Origin: Schizochytrium sp. TIO01
Taxonomy: Eukaryota; Protista; Bigyra: Labyrinthulomycetes
Assembly (NCBI GenBank): GCA_004764695.1
Contig: SMSO01000035.1
Span: 2,988,040 to 3,052,039, forward strand
Direction of reading: 5' to 3'
Length of the DNA stretch: 64,000 nucleotides
Below the pieces are notes generated by a model. The model saw only the letters and a list, made by a program, of their open reading frames with translations, was not told the origin of the DNA and searched no databases. The position numbers were made by a program, and so were the translations under genes. Positions 1 to 64,000 of the stretch are shown here, piece after piece; positions within the stretch are counted from its first letter, which is position 1; each line of letters opens with the position of its first letter.

Positions 1-110
1 GGGTTCGAACCTGCGCGGCCGAAGCCATTGGATTTCAAGTAGCACATATCCTCTTACGAAGTACACTACCAGTTCAAGTCCAACCCGTTAGACCACTCCG
101 GCATCATCCC
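1..110 (-). tRNA. tRNA-Ser(UGA) with 39-nt intron (34-72); 3' end runs off the window
   Basis: Reverse complement reads GGGATGA-TG-CCGGAGTGGTCTAACGGG-TTGGA-CT-TGA-A-[intron]-A-TCCAA-TGGCTTCGGCCGC-GCAGG-TTCGAAC-CC. It has an A box, an anticodon stem, a long variable arm, a B box and an intron at the canonical 37/38 position. Confidence 0.92.
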
Positions 111-499
111 CGAAAACAGTAAACAAAATGTTTAACTTCACTATATAAATATTACGTTTTTCAAATAAATTAAAAAATAATCAAGAAGAAAGATCCAATT
201 TTAATCTATTTACCGCCTATGTGTATAAAGGACACAATCTCCAGGGAAGGAATACACGGAAACCTCTACTAGGAGTTTGGATATGCCAAACTCTCGGTCT
301 CGCATTGACATGGTTGATTGTTTGGCCTGACCAAGTCCGCCTTGAGAAAAACTGTTTGCCTTTATCTTCGTGGTTGAACAGACATCTGCGCAGGTTAATA
401 GAACACGATTCTTTCATGCGCCTGTTATTTCTCTATAGGCAAATAGATTATATTTTGAAAGCTGTAAGGAGTGAAGGGTCAACTCATCGATACTCCTGT

Positions 500-3406
500 T
501 GACGAGCTAGAGAAGTATGTGTGCATTTAAAAGATAATAGGAGAGAAAGAAAGAGAGATAACATTTTTTTCTTGATGTGATATACATAGAAGGTCAATGT
601 ATCTAGATTGAATTTGTCTGTCAAAGTATTGCATGATTGAAAATTGGTCATAATGTCATTTGATAGCACGCAAAAGTAAAATTGAGCTTCTATACGCACC
701 ATCTGCTGCTCAAATGCACCTTTCAATTCTTGCGAAGACCTCATCTGTCAGCTTCTGGAGATCTAAACGAACTCTGCTCGAGGTATATTCCTTAACCTTC
801 GATATTCCCAGCTTACCTCCTCTAATAACAATTGAAATTTTAGTTACATGCTGAGATCTCCAATCGAAGGAACTAGTGGACAAGGCACTGCTTTAGTTTT
901 TGGCGTCATTTTGTAAAAAGTCCTCGTAGACAGAAGGCTTACAATAGTGCAGAAGTAGACAGTCAGATTTATGTGGCTGCCAAAGCCAATATACAAAAGT
1001 GCGACGACATATTACCTAGATCCAAGTATGGTGTCATTTGAATTGATGGTTGAAGAGATGCAATTAACCTGGCCTCGTCAAGCATCTCTGACCATGTTCA
1101 AGAATGCCTTAGCCTCCGTAAATACTATATGAGTCAGTCTGTCCTGAAATTCATCTTCCAAGACAACAGTTCGCTAACCCTTATAACCAACCTTCTTAAA
1201 GCATTCATCAAGACTCTTGCCTTCATCTTTGCAGTCAACCTCAAGCTGGCCAGAATCATCTTTCAGAAGAGATACAGCTATATTTTGCAGCGATGTTGTG
1301 TCGATTGGTCTCAGATTCTCTTCTAACAACATCCAGTTGAGTGCTTCCGTAGTCGTCAATATTACCAACATCCAAAACATTCCTGCCCTGGACCATCGTT
1401 CGGATGACGCGCCAAAGTCTAACTGTTGTGGCGATAGCGAAAACTCAGTATACACCGATGCGGACTTGGCCGAGTTCCAATCGATTGACGCATTATTCAA
1501 AAAGGAACGGTGAACTGTGTGCACCTAGTTCGCATGACAGCCGTGGAGAGAGGACGACGACGACCATCGCTTTAGCTCTGTTACCATTGATACATCGTAT
1601 GTTTAACGGCCGGTGCAAACAACATAAGTACAGCAAGGAGCAGTTTCCTCAAATCATGATTGACATTGTGCCCCATTTTTATGCCCAGAGATAGCTTTAC
1701 TGTTACTGACAGCCTTGGAAAGATGCGAGTGCGTACTTGGGTGACAGACATCGGGTTTCAACCCATTGATCGTGAGGCAATTACCTTTTACTTCAAAGAG
1801 GGAACACAATCTGAGAAAAAGAATGATGGGTTCATCGAGAACTTTACCTTTGTATTTATGACAGGTCAAGCCCCCAGTTCTACGCGAACCTCAAATGGAA
1901 AGCACCTGATACACAATCCTTCTGCTATTATCATGTAACACTGCAGTCCATCACGACATTGCTCGCCACAAAGCGCACACCTGTGTTAAGATCTATCCAA
2001 TCCTCTCCTACGCCTGTGCTTGGATCGCGGCAACCACAGAGTTCCACATTATTATCACCTATGAAGCACCAAGCACGGCAATAGGCCACACAACGAGTGA
2101 AACCATCGTCGTTAAAGCTCTTTATGAGATGATTGGTCTCAATGTTAGAAAGTCCGCGAGTCGAGCCTTGCTAGTCATGGTCCGCCCAGTGAACCACAGA
2201 GTGGTCTTCATGCCTGGCTTTGACCAACCAACTATACTAACCTTAGAAAACACATATTCCCCTGTGAACGGCATACCCATCGCTCTTCCACTGGTGAAAC
2301 ATGCTCATCTTGGAAGTCGCGCAATTCTGAATGAAACGATAAGATTCAGGTTCTGCTCTAAATCAACCATTGCGGTAGAATTAGGAAGATCAACCATTGC
2401 GGTAGTATTAGGACGATACATGTAAGTACATGTAGCGCGTTGTATAGCTTATCACGCGCATGCCATCATTAAAAGAGCACCAGGTATTACATTTATCTTC
2501 TTCTCTGGGTCACATTCAAACAAATAAGAGTGACTGCCTGCTAGTTCATGCAGAGAACTGAAATCAATCGATCCATCCCTTCACTCAACGTACTGCACTC
2601 CTAATCTGCACTAACGATAGCCCATCGTGATTAATCAAGGGAAGCTGCTCTGCCTTGACCTGCGGCCACCAGTTAGGATACTTTTTTACGACCGCACTGA
2701 AGAAAGTATAATCGTGGTGATCAGCAGGACGGTTGGAATCAAAATCAAAAACATCTACCTTGCCTCATTTAGGGGTTATAAAATTGGCACCGCAACTTTC
2801 CAGAATTCATCCAAATAAGCCGCTTTGAATTCGTCAGTGGAAATAGGGAATATTTCATCATTGTAGCTGGCACAAAAGATATTGATGCGAAGGCCTTGGC
2901 ATTTGCACGATCAATGGAAATTTGGCCCTGGGCCGTGTACTAGCCGACCTCAGGTAAAAATGGATCTGCTCCTTTGCTGCGCACACCCAAACAATTGAGG
3001 TAAGAGCATCATTCACTATAGGACCCCCAAAAATGTCCTTATCCTGCTGCATCCTACCTAATGTCAAGCCTCCCTAAACGTTATCATCCGAGGGACGCAG
3101 CATTTTATCCGTAGTGGGACGCGCGCTTAGATTGGAATCGTACTTTTTTCGTGAGAAATAGTCCCGCTGGAAGCCGTTATTACTTCCTAGTCCCTGATGT
3201 TGCCCTCCTGTAGTAGTGATTGCACGTGTATCATCACCATTCTCTACATCAGGATCATCATCATTGCATGTTTGGTAACCAATGTCGTACGGGTTCAGGT
3301 AAAAATTAGCACGAAGAAGTTAAGGCGAGGAGCATGAAGATACCAATGATTAAGATCATGATGCCCAGTCTTAATTTCTATGCTTGATCATTGGATGAAC
3401 CACCAT
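500..3406 (-). pseudogene. Decayed protein-coding remnant(s), family unidentified
   Basis: A run of protein-like minus-strand fragments (ORFs 1174-1524 and 2858-3067, a Cys-containing WCFIGDNNVELCGCRDP stretch, a hydrophobic segment near 3340-3380) broken by stops and frameshifts. Boundaries are approximate. Confidence 0.35.
2362..2417. repeat. 27-bp tandem duplication (2 copies)
   Basis: atcaaccattgcggtag(a/t)attagga(a/c)g at 2362 and 2389. Confidence 0.85.
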
Positions 3407-4470
3407 TTTTAATTCTTTCTCGGTCTGAGTTTATCTCTACTTACTTCTTTGTGAATGTCGTTTCAAGATCTTAACTTTAAAGGAGGGGAGGATAGATTTA
3501 TTTGCAATCAGTTGGTAAGTCTTTCTTTTCGCATCAGCCCAAAAAAGAAAAGGAATTCAAAAGCTTGATCAAACCCTTCGTTCTGCCAACGGCTCTAGCA
3601 CCAGTCTAAGGCCTTGCGCGAACACACCAAAAACCAAAAAGAGGCAGCAAACGTCACTCCATTGAAGGCCTTTGCATGTGCATCAGCTGCAGCTTCTTTG
3701 TGAATCAATTAGACAAGGAACCAAATTTCACAGAAGCTTTTGAAGCGTCCACTTATTCATTACACCGAAGCAGTCATAAGAGTGATCTGAGATCATGTTT
3801 TTTCTCCTTCGTTCGTGCCTGCAAATGGCAGGTACTTTCAACAGTCGCTTTACAAAACCTAAGAACTCTTCACTCAGAGTCTCATCCACCCGCTCTCACT
3901 CTACACATGATCAGTGTGTACCAAAAGCTCCTTATGTATGCTGTATTTCAAGAGCACCTCCCTCACCGATCGTTTGAGAAAGCCTCTTCTCTTCCCAACC
4001 CTGGGTAAACTAACACTCACAAAGAAAGAAATTACCAGCTAGAGATAACGATTTGCTGTTTCTACTCTCTGCTGTTCCAATCATTGAATCATTTGATCAA
4101 TCTCTGCTGCATTGGGTTCTGCATGCGCTAACCCAGTTCTTTCTACTACTCCAATTGAGTAATCCTCAAAAAACTAATTCTCTATTTACATTGATGTGTT
4201 TTCATTAACACTCTCCCATAGGACTATCAAATCCAATTAATACAATCTATATATACATTAATCAACCAATGTAGAGCACATTCGATCATACCACGCGGGT
4301 AACACCTCATCTCATTCGCACTGAGAAGTAAAGTCGCGTAGGGCCGGGTCAGTAGTATGATAGGGGACTGCATGCGAAGCCCCGGTGTTGAATGTTTTTT
4401 TCTCCTGTTATTCTTTACCCTAGCACTACAAGAAAGCAACTCCACGGTTGATATCACAATATAATACACA

Positions 4471-4846
4471 TCAAAGATTAATTTTATGAAATAAAACCTG
4501 CCCGAAGAGGATTAAAAGCAATGCAAGAAAGGCAATCAGGCATCTACTCTTGGCCAAAGATTCTCCTCTTTTTGAAACTTTCCTTTCCTTCTTTCTGGCA
4601 CACCTTTGGTCGCAGCCGCCAGTAGCTCTGATCGTTGAAAGCAACTCTCTGTTTTTTTCACATTGAAGCCGTGAAGCAAATATCCAACAACTCGACGCAT
4701 CTTTGAAATCCAAAAATTGTCGACTTGTTCTCCATTCTCTCCCAAGCTTTAGCTATATCAAGATTATTTTCTTTCACGCTCCTCGATGACACAGTTGCGA
4801 GTTTGTGTCGCTCCAAGACTTCATCAAAGGCAACAAAAGGATTCAA
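4471..4846 (-). pseudogene. Frameshifted gene fragment, paralogous to 11711-12020
   Basis: Three overlapping short ORFs piece together as FDEVL...MENKSTIF...RELLSTIRA, and DNA blocks are shared with 11.7-12.0 kb. Confidence 0.55.
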
Positions 4847-5507
4847 TAAGCTCCCACCTCTTAACTCAAATAGACCTCATTACAAGGATCTTTTCTTGCC
4901 TGCTATTCATTACACAATACGCCATGGCAATCAAAATTCAACATCCTTCTTTTGCTTTACACACCAACTTAATTTATTATATTTATTTAATTTAAAAAAA
5001 GAAAAGAAAAAAAGCTTGAAGAGTAGTTCTATGCGTTAACTCTCTTCATCTGCACGACCATAAAGGGATGGAGTCCTTCCTCGTGCCGCCTCCTGCCTTG
5101 TTTTTGACCTAGACGAAGCACGAGGCCTCCTCGTCTTTCTTCAAGACTAGACTCTTCTTTTGCGCTCCCAGGATAAATTAGAAACGAAGTGAAAGCACCT
5201 TAAACAAAAGGGCAAAGGACCTTAACACAGGAAAGGAATAAAAGGGAATACCATGCCATCGCCAAAGCCGCAAAGCCGCAACACGAGGCAGCGCGCGCGC
5301 ACGATATCCACGCACCCGCGACCTCTCGCGTGCCACACCCCTCCACGCGTTCGCTGTTCGTGGGCGAGGCTTGGTCTACTGAGGCACTTGCGAGGCAGCG
5401 CGAGGAGTCCACCCGATCCTCCTTGCTGCTCAGAAGAAGGAGAAGGAAAAGAAGAAGAGAGAGTAGAAGTCTCCGTTCCTGATCAGCAGCGCGAGCGAAG
5501 ACTCAAA

Positions 5508-5510
<3 letters not shown>

Positions 5511-5542
<32 letters not shown>
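5511..5542. repeat. (CT)16 microsatellite upstream of the LRR-kinase gene
   Basis: Read directly. Confidence 0.95.
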
Positions 5543-5545
<3 letters not shown>

Positions 5546-5643
5546 GAGCGCCAAAGCAAAGCGAAGACAAAGACAAGGCAAAGACAATCAACGCGATTGA
5601 TCAATCCATCCATCAAAGGTGACACTCACTGCTGCAAAACACG

Positions 5644-8600
5644 ATGACTGTGGCAAAGAGCATTAAGGACATCACAGAAGATACGACGGAGATAGTGTAA
5701 GTGCACGATGCAGAAGGGAGGAGACAGAAGAAGGAGGCATCGCGTCGTCGATGTGTTGTAGTAGTCAGCTTTGTAGAAGAAGAATAGTTTTGAACTAGTA
5801 GTGGCACTCATGAAGAAGTTGGAAATGGCATATACTTACTCTCACTTGTTCACAAACAAACAAACAAACAAACACAGTTTTCGTGGGAAAAGAATTGGTC
5901 ATGAGGGCGCAAAGGCCGTCGCAAAGGCACTCGAGGGATGCAAGAACCTTCAAACTTTACAGTACGTTTGTGGAATCATCCACGAGGGAAAGCTATCGTA
6001 ATAGGCAGGACCAAGCTTTTTCTTTCTTTCTTTTGAGTTCTTGGTGTTTGTAGTACTGCTGGTACACTACCTAAGTAGTTTACGTAGTTGGGTACGCAAA
6101 GAAAGGCAAAGAAGTCTTTTCTTTTTTACAAAGAGAAGAAGGAAATCTATATAATTTGATACGAGGCAGCAGCAGCAGCAGGAGAAGAAGAGCTGATTGC
6201 TTTTTATTGTGAGGAAAAACAAAACAAAACAGGATCAACTGACTGGACCTGTCTTTCCTGACAACGAATGAACAAAACAAACTTATTCATTTATACTCAC
6301 AGTCTTTACAAGAACAACATTGGCTCGGAGGGCGCAAAGGCCGTCGCAAAGGCACTCGAGGGATGCAAGAACCTTCAAGAATTGTAGTACGTTTGTGGAA
6401 TCATCCACGAGGGAAAGCTATCGTAATAGTCAGGACCAAGCTTTTTCTTTCTTTCTTTTTAGTGCTTGGTGTTTGTAGTACTGCTGGTACACTACCTAAG
6501 AAGTTTACGTAGTTGGGTACGCAAAGAAAGGCAAAGAAGTCTTTTCTTTTTTACAAAGAGAAGATGGAAATCTATATAATTTGATAGGCAGCAGCAGCAG
6601 AAGCAGCAGAAGAAGAGGTGATTGCTTTTTATTGTGAGGAAAAACAAAACAAAACAGGATCAACTGACTGGACCTGTCTTTCCTGACAACGAATGAACAA
6701 AACAAACTTATTCATTTATACTCACAGTCTTGGTGCGCACGACATTGGCGATGAGGGCGCAAAGGCCGTCGCAAAGGCACTCGAGGGATGCAAGAACCTT
6801 CAAACTTTGTAGTACGTTTGTGGAATCATCCACGAGAGAAAGCTATCGAAACAGGCAGGACCAAGCTTTTTCTTTCTTTATTTTGAGTGGTGTTGGTACT
6901 AATGGAAAGGAATCAAAACGAAAGCACTGCTGGTACACTACCTAAGTAGTTTACGTAGTTGGGTACGCAAAGAAAGGCAAAAAAGTCTTTTCTTTTTTAC
7001 AAAGAGAAGAAGGAAATCTATATAATTTGATAGGCAGCTGCAGAAGAAGAAGAAGAGCTGATCGCTTTTTGTTGTGAGGAAAAACAAAACAAAACAGGAT
7101 CAACTGACTGGACATGTATTTCCTGACAACGAATGAACAAAACAAACTTATTCATTTATACTCACAGTCTTTCTGGCAACAACATTGGCGATGAGGGCGC
7201 AAAGGCCGTCGCAAAGGCACTCGAGGGATGCAAGAGCCTGACTCAACTTGGGTACGTTTGTGGAATCATCCACGAGGGAAAGCTATCGTAATAGTCAGGA
7301 CCAAGCTTTTTCTTTCTTTCTTTTGAGTTCTTGGTGTTTGTAGTACTGCTGGTACACTACCTAAGTAGTTTACGTAGCTGGGTACGCAAAGAAAGGCAAA
7401 CAACTTTTTTCTTTTTTAGAAAGAGAAGAAGGAAGCGCAAAAGGGAATCTATATAATTTGATAGGCAGCAGCAGCAGCAGAAGAAGAAGAGGTGATTGCT
7501 TTTTATTGTGAGGAAAAACAAAACAAAACAGGATCAACTGACTGGACCTGTCTTTCCTGACAACGAATGAACAAAACAAACTTATTCATTTATACTCACA
7601 GTCTTGGTTTGAACCACATTGGCGATGAGGGCGCAAAGGCCGTCGCAAAGGCACTCGAGGGATGCAAGAACCTTCAAGAATTGTAGTACGTTTGTGGAAT
7701 CATCCACGAGGGAAAGCTATCGTAAGAGTCAGGACCAAGCTTTTTCTTTCTTTCTTTTGAGTGCTTGGTGTTTGTAGTACTGCTGGTACACTACCTAAGT
7801 AGTTTACGTAGTTGGGTACGCAAAGAAAGGCAAAGAAGTCTTTTCTTTTTTACAAAGAGAAGAAGGAAATCTATATAATTTGATACGAGGCAGCAGCAGC
7901 AGCAGAAGAAGAAGAGGTGATTGCTTTTTATTGTGAGGAAAAACAAAACAAAACAGGATCAACTGACTGGACCTGTCTTTCCTGACAACGAATGAACAAA
8001 ACAAACTTATTCATTTATACTCACAGTCTTGAGGACAACAACATTGGCGATGAGGGCGCAAAGGCCGTCGCAAAGTCTCTGCACAAAGCATGTCCTTCTG
8101 TTAAAATCTAGTAAGTTCCGTTCCCTCTGCTGCTATTCCCAGCTTGTGCAGAGCCTTGCCTTCGCTGGTTCTCTCCATGTCTCCATATGGACTTGTGAGA
8201 AGGCCGTCTTTAAATGCGTTCATCGTTTTTCTAACAAGCGCTTTTATTCTCTTTCTTTCGTTCATTGATTTATCAAATGCAGCTATGACAAATGTTATGG
8301 AACTCCTAAAGAATTATTCGAAAGGGTGTGTTCTCCTGGAGAGGATATTGCAGATTTCTCGTCAGAGCTCGATTCCTATGCTTCCATAGAGGCTGCAGAA
8401 AACGAGCCTTCTGCAGAGCCCAAGAAAGAGCAAGACGGCATTGATGGCGCCGGGCCTGCTACTTTGGATGGAACTGGGTAAGTTCATGCGGTCAGTCTTT
8501 GTTTGGGATCGTGTAATTATTCATTCCACGAATTGTGTTATTGAGATATAAGGGATCCTAACTTTTGCCTCTGCTTTTGTTGCTGTTTCAACATCATTTT

Positions 8601-11325
8601 GCTCTTTTGCTTACGTCTTCTGGTTCGCCCCAGGGAACGGCCGGATGGAGCAAGCGTGAGTTTCGCTGATGTGGTGCAGCTTGCCAAGGAAGTCTCGGAC
8701 TTGCGCGCAGACCGAGGCGGGCTCAGAGGAAACTCTCTGCAGACTGGGATTGCCTTGCTTGAGGAATTCATAGGATCGGCGATCCAGGGCTACTTTGGCC
8801 AAGTGAAGTTGCGACAGGTTTCCGCTGACATCAAGAACTCCAAAGAGAGTCTCGACGCGCTACAACGCCAAATTCGTGCAAGCTCTGCTGATGGTTTACC
8901 CAGTCTCATCGAAAAGCGGAATGCTGAACGAGACCGCCTACGCTCACTTATGCAAGTCGTGTACCCATGGGTTCGCGCCGACCTCTGCGAAAGCGATGAG
9001 AGTGCAGTGCGAGAATTCAAAGTGAGAGTTAAAAGTTTGGTAAACGATCTAAAGATCGACCTTGCACCAGTCGATGAAGAGACCAGCACAGACGACTTCA
9101 AACACTGCCAAGAACTCGCTGTTCAGGCCGGCAGGTGCGTCGAGGAGTATAAGAGGAATGGAGAACCCCGAGCAAACAACATTGGCGAACGAAGCCAACA
9201 AGCTGCAAAATGTGTTGTCTCTCGGTTGTCTGAGCTAGAACTTGGTGATGGATTATGGGTTGCTCTTAGGGTACCTGAGCAGGCCATGGATCTCGGACCC
9301 GAATTATCTGAGCTTGAGCGTGCTCTTCAAGAAGAGATTGAAGCGCTTCAAGGAGATACACTTAGTGCCCACTTATCCCAGATACTTTGCGCAATAAGTT
9401 CAATGCTCGCCCGTTTCGAATTATACTCTGAAAACACTGTGTTGAATGACGCAAGCAAGTGCACACCACAAGAGCTCTCTGAACTGTATGACTATGCATT
9501 ACTGGGTTTGAAAGAACCTTCTGTCTTAGATGTTGAGGAATTATACCAGAAACTTGACAAGTCGAAAAAAGCGACAGAGAGTTTAAAAAGAGCTAGAGAA
9601 GATCTTGAAGCTGAGGACCTGGAAGAGGATGAGCGAGAGCACTATAGAAGTCGAATCAAGAAACAGAAGCGCATTCTTTCTAAAGGCAACCCTATTGAGC
9701 TTAGCAAAGTTTTTCGCCATAAGCTTGCTGAAACTCTGCAACACGCGCAGGAACATTATCCTGAGTTGTTGCAGGATAGAGCTTGGCTAGAAAGGCTTCA
9801 TGTAACTGCAGAGGGTGTTTTTGAAGTAGCTTGTTTTGACCTTTGGTTGACGAATGTGACTGTTTCGGACTTTCAGCGTGTCGGTGAGCCCCTATCCTTT
9901 AGATGTGGCAAGAAAGTCCAAAAGGTTCTTGACAACGTTGGAAAAAAGGTTATGGTTCTCAAAGAGTTTCAACTTGGACATCCAAGTCAATCGAAAACTT
10001 TCTACAAGCAGGTTGCCAATCTGGGCAAAGTGGTGTCCCAGCACGTGATACGTATCACTGGTGCTTTTGTGGACATGACACATGGAGAGCCGCGTGGTTG
10101 TATCGTCATGCCTTTCTACGAGCGAGGTGACCTGGCCAAGTGGATTGAGAGTCATCCTAACGAAGGCAAAGAAGCACGTGACCGACTTGCTGTAGGTCTG
10201 CTTATCGGTGTGGCGGATTTACATGCCCACGGCATTGTGCATTGTGACATCAAACCAGAAAACATTTTCCTCACAAGCAACGGGACACCATTAATCGGTG
10301 ACTTTGACGGCATCAAGGTTGCAAACTACACTGCAACTTACACATCACTTCAGGCAACGCCACGGTACGTTGCCCCTGAGTTGCAGAGTGGATCTGTAGA
10401 TAGGTTTGAAACAGCTATGGATATGTACTCTGTGGGCATAAGCTTAAAAGAGCTGTATCCCACTGAACGGACTGCTGCAATGCAGACACTTATCGAAGCT
10501 CTTACCGCGACAGACCCGAGCCAACGCCCAAGTGCTCATCAAGCACTCCAACATGAAGCTTTTGGAGCCCCTCAAATCCCTGCCAAGATATGTCTTGTAT
10601 GTTTGGAGGAGCATCTGCTTTCTGAAGGCACGAGCTGTGAGGAGGGGGACTTCCTTTGCAGAGACTGTATCGAAACTGCAGTAAAATCGGCAGCACAACC
10701 ACTTGCTCACGTAAGGGTGGATGCTGATGGGGCGATGGCATGCATGAAACCTGAATGTAGTGGAAGGATATCAGGTCAAGAAATCACCCGTCTTGCACCT
10801 ACTGCTTTGAATCATCTTTTGTTAATTGCGAAGACAAAGGCAGAAAATGAGGCAGCAGTTTGGGCTGAGAAAGAAATCCAAAGGCGCATAGCAGAAGTTT
10901 TACGTGCAGGAGAACAAAATAGTGACGCAGAGCATCATTTACTACATATTCAAGAGAAGATCTTGAGCACATGTTGTCCGAACTGTAATACTTATGTTCA
11001 TGAGTTTGAGGGTTGTTGCGCTGTAAAATGTGGTAATAATGCTTGTGGACACCTCTTCTGCGCTTGGTGCCTTGGGTATAGTTCTCAGGATGAAGTTGTT
11101 TGCCATGCTCATGTGAGAACCTGCTCAAGAAGACTTGGGCAAGACCTATTCTTCCCTGATTCATTCGAGCAGGTTCGTGAAGCGTGGCGGTTGCTCCGTG
11201 CAGAGCGTCTGCGTGAGTACTGGGATGCAAATATACAAGACATAAATCTTCGGCTCGTTCTGAAAGAATTACTAGCACCTTTAATAACACCAGATATTGT
11301 TGGCGAAGATTTTAGACTGGAATAA
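5644..11325 (+). CDS. LRR (6 RI/NLRC3-like repeats) - helical/coiled-coil - Ser/Thr kinase - RING1/RING2 (RBR-like) fusion protein, 1147 aa, 9 exons
   Basis: Exons 5644-5696, 5878-5961, 6303-6386, 6728-6811, 7168-7251, 7602-7685, 8027-8110, 8283-8477, 8634-11325. All introns are GT-AG and phase 2, and the 3444-nt frame is open. LRR consensus LxxNxIGDEGAKAVAKALEGCKNLQxL. Kinase motifs VLKE, HCDIKPEN, DFD, APE, DMYSVG. C-terminal CLVC..C..CRDC..CMKPEC and CPNC..EGCCAVKC..CGHLFCAWC. Confidence 0.88.
5878..8110 (+). repeat. Tandem array of exon+intron cassettes (6 x 84-nt exons, 5 near-identical 341-356-nt introns; period 425-440 bp)
   Basis: Exon starts at 5878, 6303, 6728, 7168, 7602, 8027. 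Each intron starts gtacgtttgtggaatcatccacgag and ends acttattcatttatactcacag. Confidence 0.97.
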
Positions 11326-11710
11326 ATAAAATTAAATGAATATTCAATGATTGGATGTTGCTTAAGCGACTTGACCAGAGCTTGCAGAAATGCAAATACT
11401 AATTCTTTTCCTCAAAATAACAACGACGTCTGCCAACAGGATCAAAATTTATAATGTGTATTCATGCAAGGTTCTTCGGGAGGCTAAATACTATAAATTA
11501 GAAGAGAATAATGATTTCTGTATATGTATATATCCCTAACTTTATTTTCCCAGCTCGAGGAAACACATTGAGGTTATTAGTATATAAGAATTCTTTCTTA
11601 ATTTTACTTTCTCCGTTCCTCTGGTAGTTCATTCGCCAATACTACAGGATATCAGTGAGTCGTCTCAAATTGGTCTTTGAAATGCTTCTTTCCAACTATC
11701 TTTGCAAGCT

Positions 11711-12020
11711 CTCAATAGCTCTAATGTTGAAAAGCAACTCTCTGTTTATATTTCTGTTGAAAGCAAAGCACAGTTCTTCCTAAACATTGTCAATCTCTGA
11801 AACTAAATCTGGCGATTTGATCTCCATTTCTTTACATCTCCTTGCAATCAATATATATATTTGGACAATAGATTCACTTATTGCTACTCCAATGCAGCAT
11901 CAGAGAATCTGGGATACGCAACTTCCTTCTACACGCTCTCATCAATCTTTGGATACTACGACGCTAAGTTTGTGGAGTTTTGCGCTTTTCTAATTTGCAC
12001 AAGGACTTCATCAAAGGTAG
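11711..12020 (-). pseudogene. Decayed gene fragment, paralogous to 4471-4846
   Basis: Translates FDEVL...EMEIKSPDLVSEIDNV*EELCFAFNRNINRELLFNIRA. Shared DNA blocks include aagcaactctctgttt and gacttcatcaaagg. Confidence 0.55.
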
Positions 12021-13319
12021 GGCCAAGTGTGGTATCACAGACAGAACACTTTCTCCGAACTCAATACGTCCTCCATAATAGGATATTGCAGATAAGCTTG
12101 TGTAATGGAGCATACATAGGCAGTCTGACAAGAAGATAGTGAACCCAGATGAAGTGAAGCCTGTTGATGAAGGTGAAAGTAAAAAGGGTGAGACTTGGTT
12201 CTTGAGGTTTTACGATGAATGTATCATGTCGAGGCGAAGAGTGTCGGGCCGTAGAGTTAGGTTAGGTTAGATTGAGGTAGGGTTAGACACCTAGCTGAAC
12301 ATTACTTCGATATAGGATATAATCTCTGTCTTAGTCTATTCAGTATGACATGATAGAACATTTATAAATAGCAAGTTCTGGGCAAAAGCTACTGCATTTC
12401 AACCATTGTAGGAGGCTGTAATGAGTCTACCAGGTACTTCTGCTTATTCACACCCTTACAAAGTGGTTTCTTCCTTCACTTTGTTATGCCATGTGTCCAG
12501 ATCTACTGCTAGCCAGAGATCTACGGACTCGTCTTACAGAGAACTATACATTTGCCCTAAGTTGACCCAACAGATCTCCAAAAGGCAGAAGGCTACAGCT
12601 CTGCAAGTTAATATTCAAAGTGCTTGTAGAATCAAGCAGAACAACGACATGGCAGCACTTTGCTCAATCAAATAGTAGATTGCAAGACGACGACTTTGGT
12701 TTACATGCTACAGGACACCAGATAAGCTACGGCGAAAAGAAAGTATATGTGTGATTACGAGAGAAGACAGAAGGAGGCCTCGAGTGATTGATTTATTGTA
12801 AAAAGCAAAATTTAGATAATATTTTTCTACTGGGTCAGAGCGAGGGATAGTCTGGCAAGCGACATTGTTCACAAAACTACTCGAAGTATTGAGGATTTAA
12901 AGATGGAAATTGTCTTTGCTACACAGGAATACATTAAAAAAGTGAGGCCCGACCCTGCAAAGTATGCTCACTGCCACAATGATTTTGAGTATATGTTTAA
13001 ATGAAGAATTTGGGTCCGAATGATTCGGACTGTAAGATGTAAGGAGGTCAAAGTGAGGAGGGGCTTTTGTATTGGAAATGTCTACAGTGCATTCAAATAT
13101 GGCCAAGGGTGTGTCGTTAGTCCAGAAGTAATCAAGATATTGGAGAATATGAATCGTAGAGATTTTCGATAGCTTTTTCTTTGGTATAAGATTTTTATTA
13201 TCATCTTCAATATTCAGAATCTATTTGCGAAAATCCACATGCTGTTATCTTTGTTTAAATGTGTGGATAAGTTGAAAAGTACAAGTAGATTTGGTGTATG
13301 AAAGGCAAGTTGTGTAAAT

Positions 13320-16300
13320 TCAGTTTGGCGTTAAAGCATATTCAAGTGTAAGATATGAACACAAATTGTTGCACATTGCTGATATGCTTTCGATAGCTTG
13401 GTTGGCTTGATCGATTTGAGATTCGAGCTCTTGAATCCGGGTTTGTTTTGCTAGATTGTTAGTATCTAAATTTTCTTCCTCTCCGTAGTCTTCTTCATAA
13501 TCCTCTTCGTAATTCCCTTCGTACTCTTCCTCTTCATTCTGGTTTTCTAAGTGTTCGTTTCCCTCGTGATTTTCGCAATTTTCCTCTGACAGTATAAGAT
13601 CGAATCTCCGTCTTTTGTAGTTTCGCGGAAGATTGTAGTGATTCGAAAGTGCCAAGATACCCTGAAATTCCTCCAGCAATTTGTTACGACGGGGAAGGAC
13701 GCCTTGAAGTTCGTGAATTCGATTCGTGAGATCCAATTCTATGCGCAATTGCCTAAACAAGATAAGTGATTGATTCATGTGTGAGTTCTACTGAATTCTT
13801 CTCTTCATCTATAATACCCTGTAACTTACTTGGGATCCCCATCAATACTGTACGTTTTGAATTCTGCATTAGTATAGTTCATTTTGCCTGTGCTATGGTA
13901 CGTCTAACTTACTCTAGCCTGGTAAGGGTCCAATTATCTCGGAGAGTTTCAGCAAGGGCTTGATGGCCCTCATCCCCAATATGATTCGATCGCAAACTGC
14001 CAGAAAGTTAGATTTCCAGTGTAACGAGTTATAGTTTATCATTCTCTGTCGTAACTTACTTAAGCCATTTTAAAGCTTTGTTCGACGCCAATGCACGCAC
14101 AAAAGGACGCGCACACTCAGGGCCAAGATCATTACTCTCAAGACTTTGTTTTTAACCGGAAGCACGGGCAGTGGAAGTATGTCAGAAAGTCAATCGCGTA
14201 GAAGAGAAACAAAAAATCTTCTGAAACCTACTGAAGTGTTTCGAGCGTAGTGTTGACGCGAAGCGCACTTGCAAGAGCACAAGCTCCTTTTGATCCGATG
14301 TGGTTGTAGTAAAACCTATGTGAAAATATTGAACCACGTCAGTTGAAGTTTTATTGCGCAGCTTCAAAATTTGCCCGACTTACACAAGTGACTTGAGTCT
14401 AGTATTGGTTCGAAGTGCCTTTGCAAATGCACATGCTCCTTTGTTTGCGGTGTTGTTCTCGGAGAAACTAATGCCGTGGGAAAATATATAAACAAAAGAG
14501 CAGTTAGGTGATCAATTGTTTACATGGAAATGAAAGTGTTGAAATAACTTACCTCAAAGCCTCCAAGGTGTTGTTTTTCTCCAATGCTTGCCCGAGAGCC
14601 CGTGCGCCTTCGTCTCCGAATTGGTTTTTTCGAAGACTAAGAAGCCAGATAGTATAAATAATAATGGAGATACAATTAGTCAAGAGATCGCGAATGAACA
14701 TTCAGGACTCACTTACTTGAGATCTGTCAAGGTTGAATTGGTTCTCAGGGCAATTGCGATCGCAAGAACTCCTTCATTACCAATGTCATTTACCTGCAAA
14801 CTGTTTTTAGGGATGTCGTTGGTAAGTAAGTTTTCAATAAACGTGAGTGCAAGCAAAGAAAGTATGTTATAGTCTTTGCTACTTTAGTAAAACTTACTCG
14901 AGGACTGATAGCGATGTTTCAGGGCCTTGAAGCGCACGAGCTAATACGCTAGCACATTCATTATTGATATTGTTGCCGAATAAGCTGAAAACATATAAAA
15001 CACAGCTTTGGTTAGAAATGAGTGAAATGCTTCAGCAAAACAGTTCAGCGACTTACTACAATTTCGTAAGAGTGGAGTTTACTAATAAAGACTCGGCAAC
15101 GGCTAGAATTCCTTCTGGACCGCACGAAATACTCTCAATGCTGCAATCGGAAATTCACATTTAATTCCGCACACGAATAGATCACATGGAGGAAGATAAA
15201 ATAATTGTCAATGAGAAGTCCTGCCTATTCCAGTGAGATGGCTAACTTACAAAAGTTCACACAGAGTTTGATTATTAGCCAAAGCCTGTCCCAATGCACG
15301 TGCACTCTCGATGCCCAATTCATTTCTTGAAAGTCTATAAATATTTGCAAATAAATCATTGCCAAGGTATCCCGCCAAGTTAGCTTTTTCTTTGCCCTCA
15401 ATTTTCTAAAAGTCGAGGGTTTGCGGAGAATCCAACCATGAATATATGCTTGCTCAAAACGTACACCAAGGTTTCTAATCCTGTATTGATCCGTAATGCC
15501 TGTGCAAGCGCGCATCCGCCGCTCGAAGTAATTCCATTGTTATTTAAGCTGCGATACGATAAATAGGTTAGCGATTAGTTTGCGCATTTTCCCATGACGG
15601 AAAAATTAATAAAGTCATCTGTATTGTTAACGCACTGTAAAGACTTCAACGAGGAGTTTTCTGTTAAGGCTTTTGCAAGCTCATTGGTGCCTTCGTTGCC
15701 GATATTGTTCCATGATATACTATTAAACAAAGAACGACGTCCAGAGATTAGTCTTGAATTAGTCAGGTTGAATATCCAAAATGCCTTCACGGAAAAACTT
15801 ACTCAAGGCTGAGCAGAGATCTATTTAGTTTTAAAGCTTCTGCAAGCACTTCTGCGCCCCTGGACCCAAGCTCATTTCGGGAAAGGCTGCATGATGAACA
15901 CATCAAAGACCATACATGGACTACTGTTAGCGATTCGTAGAATAACAAGGGGGCATCAAGTACTTACTTTAAATCTATCAGGACTGAGTTGAACTGTATG
16001 ACTTCAGCAATCTTGATTGCTGATTCGGCCCCAAGCTCGTTGCTCCAAACACTGTTTTGAAAAGTAAGTAAAGGGCTATTGCACATTTCACGCTGGAGTT
16101 GAACTTACGCGAAAGACTGCAGCGTTGTATTATCACGCAATGCATTTGCAAGTGCGACTGCACTTTCAGCACAGATAGGGTCATCTGCAATGCTGAAAGT
16201 GGTAGAGTAAGCGCATATATTTCATAAGCCAAGTTAGTAACCAATTCGAGGAATGAGGATTTTGAATATACGATCGCCTTCTGCTTACCTCAGGGATTTC

Positions 16301-16882
16301 AATGAAGTATTCACTCGCAAGACGTCAGCAACTGCGGATAAGCCGCGCAGGCTGAGATCGTTGCTCCATAATCTAAAAGAGACCATATCAATACACGTTG
16401 ATTATCACTTGGTTAGCTGTCGCACAGTATTGAGACACCTCAAAAGGGAACTCACTTTAGTGTTTCCAGGGAGGCGTTTGCTTTTAGGGCATTTGCAAGC
16501 ACACACCCGCCTTCTGAACCCATACTGTTATGGGAGAGGCTATGATATGATTCCAATAAATTCAGAGTTAGCTTATTCTCGATGATACAAATGAATAAAC
16601 CCGCTTCAGTTTGCTTAGATGAGACATCTGCACTCTACGTGTGACAAAGAGAACGTACCATAGGCTTTTCAATAATTTTTCCTTTTCAAGAAGCGATGCA
16701 AGTTCTTGCATTTCCTCGACGTCAAGTTCCACAAATTGAAGACTGTTACCATAATTTTAGAGTAAGCTTTTCCCATCCAAAAATTCAAATTACAAGAAAA
16801 AAGGGAAAACGTACACTACCTCTTCAGCACTTTTATTATGAATAACCTCGAGGGCCTCTCCAAGCGAATTCACGCGGACCAT
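13320..16882 (-). CDS. LRR protein (17 RI/NLRC3-like repeats) with acidic and coiled-coil C-terminus, 649 aa, 20 exons
   Basis: Exons 16882-16815, 16742-16659, 16539-16456, 16372-16289, 16192-16109, 16051-15968, 15886-15803, 15719-15636, 15548-15465, 15334-15251, 15140-15057, 14984-14898 (87 nt), 14800-14717, 14636-14553, 14467-14384, 14315-14232, 14143-14060, 13996-13913, 13847-13830, 13752-13320. All are GT-AG and phase 2, giving a 1950-nt open frame. Example repeat: ISWNNIGNEGTNELAKALTENSSLKSL. Confidence 0.9.
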
Positions 16883-19078
16883 TTTTTAGTAGTCTTAGAT
16901 ATAGTTCCTCTTGTTGTTTGTACGCTAGAACCAGTTGTCTCTGTTGCTATCCTGCAAAAGGTTGCCCTATACTTTTTTGGAGGCGGCTTCTCTGTAGTTA
17001 TTTCTTGATCTGCGCGCGCGAGTTTGCTTTCCTCTTTGACGCGAACGGAGTAGATAAGCTTAACGAAAGCAGCAGATTAATCAGCCCTTCTCGGGTTTCT
17101 TTCTACGGGAGACGTATACTAGTCCCAGTATAGGAGAAGGCAAGGGGGAGGAGAAGAGGTTGACGACACAGGAATAAGGCTCGTTGTTATCTCAGTGTTT
17201 TGTCGACTGCCTGTTCTGCTCTAGCAAAAGTGTTTTGACTCCGTTTCTGTGCCTCCTTTGAACTTTTCCAAAATTAGTTGATGTGTGACTAGCTAGGTAC
17301 TAGAAGGTACTATTAGTAGTTGCCTAGGTTAGCTGCTACTAGGACTACTACCTGGTATTTATTATATCATGTTCATGGCTGAGTAAATGTCACTATTTAT
17401 GATAGACTATCAAAGGCAATGTGACCTATTTTCATGAGTTCTCACCTCCACCCAAGCAATTGTCAAGGGTTGGCGAAATTATGATGCCTCTCTGCTTTTG
17501 ATAGGTAGCGCTAAGAATTTAACACAGTTTTACTTAGGTCAAGGCTCGAGTAAAGACACACTTAATCTTCAGAACATGCGTAGGATTAGTGACCTGTTTT
17601 GTCGATGACACAGACACAACTTTGCTCTATTCAGGCAACAGTGTTGGAAAGATACACTTATATTATACTTCTTGATTTCGCATTTGCATGCTTTAGGTCT
17701 TGAAAGATGGAAATTACTAGAATGCATGATTTTGATTTTGATGAGTGATTACAAATATCAAAATCTGCAAGACTGGATGTTACTTACACTCATCTCAAAG
17801 TGGTGAGACCATTTTCTAATCAGAATTAGTAGTAGTCCACAGTGATTTGAATCCATACTCCTCAATCTGCTAATTCAAGCTCTGGAAAATACAATTTCCG
17901 TTTCCCATCACGACATTTGCCTACGAATGCTATGTTGGCTACTTTATTTAGCTCATAGTTGTTGTGCAACAAAAAGAAGGAGATTACCGCTGTTTCTCAA
18001 GATATCAATTCCGATCCAGTTTAGCTAATCTGATGCTCAGCAAGTTTTTCCAATTTTCGAGATGGAATTTTATTTAGGTCCCATTTTTTATTACGTGCTC
18101 AAAAGGTCAAAGAATTAATAACATCAGATGACTTCAACTGAGTACCTGGTGTTATTATCCTTGCAAATAATATGTCATTCCAGACATGTACCTTGAGTGA
18201 AAGTAACCGAGAACGCGGGCGTAACATATATTCATAGTATAAACTTCTATCTTGAAGAACATACTACTCCAAGCTTGGATGGGTGCGTGCTATTCCAAAT
18301 GCAAAGACTCTTATACTAACCCATTACTAGTGTACCTACATTTGACTTTATATGTAGATCCAGACTTGGAGGGGTGTACTTAGAGTCTTTAAGAATATAT
18401 TAGTCTATGACCAACAAAGGTTACTTGTACCTCTAAAGGTATATACTAGTAGTAGTGCAAGCTTAAATGGCGTTCGCTAGATCGCAGGTAGATAAAACCC
18501 GCTGCAGCATATTAAAAACCGACTGAGGACAAGTGTGCCACCCAACCAAGAGCTACTCGCCACATGATTCTCTCCATATCCCTTGCCCCGTGCTTGTTCT
18601 ATTTTGTACCAAGACATATATGTTGCTCAGTTCTTTTACCTGCGGTGATAATGCATCAAGACCCTTATGTACCCCCTCTTCTGAAAAGCTTATCTTATTA
18701 ATAATATCTCATCCAAGCTTGGATAGGTGCAACACACAACTACATGCAGATTGGTTCAGGATAGGAGCTTCATGTCCCAGTTTCTTACACTTAAAACACT
18801 TTCAATCTCAAGGTCGCTAAATCTGCTCAAGTTTAAGCAAGTTCGTAACTGAAGGCTAGATGCTCTTAATGCCCAATTGTATATAAATATCGACTCAGGT
18901 AGGTAGTTTTGAATAGTTAAAACAAATCCAAATTGTGGAATAACCAAAACCGAATTGAGACAACAAGTTTGTGTCATTCAAGCTCAACACTGACCAAACG
19001 TTCGAGAGAACTCTAGTAACAAGAGAAGAAGACGAGGAGGCTTAGTTGGATTGTCTCTACATTGTTGCTTTTGTGAAC

Positions 19079-20527
19079 ATGAACCTGCCATTCAAACGCA
19101 AGATGGATTTTGGAGATGACCAGCGCTCATTCCAGCGTGTGAGACAGAGTGCAGACGATGAGTATGAAGACCCGTTGTTTGAATGTATTGAATGTATTGA
19201 ATGCATTGAATGCATTGATCGAATTGGACTTGATGTTGTCAATTTATTCGACTCACCCAATGAATCTAGTGAGGGTGGCGAGCTCAATTCCCCTGGTGAC
19301 CAAAATCATCTGTCCAACTCGTCACCAGACAGTTTCTCTCAACCACCGCCTCTTGACAATCAAAATTTGAACACCACAAACGTGTCGGCTAGATTGGAGT
19401 TCGGTCCCTCTTCCACGGTGGATACATCAAACGTTGCTAGATTGGACGTTGCGCGCTCATTCCAGCGTGTGAGACAGAGTGCAGACGATGAGCATGAAGT
19501 TCCGTTGTTTGAATGTATTGAATGTATTGAATGCATTGAATGCATTGATCGAATTGGACTTGATGTTGTCAATTTATTCGACTCACTCAATGAATCTAAT
19601 GAGGGTGGCGAACTCAGTTCCCCTGGTGACCAAAATCATCTGTCCAACTCGTCACCAGACAGTTTCTCTCAACCACCGCCTCTTGACAATCAAAATTTGA
19701 ACACCACAAACGTGTCGGCTAGATTGGAGTTCAGTACCTCTTCCACCGTGGTTTCATCAAACGTTGCTAGATTGGATATTGCCCCAGACTTGCAATTCGA
19801 TTATAACAATGCCATAAATTCTACTACCTCCACTTCTCTCGACCAGCACAATAACTCAAGGAGAGAGCGGCAAACTTTTGCAAACGGATACTCACATAGA
19901 AGTCCAGAGTTGTCTAGAGTACCAATCCAAGAAACTATCCAGGGAAACTCTGTTCGGTTGGAGAAACATTCTTTCTCAACCCCAGTTTATCACAGCTACA
20001 CTACCTATGGATGCACTTACGCTGTATTGAAAAGCAGTACGTTGCCTCGAAGCATCAGTGCTTGTATCGACAGTAAGACGTGGCAAGGTAGGTCTGCGCG
20101 AGAGTATTGTGCAGTCTCAATCCAAGAAAATCCTACATGGATTCGCCAAAGCAATTATTCGCACTTTGAACTTACGATGGAATCACAAGAGCGTCCAGGT
20201 CCTTCCATTTGTAAAGTTGTGGGCAGCTCAAAAAGTCGAACAAATATCGAGATTATTGGGGATTTCATTGTGATTCAGTTCGTCTGGAAGCCTGTAAATG
20301 GCTTCAAGCTGTTTCGCCCAGAACAACATCACCAGAATAAGGTCCGTGTATCTATTTTGTGCGCATTTGATGATGATAATCTCGTTTGCGTCCCGATTGA
20401 AGCCCCTGTTCATGTATTCTCGAAGCGCGATGGCAAAACTAGGATGAATGATCTTCCTCCAGAGCACATGAAAGGACACGATAGCATGAAGGCATATATC
20501 GCGTCTCTACGACCGACACGATGCTAA
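19079..20527 (+). CDS. Hypothetical protein: duplicated acidic/Ser-Pro N-terminus plus beta-rich C-terminal domain (possible Ig-fold DNA-binding domain)
   Basis: Long ORF with first ATG at 19079. The function is inferred only from weak motif resemblance. Confidence 0.7.
   Translation: MNLPFKRKMDFGDDQRSFQRVRQSADDEYEDPLFECIECIECIECIDRIGLDVVNLFDSPNESSEGGELNSPGDQNHLSNSSPDSFSQPPPLDNQNLNTTNVSARLEFGPSSTVDTSNVARLDVARSFQRVRQSADDEHEVPLFECIECIECIECIDRIGLDVVNLFDSLNESNEGGELSSPGDQNHLSNSSPDSFSQPPPLDNQNLNTTNVSARLEFSTSSTVVSSNVARLDIAPDLQFDYNNAINSTTSTSLDQHNNSRRERQTFANGYSHRSPELSRVPIQETIQGNSVRLEKHSFSTPVYHSYTTYGCTYAVLKSSTLPRSISACIDSKTWQGRSAREYCAVSIQENPTWIRQSNYSHFELTMESQERPGPSICKVVGSSKSRTNIEIIGDFIVIQFVWKPVNGFKLFRPEQHHQNKVRVSILCAFDDDNLVCVPIEAPVHVFSKRDGKTRMNDLPPEHMKGHDSMKAYIASLRPTRC
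19123..19782 (+). repeat. 330-bp in-frame tandem duplication (2 copies), each with a (gaatgYatt)4 micro-repeat
   Basis: gcgctcattccagcgtgtgagacagagt starts at 19123 and 19453; the copies are nearly identical. Confidence 0.95.
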
Positions 20528-20867
20528 ACCCAAATAAATAAATATAAATAAATAAATATTTTAATTGAATGAAAACGACAACTTGCGAAGGTTGGTGAGT
20601 ATAATAATGGCTGGGAGGTCTGTCTCTGTCCATCGACAATAACCAGATATACATAAAGTCCAAGTTTACACACAGTGATAGAGTTGAAATACCTGTCTAT
20701 TTTTCGTTTACAAAAGAATCAAATAAGAGGAAAGCATGGTATCCCGGAAAGTGACACAAGCCAACATTCCAGGAAGAGGCAACATTTGTCAAATATAGCC
20801 TCATTCGAGAATTGAAGCTTGCTTTGAAATTTTCTTTTTCGTAGTACTGAAGATGAGATATAATAAA

Positions 20868-21182
20868 TTAATTCATGCGAAATTGTTCATGAAGTGTAGC
20901 AAATCCAACCATGCTCGAGTGAGTTCCCTCGACTATTGGCGGAATATGTAAGGAGGACGCAGATGAATAAGGCGAATGCGAGTCTCCTGTAGAAGCTTTG
21001 AGTATTGGACTGGCGCGTTCATCCAAACTTGCGCAATCTCGGTTGTCGATACCAGAGCGCGAATTCCAAGAATTATAACCCTCAGCGAGATCTTCGTCGT
21101 CGTGATCACCTGTATTATTTTCAGGATTCGAATTTGGGGGTTGTGGTGACGAGCAACAACGGTCCCTGAAATGCTGTTGTTG

Positions 21183-21222
<40 letters not shown>

Positions 21223-22892
21223 TGCTGCTGGAGTCCTAGTTCTGGTGTTTGACCAGCGTCAACAGAGTGCTTTGATCGAGATCGTGTAATCTTGCGAGAT
21301 ATACGCTTTGTTAAGTTGGGCTTACTTGTTTGCGGAGGCTGAATGACAGGGGCGGAGTTCTGAACGAAAGAAGGATTGTCTTGGAAAGTTGAAGATTGCA
21401 GTGCTGGCGGTGCTCGCTTTGATGTCTCCTCTGCGTTCAATCGCAGCGATAATTCGTTTTGATCCAGTAGATGAGCGGCCTCTGGGAAATCTCCAGTGAC
21501 CGCTGCAGCAGCAATAAGATTACGTAGCCGACCCGAACGATAAGCACTACATGATGCCACCAAAGTAGAGTTTACCTGTTGTGCCGGGGTATTGACCACC
21601 AAGGCTGGTGGCGCAATCAAAGGCGGGTAAGCTTGTCGAAGGGCTGAGGAGGAAACCATACTTGTTGGAGGGAGGGTGCTCAGAGGAGCTGAACCGCAAC
21701 TAGAAAGCGGCATGTACGGCCCTGTAGGTATACTTCCCACAGAAGATACGCTTTTCTTACGACTTCGCCGCTTTTTACGCTCTTGTGCAGCGTTTTTACT
21801 GCCGATTCCAGAAGAGTGACCATAATTAGGACCTCCAAATGTAAGTGGCCCTCCTGGAAAAGCAGCTGGCGCAAGGTTTCCTTGCGCAAAAACAACATCG
21901 GTGCTAGCCGCTTCTAACCGAACCAAGCGTCGTTGAAATAATCGATCTTTTGAAATAACTGCTTCATTTGCAATATCTACGATTGCACATGCAGCACGTG
22001 GAAACTGTGGAAGGAAGTCTTCGAGGATACGCGAAAGTCTCATTGCATAGCCGTGAAAGCATCCGAGGGTCAAACCAATGGTATCTGGCAATCTTCGGAT
22101 TTGGTCTTCGCGGAATCTGTCCAAACTAGAAACGCATGCATCCGTGGCATCACTAAGAGCTCGTTCTGCCATATCAGCTCGTTCTCGTTTCGTCATTGAG
22201 TCGAGGTTTTTGTGTGTGTCAAAGTTTCCTTCGTCGTCCAAGTCATCAACAGCAGAGGTGAGTGCAGAAGCGCTGCTACTACCACTAGCTTTACGTGAGA
22301 AAGGATGGGGTGTTCGCTGTGTAGAGCCAATTGATTCGCCTAGGGCATATGCAGGGGAAGTATTATCATCACCATCGGCGTGAATTTGATGTGTAGAAGA
22401 TGATGAAGATCGAAGATGCCGTCTTCGCAGCACAGAATAGACCTCAAGTTTCTTCTTGCGAGCGTTCAGACGAGCTTGGATGACTTGAACGTCTGTTGCC
22501 AAGGTCTCCATAATTGGTTTTAATGCCCCTGAAACAAATACAGAGTGTACAGGTCGTGCTACCGTGTCTGTGGCACTCATCATACTTTGTAAGGCGCGGC
22601 AAAGTACTGTAGGGTCGCTGCAACCATGGTCTGTAGGATCCATAGGCCTTGTAACAAGAATTGTGTGTCTTGCAAGCTCTTCTGCGAGCGTTTGACTACA
22701 CGCGGAAAGAGCATCAAGGGCTCCGGCCCATGCTACCATAGCAGCTTGGACTCTACGTAATGATCGCTCGGTCTCTTCAAATTTGGATTGAGCACGTAAA
22801 AAAGTTCGGTCACATGCCACACTGTCTAGTCCTCCAGCGCGACTTCGAATTTGCTCAAGCAATCTTCTTTTCAATTTTTTCATTTGCTTCAT
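20868..22892 (-). CDS. Putative BAR-domain protein with disordered polyQ-containing tail, 674 aa
   Basis: Amphipathic basic N-terminal helix, then D..F..AQSKFEETERSLRR and long helices as in N-BAR proteins. Q19 tract at 21174-21230. Confidence 0.6.
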
Positions 22893-23575
22893 GATGAATT
22901 CTTTGTAAAGCTTGTTCGCCTACCTGTTCGATCCTGTTTCTGATGGCACTACTGAAAATGTGGTCTTCAAGATTAATTTGAAATAATTCGACTGCTTGAA
23001 GAAAATCAACGTTAAATACTCCGTGTATTTGTTTCTGTCTACCTGCGTCACTCCAGCAAGAATGAGCAAAATCCAAATATCAACCCCAACCACTCCGTTG
23101 TATTGATTTTTATTGAACCTCTGTCTCTGCAACAGGAATAAGCAAAGCTCAGATGCCACGATGCAATATATGCGATAATGCAATCTTCTAAACTACACAG
23201 AAAAGTGAATCAGTGCTTTGCTATCTATCTCCGAGGTTCTTATGGTGCTGCGGATATTGCAAGTTAAATAGTAGACGAAGAGCTCATCAAACCAAAACGA
23301 TATGCTGCTAGCCTAGGGCAGCCCCTCGCAAGACTTACGGGATATTCTCCACTAGGGGGAGTAGACAAATGTAAATGCCAGCAGATTGTATCGAGAGCAC
23401 AACTTTTTCTTCTGGCAGCGAGCAACAGGTCGTTGAATTTTGAAAATGAGCACGTTTATAACCTCGAGATATCAATTCACAGAGATATTTGGTGCGAGTT
23501 ATTGCACGGTCCTGCGACTTTATTCTTCGTTTGAAATATGACGAATGAAATCAATCAGTAAGGCAACCACTTGAG

Positions 23576-23700
23576 TGAGAGCTTTCTGCTCCGTACAAGG
23601 CCTCTTGGGCTAGTAGCTTCGACTGGTTCTGCCTTGATGAGAGCTTTCTGCTCCGTACAAGACCTCTTGTGCTAGAAACTTCGACTGGTTCTGCCTTGAT
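23576..23700. repeat. 62-bp tandem duplication (2 copies)
   Basis: tgagagctttctgctccgtacaag...ttcgactggttctgccttgat at 23576 and 23638. Confidence 0.9.
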
Positions 23701-24927
23701 ATGGCCTTTCAGTCGCAGTTCCTTGACCGCAAGCTGCTGCTTTTCCCATTGCAATGAAGAAACTACTGGGCATTGCATTATTACCTATCTCGAGAATACT
23801 ATCTGCAGCGAGCATAGTTCGTTGCTGCCTTTACTAAGAACTGTCCCACTTCTCGCAAGCTTCGATCACCCTCTAGCAGCTCTAAATGTTCAACCTACTA
23901 CTACGACCATACTAGATTGGCAAGTACCTTGCCTTGCTCTTTTTGGCACGCTCGTATGGTACATGGCACCATCCACTCTCATTAGTCAGAATCAATTCCA
24001 AAAAACCCTATCTATAGATAAAGAAACTCAAGAAAGATCATTCTTAGAATGGTTTTTTAACGCATAGCACGTAACGATATAATGTTTTGATTAAAAAATA
24101 ACTTGATAACAATACGTAACAAGATTGAAGAATAAAGCACAAGTTGCTATGAATTACTTGCAGATAGTCCCAACCATCGCGTGACTGACTTATGTCCTCT
24201 TTTAAGTTCAAGTTCGATTCTAATAAAGCAGACAAAGACCGATCAGGAGTGGGTTAGTCGCGTCACCCAAGTCCCCTCTTCATCCGACCAACAAACCGAC
24301 CGACCCATTTTCTTATTTAATAACATTTTCGTAGAAATAAAAGAAAAAGAAAGGGAAAATCGGTACATACCCTCAGCTATTCCTAGTAATCCTTTCACTA
24401 GGGTTAAGACTCAAACTTCATTTCGTTTATTTTTAATATTATTATTATATTTTTAATTGAAAAAACAAAACAAAATTCAAGGTGCGATGTCTAAACGGTC
24501 CTTTGTAAGAAGCAAAACTTTAAAGTTATAGGATATTGCTCGAGGTCCCTAGTGCTTAGTAAAGAGCAACTGTTGGTCGAATTTCTTTTGGGCGTCATGG
24601 TTATGTTAAACTCACAACATAGCCTTTCATCAGGCGCGAGAGGATTTTGAGGTATAGTAAACATTGTATATTTGTCTAAAGAACTATTCACTTCACGCGA
24701 TGACTGCAAATAGGAGAAAAAGGGACGGCTGGATTCTCTCCAAGACGGTAGGATTTTACGATAGTTCTGTTCTTTCATTTAAGATTGTGGAGTAAGCAAA
24801 GCAAAGCAAAGCAAGTATGCTTTGCAATGTATGATTCTTTCTTACAGAGGATTATAGGCGTAGGGAAGGCAGCTCTAGAACCCAGACAGCAAAACGTAAA
24901 TCTGACTGTCAAGGCCTACATCTTTTA

Positions 24928-24928
<1 letters not shown>

Positions 24929-24968
<40 letters not shown>
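24929..24968. repeat. (AAC)n microsatellite
   Basis: Read directly. Confidence 0.95.
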
Positions 24969-27900
24969 CATTTACGTGTATGCTTCAATAGAACTTAAGG
25001 CGACTAGTGGTGAGAGAATGTACATTATTACACAAAGGCCATTAGTTGTCACATGAACTTGGAGCTGTTTGTTGCCAACCGTGAAAGTCGTTTCTGTGTT
25101 AACAGACGAACAAGTGAGATTGATATTAGGCAGGTAACTTGCCATGACACGTGATACACAATTCTGACCAAAACGCCATTGTCAATGAGCATGTTAAGTC
25201 TTTCCTTGAGACTCTAAAATGCTAAAGGAAAAAGACAACATCATAGCAGATTGCATTGTCAAGCTAAGATGGCCTCCTTTTCCATGACAAAAACAAAACG
25301 AAGATAACGAGTAGGTCCCCCAAACAAAAAAGTATGACAATGAGCTTAGCACTTTGAGCCTCATCATAGGCTGACGACCAAGCCAAGTGCCTTTATAAGA
25401 CGATGGAGGAGTTTTGTGCGCTCTAGTATTGCACCACTTGAGGACTTCACGCCTATACTCCAAGGTTACTATGGTTAAATGAAAGTTTTGATAAGAATTT
25501 AGTGAAATGTCGGATTCTAACAGTCCTTCAGAAGCAGCTTTTATTATCTAAGTTGTCTGGCTGTATTCAGAAGTGGGGACGGGGTGTTAGTGCTGATGTC
25601 TTTTGTGCAAGGTGCACACCTTTGTCGTGCAGATCGATCCACGCTGGGCCCCTGATGAAATGTATTGTGCGAATGTACAATAAAATTTCAAGTATGATGG
25701 ATGGATGATCACTCCACAGCATGTGACTAAAACACGTACGTCCCGCATTTCTTCGAGGAGAAGTTTTCGGTCACGCTGGTGACTGCAATGAAGCCCGCAA
25801 AATGAACCAAGAATACTATTTTATCAATAATTAATACCAAAGCCCCCCCCAAATATTAAACGAGTGTCAGTGCGATTGCTAACTTGACGATTTAATTGGA
25901 TCCCTTTAAAAACAATAAAAAAATTCGAGAGGCGTGCGACAAGGCTATAGAATTATCTGTGTGTACTTTGAATTGCTTTGAGGGTTTCGCAGTGCAATAC
26001 ACAAAGTTCGAATTGCAGATGTAAAAGTCACTGTCATTATTTGCTCAACATTGGTAAAAAATTGTATTTAAACAATGCCCTCACTGCTCGGCATTGGACT
26101 GCGTGGTGAGTTTTCTTCAATCAGAAAAGTTATTGCAAAGTGCACCCGGTTCGAATAGCTAATGTTTCAATATCCAGCAGATACTTAATGAGCTAGAGTA
26201 TCAGTTCTACCAATTAAGTATATTTCCTTGTGCAAAATTATCGTCTTATCATCTAGGTTAACTTACAAATAAATACTATATATAACTATTGAAAGTAAAA
26301 ATCAGCAATCTTCAGATTGCCAGTGCTTGATGCTTCTGCTTGCTTAATGTCCCAGAAAAGAAGCCAAATGTAAGACTGATACTAGTACATTTATTTGTCT
26401 CATAGCAAGATCTATAGAGCGGGAAAGCTCAATTTGAAGCTATGTATTAGTGCTTACAATAATGAACGGGCATGTTTTTCTTGAGTTTTTATCCAAGTAA
26501 GATGATGCATAGAAGCAGCCTCGGACCCGTGAGGGTGCTTCTCTAAGGTGGGTCAGTGAGATGACAATGTGAACAAACCAAAACAAATAACAACACGTCA
26601 TACCAAACCTATACAAGATTATAAGGGTTTCGATACAGACGATTCGCAGGTGGTTTTGCACCACTACAGAAGGTTCAACAAGTTGATGACGCCATGGTAC
26701 GTGTATTGCGCTGAAAGGTTTAAAATTAAAAAACGAAAAAGCTTTCTTGATCTTGTTTGAAGCAAGGTATTCCTAGCGGTTCCTAATTTTACTTTTTAAT
26801 TTTAAAAAAGAAAAGAAAAAGAAGAGGTATTAAAATAAACATAAAATCATACAGGTCTATGTATTGAATCCAAGTTTTGTAAGAGTACCTAGCTTGGTAG
26901 TACTACTTAGGAAGTAGTCAAATCACCCAGGCACATAATTTAATCTCAACTCTTGATGATAGGAAAACAGTGATGGCGGGGTTCCCTTAGCAGGTGCAAC
27001 CTCTGGCTTTGGTATGAGTTTTTGCTTTTGATTTGAGGCTTTTGCCCATGTGTAAATTGAAAAATGTAGGAATGAAAGTGGGTTGGATAAGGCACAATTA
27101 GACTACCAACTGAAAAAGTGCGCTGAGCGAGCGTGTGAACGAGCGAGCAAGTGGAAAACAGCGCTGGAGGTCTTTCCGGCAAAACTTTTGCACTCTCTCA
27201 GACGCTGGAGTTGGTTCTTCTGGTGTAGGTGTTCACGTGCTTGAAGAAATACAGTAGCCTTTGTCGAGACTCCAACTAGATAATAGCTATTGCTGTGCTG
27301 TACAATGCGTTTGTGAGTTTTCCTACATTTTATTTATTTTATTTTAGAAATAAAATTTCTAATAAAAATATCTAAAAAATGAAATAAAAAATGAAACACG
27401 TGCTATTGTTCTTCAATTTGTATTCGATGCTGAAGACGAAGGCGCATTTGCATGTGAAGCTGTATCCCACTCGCCACATTTAAGAAAAGAAAACATCCGA
27501 AGAGACAGTGCACGCTCTGGGTCCTTCAAGTTCTTTTCTGGTGCAACTGCTCCTTCAAGACGTGCACTCAGAAGGCAGAAATTGTTGAGAATATCGAATG
27601 TAAACCTATAAACCCATACCTCATACTCGGCACTAGTCTGTGCCTAGTGCGAGCGTGCGAATCATTGATTGATCGACCCACCTAGCACGGTGAGCTCGGT
27701 AATCTCGAAGTCCTGCCACCCAGTTCTCTCTCTATGGAATGATGATTGTTTCGTCGTAGAAGGTAACTAACTCTGGGTCAACCAAGTCACTTCTCTGCCC
27801 AGTAGCCGTATGGCGGCGCTTAGTTACTCTTAGAGGGCACGTACCGCCTAAACTCGAGGGTGCGCGTGAATAACTTTTGAGAAAGGAGAAGAAAGAAAGC

Positions 27901-28632
27901 CAAAATTAAAATCATGGAAAGAACAGAACAGCCCATCAGATCAACTTGAAGAAGAAAAGGCTCCTCGGGTCTAGGTACACCCAGCCAGCCACGTCATCCC
28001 TCGAAAGGGGGAAATCAACGGTTGACTGAAGAAAGAGGTCAACAGAGCCACCAATCGCATCCACGTTCGCATGCGCCAGCGCCAGCACCAAGTAGGCTCT
28101 ATCATCAGTTTGGAGTTCGGGTTGCTACTTACTTCGAACAATGAAAACAGCCCAACATTACCTTTGAAAAACGACATCTGATTGTTCCTTGATTGAGTCC
28201 TGCAGAGGTGCTATAGGGGACCTAGGCAATACTGCCATGGCAATCAAGATTGTCTTGATTTAGCCTTTGACTTCTTTCCAGGGTTTAAGTTGCAAGTTTT
28301 TCAATCGTCATAATTTTAGCAATACTCAACAGGCATCAAACACAGAGAGTTAAATAAGTAATAGTTGTAAAGTTGCGCTACAGAAGTAGGTCCGCAGCTA
28401 CTATCTACCTACCATCGTGATGCTGAGGAGGAAATAAAACTAAAATAAATAAAACCTTTTCCTTACTGATAGAACGAGGTCAACAACAATGACGGTGAAT
28501 CAATCATTCAGGGTGCAAAGTATCGTCTGAAACCTCAGCACTGTACTGGTACTTACTCCCTCCTCAACACTCGGTACAGCTCATTACAACCAGCTGAGCA
28601 ACGGAAAGAAAGCCACAGCGAAAGGCCTTGCT

Positions 28633-28710
28633 TTCATTCATTCATTCATTCATTCATTCATTCATTCATTCATTCATTCATTCATTCATTCATTCATTCA
28701 TTCATTCATT
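28633..28710. repeat. (TTCA)n microsatellite; degenerate CATT-rich tract also at ~30000-30230
   Basis: Read directly. Confidence 0.95.
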
Positions 28711-30740
28711 GCGCCTTTGCGGCACTTGCAGACGCCAATAGTGTTTGCTACTACCACGGCTAAGACAGCTTAAGCGCTGGATATAGCAACCCCCGGGTTG
28801 CGATCAAGGAGGACCACTTTTTCATTGTCTTTTCCTTCAAGTAGTCCTGTTGACTTCTTCGGCTCTCAGCCCTCGATTCCCTCGGCCCCTGCGAGGTCTC
28901 CTGCCCGCTCTCTTCGGGTTTCGTCGCCGTTGGCGTTGTGGCGTTCTCGTTGGCTGGTATTCCGAGTGTAGAATCTGCTTCGAGTTCTTCTGACCTCTTC
29001 TGCGCTTTTCTTTGCAAGGTTTCGATTGACGCACCGAGAGCGACAAGCCTAAGATCGAAGCGAAGAGCTCCATCGCTTGCTCGTTCGCTCGTTCGCTCGC
29101 TCGCTCGCTGGTTCGTGCAGGCTGGACAGAGGCGCAGTAGTCTAGTATTCACATCGGCCGCTGGTTGCAGGCAGAGGCATCTCCAAGAGCAACACTAGCC
29201 GCAGTCGGTGGCAGTAGGGCGAGCGAATCTGGGATCCAAGTCTTCGATTTTGAGAGAACTTTGCCAGAGATCGTCGATCGTATACGTGCGTTGTTTTCCC
29301 TCGGCTGTCGCAGGTGTGAAAGAACTCGAGCGGAGCACTGTCGCACTTGGCCGCTGCAGGTCTCGACCGAACGGTAGGAGAGGTCGAGGTTGCCTCGCAG
29401 GGCTCTCGTGAAAAAAGAAGAGTCAAGAGTGAAGAAGAAGAAGAGCCTGAGCGCGGTGGTCTCCTGGACTAAATCCGTTCTCTTTAACAAAGCGAATCTC
29501 TCCAATTCGTTCTTTCACTTTATTAGCTCTTTTTCTTCTTTTCTTTTCTCTTTTTTTTTGGTTGTTGTTGTTTGAACTATAGTCTTTAATTAAAATTAAA
29601 CAAAAACAAAATCAAAAAAGAACAGCAATTGTAAGTCGGCACTTGCATAGTTAGCTAGGGATTGAGGAGATACACAGAAACGGAGATCAAATCGCCAACA
29701 TTAGGCTACAGACAATCAATCAATCAATCAATCAATCAGTCAATCATTAAGATTATCCAAAGCAGCTCCGGTGGGAAGCGAGGTGATGGCAGAGCGAGCA
29801 ACTGCAGGTAGGGAAGAGCACAAGAGGTTTTGACAAATTTGGCAGCAGCAGCTCGTGCTCTCTGCTACCACCAGCAATCTCTGAAAAGTGCTCTTGCTTC
29901 AGCATTCATTCTCTGAGCATTCGTTCTCTGTGCAATCGAAGTTTAGAGTTCTGAGCTAAGTCGTTCGTCAGTTTGTTAGTTTGCCTCTTCGTTAGTTCGT
30001 CAGGTCCCATTCGCTTACACACTCCTCCATTTCCCTCATCCATTTCTGACATTCGTTCGTCAATTTCTGGCATTCGGTCGTTGTCTCATTCGATCATTTA
30101 TCGAATTCGATCATTCCTCTCCGGCATCCGCTGATTGCCTCATTCATTCATTCATTCATTCCTCCATTCATCCATTCGTCATTCACCCATTTCTCAATAC
30201 ATTCGCTCATACATTCGTTCCACTTCGAATCGTTCTATTGCCTATAGGTACAATAGGTACCTCCCTCCCTATATCTAATTAGGGAGGCATAGCTAGCTAG
30301 GCCCTTGCTTACTAGCACTGCTTAGTAGTATCAATAAGTGCACTCACCCTCTGAGACACTTCCACCATCGTACTCCCTAACCCTGTCCCCTCTGCCTGCC
30401 CTCCTTCCAAACAGTTCAGCCGAGCGTAAAGCTAGGTCTCCCTCCCTCCCATCTAACCTCCCACACCCGCTCCTCTCCTCCCCTCTCGCCGGAGCTGCTG
30501 TTTTTTCTCCCACACTCGGAGCCTCTGTCCTCCCCTACCTCATCCCAAATCGAGAAGTGTGAACTCCAAAACCTCCCACATCCTCGTAATCCTACCCAGG
30601 AACCTGTCTAGAGAACCACATCCAGTCACGCGCCACTGGCAGAACCTCCCCCTAGAGCCTCCCAGTGGGCGCCCTCTGTCTGCCACTGGCGTTTCCATCG
30701 ACCTCCTCCCCGCCCTCTTTCCGCGGCTTCTGCATTCTTC

Positions 30741-33182
30741 ATGGGCAACACAGGCAGCGCGCGCGCGAGCAGGCGCGGCGACCTGCCCGTGGTGCGTCGC
30801 TCGGACCTCTCCTCAGCAAGCAGCGCCGGCCACAGGCCCCCTCCGGCAGGCCCCCACCCGGCCGCCTCACAGCCCCCGGTGCGATCTGCGCCGCGCCGCC
30901 CCGCCGCCGCTCTGCAAGCGCCAGCGCGTCGTCCGTATCCCACGAAGCCGCAGCCGGTGGCGCCGCCTCGGCCGAACCCGCAGCGCGCGAAGAGGGTTTC
31001 CTCGCGCAGGCGCTCCGCCGCCTCGCTCCCGCGCGCCTTCGTGGACTCGGACGAGGAGGACTCGGACTCGAACGCGGCTGAGAACTCGCGCACGTCTTTT
31101 TCTTCTTCTTCTTCTTCTTCGAGGCGGAAAGCAGGCCCGGAACACCTGGATCACCTGGATCATCCAGAGTTGGAACACCTGGACTTTTTGGAACACGCGG
31201 ATCGCCTGGAACGTGAGGCGTGCACAACAGCGCGGGCTGAGGAGGAAGACCGCGAGGAAGACAGCAGAAGCAGCAGCAGGAGCAGCGGCCGCAAGAGCCG
31301 CAAGAGCGGCACAATGGGGAGCTTCAAAGGATCCTCGAGGAAGTCTTCGCAGCGGAGACCTGCATCGCCGACAGCGGCGTCCTCCTCAGCGTCAGGCTCC
31401 TCTTTGTCCTCATCCAAGAAGTCGTCCTCCCTCTCTAGGTCGCGGTCCTCGCGGCACCACGGAGCATCAATCGAAGTTGCATCTCAATCCGCGTCATCCG
31501 GGGCGTCTTCATCGTCATTGAGACCCAGTCCCAGTGCTCTCGCTCTTCAAGGTGCCTTAAAAAAGGCTGGCCAGGACTCCTCATCGAGCTCCAAACGCAG
31601 AAGCAGTAATAACAACGGTAGCGATGACAATAAACCTTCGAGACCGGCACACCCTCTCGCAGCCATGTTTCAACAGCAGCAGCAACAACAACAAGGCCCT
31701 GGAGGCCTAGCCTTAAGGCCTGTATTCAATCCTGGAGACTTTGCAAAGTTGGCGTTGAAGAAAACTGGAGGGCCCAAGGTTGGCGGAGGATCCGCTCCAA
31801 CCCTTGTTGCTCCGGAGGAAACTGGTATGGATGAGGTCCGGCAAAAAGCGATTGAAGATGCAAGGAGATGTAGAACTGAGGCATCGAGGATCTACCCATG
31901 GTTGTGCGTGAGTGGAGACTGGGTGGCAAGGAATAAAGAAGTCCTTCACGAAGCCAATATCACTCACATTCTTAACATGGCGCACACAGTATGTAAAAAC
32001 TACCACGAAGAGTCTGGAGAGTTCGACTATCTTGCGCTTGATGTCATTGATAGCGCCAATGAGAGCATCTTGCCATTCCTCCTTGAAGCCATCATGTATA
32101 TTGAGAAGGCGCGCACATCAGGCGGATCTTGCTTCGTCCACTGCCATATGGGTGTGAGCCGCTCGTGTACAGTTGTCATTGCATACATGATGTGGAAGGA
32201 CGGTGTGTCTTTTGATGAAGCTTTCAAGGTTGTTAAGGAAAAGAGACCCGTGTGCAATCCCAATGCAGGCTTTGTCGCGCAGCTCATGGAGTTCGGGAGG
32301 TACGTACGCGAAGTACCCCCGCGGCCTGAGCTTTACCGCGTTGCGCCGCACTCGGCCAAGGATCCCGCTCTTGTCCTCAAGCTGTGCTATCTTACTAATG
32401 ATCTTACGCGTCCAGTTGTCGCAAGACCCACTGAGCTCGACGCTCGTGGTGTTTTTGTCTTACACGACAACTCAGATCATACTTGCTACGTGTGGGTCGG
32501 ACCCCGCTGTGAGCACGACGAAGAGTACGTCAGCGCAGCTGTCAAATGGGTTGGCTGGATGGTCGACCTCCTCCCTAATTTCAAGGACCACAATATCGTC
32601 CACTGCAATGAAGAAACTGATGGTGGTGCCCGCCAGGGGTTCTGGATTGCGCTTGGGGTTGACGCCGTCGACGCGGACGAGATGGACGACTCCGACGTTG
32701 ACCAAAACCTTGGCAAGTATGATGAGGAGTACAATAAGCCTGTTGCCTCGCCCAAGCACATGTCTAAAGCTAATCACCGTAGCAATGTTTACCCTAAGGA
32801 TGTGCTACGCCGGGTCGCCGAACGCTACACTGTGGAACTCTACGGTTGGATTGAGGACGAGGACCATCAGGATCACTGGGACCGACTAGAGAACTACGAC
32901 TCTGACGACCTCGCCAGTGAAACTATGTTTGTTCTTCTTGTACAAGACCTTCAGACAACCTCTATTTCACGTCCCTCAGATGGGTTCTCCTTTGAAAGGG
33001 CGTACGTCTGGCTTGGCTCGCAGCTCGAAGGGCGTATCAACGAAGACGCGTCTGTCGCAAAAGCAAGAACATTCATCCAGTCTCGCAAGATCGAAACCAA
33101 CTCATCCTCTATCGAAGTTATTATCGAGCACGACGACGGCGAATCAGAGGACTTTTGGAATGCCTATGAAGCAGGGTACTAA
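30741..33182 (+). CDS. Dual-specificity (MAP kinase) phosphatase with gelsolin-like C-terminal domains, plant MKP1-like, 813 aa
   Basis: Catalytic VHCHMGVSRS, upstream acid loop DVIDS and CNPNAGF. Gelsolin-like segments LDARGVFVL..CYVWVG and AYVWLG..ESEDFW. N-terminal MGNTGS fits a myristoylation motif. Confidence 0.88.
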   Translation: MGNTGSARASRRGDLPVVRRSDLSSASSAGHRPPPAGPHPAASQPPVRSAPRRPAAALQAPARRPYPTKPQPVAPPRPNPQRAKRVSSRRRSAASLPRAFVDSDEEDSDSNAAENSRTSFSSSSSSSRRKAGPEHLDHLDHPELEHLDFLEHADRLEREACTTARAEEEDREEDSRSSSRSSGRKSRKSGTMGSFKGSSRKSSQRRPASPTAASSSASGSSLSSSKKSSSLSRSRSSRHHGASIEVASQSASSGASSSSLRPSPSALALQGALKKAGQDSSSSSKRRSSNNNGSDDNKPSRPAHPLAAMFQQQQQQQQGPGGLALRPVFNPGDFAKLALKKTGGPKVGGGSAPTLVAPEETGMDEVRQKAIEDARRCRTEASRIYPWLCVSGDWVARNKEVLHEANITHILNMAHTVCKNYHEESGEFDYLALDVIDSANESILPFLLEAIMYIEKARTSGGSCFVHCHMGVSRSCTVVIAYMMWKDGVSFDEAFKVVKEKRPVCNPNAGFVAQLMEFGRYVREVPPRPELYRVAPHSAKDPALVLKLCYLTNDLTRPVVARPTELDARGVFVLHDNSDHTCYVWVGPRCEHDEEYVSAAVKWVGWMVDLLPNFKDHNIVHCNEETDGGARQGFWIALGVDAVDADEMDDSDVDQNLGKYDEEYNKPVASPKHMSKANHRSNVYPKDVLRRVAERYTVELYGWIEDEDHQDHWDRLENYDSDDLASETMFVLLVQDLQTTSISRPSDGFSFERAYVWLGSQLEGRINEDASVAKARTFIQSRKIETNSSSIEVIIEHDDGESEDFWNAYEAGY

Positions 33183-35923
33183 ATTTAGCGAGTTTCGCCT
33201 CCTGCTCACTTATAACAAAGATATAAGCGCGAGCCCTGCAAGACCCTCTTCGTTTGATGCATATTCAGACATTCAACCTTGCCTACTATTCCGCTCTTTC
33301 ACTGTTCACTTTTCCTTACCTACCCACAACCCACAACCCTCTTTCCTTCAACCTTTCCTGCATTTGCATCACATCTTTATGCCGTCTTCTCTCGCACACT
33401 CCTTTCTTTCTATTTTGTTTTTGTTGTTATGACCTCGAATCTTCGAATCGTGGCTTTGGCTCCATCATAAACATCATCCAGCGTCATTTCATCTGCTCGC
33501 ATTCAGTGGCTTTATCATGTTTACATACCCCTAAAGTCCTGGGGTCAAGCGAGCTAGCCAAACTTTCTTTCATTTTGTTACTGTAGCACATTCTTTGTTG
33601 ATGGGGTGCTTCCTTCTGTATCTTTCGGGAGGCGGGGTGCCGTCAATCACCGACTTTCTTCTTCAAGACAGGCGAGGAGCAGATGGGGAAAGCTCATTTC
33701 TAAAATTTACTACTACGAGGTAGAATCTAGAGAAGTGGAGAGGTGAATACCCACCCAAGCATTTTTTTCAGCAGAACAACTCTTTTCGTTGGGCAACACA
33801 TTTTCTTTGTATTTTGCCACCAGGCTGCAAAAGGGTTGTAAAGTCCCTGGTCATAAGTCCTCTTATAATTTCCATCCTGCTATTGTTGCTGTATATTTCA
33901 AATGAAGGATTTGCCCTTCTATTTGCGAAGTCTGACAAGCAGATGGCCAGGATCCCAACGCTGCCGCGACCAACCTTTCCCCTCCTTACGGCTGGGCTCA
34001 TTCACGGTTTTTCTTTCTTCTCAATATTTGAGTCATAACATGGGAGAAAGAGAACTTTGATTTTTCTCTTGCATGTTCTACTCACAAACATGCGAGGTTC
34101 TTCTTCTCTAACAACTTCTATACTGTGCCTTCTTACTTCGCCTCGGGTTAGATATAACGATCGCATAGTATGGAAGGGGGGATAAAACGAAATGGAATTG
34201 GGTGCGCATTGATGACCCCTTCCGTTGTTGATCTTTCTTACTGCTTACCTACGTTCCCCCTTATTGTGCTTTTCTTTCCGCTTTTGAGAACCAAATGCTT
34301 AATCTATATTTGTTGTTGTTTCTAGTTAAATGATTCTTGCTCTTGTCTTGTCCCTATCTTTCAAAGATCATCCTTTGAAATAAGAATTATTGCCATTCCA
34401 ATCAACATGAACCCCAATAAATTTTAGTGGTTCCAATGTTGCAGAGAAATTCCCTCTTCTATATCCATCCATTCACCATGTATTATAGCCAACTTCAGCC
34501 ACAGTCAGCCATCCTAGTATTTCTCTTACAATTTGAAAAGCATCCCACCCCATGAGGTGTGTGCGATGGCACCACAAGTTGCACAAATTTCACTTGAAAG
34601 CTATAGAAGCTATCTGCTGCGTTGCCATTGCCAGTGGATGTCGGGCGTCATTAGACTAGACAATGCCCTGTCCTCACTAGGCAGAAGCTACTCTTACAAT
34701 TGACTCTACTCTGGTAAAAACTCCAAGTAAAACTTGTTACTCATGATGATGGCCAAAGTACTACCAGGTGGTATCGCTAGTACTACTTACTACTGGTCGT
34801 GTGTAGTAATTTCTCCATTATTATGCCTGCTCTTTTGCAAAACTTAGCTTCACCTTTTTGCACGCCTTGCGAAAACAGCCTTCAATTTGCCACTTGCCTT
34901 AAACTTTTCGGAGTCAGAAAAGATCTCACATCACGCAACTATGGCCTGCCTACTGTAGAAAACCCCGGGAACACCAGCACCTAATCTCAAAAGGCATCTA
35001 AGCTACTACTGTCGCACTACGCTGCAGCAACGCCACAACGACGGTCATCGTAGACGAGAAGGACAACCACTGCATGCCTTCGCACTCTTGAATACCATCC
35101 TGAGCACTTTCTTTGAACAAATCGGAAACAACTTTGAAAGAAAACTAAAGAATGAAAATAAGTAATCAGCCAACTACTACCTACTATATGTAATACCTAA
35201 GCGATGAGGTGGGTGTGTGCTCAAAGTCCTATACTTTGAGTTATCCAAGTCCTATGAAAATTTGGCGGCACGTGCACGGTCTCCCAAAACATATACCAAC
35301 AAAGTTTTCTTTTGTTTCCTTAAGTTTTTTATAAGGATGCCTGCTTTGATTCGCATGAAGGTATCCATAATACAAGCGTGGGCATGTTGAGCTCCAAGTC
35401 AATGATATAGTAGAGGGCGCAGCAGCCTAGTATAAATGGCGACTCGCCTCACAAAGTTAGCTTCTGTAGTACCTAGCTGCATCATATGAGAACAAATGCT
35501 GAATCGGTTTAAAGATTATACATTTTAATATTTTTCTAAAATTAAAAATAAAAAGAATTGACTAGTGCTTTTATTATATACACATAGACTCTACAAAAAG
35601 AGGAAGAAGTAAGAGAGATTAAAAAAACAAAAAACAAAAAACATAGAAAATAGTAGTAACAGTAGTAGCAGAAATGATAAGAAAAAAGCGGGAAAACACT
35701 GTTTGCACAGTGTTAAAAAAAAAAAAAAAAAAAAGTAAGGCAAAACTTGGGCTCGCCCAGATGCAAGTTTAGCAGGTTTAGCAAATTGCAAAAGCGACCG
35801 AACTCTGTTTCGCATCTCGCATCTGCGAGGCGAACAGCGATAGCAGCAAAACCCGGACACTTCGAGTGAGATCGGGTGCACTGCTTTTCTTGCGCTGAGG
35901 TATCAACAACACCGTCAGGCACC

Positions 35924-38152
35924 ATGAAGGACATGTCCACGCTCATGGGCGCTCCGCCGCACACGTGGAAAAGAAGCGAGCAGCATCAGATGAAGCAGAT
36001 TTTATACTGCTACAAAGTTGCGCTCATCGATCCACTCGACAGCGAGCTTGAAGAAAGCGCAGCTGATCTCTTGCGACTTGCTCAGAGCGACACATTTGCA
36101 AATCTCCTTGGAGGTGACCTCGTGCGTTCTGCCACTATGGTCGCAGGTGGAACTCCAGGGCCTTCTGCAAGACCGCAACAACCTGCTGCAGAACTTGATG
36201 CAGAAGATGGTGGAGCCGAGGAGGACGGCGCAGACCTCCCCACTGGCACACGCGGCACTCCTTCAAGAGACACTGAAGCCTTTCTTCCGCTCGATTCTGT
36301 CCTGAGATCAAAAGATGGCGAAGGCCTCGAGCCGAAAACCGTACCATTCAGGGATTACGATCAATTTGTAGACTCTCTTGACTTTGAGTACTGGAAAGAG
36401 CACTTTCGCAACCAAGCCCCTGACCGTATTCTCTCCGAAGTGGCTCAGAGCACAGTATCACACATTTGCTCCGCCCAATCCAGCGGCGAGCTTCGCGTAC
36501 GTCATGGCTCAGTGCCCTTAGGCAAGCTCCTTCGCAAGAAGCGTGAGCAAGTCACTCCTTTAGCACTTTGCCTTCACGAGATCAAACTCTGGGCTACGCA
36601 TAAGCTCCGTGTAATGAGTGTTTTCGAGGCAGCAACCTATCGTGAAATCGGCCGTCGCGTACGTTACCTCGAGCTTCTTCAGCGGAAAGAGGTCTGGGGA
36701 GAAGCGTCCATGCATTTGCAAAGCGGCATGAGACCTATCGCCCACGACAAACTCTTTCGACTCTTTCTCAACATGCGTGAGGACCTTGTGCGCTCTCGCG
36801 ATTACTCATATCGTGGATACTGCCGTCGCGCCTCTCGGGAAAAACTTGGTCGCCTCGGCAATCTCCTCAAGGATATTTTGCTCAACGAAATGCGTGTCAT
36901 CAGTGGCTTCTTCTCTATGGATGCCAAACTCAGCAATCCCAAAACGCGCGCTCTACAACCGACAGATTTACTCAACTCATGGAAAAACCAGACTTTTGTC
37001 GATTATGAGAACATGGCGAATGTCTGCCTCAGGGCGCTTTGCGAGGTTCCCCTGGTACGCGCAGCCTTGCTTTCTAACTACGACAGTCATGACGTCCAGG
37101 CATCACTTATTGACATCCGCAACTGGTCTCAGCAAAACTTGTTTTGTCTGCCAAATCGCGAGGAAGTCGGTCCAACTACGGAGCCGGCCTATCTTTTTGA
37201 TGATGAACACAACTCGGAGGGTCTACTTCCAGAGGTTTACGCTACAACTGCGCCTCGCGTCAAAGAAAAACTCAAGGAATTCGACTCCCATGCCAAAATG
37301 CCGCTCACGCGCAAGTCTCTCCTCAAGGTATTTCGCAAGGCATACTCTGACGATTCTATCATTGCAGAAATCATGCGTCGCACGCTTAAATACATGGCTG
37401 CTATGCAAGATTTGGTGCCTGCACTGTATATTAGTTATCAACTGTGGGAGCTCGCCGGCCAAGGAGGTGACTTTGTGCTCTTTGATCTCATGCGCGAGCA
37501 GACTATTGCGGTCATGCAAAATACCATTACGCGTGTTCATGCATGCCAAACCGCGCAAAAGGACCTTGTATCCTTTTATGGCAAAGTTGTCCAGTCTCAG
37601 GAAGCTGTCATGGAAGAGCGCCGCCTGCGCAGCAAGAAGGCAAAGTATCTCCCGGCATGGGTTGCGAACTACTACACACTTAAGCAAGATCTTCTTGTAG
37701 TGTCTCGAAAAGCCTACGCACAAGCTTACCTCCAACTCTGGGAACTTGCCAAGGATGCATGGGATTATGATTTGACAGCCGAGCAGCTCAGTGCAAAGAT
37801 CGAGGCTCTCCGCAGAGTCTGCGAAGATTATGCACCTGAATTGCGCCGCGAAACTGCTCAGCCTGATGCGGGAGCTGCCTATGATGGCAAGTTTCGCACA
37901 GCTACCCTTGTCAACGATAACGAGGCTGACAACTGGCTAAATCTTCAACCGATGCGTGCACCACCTTCACCCAAGCGACCCTCCAAAGCAACTCTTTGGG
38001 TTGACGATCGGGAGCAATCACTGACGGAGATTCTTAACGCCAAGGTAAGAGACAATGATCATGATGATGACGACGACAACGACGATCACAGAGATGGTGA
38101 TGATGATGATGATGATGACCATCGTGCTATCCCATCAGCTGTGGCAACCTAA
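35924..38152 (+). CDS. Hypothetical alpha-helical protein with Asp-rich tail
   Basis: About 740-codon uninterrupted ORF, first ATG at 35924; no motif recognised. Confidence 0.75.
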   Translation: MKDMSTLMGAPPHTWKRSEQHQMKQILYCYKVALIDPLDSELEESAADLLRLAQSDTFANLLGGDLVRSATMVAGGTPGPSARPQQPAAELDAEDGGAEEDGADLPTGTRGTPSRDTEAFLPLDSVLRSKDGEGLEPKTVPFRDYDQFVDSLDFEYWKEHFRNQAPDRILSEVAQSTVSHICSAQSSGELRVRHGSVPLGKLLRKKREQVTPLALCLHEIKLWATHKLRVMSVFEAATYREIGRRVRYLELLQRKEVWGEASMHLQSGMRPIAHDKLFRLFLNMREDLVRSRDYSYRGYCRRASREKLGRLGNLLKDILLNEMRVISGFFSMDAKLSNPKTRALQPTDLLNSWKNQTFVDYENMANVCLRALCEVPLVRAALLSNYDSHDVQASLIDIRNWSQQNLFCLPNREEVGPTTEPAYLFDDEHNSEGLLPEVYATTAPRVKEKLKEFDSHAKMPLTRKSLLKVFRKAYSDDSIIAEIMRRTLKYMAAMQDLVPALYISYQLWELAGQGGDFVLFDLMREQTIAVMQNTITRVHACQTAQKDLVSFYGKVVQSQEAVMEERRLRSKKAKYLPAWVANYYTLKQDLLVVSRKAYAQAYLQLWELAKDAWDYDLTAEQLSAKIEALRRVCEDYAPELRRETAQPDAGAAYDGKFRTATLVNDNEADNWLNLQPMRAPPSPKRPSKATLWVDDREQSLTEILNAKVRDNDHDDDDDNDDHRDGDDDDDDDHRAIPSAVAT

Positions 38153-39905
38153 TCAAACGCCTTACGAGACTAACAGCAGAAGCTTCAACAACAACCACAC
38201 ATGGCGAGTGAAAATCTCAGTAGAACGTCTAGTCGATCTCTGCAAGTCTCCTTCCCTTTCCACACAAGAATCATGAAGCCAAACGTGCTGTCAAGTACAC
38301 ATTTATCGACTTTCACGTGTAAAAACTACAAATGCATTTTAGATTCTCTTCCATTAGCGTATCGCGATCACCTGTACAATCAAGTGAACCATAGACTTGC
38401 TTTCAGAATCAATCATCAAGTTTCTTCTCCGAACCGTTTTGATACGAAAAACACCACAGCCAATCGTTGAAACAGCGGCGAACGTTTTACTTAACAAAGA
38501 AGTTCTCCTGAAATTCGAACAGTCACCCATAAACAGGCAGCACTGCATTCTTCGACAAGGATAGCTGAAACAAGCTCTTATGCAACAGAGAACAGGAAGG
38601 GAGAACCAGGATTTCTAACAAGATCAAGAAAGCAAACCAATAGCAAGTCTTATTACAAGGTGCGAGTTTCCATCCATTCAGGGATGCAAGGAAACACCGC
38701 GATGCAAGCACTATCTCCAGCAATCAACGGTCAAATGACACGGCTTGCCTACAATAATCCACATTCACCTGGATGTGTCTCTAATGTAATCTATGGAAAT
38801 AAGCCTCCCATTTCATACATCAAAAGAGCAATCCGACAGCCAGGATGGTGCAGAAAACAACTCCAATCCTGGACCAGCACCAGTCAAGTCCAATCTCAAC
38901 GTGATTGGATAATAACGTAGCACAATGCTGGGCCCACACAAATCAACTCCAATCCAGGATGCTATCGAACGTCTTGTGCGACAGCATGCCTAAGAGCATG
39001 GGTTTAACTGCTGATGCCTGTTAATTTTAAAAGTAGAATGTTCTGAGTTAGTTTTCAAGTTTGAAAAAAAAAAAAGAAAAAAAAGTCCACACTTCAGAGA
39101 ATGTCCGTGCAGTCAGAGAAAGAGCAGCCATAGCAAAAATCATGGTTTGCCAGTCTATATACATTGTTTCGTTGGTTCTTCAATTGACCTGCTCAGTCGG
39201 TAATTCCAAAAAAGCTTAATCCTCATTCTCCCGCCAGTTTGACGGGCATCGGACTGGTGCCAAGCATTTCGTCTTCATCGCAGAGTCACAGAAAAAACCA
39301 ACACACAAAGGGAGAGCCAGGCGGAGCGCACATAGATTATATAAAGCCAGAGGCGCTTTTCGCAACTCTTTCTGCAATATTCATAAGAAGCTTGAATTGT
39401 CAAGAAGCACTTACACTAACACGATGCATTCAACCTCGTGATAAGCAGCAACAAGGAGAGCAAGTTGCAAGCATGGGGTCACTGTTCCCGCAAAGTTGCC
39501 TTCGCGTTTGAGAACTGCTGAGGAGATGGCCTCAGGGGGGTTTTGGTTTTGCCAACTTGAGGTTTGGTGATTGCTTGCGCCCTCCACCACGAACTACCCA
39601 GCCGCATAATTCTACTGGTTGCCAGATCAAGGTTTACATTCAGGGTTTGCTGCTCCAAGCCATCCAATCCAGACATGCTCTTTACCCCCCTCTGGGGACC
39701 ACCAAACTGCCTCCTTCCTCCTAAAGAACGGGTGTACTCTATGAGTCTTCGAAGAGGACAAATTTTAATGTTAATGTTATCTTTATGGTAAAAGGGGCCA
39801 GCAAATCTTATCGTCTTGGATTTTTTTGCGATTCTGAGCTCTGCGTCGCGACAACGACCTCTTGCGGGGCACTGGCGTCAGGATGCCAACGCACACATAT
39901 CAATC

Positions 39906-40391
39906 ATGGGTGCCGTGCAAGGCTTTGTAGTCCTGGTAACAGGATTGGTAGCTTGTGCAGCATTTCTTACCTGGACACTTGGCCCGGTATTTGGTCTAGA
40001 GGAGCTAGTGGTGCTTGGGTTGACGCAACTTTGGACGTTATCAGCAACCTCGTCTCAAGCATGGCAAACTGCGGAGGCAGAGGCTCGCGAATGGACAACT
40101 CATGTTCGAATGCAGACGCCTGATGTGTACTTTGCCTTAGTTGTACCTATATTTGTGAGCGTTATGCTCCTTGCAATCATCCTCATGTATGGATTCTTCA
40201 GCATTGGATCGATGCCTGCTCCATCTGATTTCAAGACGCTCGTTGACCACCAAGGCATGCGACAAAAGCTAATTCACAAAGATGAATGGATTGACTTGCA
40301 GCAAGACACGCCTTTTGTGAACGACGTATCTGCTTTGCAGGTAACACGAATGCTGCATAGGCATCCCCGATCTTCCATTGCACAGACTTAG
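39906..40391 (+). CDS. PIGP: GPI-GlcNAc transferase subunit P (PIG-P/Gpi19)-like
   Basis: Two TM segments (GFVVLV..AFLTW and YFALVVP..MYGFF), then PAPSDFKTLVD and DVSALQVTR, matching the PIG-P pattern. Confidence 0.7.
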   Translation: MGAVQGFVVLVTGLVACAAFLTWTLGPVFGLEELVVLGLTQLWTLSATSSQAWQTAEAEAREWTTHVRMQTPDVYFALVVPIFVSVMLLAIILMYGFFSIGSMPAPSDFKTLVDHQGMRQKLIHKDEWIDLQQDTPFVNDVSALQVTRMLHRHPRSSIAQT

Positions 40392-40926
40392 CAATGGAGC
40401 TCTCCCAACGAAAACTTGTACACAAACAGAAGTCATTATTTCGTCATATTAGCTTAAAAAGTTCGTGTGTGTATTCAACTCTAATAGTTTGTAAAATAGT
40501 AGCGGTTTGGATTTTCTTACTATGTTTTTTTTTTTTTTGCTGTATTATGTGATTTTGTGCAATTGTTAGCGTCTACTCCTCTCGCTTCCTCCAATCGTGT
40601 CATGGATATGAGCTGCTAGGAGGTGTAGACGCTGCAGTTCTCTCTGCTGTTACCCTTTTTAGATGCACCCCATTACCTCCCTTGAGAGAAAGCCATCTTA
40701 AAAAGGCTGAAGCAGAGAGTAAAAAGGAAATTCGGGCAAAGGGCCAGTAAAGGTTAAACGGGAGAGGCGGCAACTCTCAGAATATAGTCAGACGTTATTG
40801 TCTGTCACCCAGACAGTCAGCGAGTCAGCATAAAAGTGGAAAATGTACGGTGCTAACCTCAAAGAGTGGGTGCTATTCACTATGCCAAGAGAAAAAAGGA
40901 TATGCGAAAATAGTAATCCTCTACTC

Positions 40927-42090
40927 CTACTGCGAAGCCTCGAGATGAGCCTGCATGCGCTCCATGTTTTCGGCAAGACTAGCCTGCAATGTCTCGAGGA
41001 GCTCATGGTCAAGACGAGCAGCCTCCTCAAGTTCAGCCTGCACGCGGTCAATCTCTTCAAGGCGCATGTGCATGTTCGCATTATGCTGGTGGATCTCCTG
41101 TGCTGTTTGTAGGCGATCCACGATACCAGGGAGGCTCTTTGCAACAGCCTCGCACTGATCCAATTTCTGCACAAGTTCGCTCACCTCGCTTGTGGATGGT
41201 CTACCAGAAGCGTTATCCTCTCCACTTGCGGCGACAGCAGCTCGGCGCCTTTGCCTGAGTCTCGACGAGTTTTCCAGCTCAGCATTGAGCACCTTGGCCT
41301 TTTGCGTGAGATGCGTAAGCTTAGCCTCATCCAGTAAGGCTACATGTTTCTCTAGTGCCTCAACGACTTGCATCAGCGGCTTCTCTCCATGTCTTTCATC
41401 GCCCAGTATTGTCTCTAACGCTCTCACACGGGCCTCCAGCGCTCCTTGCCTTTCTCCCTCACTCGACCCCGCTGCTTCTCTACCTGCGTACATCAAATCA
41501 AAGCTAACAACGGATGCTTTCTCCTTACCCTCCACAACATCATCCTCACGAGCCTGAAGCCTCTCTCGCAACGCCTCTACTCTTGCTCTGTTTAGCGCCT
41601 GCGCTGTTTCTCGCTCTCCAGCAGCTGCCTCCTCATTAGACAGAAGAGCCCCTAAGCCATCTCCTCCAAGCGTACCGAGTGCCGCGGACATCTGACGAAC
41701 GCCGCTAACCAGCTGATTGTACGCGTCACTGTGAGCATTGCCGAATTCCTTCTGATCATCCGCTTCTCCATCATTGGATGTGTCAGGGGCGAGGTCATTC
41801 AAGAGGTCAGCAACCTCGGCCTGGAGACGGTTGAATCGCTCGAACGGGGATTCAGGCACAGCACCAACCAGCTCTGGTGCACGACGGGAAGCATGGTCTG
41901 GGATGAATCGTTTCCCAGCAAAAACCTCAAAAACACGTTCAGGTTCTGGAACAGGACCGGCGTCTACCCCTTCATCGCCGCCAAGGTCAGACTCCTTTCT
42001 GCGGGAGGAGGAGGAGCCCTCAGGAGCGCCATCCTGAACAGCGCCATCGTCCACATCAGGGGTCTCAAACACCTCCCAGTTACCGTCCAT
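40927..42090 (-). CDS. DCTN2: Dynactin subunit 2 (p50/dynamitin), 387 aa
   Basis: VFETPD, ESPFERFNRLQAEVADL, LEARVRALETILG and LPGIVDRLQ motifs; coiled-coil composition. Confidence 0.85.
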   Translation of the reverse strand: MDGNWEVFETPDVDDGAVQDGAPEGSSSSRRKESDLGGDEGVDAGPVPEPERVFEVFAGKRFIPDHASRRAPELVGAVPESPFERFNRLQAEVADLLNDLAPDTSNDGEADDQKEFGNAHSDAYNQLVSGVRQMSAALGTLGGDGLGALLSNEEAAAGERETAQALNRARVEALRERLQAREDDVVEGKEKASVVSFDLMYAGREAAGSSEGERQGALEARVRALETILGDERHGEKPLMQVVEALEKHVALLDEAKLTHLTQKAKVLNAELENSSRLRQRRRAAVAASGEDNASGRPSTSEVSELVQKLDQCEAVAKSLPGIVDRLQTAQEIHQHNANMHMRLEEIDRVQAELEEAARLDHELLETLQASLAENMERMQAHLEASQ

Positions 42091-43350
42091 AGTTCAGAAC
42101 AGATGAATACAGAGCGCACGTCTAGACGAAAAGGTCTTCAGCCCCACCGTGAGCTCTCAGCAGAGAAGGAGGCGGGGAAGAAGAAGATCTAATCGGGCTC
42201 GCGATGACGGTGAACTTTGCAAGAAAGATCGTTTGATGCTGCTTTCCACTGAGCCTTCACCGCTCGTTCGCTGCCCATTGTTCTACAAATTCCTTTGCAA
42301 AACCCTTTTTCAACCACCGTACACACCCCTGTAACTGCTTTCAGTGCGCGAGGACCTCCCAAAGAGTGTGCGAGAGAGGAAAAGAGTAGGTAGCAGAGAG
42401 ACGGCGCAAATTGCAGGGGTGCGACAATTTCTTGGGTGGATTCGAGCTCTTGTTTGACAAAGCTCGCTATTGGGATTCATGCGATTCAAATGCACTAGTA
42501 GCCTGGCACTCCTCGAATCAATGGTGACCTTGTTTACCTCTTCTCTGCTCAACTTTTGCATGCATCGTTGTCGAACGAACCTTTATTTTGGGGTACGCCT
42601 ACCTACGTGTAGGTAGGACTTCGTTAAACATTTAGTTAGAAATACATACCTTGGTAAGACTTGCCCACCTCCTCCGTTCAGGCCGCCTTGTGGGGCGCAA
42701 TTCCACATTGCGAGGCTGCTTCGAGCTCTCAAGACATATACACACTCAACGGCACTGCGTGCAGTAACCGGGACGTCGTGGTCCGTCTCGAGATCCTCGC
42801 TGCGGGTGCATTGCTTGAAGCAGGGACTTTGTGGAAAGCTAACACGACAGCAGAGGCACGTTCCCAAACTGCCAACCGAACGCAACGAGCTGCCGAACCA
42901 GCTGGACTGAGCTACGGCACGGGCCTTGAAGCAACAGTAAACAAAGAATTCACGCTGGTGTGGAACGGGTAGAATTCAGAAACGAGTTGCGGTGTGGCAG
43001 GGATCGCTGTGAAGAGAGGAATACTAGTGAAAGGAAGTCACAGCTGTGAGAACGAAGAGAACACAGGCCGACTATATCCGTAATCAGAGATTTGACAATC
43101 TAGGGGTCATCAACGCAGGAGTCAAGCAATCTACGACGGAAAACCTAAAGTAGCATCATTGGAGGTAGTGTGCGTGGTTGCTTCCGGCAATCTCGAAAGC
43201 AACTGGTACTGAGGAAAAGGGCGCCAATCTTCTATAGACGAAAAGGGAAACCAAGCTTTAAACACCTGGTGCGCTTTGATCTCTCAAGCAGAATAAACCA
43301 TCAGGGTAGGATTACAGGAGCATTGAAAGGGTGCGTGGGAATCGGGTCTA

Positions 43351-45966
43351 ATGCTCAGCACAGCGACGCCGATCGGCGAACCTGCACCTTCGCCGCCTCC
43401 CAAGCCAAGCAAACCTGCTCACCTTAAACCAAAGAGCGTGGACACTGCTAGTACATCGCCGCGTGTAGGTAATAATGACCTTGCGCATAAACACATTCAA
43501 CGACTGGAAACGGAACGCAGCGCTAGACCTCCTGAGCTCCCAGCGAAAGTGGCTACGAACACGACGACGACCGGAACATCGAAATCTCAATATACGGGTT
43601 CCACAACTTTAGTCTACACATTATGGGCTCACAACTTGGGATATGCTGCTGGTCTCTGTAATGTCGTCCTTGGCTTTATAGCTGTTGCGTGGAACCAAGA
43701 AATAGTTGACCGGCCTAGTGCTGGTGACATTCTATTCGCAATGAACTTTTGTGGTCCATATTGTGTTGTCATTGGTCTCTTTATATTAGCATGGGAAAAG
43801 TTTTGTGGACTGGCACAAGTGCCGTGGCTTCCTGCGGAAGAGATCTCAGGTGGACGTTCTTGGGTTCGTGGTACAGCTTATGCGGTGTTGTCCATCGGAA
43901 CCCTCTTTTCGTACGCGACCATGGTTGCCACAGGAGTTATGCTGATCTGTTCTGGTGCAAATTTCATGGCATATCAAAATAAAGAAACGCTCACTCCTCA
44001 TAATACGGTGCATGAGTCCTACTTTCTATGCAAGTGCAGCAGCTCTGGGAACACTGTTCGCGACGAAGATTCGAAGAGTCGCAACGACTCGCGTTTGCGG
44101 TCCCGTTGCCGTACTATCTGGCGTCATTGGGAAGAAGCTGGTGTCATTGGTCAAGTTTTATTGGTCTTTGTATATGTCGGTATCAACGTAGTACTCTTTG
44201 CGCAGCGGCTCATTTCGTGGATTGATATGGTAGATGAACTCCAAAGGTCGTGCGCATCTAACACTCCATATAATTGCTTGTCAGACTTTGCACCCTACGC
44301 AAAAGCGTTTGGGCAAACATTAAACTTCAATTGCAGTGTTCTTTTGCTTCCTGTTCTCCGGACTTTTGTACGCAAACTCAATGATCTTAGTGTAACAGGT
44401 GCATCTGCCTTTGCAAAATACATGCCACCTTTGCGTAAAAATGTGGTACTTCACAAGTTCATTGCCTGCTTTGTACTTGCCGGAGCGCTCGGTCACATTC
44501 TTTTCCATCTTCTCAATCTTTGGAAAGCACCAGAGGCCACAACAGCACGGTTTCAACCTGGTGCATTTGTCTCTGGCTTTCTTATCACTTTTGCAATGGT
44601 TGTTATCTTCGCAGGTGCGCAGAATCGAGTCAAACGAGCTAAATACGAGACGTTCTGGAATACACACCATTCTTTCTTACTGTTTTATGCTTGTCTACTT
44701 GCTCATGCGCCAAAGTTTTGGATTTGGGGATTTCTCCCCCTCCTTGCATATATTGGAGAGAGGGTTTATCGTGAGCGCAAGAGTCGCAAGGTCTTTTACG
44801 TTGCTTCCGTGGTGTATAAAGAACCAGTGATGTGTCTTAGCTTCTTTCCCGCGCGATCTGGCGATTTCGTTTTCAAGGAGGGTCAGTACCTACATCTCCT
44901 GGCACCAGCAATTTCTGGATTTGAATGGCATCCTTTTACCATATCATCTGCATATGAGGATCTTGAAAAGAAAAATGGCCAAGTAACTTTACATATTAGG
45001 GTGCAAGGTCAAGGAAGTTGGACTTGGCGCCTTTGTCAGCGTTTCAAGCTTATGGCACCCCAAACAACATGCAAAGGAGATAATTTTTCGCTCTATCTGT
45101 CACACTTAGATAGTCAAGGTAATCCGCAACGAGGCAAGTTTCTGGGACCTGATGGCCTCCCTTTGATCCAAGTTGATGGACCTCATGCTGCTCCAGCGCA
45201 ACACTACGATGAGTATAACAATGTAATGCTTGTAGGGGCTGGTATTGGACTCACACCTTCTTCAGCAATTATTCAATCTGTCCTTCGACATAAATGGAAA
45301 AAGGGGTTTCATCCCAGTACGATTCATTTTCACTTTGTTGTGCGTCACAGCGAGATTTTCTCGTTTCGCTGGTTTATCAATCTTCTTCACGAATTGCAAC
45401 GCAGTGTTGCAAGCGACTATGCTGCTGGAGCGCTTGACAAAACCATGCATCGTTTACAAATTCACCTCTTTGTCACAAGAGCCCCAAAGGATGGCAAACA
45501 TGTGGACCGCGAGCAGAGCTTCCGCGTTTCAAATGGATCTGTCCACCCCAGCGGACCTCGCGATTCGAGTCCATGCCGCTCCTCTCTTCTTGATAAGCCG
45601 GTTGAAGATCCCAACTTGCGGCAGGCAGGCATGAATGTAAATATTGGGTTTTTGCCCGAGGATCTGGAACTCTCGCTTCTCAATCCAAGCGTCTCTTCCA
45701 AGAACTGGGCCACCCTTGTGCAAGAATCTGACACCGCGGAGTCGGCACCAGTCAATAAATACCAAGATATTTGGATCTGGAATGGTCGCCCTCCTTGGGA
45801 TGATATCTTCGCTTATGTCAAGCAACATCGCCAGCCAGAAACAGAGCGTGTCGGAGTATGTTTCTGTGGCACTCCTATCATTGGCAAAGATCTCAAGTCC
45901 TTTTGCCAAAAGTACTCCTCTGTCCCAGACAAATGTCATTTCGAGCTTCACAAAGAAAACTTTTAA
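43351..45966 (+). CDS. NADPH oxidase (NOX/gp91phox family) with N-terminal Pro-rich region and p22phox-like membrane module, 871 aa
   Basis: Heme His pairs LHK..GH and THH..AH. FAD motif EWHPFTISS. NADPH motifs VDGP, VGAGIGLTP and FCG. C-terminal HKENF. No EF-hands. Confidence 0.93.
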   Translation: MLSTATPIGEPAPSPPPKPSKPAHLKPKSVDTASTSPRVGNNDLAHKHIQRLETERSARPPELPAKVATNTTTTGTSKSQYTGSTTLVYTLWAHNLGYAAGLCNVVLGFIAVAWNQEIVDRPSAGDILFAMNFCGPYCVVIGLFILAWEKFCGLAQVPWLPAEEISGGRSWVRGTAYAVLSIGTLFSYATMVATGVMLICSGANFMAYQNKETLTPHNTVHESYFLCKCSSSGNTVRDEDSKSRNDSRLRSRCRTIWRHWEEAGVIGQVLLVFVYVGINVVLFAQRLISWIDMVDELQRSCASNTPYNCLSDFAPYAKAFGQTLNFNCSVLLLPVLRTFVRKLNDLSVTGASAFAKYMPPLRKNVVLHKFIACFVLAGALGHILFHLLNLWKAPEATTARFQPGAFVSGFLITFAMVVIFAGAQNRVKRAKYETFWNTHHSFLLFYACLLAHAPKFWIWGFLPLLAYIGERVYRERKSRKVFYVASVVYKEPVMCLSFFPARSGDFVFKEGQYLHLLAPAISGFEWHPFTISSAYEDLEKKNGQVTLHIRVQGQGSWTWRLCQRFKLMAPQTTCKGDNFSLYLSHLDSQGNPQRGKFLGPDGLPLIQVDGPHAAPAQHYDEYNNVMLVGAGIGLTPSSAIIQSVLRHKWKKGFHPSTIHFHFVVRHSEIFSFRWFINLLHELQRSVASDYAAGALDKTMHRLQIHLFVTRAPKDGKHVDREQSFRVSNGSVHPSGPRDSSPCRSSLLDKPVEDPNLRQAGMNVNIGFLPEDLELSLLNPSVSSKNWATLVQESDTAESAPVNKYQDIWIWNGRPPWDDIFAYVKQHRQPETERVGVCFCGTPIIGKDLKSFCQKYSSVPDKCHFELHKENF

Positions 45967-46552
45967 CAGATTTGTATAAAAATGACACATGTACCCTACC
46001 GTTCTCGTGCCAAACGAAATTTACCTTGGTCGTTTCAAAGGGTCACGGCATCGCGTATAGGTCTTCGTGTTTCGTGCATCTCTTTAAAAGCTAATTGTCA
46101 TACGAGAAAGCATTGCAACTTCCTACTTTGTATGAGCACCCAGTATTACTACCTAATGTCTATTAGTAATGCCTAGCTTTTATTCTTATTAGTTACATTT
46201 TTAATTTTGCTCTGTAGTACCATCTATGTTAAGTTCACACTATGGGTAGGTAGGTACCTACCTCTAACTAGCTAGAATAAGCGTGAGTAGGTAGCATTAC
46301 AAAACTCGATCTTGCTTGTGCCGAGGTCGTAATCCCCGCGGCCTTTGGCTTCGTCTCTGCAGAGTTTCTGCGACTCGCTTAGCAGAGGTCTCAGGTTTTG
46401 GCGCATTACCGTCTCTGCGTCGGTGCGATCTTTTGTTGCACTGTCGTCTGCTCTTTTGCTCGTTCGTTCGTTCGTTCGTTTGCTTGTGGTATTTGTCTGT
46501 TTGCTCGTTTCTTCGTTTGTGCGAGTTGTACAAACCCTTGTTGACGGACACG

Positions 46553-48739
46553 ATGAGCACGTCAAGCAAGTTTCCGCACCTCTTTAAGCCTCTTGAGCTC
46601 AATGGAGGCCGCGTTAAACTCAAGAATCGTGCTCTCATGGGAAGCATGCACTCTGGACTTGAAGATGTAGAAACCAACGGCAAACTTGAGGCCATGGCGG
46701 AATTTTTCGCAGCTCGAGCTCGAGGTGGTGTAGGTCTGTGTGTTACTGGTGGCGTGGCACCCAATAATGCCGGTCGTGTGAAGTATTTTGCCGCCAAAAT
46801 GGACTCTGCCAAAGATCGCGACAAGCACAAAGTTGTCACCGATGCAGTGCACGGGGAAGGAGGCAAGATTGCTATGCAAATTCTCCACGCAGGCCGCTAT
46901 GCGTACCATCATTGGGCCGTAGCACCTTCGCCAGTCAAGTCGCCCATCAGCCTTTTTAGGCCCAAAGCCCTTTCGGAAAGCGGAATCCAGACTACTATTG
47001 AAGATTTTGTACGTGCTGCAGAACTCGCTGGGGAGGCTGGCTATGATGGCGTCGAGGTCATGGGGTCTGAAGGATATCTAATTAATCAATTCATCACCCA
47101 GCAAGCCAACAAGCGCAGCGACCAATGGGGAGGCTCCTACGAAAACCGCATTCGCTTGCCTGTGACGATCGTGCGTCGCATCCGAGAGGCCCTGGGACCC
47201 GATTTTATCCTCATTTACAGACTGAGCATGCTCGATCTTGTTCAAGGTGGGTCTACCTGGGAAGAAGTGGAAATACTTGCCCAGGAAATCGAAGCGGCTG
47301 GTGCCTCAATCATCAACACTGGAATTGGCTGGCACGAAGCCAGGATTCCTACCATTGCGACGGCGGTACCGCGGGGCGGTTATGCTTGGGTTACAAAGAA
47401 ACTCATGGGGAAAGTTAATATTCCACTTTGCACAACCAACCGCATCAACATGCCCAGTACAGCAGAAGATATCTTGCGCGAGGGCTACGCTGATATGGTT
47501 TCAATGGCGCGCCCGTTTCTTGCTGACCCCAACATCATCAAGAAAGCTGAGCTTGGAGATGAAGCTGGAATTAATACTTGTATTGGATGTAACCAAGCTT
47601 GTCTTGATCATGCTTTCCAGATGAAAAGGGCTTCCTGTCTCGTTAATCCGTTCGCTTGCTACGAGTCTGAGCTCAAACTTGACCCGATCCCCGAATCCCT
47701 TCGGGCATCGGCAAAGGTTGCTGTTGTTGGCGCTGGTCCCGCAGGTCTGGCTTGTGCTGTGAGTTGTGCCGAGAGAGGGTTTCAAACTACCCTTTTCGAG
47801 CGCAACAAGGAAATTGGTGGGCAGTTCAACATGGCTAAGCGCATTCCAGGCAAGGAGGAGTTTTTTGAAACCTTGCGCTACTTTACTACACAACTTTCAC
47901 GCAAGAAAGTTGATGTACAGCTCGGAAAGACTGTAGATCTCGAGGAACTTCATGCCTTAGGCTATACCCACATTGTTTTAGCTACAGGCGTGGTTCCTCG
48001 TCGTGTAAAATTCCCCGGCAGTGATCATCCCAAGGTTGTGAGCTACGTGGACGTACTCACAGGCAAAGTAAAGATTGGGCAAAAGGTAGCCATAATTGGT
48101 GCAGGCGGAATCGGTTTTGATGTTGCCGAGTATCTCTCTCATCCTCATGGAAAAGAGCTCACACAAAATGGTCCCGCCCCTGGTCTTGCCAAGAGTGAGG
48201 ATTTGGAAGAGTTTGCAAGTGAATGGAATATTGATCTTACCAATACGAATCGCGGTGGCCTTGCGGGTAGCGACGATGTTGAGGTGCCACATCCTCGTGA
48301 GATTTACCTGCTTCAGCGCGGGAGTACCAAGGTAGGTGCTCGTCTAGGTAAAACAACGGGCTGGATCCACCGGACTTCTCTGCGTCACAGAGGTGTCAAC
48401 ATGCTGCGAAACGTAAAGTATGTCAAAGTCGATGACGATGGATTTCACATCCAAGTCAAAGACAAAAATCAAGTACTGGAAGTTGACCACGTAGTCGTCT
48501 GCGCCGGCCAGGTTGCTGAACGTACTCTTTGGGACTCGCGTCCTAAAGATGATAACACTAGAAAATACTTTCTTATTGGAGGTTCCGAAGAAGCATCTGA
48601 GCTAGATGCTAAACGTGCAATCGACCAAGGAACTCGTCTCGCAGCTCAAATTGAAAAGGCAAGCTCGGGGGAGGTTTTCAACCAGCCCGTTAATCTCTCG
48701 GCAAAGATCTTTGCTAAAATCCAGTCGTTTATGCAGTAG
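46553..48739 (+). CDS. fadH: NADPH-dependent 2,4-dienoyl-CoA reductase (FadH type; FMN/FAD/4Fe-4S)
   Basis: MGSMHSGLE, MQILHAGRY, GSEGYLINQF, GIGWHEARIPTI, CIGCNQAC..C, VVGAGPAG, LGKTTGWIHR and ELDAKRAIDQG. Likely start is the ATG at 46553. Confidence 0.93.
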   Translation: MSTSSKFPHLFKPLELNGGRVKLKNRALMGSMHSGLEDVETNGKLEAMAEFFAARARGGVGLCVTGGVAPNNAGRVKYFAAKMDSAKDRDKHKVVTDAVHGEGGKIAMQILHAGRYAYHHWAVAPSPVKSPISLFRPKALSESGIQTTIEDFVRAAELAGEAGYDGVEVMGSEGYLINQFITQQANKRSDQWGGSYENRIRLPVTIVRRIREALGPDFILIYRLSMLDLVQGGSTWEEVEILAQEIEAAGASIINTGIGWHEARIPTIATAVPRGGYAWVTKKLMGKVNIPLCTTNRINMPSTAEDILREGYADMVSMARPFLADPNIIKKAELGDEAGINTCIGCNQACLDHAFQMKRASCLVNPFACYESELKLDPIPESLRASAKVAVVGAGPAGLACAVSCAERGFQTTLFERNKEIGGQFNMAKRIPGKEEFFETLRYFTTQLSRKKVDVQLGKTVDLEELHALGYTHIVLATGVVPRRVKFPGSDHPKVVSYVDVLTGKVKIGQKVAIIGAGGIGFDVAEYLSHPHGKELTQNGPAPGLAKSEDLEEFASEWNIDLTNTNRGGLAGSDDVEVPHPREIYLLQRGSTKVGARLGKTTGWIHRTSLRHRGVNMLRNVKYVKVDDDGFHIQVKDKNQVLEVDHVVVCAGQVAERTLWDSRPKDDNTRKYFLIGGSEEASELDAKRAIDQGTRLAAQIEKASSGEVFNQPVNLSAKIFAKIQSFMQ

Positions 48740-50311
48740 AGATGTCTCCTCTTAGACGAGACCAAATTCTTTCCTGATCTCTTCGAATGATGACCCGGGG
48801 GCCACAAAGGCTTTCTAATTGTGTTATTCCAACTGTCATGTATTGCTACATCCCCAGAGGAAGCCCTTTCTCTCCATACTGCGCATCGCCTCATTTTCCA
48901 ATCGAATATTCCTCCTCCAGAATTTCTGAGGTTGTTCTGTAACATTTTATATAGACAAATCGCCCAATCGCCCCCGCCCCCCCCAAAAAAGGCATTTCAA
49001 AAAAAAAAAAAAAAAGCCTTCATCAGTGGAAAAGTACCCTCCTTTCCCATAAAACAACAAGTCAAGTCTGTCTCAAAGTCACCACAATAATTAGCAAGGT
49101 TACGACTTACTTAAGCACTTGCATGATAGCGAATGATCAGCATTTCACTGCCTCGTCATCGAATCTCCGCGGCATTATGTAATTCATAAACCATGCTTTC
49201 CTTTGACTTCTTTCTTTTTCTTTTCGTTTTTTTCGTTTCAGCAAAGCCCCCCTGCTCTTCCCTCAAATTTATAACTTTCAAATTATACTGATGCCTCCAT
49301 CTTGTCAGCACCACCAGATCCCATACTCGCCTCATACATGTCCAAGAATCACAAATTCTTGCGGACGCTTTCACTCTAACTGCATCAAAGCTCACAAAGA
49401 GCACCTGTGCAACTTGAACCACACATAAGCCACCTAGGTCATGAGAATCTCGCGGACAGTTTTTACATCGACTCCACCACTGACCCCCCTCGCTTTGCCA
49501 TGAGAAAGAACTTGAAACCCTTTCGCTGACTCAGTGTGGTCGTTGCGCCAGTTCCAGCCAGCGCTTCCCGCCGAGTACACACCCCATACGCCTGAACCCT
49601 TGTTATAAGCAAGGATATCCTCTGAATTATATCCGTTGCCGGTGCACAAGTGCGCAGCGCGGCGCGTGGCGTTCTCTGATTTTGGCATCTTCTTGGGAAG
49701 TTGTTTTTAGTTTTCACTAAATTATTGCGCTCTAGTCGATAGGTAAAGGTGCGCTACTGCAGACAAAGCTTTCATTGCTGCACTGACAACCCTGTTGTTT
49801 TGCGTCGCCGGTCGAGGCTGTGACGCGTGTAATTGGATGCTGATGCGGCACAATATTTTTCTTGCACATCTCCAAGAGCCTCGCTCGTCAGCTACGTCTG
49901 CCATTGCTTAAGGCCGCTAGGATTACTTCGCGCTTGAGCCAAATATCCTACTCAATCATTACAAGCTACGAACCAGTATAAGACGCGTGATCACAGCAAC
50001 TATCTGTAAAAAGAAAATCCGAAAACGAACTATTATCGATAATTTAAAAAGAGAACATTCACCAAGCAAGAGAAAACACCGTGAAAAGAAAGTTGCGAAG
50101 GGTTCGAGAGCAGAAAAACATACAAAGTGCGAGAGGCCAAAGAAAAAAAAAGAAAGAAAAAAGAAAAAAGAGAACAAGGTTTCACAGAAATAAGCAAAAA
50201 ATACGCCTGTCAACGACCATTGATATTCTCTTCCTCTTACAACTTCGGCACACTCGCTCAGAAGGCAGAGCGTGACCACTATCGCCGTCGTGCGGCAAGC
50301 ACGCACGAACC

Positions 50312-53300
50312 ATGGAAGACGCTTCACGCGGGGCGGCCCGCGAGAAAGCGTCTCCAAGGCCTCGCCATGGGTCTCCCAGTGCATACACAGAAGCCGCTGC
50401 AGGTGCTCAGGCCAAGACTTTAGGAGCAGCATCTCCTTCAAGAGGCGCAGTAGCTACAGAAATCCGAACAACGAACGTGACGACAGATTATCCGCAACAG
50501 CCAGCGATGGGCGAAGGACGCCGATCGCCGAGGCAACAACATGAACAGGATCAGGAACAAGAGCAGAAACAGAAGCAGGTTAGGGGTTACAAACCATCGA
50601 GCTTACAATCGCTTCGGGTCGAGACACAGCTGGAAACAAATATATCAACAAAGGGAACGAAAACCGACGACGCAAGTATTGAGCAAGCTGGTGGCGAAGA
50701 GCACCCGCGGATGTACAATGCAGCGCACGTGGACAAGCTGTATCTTGATCATATTCGGCACAAAGTCACCATTGCAGCAGCTACTGAACAACTGCAGGCT
50801 GTTGAATGCCCATTCGTACCACAAATTACGCATCTTGCAGCGAAGTTTGCAAGTCCTCGGGGAGAACATCGATATGATAGACTTTATAAGGGCGCACAGA
50901 TTCGAGATAATCGTCTGCAAGAAAAGCGTCGTGCACTAGACCCAGAGTGCTCCTTCAAACCTGTCATCACACCAAAAGCTGCGAGGCGGAGACAACTGCG
51001 TGGCCGAGGAGGAAAGACGGGCGTCTTTGATAGATTGCATGCTACTGCGGAGCGCACACAACAGTCTCTTGAAGCCAAACGCAAGCTCTTGGACCCAGAA
51101 TGCAGCTTTACACCCAAAACCAACAGCAACAGAGGCCGTGGCAGGGGCCGTGGCAGCAGAGGCCGTGGAGGTCGCGGGGGCAGGCGAAATAGCTATTCAA
51201 GTGCAGGATCAAGCAGCAATAATAACACAAGCCATACACTGGATAGTCTTCCTGTTGACTCTTTAATACACTCTATTTACCAAGACCCACACTTGCCACC
51301 TCCAGATCCGGCGAGGCTTTGCCCAGACAAACAAACTCTGCAGAATAGCAAACGGAAAATGGAAAGACGCAAGGTAGAGCTTGACCTTCGAGAATGCACA
51401 TTTCAACCCAAGCTCGTTACTCGAAGACTGCGTTATGGACAAGTGGCTCAGCAAAAACCTCTAGAAATTCGCTCAGCTGCAGTTCTCGCCAAGCGCGAAG
51501 CGCGTAGGATTGAACTCAAACTCAAGCTTGATGAACGCGATATGAAAGAATGCACATTTGCACCAAAGCGGAACAGTACTCGTAGGCAAGGTGAGAAGAC
51601 TACACCTCTTTACGAGGATGAAGTAAATCGCCTGTCTTGGAGGCTTTACTCTGACGCACGTCGCTGGGAAGCAAAACGCAGACTTGTTCTTGAGAGTCTG
51701 TTGGCTCAACAAGCGGCAGCCTCTGTGCATCGCCACCTCAGCAAATGGAATATGCAACGTATTAACTTTCTCCACGCCTCTGGGACTAAGAAACTTGCGC
51801 AGCGTCTAGCACACTCACGAGATGCAGAGGCCAAACACTCTTTGGACGTTGAGCGTGAGCTCGAGGACCTAAAGGAGTGTACCTTTGCCCCCAAGATTGA
51901 GCCCTTGTCACAAAAGCTTGATGCTCTCTTATTACACCGTTGCGATCCTGCCGGATCGCCGCGGCATGTTCGTTTATATAAGGACGCTCACCGGTTGCGT
52001 CTGCACTTGGACGAGCTGAAGCACACTCAGGATCAACGCATCGACGATGATGCGTCTACGGCCTTCGATGCTAGTTCGCCCAAATTTCGTAAGCAGCGTA
52101 AGCTCAAGAGCGACCATGAACAGTCCATGCGTCTCTACGAGGATGCACGGCGCATCGAAGAACGCAAAGAACGGTTATACCATCACTTGCGCGTTCAAGA
52201 GGAAGAAAAGAGAAATATTCGCTACAACGCACATACCATTAAAACTGTAGATCGAGAAATACGTCGTAATGGAAGAGTTTCTCCTGCCAACCTCATTTCT
52301 CCTCGCTCTCCAGTGGACCAACAAAAACATTTGGTATCCATGCACGAGCGCCATGTGCAGATTCAAAATGCATTGCAGACCGTGCGTACAATGCTCGACA
52401 AGGAAGAGCGTGCACGCAACGAAACAAAATTTTCTGCAGAAACTATTACCTTTGTGGATGAATTGCGACTCACCAGTCCTTCGGCCTATGATGTGCGCAA
52501 AGCTAGAGATATTGTTCTGCAGGCAAAGCCCGTGGTACCAACTTCACCTCAATCGACAATCCCTCTTGAAGAAGCTATTTCACCACGCGCCAAGCTTGAG
52601 CAGCAGCCTAAATTCGAACCATGGCGGCCAGGATCAACCAAGAAGCGTGACTTCAGGCCTAACAAATTTGACACAGAGTCAGATGGCACAATTGCTTCCA
52701 TCTGGCGCCCTTCCTCACCAGACTTACTTCAGCGTCGCAATTCAGGAATCTCAAGGCTTCCTTCTAACCTCACCATCAATACACGAGCCTCTGTTGCAAC
52801 AATTACACTCAGCGATGAGGGGGCATCTGTGCAGAGCGAAGGCCTTGGGAACGAGGAAGAGAAGGTGGAAGAGCAAGACAAGAAATCAAATCTCTCTGTG
52901 CACTCTTCATCCTCTTCATCGCCCTCTGGAGATGAGGAAGAGGAAAATGTGCTTTCGCCAAGCTCACTACCTCTCAACGACCAACAAAGCAAGGATGCAG
53001 ACCGTATGTCCATTCATTCGTCATCATCATCATCTTTATCGAGGTCGCCGTCTCCAAAGTCAGGAGCTACCTCCTCGGACGCACCTCTAAGGAAAGTGCG
53101 CCCAACACTTTTGACAGTAGATACAGGAGGAAGCTTTGTCCAGGCTGCGATTGCAGCGATCGAAGAGGTTAACTCAGCCAGATCTCAGCAGACGCTAATG
53201 AAGAAAAGGGTACAGCCAGCACGTCGACTCGACTCGCCGAAGTCGAAGGTTTCTGCCTCTAGTGATGTGCACTTACAGTCTTCCACGAAAGAGGCATCTC

Positions 53301-54955
53301 AGCACCTACTAAAGAACTCTTCATCAAGCACAACAAGTCTTGAGGGTAAGATGAGTCTGGCTTCCCCTGCATCTTCTCTAGCTCAATCCCCTTCAGCTTC
53401 CAAAGTACCCAATGTTGTTTCAGCAACATCTCCAGGTTTATCTTTAGAGCCACCATCATCAGCTAGTGTGGCGATGGGTAAAAAGCTTATACACGCGTCG
53501 GTCTCAGATTCTAGTATTTCTAGCCTTCCGGTTGCTCCAGCTCCAGGCCTTTCTGAGAAAGCACAAGCACCCAATACTCGGAATCAACGTGTTGCTGATG
53601 AAATAGAAGAAAATTCGGACTTGTCAAGTTTGCCATTGTCACCTCTTACCACTGGAAAGGAGTCAATATTTACACCATCTTTACCTCCTGCAATTTCCAT
53701 GGGCTCCCCCAATTCTGCGATAAGTAGCTCAAGCCATGCAACTTCGAGTAAAGATAGTAAAAGTGGTAATGACAGCGATAGCAGTGACTCGAGTAGCAAC
53801 AGCAGTGGATCAAGTAGTTCGTCTAGAAGCAGTCGTGGCAGCAGTAGCAACAGTAGCAGCAGCAACAGTAGTAGCAGTAGAAGTGAGAGCGGAGAAAGTG
53901 ACAGTGAGAGTAGCAGTGGCAGTAGCGACAGCGATCAGGATAGTTCTTCAAGGTCTTCTTCTTCTTCTGGTTCGTCTTCCGATGATGAGGAGCCTGACTC
54001 CTCAGTTCTAGATTCAGAAAGCTCTGGACTAGTCAGTGATTTCGATAGCCCTAAAGTCCAGGAGCCCGAGAGTGCGCACGCTCCCGGGGTTATCAAAGCC
54101 TCAAAGAAGGGCTCTGTTGATCGATTGTTGAAATCGGGAGTAGAAGTGACGGAGAGCAAGGACGATGGCGAAAGTGGTGTTGATGATTTGTTCTCCAAAC
54201 GTTCTTTATTAAGCGAGAATTCATCGGAGGGCCTGCCTGATTTGCTTGACTTCATAGCATCTGAGAAGGAAGATTTTCAATCAGATAAGGAAAAATCTAG
54301 CGGTGCGACAAAATCCAGTGGCACAACAAAGGTGCAAGCTTGGATCACCAGTCCTGACACCAGCATTAAGAATAGCAGCTCCAAGAACGACACCATGAGT
54401 CGATCTGATGAGAAACATGCTAACAGCAACACCTCAACAAAGCAGGTTGAAGCAAAGAATAAAAGTGGCAAGAATGAAATTCTCAATAGCGGTCCTTCAA
54501 GTACACCAACTCCTAGTACATTAAAATCATCTCGCCCTGCGCCTGTGGTAACTGCTCGAAGCACTGAAACTAAGAGTAAAGTTTCAATGTCACCAAAAGA
54601 TGACGACTCACTTCCTCCTGCAGAGCTACTACGGGCTCACATGGAGGAGGAATTCAAGAAAGAAGAGGACGATGATGAAGCTGACTTGTCAGAAGATAGT
54701 CCACCTCCTCTCCTCCTTCGCGAAGGCAACAGCCATTTCCAGAATGCCAAATTCTTTAGAAGAAGTAAACCGATGAGCCCAAGCACCGGCGGAAGCAGTG
54801 TTATTCAAGTCAAGATCGGCGACAAAGTGATTCAGACAACGGTTGATGACGTGAGTGACCTTGGAAGCCTCGGAAGCCTGGATATTGATGCCTTCCTCGA
54901 GCAAGTCGAGAATGACGAAGGCCCTGATGAGGATATTCTAAAACTCCTCGAATAA
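50312..54955 (+). CDS. Large protein with six ECxFxP repeats and RLY motifs plus Ser-rich disordered C-terminal half, 1547 aa
   Basis: ECPFVPQI, ECSFKPVI, ECSFTPKT, ECTFQPKL, ECTFAPKR and ECTFAPKI, interleaved with DRLY/RLYxDA; RGRG tract. Confidence 0.8.
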   Translation: MEDASRGAAREKASPRPRHGSPSAYTEAAAGAQAKTLGAASPSRGAVATEIRTTNVTTDYPQQPAMGEGRRSPRQQHEQDQEQEQKQKQVRGYKPSSLQSLRVETQLETNISTKGTKTDDASIEQAGGEEHPRMYNAAHVDKLYLDHIRHKVTIAAATEQLQAVECPFVPQITHLAAKFASPRGEHRYDRLYKGAQIRDNRLQEKRRALDPECSFKPVITPKAARRRQLRGRGGKTGVFDRLHATAERTQQSLEAKRKLLDPECSFTPKTNSNRGRGRGRGSRGRGGRGGRRNSYSSAGSSSNNNTSHTLDSLPVDSLIHSIYQDPHLPPPDPARLCPDKQTLQNSKRKMERRKVELDLRECTFQPKLVTRRLRYGQVAQQKPLEIRSAAVLAKREARRIELKLKLDERDMKECTFAPKRNSTRRQGEKTTPLYEDEVNRLSWRLYSDARRWEAKRRLVLESLLAQQAAASVHRHLSKWNMQRINFLHASGTKKLAQRLAHSRDAEAKHSLDVERELEDLKECTFAPKIEPLSQKLDALLLHRCDPAGSPRHVRLYKDAHRLRLHLDELKHTQDQRIDDDASTAFDASSPKFRKQRKLKSDHEQSMRLYEDARRIEERKERLYHHLRVQEEEKRNIRYNAHTIKTVDREIRRNGRVSPANLISPRSPVDQQKHLVSMHERHVQIQNALQTVRTMLDKEERARNETKFSAETITFVDELRLTSPSAYDVRKARDIVLQAKPVVPTSPQSTIPLEEAISPRAKLEQQPKFEPWRPGSTKKRDFRPNKFDTESDGTIASIWRPSSPDLLQRRNSGISRLPSNLTINTRASVATITLSDEGASVQSEGLGNEEEKVEEQDKKSNLSVHSSSSSSPSGDEEEENVLSPSSLPLNDQQSKDADRMSIHSSSSSSLSRSPSPKSGATSSDAPLRKVRPTLLTVDTGGSFVQAAIAAIEEVNSARSQQTLMKKRVQPARRLDSPKSKVSASSDVHLQSSTKEASQHLLKNSSSSTTSLEGKMSLASPASSLAQSPSASKVPNVVSATSPGLSLEPPSSASVAMGKKLIHASVSDSSISSLPVAPAPGLSEKAQAPNTRNQRVADEIEENSDLSSLPLSPLTTGKESIFTPSLPPAISMGSPNSAISSSSHATSSKDSKSGNDSDSSDSSSNSSGSSSSSRSSRGSSSNSSSSNSSSSRSESGESDSESSSGSSDSDQDSSSRSSSSSGSSSDDEEPDSSVLDSESSGLVSDFDSPKVQEPESAHAPGVIKASKKGSVDRLLKSGVEVTESKDDGESGVDDLFSKRSLLSENSSEGLPDLLDFIASEKEDFQSDKEKSSGATKSSGTTKVQAWITSPDTSIKNSSSKNDTMSRSDEKHANSNTSTKQVEAKNKSGKNEILNSGPSSTPTPSTLKSSRPAPVVTARSTETKSKVSMSPKDDDSLPPAELLRAHMEEEFKKEEDDDEADLSEDSPPPLLLREGNSHFQNAKFFRRSKPMSPSTGGSSVIQVKIGDKVIQTTVDDVSDLGSLGSLDIDAFLEQVENDEGPDEDILKLLE

Positions 54956-57262
54956 ATAACATACCCTTTTCTTCAATATACAAGAAAATAACTGAGATAG
55001 AAAATACCGATTATGCTATAACGCTGACTTACAAAGACAGCACTCATTCCTTATCGTGATGCATCTCGAGAATGCACGCCTAGTATCAAACTACTATCTG
55101 TTTTCATAAAGATTATCATTGTGTCTTATTGAACTCTTTGTATCATCGTTTTACTTGGCTTGGAGTTTCCATTCTGGTGACATTTGCTCCGACTGTAGAC
55201 GTGTCCCTTTACCCAAAATTTGATCGAACAAAGTGCTCATTGGTTGCACTGTCGGGAGATAACGCTAGTAAAGGTCAATAAGCAAGTGATTCGACCGTAG
55301 TGGTTTTGACAATCAATATCACTGTTTTGCCTCCCATGTTTGGGCTCAAATTCTTGTATAATATGCCTTTTCCCGGATTAGGCTAGTTGTAATTCTTTTG
55401 ATGTTACTTTTGATGTTATGCATCATTCATATACAACGTGCGAACTGTAATCCTGTTAGAACCCGACGCGTGTTTGTCTATGAGAAGAGCGTTTCTACAG
55501 TCATCTAGTACCTTTCTTTCCAGCACCTAGTAGCTCCTTGCCGATGGAAGAGTTTGCAACTGCTGGAGCTGTTAAACAAAAACATTAAAAAAACTAAAAA
55601 AACTAAAGATACCAAAAACGTGAGGATTTTTATTTTTTTATTTTTTTGAACATAAAAAAATAAAATGAAAATAGAAATAAAAAATTAATAAAATTAAAAA
55701 CTTTAAAGAGAAATTAAAAGTTGAAAATACATCTTTGGTTGTCATACACTTCAATGCACAGGAGAACCCTTACCGGGTGAAATACGTATCTTAAACGACA
55801 CTGAAGATCGAGCCATGGCTCTTGCTAATGACCTTGCAGTCGTAGCTTGAAATCTTTCTCTTTGCTATAGATAGATAGGTAGGTACTATTTACAACCTCC
55901 CTGGTCCTTTTAGACCTGTCGATGGATGGGACAATACAATTTCTAACCCATTCCAGCAATCAGCCACCCTTTGATTTCTCAATCCTTCAAACACGCATAC
56001 AACAGCAAATCAAATATTCTTTCCCCAAACCGTAGCAGGGGACATCTTTGTTGTTCTCTCCGCGAAGCTGTTGAGGCAATCTGGAGCCTGATAAATCGCA
56101 TCAACCAACTTGTTTCTCATGTAAAGAAATTGTACCTACTTTGTTTTGTTCATCAATCATTTTTATGATCAACGACTGTTTAGCCGAAGAAGTCGTCAAG
56201 AGTCCTCGTCCCATGGATCAAAGGATCTCAGCAACCAAGTAAGGCCAGAAGACACATGCCAATGTTGTGGCCATGTATGCTGTGTGGGCTGCGACCGAGT
56301 CGCAGCGGGAGTCCCTTCACAGCCACAGTTATTTGGGTGAGTGATGTCTTGATGGGTGAAGTACAACAACTGCCTTGGGCTTCCTGGGCCTTGAAGTCTG
56401 GCAGCCTCTCATTCATTTAGCTCGCGGCGTCTCACAAAGGTGGCTGGCCGATAACATTCGACGTGAAGGAAGCCTCAACAGGTTGGTTGGCTCGCTCTGC
56501 GTAGTTGTCGATGTCTTCACGACTTCGCACAAGAGAGAACTCAGTTCAGTAACCCAGGTGCTTTTCTTTCGACATCTGAGTTTCTACGAGATGAGCGACC
56601 AAAGGTCTCTATCTCTTCCTTTGAGGGGAAGCGAGGTTGGGAAATGCTGAGGGGCCTTCAGAAGCTCCAAGCGTTACGGCAAAAGAACATGCGCAAACTT
56701 GGAGGGCAGTCAGTTAGGCTCTTTCGCAGCTTTCGATTTACAGGAAGGCAGAGATAGAGTGAAAGGGAGGATTGCAATAGTAGGTACCTATAGAGTCCTT
56801 AGCAGATAAATACCTAAGTACGTTCTGCCATTGTTATAAGTGTACCTGAACACCACAAGGAAGATCAAAGTAAAGCTCAGGAGGATAAGAGCTCACTTTG
56901 ACTTGCCAATTTCGGCTTGTTTCTGTTTCAATGTTTATCTCGTTAGTTCGATTAAGTATCTATCTACTCAGTTACTGTTTTCGTTGTCGTTACTTGTTTT
57001 GAGTTCTGTTTCTGTTTCTGTTTCTGTTCGTCCTCGTCTTCGTCTTCTTTCTTTTTCTTTTTCTTTTTCCTTTCTTTCTTTTCAATTGATAGTTATGGCA
57101 CAAGTAAATCAAAGTATTAAAGTAGTGGAGAGAAGAAGGCAAGTCTCTATCGCGCCTTGCGAAGCAGCGCAGCTGGTTCTGTGCTTCGCAGCCACCTCTT
57201 CCTGGCTCTGAGGTCTTGGTCTCTTCCCCGTCCGGGATCCCGCTTCCCTGGCGGCTCCCGCT

Positions 57263-59842
57263 ATGCGGCGAGACTTCGAGTCGGGTCTCGTGGAGGATTC
57301 CGCGTCACCATCAGCATCGACAAATATAGCGTCTTCTCCAGCGCCTTCTTCGCTCACGGTCAGCTCAGGCACTGCAACGCCTCCCGTGGCGTCTTCTCAC
57401 TCCTTTGCAGCAACCTTCTCCGCAGAAGGAGATGAAGAAGATGAATCCGAAGGTCTTCTCGGGAACAGAGGCTCAGATCTACGAGTTGAATTCGGGTCTT
57501 CAAGATCTCAAGATCTGGATAACTTTGAGTCCGATGTACACGACGGCAGCAGCATAAGAAAGCAGGGTGACGAACCCTCTTCAAGGCCTATCAAAAGTAG
57601 GAATAGCTCTGAAGCCTCCCAGTCAGGATTGTGTGGGCCCAGATGGCCTGGAGATCTTGCTCGAGATGTAGCTTCAAGGGGCCGTAACTCCTCGCAAATT
57701 TTGCTCGTGCTCTTCATGCAGAGAGGTCTCATTCTCCTGGCAGTGGCATCTTTGAGCTGCGTGCTTGTTGACGCTCTTTCGCAGAATACAGGCCCTCTTC
57801 TGCGACCTGCTGGTCTCAGCTTGTTGCTCGTTATTTTCACGTTAGTGTACTACCGCGACACCCGGGAATCGTGGGTACTCGAGGGCGTGGCAGAGCGCAG
57901 TATCTTGGTTTCCTGTGCAGCTTTCCAAGGATCTCTTAGCCTTGTCCCTGATGGACGTGCTGTGGCAGACTTCTTTGCAGAAAAGTACGGCCCAGTGGAG
58001 AACGTTCTCATGCTCCTCGATGTTGGCAAACTCATCCGACTTGGAAGACTAAGATCTGAGTTGAGAAATATGGCGAATGCGGCTGAACGAGACCAGCAGC
58101 GATGGAGACCACTCCATGGAATTGTACCGAGACTCCCATGCTGCCGCGTGTGCCGGCGCATGGCTCGGAGGGCAGGGGATCGACGTCAGGACCGTCTCAG
58201 ACGCTGGACAGAGCGAATTGACGAGCGGCTCGCAGATCTTGAAAATACTCACCAAACTGAGTCTCTTGGGTGTGCTATTGTCACTTTTGAGTGCGCTAAA
58301 GATGCCCATGCGGTCATGCGTGACTCCATTAATGCTTGGGGTGCCGATGCCGAGGAAGATGAGTTCCTCTTTTTTCACAGCGACGATGATGATGAACTCG
58401 ACGACGTTGAAGCTACTGCTAAAATTGGCGCTCATGGTGATGATACTGTGAGTAATCCTCGTCATGTAGTCTCCGAAGACTCCGCAGTTGTGCGTGGACT
58501 TCGGCCTTCACTGCGATCACCAAGGCTCGGGTTGGGTTCTGCTGGAAAACCAAAGGGCATCCAGCGGGACCATGCAAGACGGTGGTGGTTTACAACTCCG
58601 CGTGAACTTCGTTCTTACTTCGGGGAGGAACCTGTTTTTGTGCGCTCGCCACCTCCACCTAGTGACCTTAACTTTGAGGTTATGCAACCTGACACTGACT
58701 TTGGTCGAGCGGGACCATTACGCATCACTGTCATTGGTATTTTCGCATCTTTCTTCATCTTGCTGGGGTTGGCTCTGGGATCAAGTCAAAGGCTGCCTTT
58801 GGCGTATGAAGACGAGATCGCTAAGGCGGGAGCATCCACAGGGTTTGAGTTCGTGGTCGGCATCTTGGGAGCCATCACTTTGTACTTTGCCCTTTTCCTT
58901 CCCCTTCCTTCGTTTCGCATCTTGCCCGAGCGGGCTCACTTGACCTTTTCTCAGGTACATGCTGACCATTTCGAGATTTCAACACTCTTTGTTCTTCTCT
59001 TTATCGTTTCAATGAGTATAAGTGCACTGGGTCAGGGGGTAAATTGTGTGACGTACGCCATCACCATAGTCTTCCAGCTCACGAGCCTTTTGCGAGCAAG
59101 CTGGAGACTTGTCAGACGAGTTACAGTGTCTTCAGTAAAGGGGAATCTGCAAGGAGTCGCCCAAGCTGAGGCTTTTGCCCTCGTTGCTTTGCCCGCCTTT
59201 GTATGCACTTCCTATACCAGCGTGCTTGTTTGGGCAGCAATTGGTCTGTGCGTCCGTCTGTTGATCGAGGATGCAATTGCTTGGCGCATCACCAAGGCTC
59301 TGACGACCGAGGAAATTGCGGCGAATAGCTCTCACCTCTCTCCAAATATCGCTGTCTCTTCATTGTATGCGCTTTCTGTCATGGCCTGTTTGGTTGTGGC
59401 ACTTCCAACTGTTCTCCATGTGTCGGTTGGGAAAGACTTCTTCACGTCACCTTCTGCAGATGCGCGCGCTCTCTACCTTGCGACCCTCATGTCTGGTCTT
59501 TCTTTTGCGTTTCTACTTGCCTGTACTTATGTGGAGTATGTTCGCCCAGCTCGAAGCCGTGCCCCGCCTGAGACAACCTACTCGTTCATGGAAGAGGATA
59601 ATTTCCCAGAAAGCCCGGTCACTAAAGGCGTGCCCTCGATGTCACCAGCTGGTAGCTCTTCAACCACATCTGTAAGTATTGCCTTTGGGTCAGACACTGG
59701 CAACCCAGTTATGAGGACAGGGTCTTCATTTTCCTCTCCGAGTAGTATTCATGACCCACAAGAGGAGATTTATCGTATTCCACAGCGCCATGACTTTCTT
59801 GAGAATTCACGGCCACATGGCCGCTCTGGGCACGTTCTTTAA
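57263..59842 (+). CDS. Multi-pass membrane protein, divergent CSC1/OSCA/TMEM63-like, 859 aa
   Basis: TM pair, then a cytosolic RRM-like segment (RSILVS..DFFAEKYGPVENV..GCAIVTFE), PPPPSDLNFE resembling the OSCA APxPxDxxW motif, then about 7-8 TM helices. Confidence 0.55.
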   Translation: MRRDFESGLVEDSASPSASTNIASSPAPSSLTVSSGTATPPVASSHSFAATFSAEGDEEDESEGLLGNRGSDLRVEFGSSRSQDLDNFESDVHDGSSIRKQGDEPSSRPIKSRNSSEASQSGLCGPRWPGDLARDVASRGRNSSQILLVLFMQRGLILLAVASLSCVLVDALSQNTGPLLRPAGLSLLLVIFTLVYYRDTRESWVLEGVAERSILVSCAAFQGSLSLVPDGRAVADFFAEKYGPVENVLMLLDVGKLIRLGRLRSELRNMANAAERDQQRWRPLHGIVPRLPCCRVCRRMARRAGDRRQDRLRRWTERIDERLADLENTHQTESLGCAIVTFECAKDAHAVMRDSINAWGADAEEDEFLFFHSDDDDELDDVEATAKIGAHGDDTVSNPRHVVSEDSAVVRGLRPSLRSPRLGLGSAGKPKGIQRDHARRWWFTTPRELRSYFGEEPVFVRSPPPPSDLNFEVMQPDTDFGRAGPLRITVIGIFASFFILLGLALGSSQRLPLAYEDEIAKAGASTGFEFVVGILGAITLYFALFLPLPSFRILPERAHLTFSQVHADHFEISTLFVLLFIVSMSISALGQGVNCVTYAITIVFQLTSLLRASWRLVRRVTVSSVKGNLQGVAQAEAFALVALPAFVCTSYTSVLVWAAIGLCVRLLIEDAIAWRITKALTTEEIAANSSHLSPNIAVSSLYALSVMACLVVALPTVLHVSVGKDFFTSPSADARALYLATLMSGLSFAFLLACTYVEYVRPARSRAPPETTYSFMEEDNFPESPVTKGVPSMSPAGSSSTTSVSIAFGSDTGNPVMRTGSSFSSPSSIHDPQEEIYRIPQRHDFLENSRPHGRSGHVL

Positions 59843-60445
59843 ATGCTCCGCAACAAAGAAAATGTAGGCTGAGTGCAATTCACATGGTATTGTATCTTTT
59901 CAAACACTCAAACGTGGCAATACTCTGTCTTCAAAAGGTTTTCTGCTTTGCAATCCTTGTTGTTAGCCACTTTGTATATTAAAATGTTGCATGATTCTCA
60001 GGAACGAAAAACAAACAAACAATGAAATAACCATGAAATAATCTCAACCTATGTTCCTTATTTGACATGAACGAAACTGTTGAGGTAGACGCAAGCATCG
60101 AGGTTTGCAAGAATGCTTGCTTATCTTGATATTAGACAGCTAAAATAACAACCAAGAATGAGCGCGACCTATTCTCGAGGAATTGAAAGAGGAAAATAAA
60201 AAGTAAAGGAAGATGTAGATTAGATTAGCAGTTGCCACGAGTGGCCACCACGGAGTGAGTGATCGTATATGCATATAAATGCGAGCAATCCACCCAGAAC
60301 TCCAGTCTACTTGTTTTGCCTGTAGAGTAGAGTTGCACAAAACTACTCCATTGCGGAGAGCGGTGCAGTGGTGGCCTCGCTTGGTCACGGTGGTAGGTTT
60401 ATGTCAAGCAAGTTGAGTGTGTAGACAAATCAACAACAGGCATAT

Positions 60446-61699
60446 TTAGTCAAGGTTCTTCTGGCCATCAGCTTCGTCATCGCTTTCCTCGTCGCTACTA
60501 GAGTCACTTGTGAAGAACATGCCCTTGAGACCATCGAGCTTAGAGTCATCCTGGGGAGTAGCAAACTCGAGTTTAGGCACGTCAACCTCCTCGAGGGCCT
60601 TGCGCGAAGACTCCTTGAGGTGAACCTCAGGTGGGGGTGCAGGTCTGCAAAAGTGAATAAACTCTACCTTATCGCGGTAGAACTCGGTAAACAATTCGCT
60701 GTGCTTCTTAAAGAAGCGGAAGCACATCGTGCGGAATCCCTTGCGGTGCTTCGTCTGGCCTCCATATGCTACAATCTGGCCCATCACAAAAGCAACACGC
60801 AAGTTTACAGGCGGGCACGGAAGGTACTCTCTCGAAAAGGCAGGGTCTTCATACGAAGCGTCTCCAATTACCCAGCTCATAGCAATCCGTGGTTGCGTAG
60901 GCTGTCCCATCGTAGATCTCCGCTGCACATGTGAGCCCCAGTGAATGATTCTGTGCGAGAAATGCCACGCCGATCCTGCTTGTGCTGGGAGAGCTCTAAT
61001 GCTCTGGTATGCTTGCGGATCTTTGCCAAAAATCTCTGCAAGCGGATCGACATCTTGACGATCAGGCTTGTAGAACAACGGATCCGCGTTTGCTGGAACC
61101 ACGTAAAGACACGAGTTATTGGGACCGGCATCGGTGAGAGCGAGCCACGTAGTACTAAGCTTGGCAGTCATATCTTGACGAAACGACTCTGGGCCAGAGC
61201 CCATGCGATCACGATGCGGACCCCATCCCTTCTCACCATGATCGGGCTCAACGTACCACGCATACATATCTCCGATAAATTTGGACCCTCCGGTCGCTGC
61301 CTCAAGACGAGCAGACGCTCCTGCCACAAGAGCCCATGCCTCGTCATAAATGAAAATAAAAGACGCAGGCCAACCATGTTGCATGAGACGAACAACGCCT
61401 AGAGCAAGATCGTGAATACGTTCGCGATAATCTTCGCCGAGACCGAGATCTTGGTTGGTCATGTGAAAGAATCCATTGTCAGCAAATTCATCTTTCTTAG
61501 TCTCGCCGGTAGATTTCCACTCTGCAAATGCGGATTTAGCTCGATCAGCAGCAGTCTGGATGAAAGCCTCGTCGCCAACATGCAAGTGAGGACAAATTTT
61601 ACGCCAATATTCACCGTCTTCCAGGGTGTCCATGAGCTGCTCTTCCGCGAGCAGGTCCTCCGGAACATCCGCCACTTCTTTAGGCGAAGGAAGCTCCAT
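60446..61699 (-). CDS. Phytanoyl-CoA dioxygenase (PhyH)-family Fe(II)/2-oxoglutarate oxygenase
   Basis: HxD motif (WGPHRD), TWLALTDA..NSCLYVVP, distal His (IIHWG) and a downstream Arg (PRIAMS). Confidence 0.8.
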   Translation of the reverse strand: MELPSPKEVADVPEDLLAEEQLMDTLEDGEYWRKICPHLHVGDEAFIQTAADRAKSAFAEWKSTGETKKDEFADNGFFHMTNQDLGLGEDYRERIHDLALGVVRLMQHGWPASFIFIYDEAWALVAGASARLEAATGGSKFIGDMYAWYVEPDHGEKGWGPHRDRMGSGPESFRQDMTAKLSTTWLALTDAGPNNSCLYVVPANADPLFYKPDRQDVDPLAEIFGKDPQAYQSIRALPAQAGSAWHFSHRIIHWGSHVQRRSTMGQPTQPRIAMSWVIGDASYEDPAFSREYLPCPPVNLRVAFVMGQIVAYGGQTKHRKGFRTMCFRFFKKHSELFTEFYRDKVEFIHFCRPAPPPEVHLKESSRKALEEVDVPKLEFATPQDDSKLDGLKGMFFTSDSSSDEESDDEADGQKNLD

Positions 61700-63252
61700 T
61701 GCAGAGTCTAGCACTTCACAAAACTGTAAATCTGCGTCGCAGCGCTACCGCCACGTGTGAGGCGACGGGTGCAACCGCCAAAGTCTCCAAGGCCTTCAAG
61801 ATTTGATTTTGATGCTTTCCACGCGCGAGCCATACAAACTTTTCTTGAGTTTTCAATCAATTAATTTTCATTAGGCTGTATACTTGTTACTGATAGTCAT
61901 AAGATGAGAACAATCACACTCTGGATTGATTGATTGATTGATTAATATCCTCCATCATCTGCTGCGACCTGGTGACTAATCGAAGGTGGTTTTCTATTTC
62001 GTGCGAGTCGTTTGACCTCTTGAAATGAACTGGATAGTCAATCATTTGGTGGCTTGTGCGGTGAGTTTCTTACGTTCTCTTGCGTCCCTGGCCTATCAAA
62101 GCGAGAAGACTATGCTAGACTATTACTAGTATGACTTATTTATCATCTGCCACATGCTGCAGAACCCATTTAACACTGGTGTTCCCTTAGTTCCCCATGT
62201 CCCCTGTTGAGCAAATAAAAGAGTGTCATTCATTGTAGGTAAAGCCTCGTTAAAACTAGCAACCTTGTGCGACGAGAGAATAAACATGTGATGCGAGGCT
62301 TACATACAGTTTGGAAAGAATTCAGGTAGGTTCCGGGATGCTGCCGCACGGTGAAACCAAAATTATTTCATTTCATAAATGCTAGCTGGTATAATTCGAA
62401 CTGCTTGAAATACTCAAACATGCATTCCAATCTGGCAAGTTTAGCTTGGAGAGCAAAAGAAATTCCTTTCGATTCCTGCCGATTATGAGGGATGCTTAAT
62501 TTTTCTCAGTCTAGCTAAATTTCATTTGGCTATGCCTTTGCCTTTAGGAGCAAAACTGCATAATGAGAGAGTATTCGTATGCAATGAAACTGTCTGAGCA
62601 CGTTTTAACGTAGCGTAGCTAGCCTCTTAGTTTCCATAATGTGATCTTGGCAAGATGTACAGGATCAGCGATCGGACAGAACCTGGATGTACGTCATAAC
62701 AAGCCCCCAAAATTGCTTGGAATCGATGAGTTGTGTTAGTCTTTCATAGTCACAGATCGCAATATTCAATTTAAAAACTCTGAAAATAGCGTGATGCTGA
62801 CCTGAAGAATTTGATGCCTCATACGATCTCCAGAATTGTGAAAGAGATAGAATAGTGCTACTTGGGGATTTACATTCTTTCATTTTTACTTAAAAGAAAT
62901 CAAGGTACAACAACAGAATCGTTTAAGGTTTGATAATGTAAATATTTATCTTGATTTATATGCTGGGTGTATGTGCATCAATAAGGCGAGCATTGCTGTA
63001 CGTAGAGTAAAGTTAATCACCATTGATAATTCTACTCTCCTTGCGAAAAGGAAGAACAAACCTATTTGAAGAATCTATTCTGTTTGTAAAATGAACATTA
63101 AAACTAAAAAGTTCGGAAAAGAGAAGGTGTAGTTTTATATATATAGGAAAGATCAGGCGTGACAAAGACCGAAAGTTTCTTTTGTCGTATTTGAGTATAC
63201 AACAATATGTCATCTAACTTAGCGTATTATTATAACCTGATGACGTTCACGT

Positions 63253-64000
63253 TTATTCATCATCGTCTTCATCTAAAACAATTGGATCGGTGCGTGTTCC
63301 TAAACCTGACATTCGCACGGACGATCTTTGTTGAGGAGGCATTGTCAAAGATCCCTGGCTTAAAAAATCCCAGAATTCCATATTGCCCCCTCTGGACCGC
63401 TCTGAGTTTACGCGCCGGTTTTGGCGCCCATATCCAATTGGCAGGTCTGAAAAAAAAGTAGAAGCTTCCTCAGGCATATGTGCCATTAATGGGCCAAGTA
63501 CCTCACCAATGGTTAATGCTAAATTAGACGACTGTCGTGCTTCAGAGGTGGCAGCGGCCGCAGCAGCCATCGCAGCAGCTGTGACAGCAGAGGGTGACGA
63601 GTTTGCCGCAGATGGAGATCGTCTTCTGGATGGCAAATGTGCAGATTGTAAGCGCGTACTCCGAAGAGGAAGGTCTGTACCTAATGCCGATGGAACAACA
63701 TCGTTGCTAAGGGAAGGAGAGAACGCGTTGTAGTGAGATAACTGAGATCCCTGACCTAAAGAGGATCCAGCGTTTCCAGACTCAAACTCTGTGCGTTGAG
63801 TATAGTTGACACGAAGCCCCAACGACCGCGCGACAAGAGCAATGTGATCCATGAAATCATGAATATCATCATCCGATTCTTCGTCCTCCCGCTCTAGGGT
63901 GTCTCGAAGCTCACGGGGTACGACATCCTTGGAAACTCCCGTCTTGCTGGAGGTAAGGCCTTTCACAACACGTTTACAATGGGGACAGCGACAACTACGT
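63253..64000 (-). CDS. 3' part of a probable RING-finger protein with C-terminal SIM-like motif (5' end outside the window)
   Basis: The frame stays open to the window edge, reading RSCRCPHCKRVVKG, and the protein ends DPIVLDEDDDE*. Confidence 0.55.
   Translation of the reverse strand, partial: RSCRCPHCKRVVKGLTSSKTGVSKDVVPRELRDTLEREDEESDDDIHDFMDHIALVARSLGLRVNYTQRTEFESGNAGSSLGQGSQLSHYNAFSPSLSNDVVPSALGTDLPLRSTRLQSAHLPSRRRSPSAANSSPSAVTAAAMAAAAAATSEARQSSNLALTIGEVLGPLMAHMPEEASTFFSDLPIGYGRQNRRVNSERSRGGNMEFWDFLSQGSLTMPPQQRSSVRMSGLGTRTDPIVLDEDDDE

Follow-up and report, generated by a model that had tools for sequence, protein, structure and literature searches.

A spliced LRR–kinase gene with homogenised cassette introns and hypervariable exon edges: a candidate diversifying receptor family in a protist

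Gene anatomy at the locus

The window (the whole stretch of DNA analysed, 64,000 nt) carries six 84-nt exons on the forward strand at 5878–8110, each encoding one 28-residue RI-type LRR. This array is the N-terminal part of one spliced gene on that strand, made up of an ATG exon, the six LRR exons, a linker exon and a 2.7-kb exon. Exon 1 (5644..5696), as read from the sequence, comprises the ATG and 17 codons (MTVAKSIKDITEDTTEI) followed by 2 nt of a split codon. It is 92–97% identical among paralogs and contains no signal-peptide-like hydrophobic stretch (Kyte–Doolittle maximum −0.24); the protein as a whole has neither a signal peptide nor a membrane span. Intron 1 (5697..5877; GTAAGT...CAG) is not of the cassette type.

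LRR exon 1 (5878..5961; FRGKR...QTL|H) is separated by cassette intron 1 (5962..6302, 341 nt) from LRR exon 2 (6303..6386; LYKNN...QEL|Y), and cassette intron 2 (6387..6727, 341 nt) leads to LRR exon 3 (6728..6811; LGAHD...QTL|Y). Cassette intron 3 (6812..7167, 356 nt) is the most diverged of the five, at 92–94% identity. LRR exon 4 (7168..7251; LSGNN...TQL|G), which has the alternative LTxL type of 3′ block, and LRR exon 5 (7602..7685; LGLNH...QEL|Y) lie on either side of cassette intron 4 (7252..7601, 350 nt), while cassette intron 5 (7686..8026, 341 nt) precedes LRR exon 6 (8027..8110), the C-terminal cap. Each of the six exons is flanked by AG and GT and opens with the last base of a codon that the preceding intron splits; the cassette introns are therefore in phase 2. 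Tandem Repeats Finder (TRF) reported the array with a period of 425, 5.1 copies and a score of 3477.

The six exons and five near-identical introns described in the first-pass annotation were confirmed with their coordinates, the introns (341–356 nt) being 92.2–98.5% identical in pairs. The peptide strings that it had listed (FRGKR, LYKNN, LGAHD, LSGNN, LGLNH and LEDNN, with QTLH/QELY/QTLY/TQLG/QELY) were all correct. The invariant core that it had placed in exons 2–6 exists but is common to exons 1–5; in exon 6 the family core ends with ...EGAKAVAK, beyond which the sequence gives way to the cap (SLHKACPSVKI).

The repeat length of 28 residues is within the 28–29 expected of RI-type LRRs. The LRR exons were searched one by one, and LRR exon 2 alone scored 16.4 bits against the Pfam LRR_6 cut-off of 23.4 (E = 0.009), falling below it because the exon boundary splits the repeat. 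Against the PDB, the same exon matched RI-type LRR chains several times per chain. Repeated matches were found in 5irm/5irl (E ~4e-4), a chain named 'Uncharacterized protein' in the table that we take to be rabbit NOD2, and further matches in DRC5, an RI-like protein and RanGAP1. As judged from the consensus, which serves to assign both fold and face, the variable residues are predicted to form the concave face.

The array is followed by the post-array intron (8111..8282), by exon 7 (8283..8477), an acidic linker in which zero Pfam families were found, and by intron 7 (8478..8633). The spliced transcripts implied by the exon model of the first-pass annotation exist. Contigs from runs X1 and X18 carry the joint 8110|8283 (GT..AG), and those from runs X1, X17 and X18 the joint ~8477|8634; neither is present in the DNA-type run X3. 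GT..AG spliced joints were thus read from contigs of three RNA-type runs of three studies, the label 'RNA' being the tool's guess.

Exon 8 (8634..11325) is an open frame of 896 codons and a stop that encodes a helical region, a protein kinase domain (9913..10458; Pfam Pkinase, 2.4e-30) and a Cys-rich tail (10591..11124). The kinase motifs are VLK441, HCD536–538, PEN, DFD556 and APE580. The kinase is of the non-RD type (HCD) and has DFD in place of DFG, with the catalytic Lys, Asp and Asn present. Only kinase families were detected by Pfam in the 896 residues, with no ROC-COR, NB-ARC, IBR or RING. The tail nevertheless contains RING1-like (CLVC...) and Rcat-like (CPNC...GC...FCAWC) Cys patterns, which are kept in paralogs and in P0001/P0002, two of a set of kinases of another organism (P0001–P0003) with 51–59% identity. 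Its top Foldseek matches were almost all RBR ligases (RNF216, E = 7.5e-4), with TM <0.3 and a model pLDDT of only 62, and a weak match to the parkin Rcat was found (E = 0.2); when a PDB profile of the tail was searched, kinases crowded out other matches, since the alignment contained full-length rows. The tail resembles an RBR E3 ubiquitin ligase and may act as one. A JGI metagenome scan for cross-species loci returned one unrelated kinase fragment only.

A 5S rRNA gene (4278..4396, forward strand; Rfam RF00001, 96.5 bits, E = 1e-19) lies 1.25 kb upstream of the ATG. It is the only 5S gene in the 64 kb, the window having none downstream of the array. Many paralogs of the window gene likewise have flanking 5S genes, and in 14 of 16 sampled paralogous loci one lies upstream on the same strand; the 5S gene belongs to a conserved dispersed module.

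Copy number and homogenisation of the cassettes

The cassette intron is present in at least 330 copies in the 64-Mb genome, which is of thraustochytrid type (matches to cassette intron 2 at 95–100% identity), and among the matches listed all were in arrays with a period of ~425. They lay beside kinase paralogs and never in unrelated genes, and an introner or mobile-intron reading was rejected on this ground. A first look gave ~440 exon candidates. At least 51 paralogous kinase exons are present, nearly all with intact frames, and the gene family has about 50 members. A sample of 28 arrays with 171 internal exons of the ~440 was analysed. A paralogous kinase exon follows every sampled array on its downstream side, and the 28 independent arrays share one design, with 3–10 internal exons per array (18 in one array that is probably broken). 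The GT/AG sites and the 84-nt length are kept in 141 of the 171 units.

At least 28 arrays, spread over 16 contigs, share cassette introns of ~97% identity, and introns and exon cores alike differ by ~3% genome-wide. The mean intron distance is 0.032 within arrays and 0.034 between them. Identity peaks at the array, at 97.2% for the cassette introns, and declines to 85.8% in the kinase exon and 75% in the 3′ flank. Likewise, dS is 0.026 in the exon core as against 0.27 on average in the kinase, and 0.40–0.54 for the kinase of the window gene; divergence at synonymous sites of the neighbouring kinase exons spans 0.27–0.45. The kinase exon has a dN/dS of 0.2–0.3 (~0.2 for exon 8) and is under purifying selection. 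Together with the variable repeat number and the near absence of linkage between exon blocks described below, the difference between introns (~97%) and kinase exon (~86%) gives good support to the description of the array as recombining in the first-pass annotation.

Variation and selection at the exon edges

Differences among the window exons are all confined to the two exon edges. In LRR exons 1–5, 28 of 41 edge positions are variable as against 0 of 43 core positions (Fisher p = 1e-12), and variable columns make up 28/84 of the exon but 30/335 of the intron (p = 1e-7). In the larger sample, π is 0.4–0.72 at 20 exon nucleotide positions and 0.029 in introns, which bears out the earlier claim that binding-face codons diverge more than the neighbouring introns. 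Simple recent duplication with drift was ruled out, as the variable sites are 15–25 times more diverse than the introns.

Seven codons of the predicted concave face are near saturation, with up to 17 residues per site (16–17 at codons 2 and 3), and 127 of the 141 sampled 84-nt exons are distinct. The framework residues L1, N4, I6, G7, G10, A11 and L18 and the previous repeat's L24 and L27 are conserved at 95–100% in the sampled exons. Of 141 exons, 140 begin with T; the split codon is thus NNT, and no junction can make a stop. At codon 8 (TCG/GAT) and in the 3′ block (LQxL/LTxL) only two or a few forms occur, and intermediates between them are absent.

The variable blocks are nearly unlinked, both to one another and to the flanking introns. 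The distance between blocks shows no correlation with that between their flanking introns, and this holds also where the introns are less than 1% apart. LRR exon 2 of the window has a counterpart on contig C6 that is identical at 84/84 nt. The flanking introns of this counterpart are ordinary, with 10 mismatches against a median of 9, and transfer of the exon along with its introns was thereby ruled out.

At codons 2–3, dS is 1.2 and dN 1.55. At the Leu codons 24 and 27, dS is 1.40 and dN 0.05, showing that synonymous sites inside the variable blocks are saturated too. The excess is therefore a property of the DNA blocks and not only of selected residues. Such block-wide saturation fits old retained variants, but it also fits targeted mutation. 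The classical dN/dS was computed and set aside as proof of positive selection, being uninformative at the variable codons because of this saturation. After removal of the duplicated C24 locus, 1 of the 138 remaining exons carried a stop as against 34.4 ± 4.1 expected from column shuffles, a depletion of ~34-fold. In the nearest exon pairs, 23 non-synonymous and 0 synonymous changes were counted at the variable codons. Moreover, the variable residues are skewed to the polar and aromatic N/S/G/Q/Y/R/W, and aliphatics are nearly absent. Positive selection at the variable codons, as claimed in the first-pass annotation, is thus partly shown: the evidence from stops, substitutions and residue bias is strong but indirect, and the classical dN/dS is saturated.

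Interpretation and comparison with known systems

The observed anatomy, copy number, homogenisation, hypervariability, open frames and splicing are probably best explained by a germline family of ~50 intracellular LRR–kinase–RBR-like sensors, in which cassettes are shuffled and homogenised while diversity of the binding face is retained. The array in the window would be the ligand-binding domain of one member. Exon and intron together make up a 425-bp cassette, and its ~330–440 copies on many chromosomes would be in continuous exchange through unequal crossing-over and ectopic gene conversion. Such exchange would keep the introns and the helix-coding exon core ~97% identical everywhere and leave the repeat number free to vary. 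A short block at either exon edge would escape homogenisation. The two blocks code for the x positions in LxxLxLxxNx and for the loop that follows IG (the predicted concave face); they may be shuffled as near-independent units and held diverse and open by selection. As counterpoints, conversion tracts short enough to spare islands of 6–12 nt are unusual, and in arrays C7 and C23 frame-breaking indels fall exactly in the variable blocks. The outcome would be a germline repertoire in which the binding surfaces differ and the scaffold stays constant; the kinase and the probable ubiquitin ligase coupled to this scaffold could signal or mark the bound target. We infer the recombination mechanism, the binding and the immune or non-self role; the term 'immune receptor' of the first-pass annotation still draws on architecture.

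The blocks might instead be actively rewritten, whether altered by a targeted mutator or templated from the ~440 cassettes by conversion, with introns and cores as homology arms. Such changes might arise within clonal lineages or somatically, as in VLR assembly or the gene conversion of antigenic variation, and a mechanism would then generate the diversity that selection would otherwise only retain. Saturation affects all three codon positions and the synonymous sites of the embedded Leu codons, yet DNA 4–10 nt away differs by ~3%, and block distance is independent of intron distance even below 1%; an exon identical at all 84 nt stands on another chromosome between ordinary introns. The indels of the broken arrays are almost entirely confined to the variable blocks; they may, however, be consensus artefacts of long arrays. 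Such rewriting is nevertheless unlikely. Codon 8 and the 3′ block, having no intermediates, look like old alleles that were shuffled and not like fresh mutation, the two copies of the duplicated locus (C24/C32) agree at their variable codons, the germline genes are whole and open where those of VLRs are incomplete, and no mutator or diversifying enzyme adjoins the array within the module examined. A non-immune role of the family is about as improbable. LRRs commonly act as substrate receptors of ubiquitin ligases, and hypervariable families also mark allorecognition systems, so that this protein, lacking signal peptide and membrane span, could select endogenous substrates for the kinase and ligase or serve self/non-self recognition between cells (mating or fusion). 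Endogenous substrates would favour a conserved binding face, however, and a set of ~50 paralogs whose surface residues are near-random and whose dynamics resemble those of subtelomeres is more typical of families in an arms race.

Far less probable is a non-coding reading, in which the repeats serve as structural spacers of rDNA and chromosome ends and the open frames are incidental; the nearby 5S gene lends itself to this reading. It conflicts with the depletion of stops, the retention of splice sites and exon length, the invariant framework LRR residues, the spliced joints, and the contiguity of the array with a kinase ORF under purifying selection. The least probable of all is a repeat collapsed or expanded in assembly. 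Long near-identical arrays are hard to polish, some carry odd 1–2-nt indels, and the 'contigs' of this genome look composite. The window array is only 2.2 kb, however, and each unit has its own codons; an artefact was rejected on the 28 arrays of like design and on the exon–exon joints at the predicted sites in transcript contigs.

Animal RI-type sensors (ribonuclease inhibitor, NOD2 and other NLRs) share with the window gene the 28-residue LxxLxLxxNxIGxxGAxxLAxAL repeats, the intracellular protein and exon boundaries that match repeats. Ribonuclease inhibitor and NLR genes have two repeats per exon, whereas here there is one; moreover, NACHT and NB-ARC are absent, the introns are homogenised and the residues are hypervariable. 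The VLRs of jawless fish likewise combine a constant LRR scaffold with diversity of the concave face only and many genomic donor cassettes, but a VLR gene, incomplete in its germline form, is completed somatically by the copying of cassettes, while the germline gene here is complete, open and spliced. Plant LRR receptor kinases are transmembrane proteins with extracellular 24-residue LRRs and non-RD kinases, in large fast-evolving families. The LRR sensor, the non-RD kinase (HCD here) and the large fast-evolving family recur here, without signal peptide or membrane span and with the extra RBR-like tail.

The host of this genome is presumably a stramenopile, as is Ectocarpus. In Ectocarpus, LRR-ROCO and NB-ARC-TPR genes with exon shuffling are candidate immune receptors (PMC3341825; PMC11378527), and the first-pass annotation had drawn the analogy. 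It holds for the design: each exon, fixed in length and symmetric in phase, encodes one LRR, the number of repeats and the residues of the concave face vary, and gene clusters and pseudogenes occur, with both families proposed as candidate immune receptors. It does not extend to membership, since ROC-COR and NB-ARC are missing. The Ectocarpus exons are of 72 nt and encode a 24-residue plant-like LRR, as against 84 nt and the RI type here, and the output is a ROC-COR GTPase or NB-ARC in place of a non-RD kinase with an RBR-like module. The Ectocarpus paper makes no mention of gene conversion (0 occurrences), whereas the introns here are ~97% identical genome-wide, and the present genes are linked to 5S rDNA. 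On this reading, the exon-per-repeat candidate immune receptors of brown algae would have a counterpart with an unrelated output, a kinase and a probable ubiquitin ligase. The family would be among the largest gene families of this protist and an unusually clean natural case of concerted evolution and diversity maintenance a few nucleotides apart.

In a preprint on Aurantiochytrium limacinum, a probable relative of the present protist, LORE-TEARS were read as non-coding spacers of rDNA and chromosome ends, Group 5 lying between two consecutive subtelomeric 5S genes (bioRxiv 10.1101/2023.06.15.545109). The 425-bp unit resembles Group 5 in format, whose unit is ~421 bp in ~5 copies beside 5S genes, compared with a period of 425 and 5.1 copies here; the present units differ in being exon plus intron of a spliced protein-coding gene. 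If the reading as a sensor family is right, what is likely a published class of 'non-coding' chromosome-end repeats would be coding scaffold. If the genome is that of an Aurantiochytrium, the host would be culturable, with mirusvirus-like elements reported, and both protist innate immunity and germline versus programmed diversification would be directly testable. The likeness to the LORE-TEARS host extends to TTAGG telomeres and a genome of ~62–64 Mb.

A six-exon LRR array in a kinase gene

The gene lies on the + strand, its first exon (53 nt) beginning at the ATG at 5644 in an open frame. Six LRR exons of 84 nt each were read from the sequence at 5878-5961, 6303-6386, 6728-6811, 7168-7251, 7602-7685 and 8027-8110, and the frame continues from them through a linker exon of 195 nt (8283-8477) and a single last exon of 2692 nt (8634-11325). 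Each LRR exon of the array is preceded by AG and followed by GT(A)(C/A)GT, and opens with a base that supplies the third position of a split codon. The five cassette introns measure 341, 341, 356, 350 and 341 nt and share 92.2-98.5% pairwise identity, while exons 1-5 share just 75-92%. TRF reported a period of 425 with 5.1 copies and a score of 3477. The cassette array is thus real. Coordinates and identities bear out the first-pass annotation, which had described six 84-nt exons with near-identical introns, and the peptide strings it listed (FRGKR, LYKNN, LGAHD, LSGNN, LGLNH and LEDNN, with QTLH/QELY/QTLY/TQLG/QELY) proved right on re-reading. The invariant core, which it had placed in exons 2-6, is actually common to exons 1-5; exon 6 holds the family core through ...AKAVAK only and then ends as a cap. 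A perfect (CT)16 microsatellite at 5511-5542, about 100 nt 5' of the ATG, likely falls within the 5' leader or promoter.

GT..AG joints at 8110|8283 and ~8477|8634 were found in contigs of three runs from three studies, the run types (RNA or DNA) being the tool's guesses. The same RNA-type contigs carry LRR-to-LRR joints, in which an exon end is followed by T-CTT and other variable codons and then by the constant core. None of the splice joints was found in a run guessed to be DNA. The joint-bearing contigs are spliced transcripts of the window gene and its paralogs; being assembled contigs, they speak for presence and splice sites rather than for expression level, strand or a single full-length molecule. 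The first-pass annotation had staked its reading on such transcripts, and they are present in three RNA-type runs.

The last exon encodes a Pkinase domain (Pfam, 2.4e-30) with the motifs HCD (non-RD), DFD and APE, followed by a Cys-rich tail. The AlphaFold model of the tail is weak (pLDDT 62), and its Foldseek matches are nearly all RBR ubiquitin ligases, ranked RNF216 (7.5e-4), then HOIL-1L, HHARI and parkin. Since Pfam did not detect IBR in the tail, it is named RBR-like and not RBR. With no signal-peptide-like or membrane-span-like stretch in any piece of it, the protein is probably intracellular. Exons were searched one at a time, each as a separate query, and a single LRR exon gave several matches per chain to RI-type LRR proteins of the PDB: DRC5 (4.8e-6), 5irm/5irl (~4e-4), which we take to be NOD2, an RI-like protein and RanGAP1.

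A dispersed module with a homogenised background

Matches to intron 2 at 95-100% identity number at least 330, on 16 contigs of the 64-Mb genome and invariably ~425 bp apart, and the LRR exon gave ~440 first-look candidates. At least 51 paralogs of the kinase exon were scored (59-89% amino-acid identity), each a short way downstream of an array, and nearly all have an intact frame of ~925 codons. A 5S rRNA gene occupies 4278-4396 of the window, and 14 of the 16 fetched paralogous loci likewise have one upstream on the same strand. The arrangement is therefore a dispersed module of ~7.5 kb: 5S, LRR array, linker, kinase/RBR-like exon. Genes have 3-10 internal exons, and one array, probably broken, has 18. 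As a common 5' signature, the residues Y-N-N-S at codons 2, 3, 5 and 8 tend to recur in the final or penultimate internal unit in several arrays (contigs C30, C32, C33, C34 and C8), which hints that the 3' edge is positionally conserved; the window gene departs from this signature.

Identity between the window gene and 16 paralogs was 99.7% for the 5S gene, 86% for the 5S-ATG spacer, 94.5% for exon 1 plus intron 1, 97.2% for the cassette introns, 91.6% for the intron after the array, 90.7% for exon 7, 89.7% for intron 7, 85.8% for the kinase exon and 75% for the 3' flank. Mean pi in the cassette introns (138 introns, 28 arrays) was 0.029, and the exon core gave a dS of 0.026 and a dN of 0.027. 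For the kinase exons mean dS was 0.27 (window gene, 0.40-0.54; dN/dS 0.2-0.3), so that divergence of the non-coding cassette DNA is 10-15 times lower than that of synonymous sites in the adjacent kinase exon of the same genes. Introns differ as much within an array (0.032) as between arrays on different chromosomes (0.034). By these distances the cassettes form one genome-wide pool in concerted evolution, of which recombination would be the cause.

Hypervariable blocks, with probable selection and exchange

Against this background the exon edges stand out. In exons 1-5, variation affects 28 of 41 edge positions and leaves all 43 core positions untouched (Fisher p = 1e-12); across the window array, variable columns number 28/84 in the exon and 30/335 in the intron (p = 1e-7). 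Among 141 in-frame internal exons 127 sequences are distinct. Their pi lies at 0.55-0.70 in codons 2-3 (all six bases), at 0.5-0.6 in codon 8 and at 0.4-0.7 in the 12 bases that close the exon; codon 5 follows with 0.11-0.27, and the remaining positions stay at 0.00-0.07. Values above 0.3 occur at 20 of 84 exon positions and 3 of 335 intron columns (p = 2e-12). Codon 2 encodes 17 kinds of residue, codon 3 16, codon 26 13 and the split codon 10; the framework L, N, I, G, A, L is conserved at 95-100%. In the register LxxLxLxxNxIGxxG, variable positions x2, x3 and x5 come from the 3' end of an exon, and x7, x8, x10 and x13 from the 5' end of the exon that follows; the coding sequence of the variable strand is therefore split by the intron. 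A 99-nt exon variant (array loci L035, at C24:4391 and 5279; L032; L010, C30:9761294; L034, C33:2003424) carries a 15-nt G/T-rich insert (G runs and T runs) placed precisely at codons 2-3, by which the variable strand gains five codons of Gly/Phe/Trp type.

Leaving out a duplicated locus on C24, one of 138 exons contained a stop codon, with 34.4 +/- 4.1 such exons expected from column shuffles. Codons 2-3 encode mostly N, S, G, Q, Y, R, E, W and D, aliphatics being nearly absent. In the 22 closest exon pairs, which are not independent, single-base changes in variable codons were 23 non-synonymous to 0 synonymous, or 14 to 0 once the split codon is omitted, where almost any change at the counted positions is non-synonymous. 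Stop depletion, residue bias and non-synonymous excess point to selection. The positive selection proposed in the first-pass annotation is partly supported to that extent, but not by classical dN/dS, which is saturated at codons 2-3 (dS 1.16, dN 1.55). Inside the 3' block, the structural Leu codons 24 and 27 show a dS of 1.40 and a dN of 0.05. The excess divergence is thus a property of short DNA blocks, within which the leucines are under purifying selection.

Block distance shows no correlation with adjoining-intron distance (rho 0.02), even where introns are <1% apart, and association between blocks 13-63 nt apart is weak. An exon identical over 84/84 nt was found on C6 between ordinary introns. 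Codon 8 (TCG/TCA vs GAT) and the 3' block (CTT-CAA-... vs CTG-ACT-...) are di- or oligomorphic and lack intermediates, which fits old variants kept and reshuffled. These observations favour frequent cassette exchange, with break points that would fall within identical DNA and selection for diversity acting alongside, and leave targeted rewriting as a less likely source of the block diversity.

Arrays on C7 (C7:1069191-1076475, 18 units), C23 (C23:32517-35552) and C12 (C12:17507-18430), comprising loci L004-L026, L012 and L014, contain many exons of 82, 83 or 85 nt. Their 1-2-nt indels sit almost only in variable blocks, never in the core. They may be decayed pseudogenes that reveal a local mutational process, or the indels may be consensus errors from piled-up reads of different units. 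One array, with the same variable codons and scores that match, is present both at the start of C24 (C24:1-12000) and at the end of C32 (C32:2889500-2901525): either the two contigs overlap there or the duplication is very recent, and the C24 copy was excluded from the statistics.

Related systems and genomic surroundings

The nearest described system is the Ectocarpus LRR-ROCO and NB-ARC-TPR genes, which are exon-shuffled with one LRR per 72-nt exon and whose concave face is under positive selection (PMC3341825; PMC11378527). The analogy drawn in the first-pass annotation holds in that the window locus works alike, but not as membership: its LRR class differs, ROC-COR and NB-ARC are absent, and its genome-wide intron homogenisation has no counterpart described for the Ectocarpus genes. 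The anatomy and evolutionary dynamics of the array are established here, and from them we infer the recognition or immune function of the LRR-kinase family. Repeats of 366-529 bp, LORE-TEARS, were reported in Aurantiochytrium limacinum, 'Group 5' comprising ~5 units of ~421 bp each between 5S genes; the preprint does not mention LRRs (bioRxiv 10.1101/2023.06.15.545109). Nowhere in the literature searched were thraustochytrid repeats connected with LRR genes.

On the - strand at 13320-16900 lies another gene in which each exon encodes one RI-type LRR (e.g. NQFGDEGARALGQALEKNNTLEAL, NDIGNEGVLAIAIALRTNSTL). With diverged repeats and unique introns, it resembles a counterpart of the cassette array that is not homogenised.

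TTAGG telomere repeats were found in the genome, and 5S genes are numerous near contig ends. Internal TTAGG repeats (C4:412544 and C4:1184324) and mid-contig flips of 5S strand on C6 (+ at 27 kb, - at 1139 kb, + at 1203 kb, - at 2577 kb), C8 and C13 make several contigs resemble end-to-end fusions of chromosomes. On C34, family members on the - strand at 2.83 Mb are followed by others on the + strand at 2.89-2.99 Mb, a flip which suggests that two chromosome ends were joined ~100-160 kb from the window gene. Window positions 19123-19776 hold two copies, 96% identical, of a 330-bp tandem repeat with inner 9-bp TTGAATGCA repeats.
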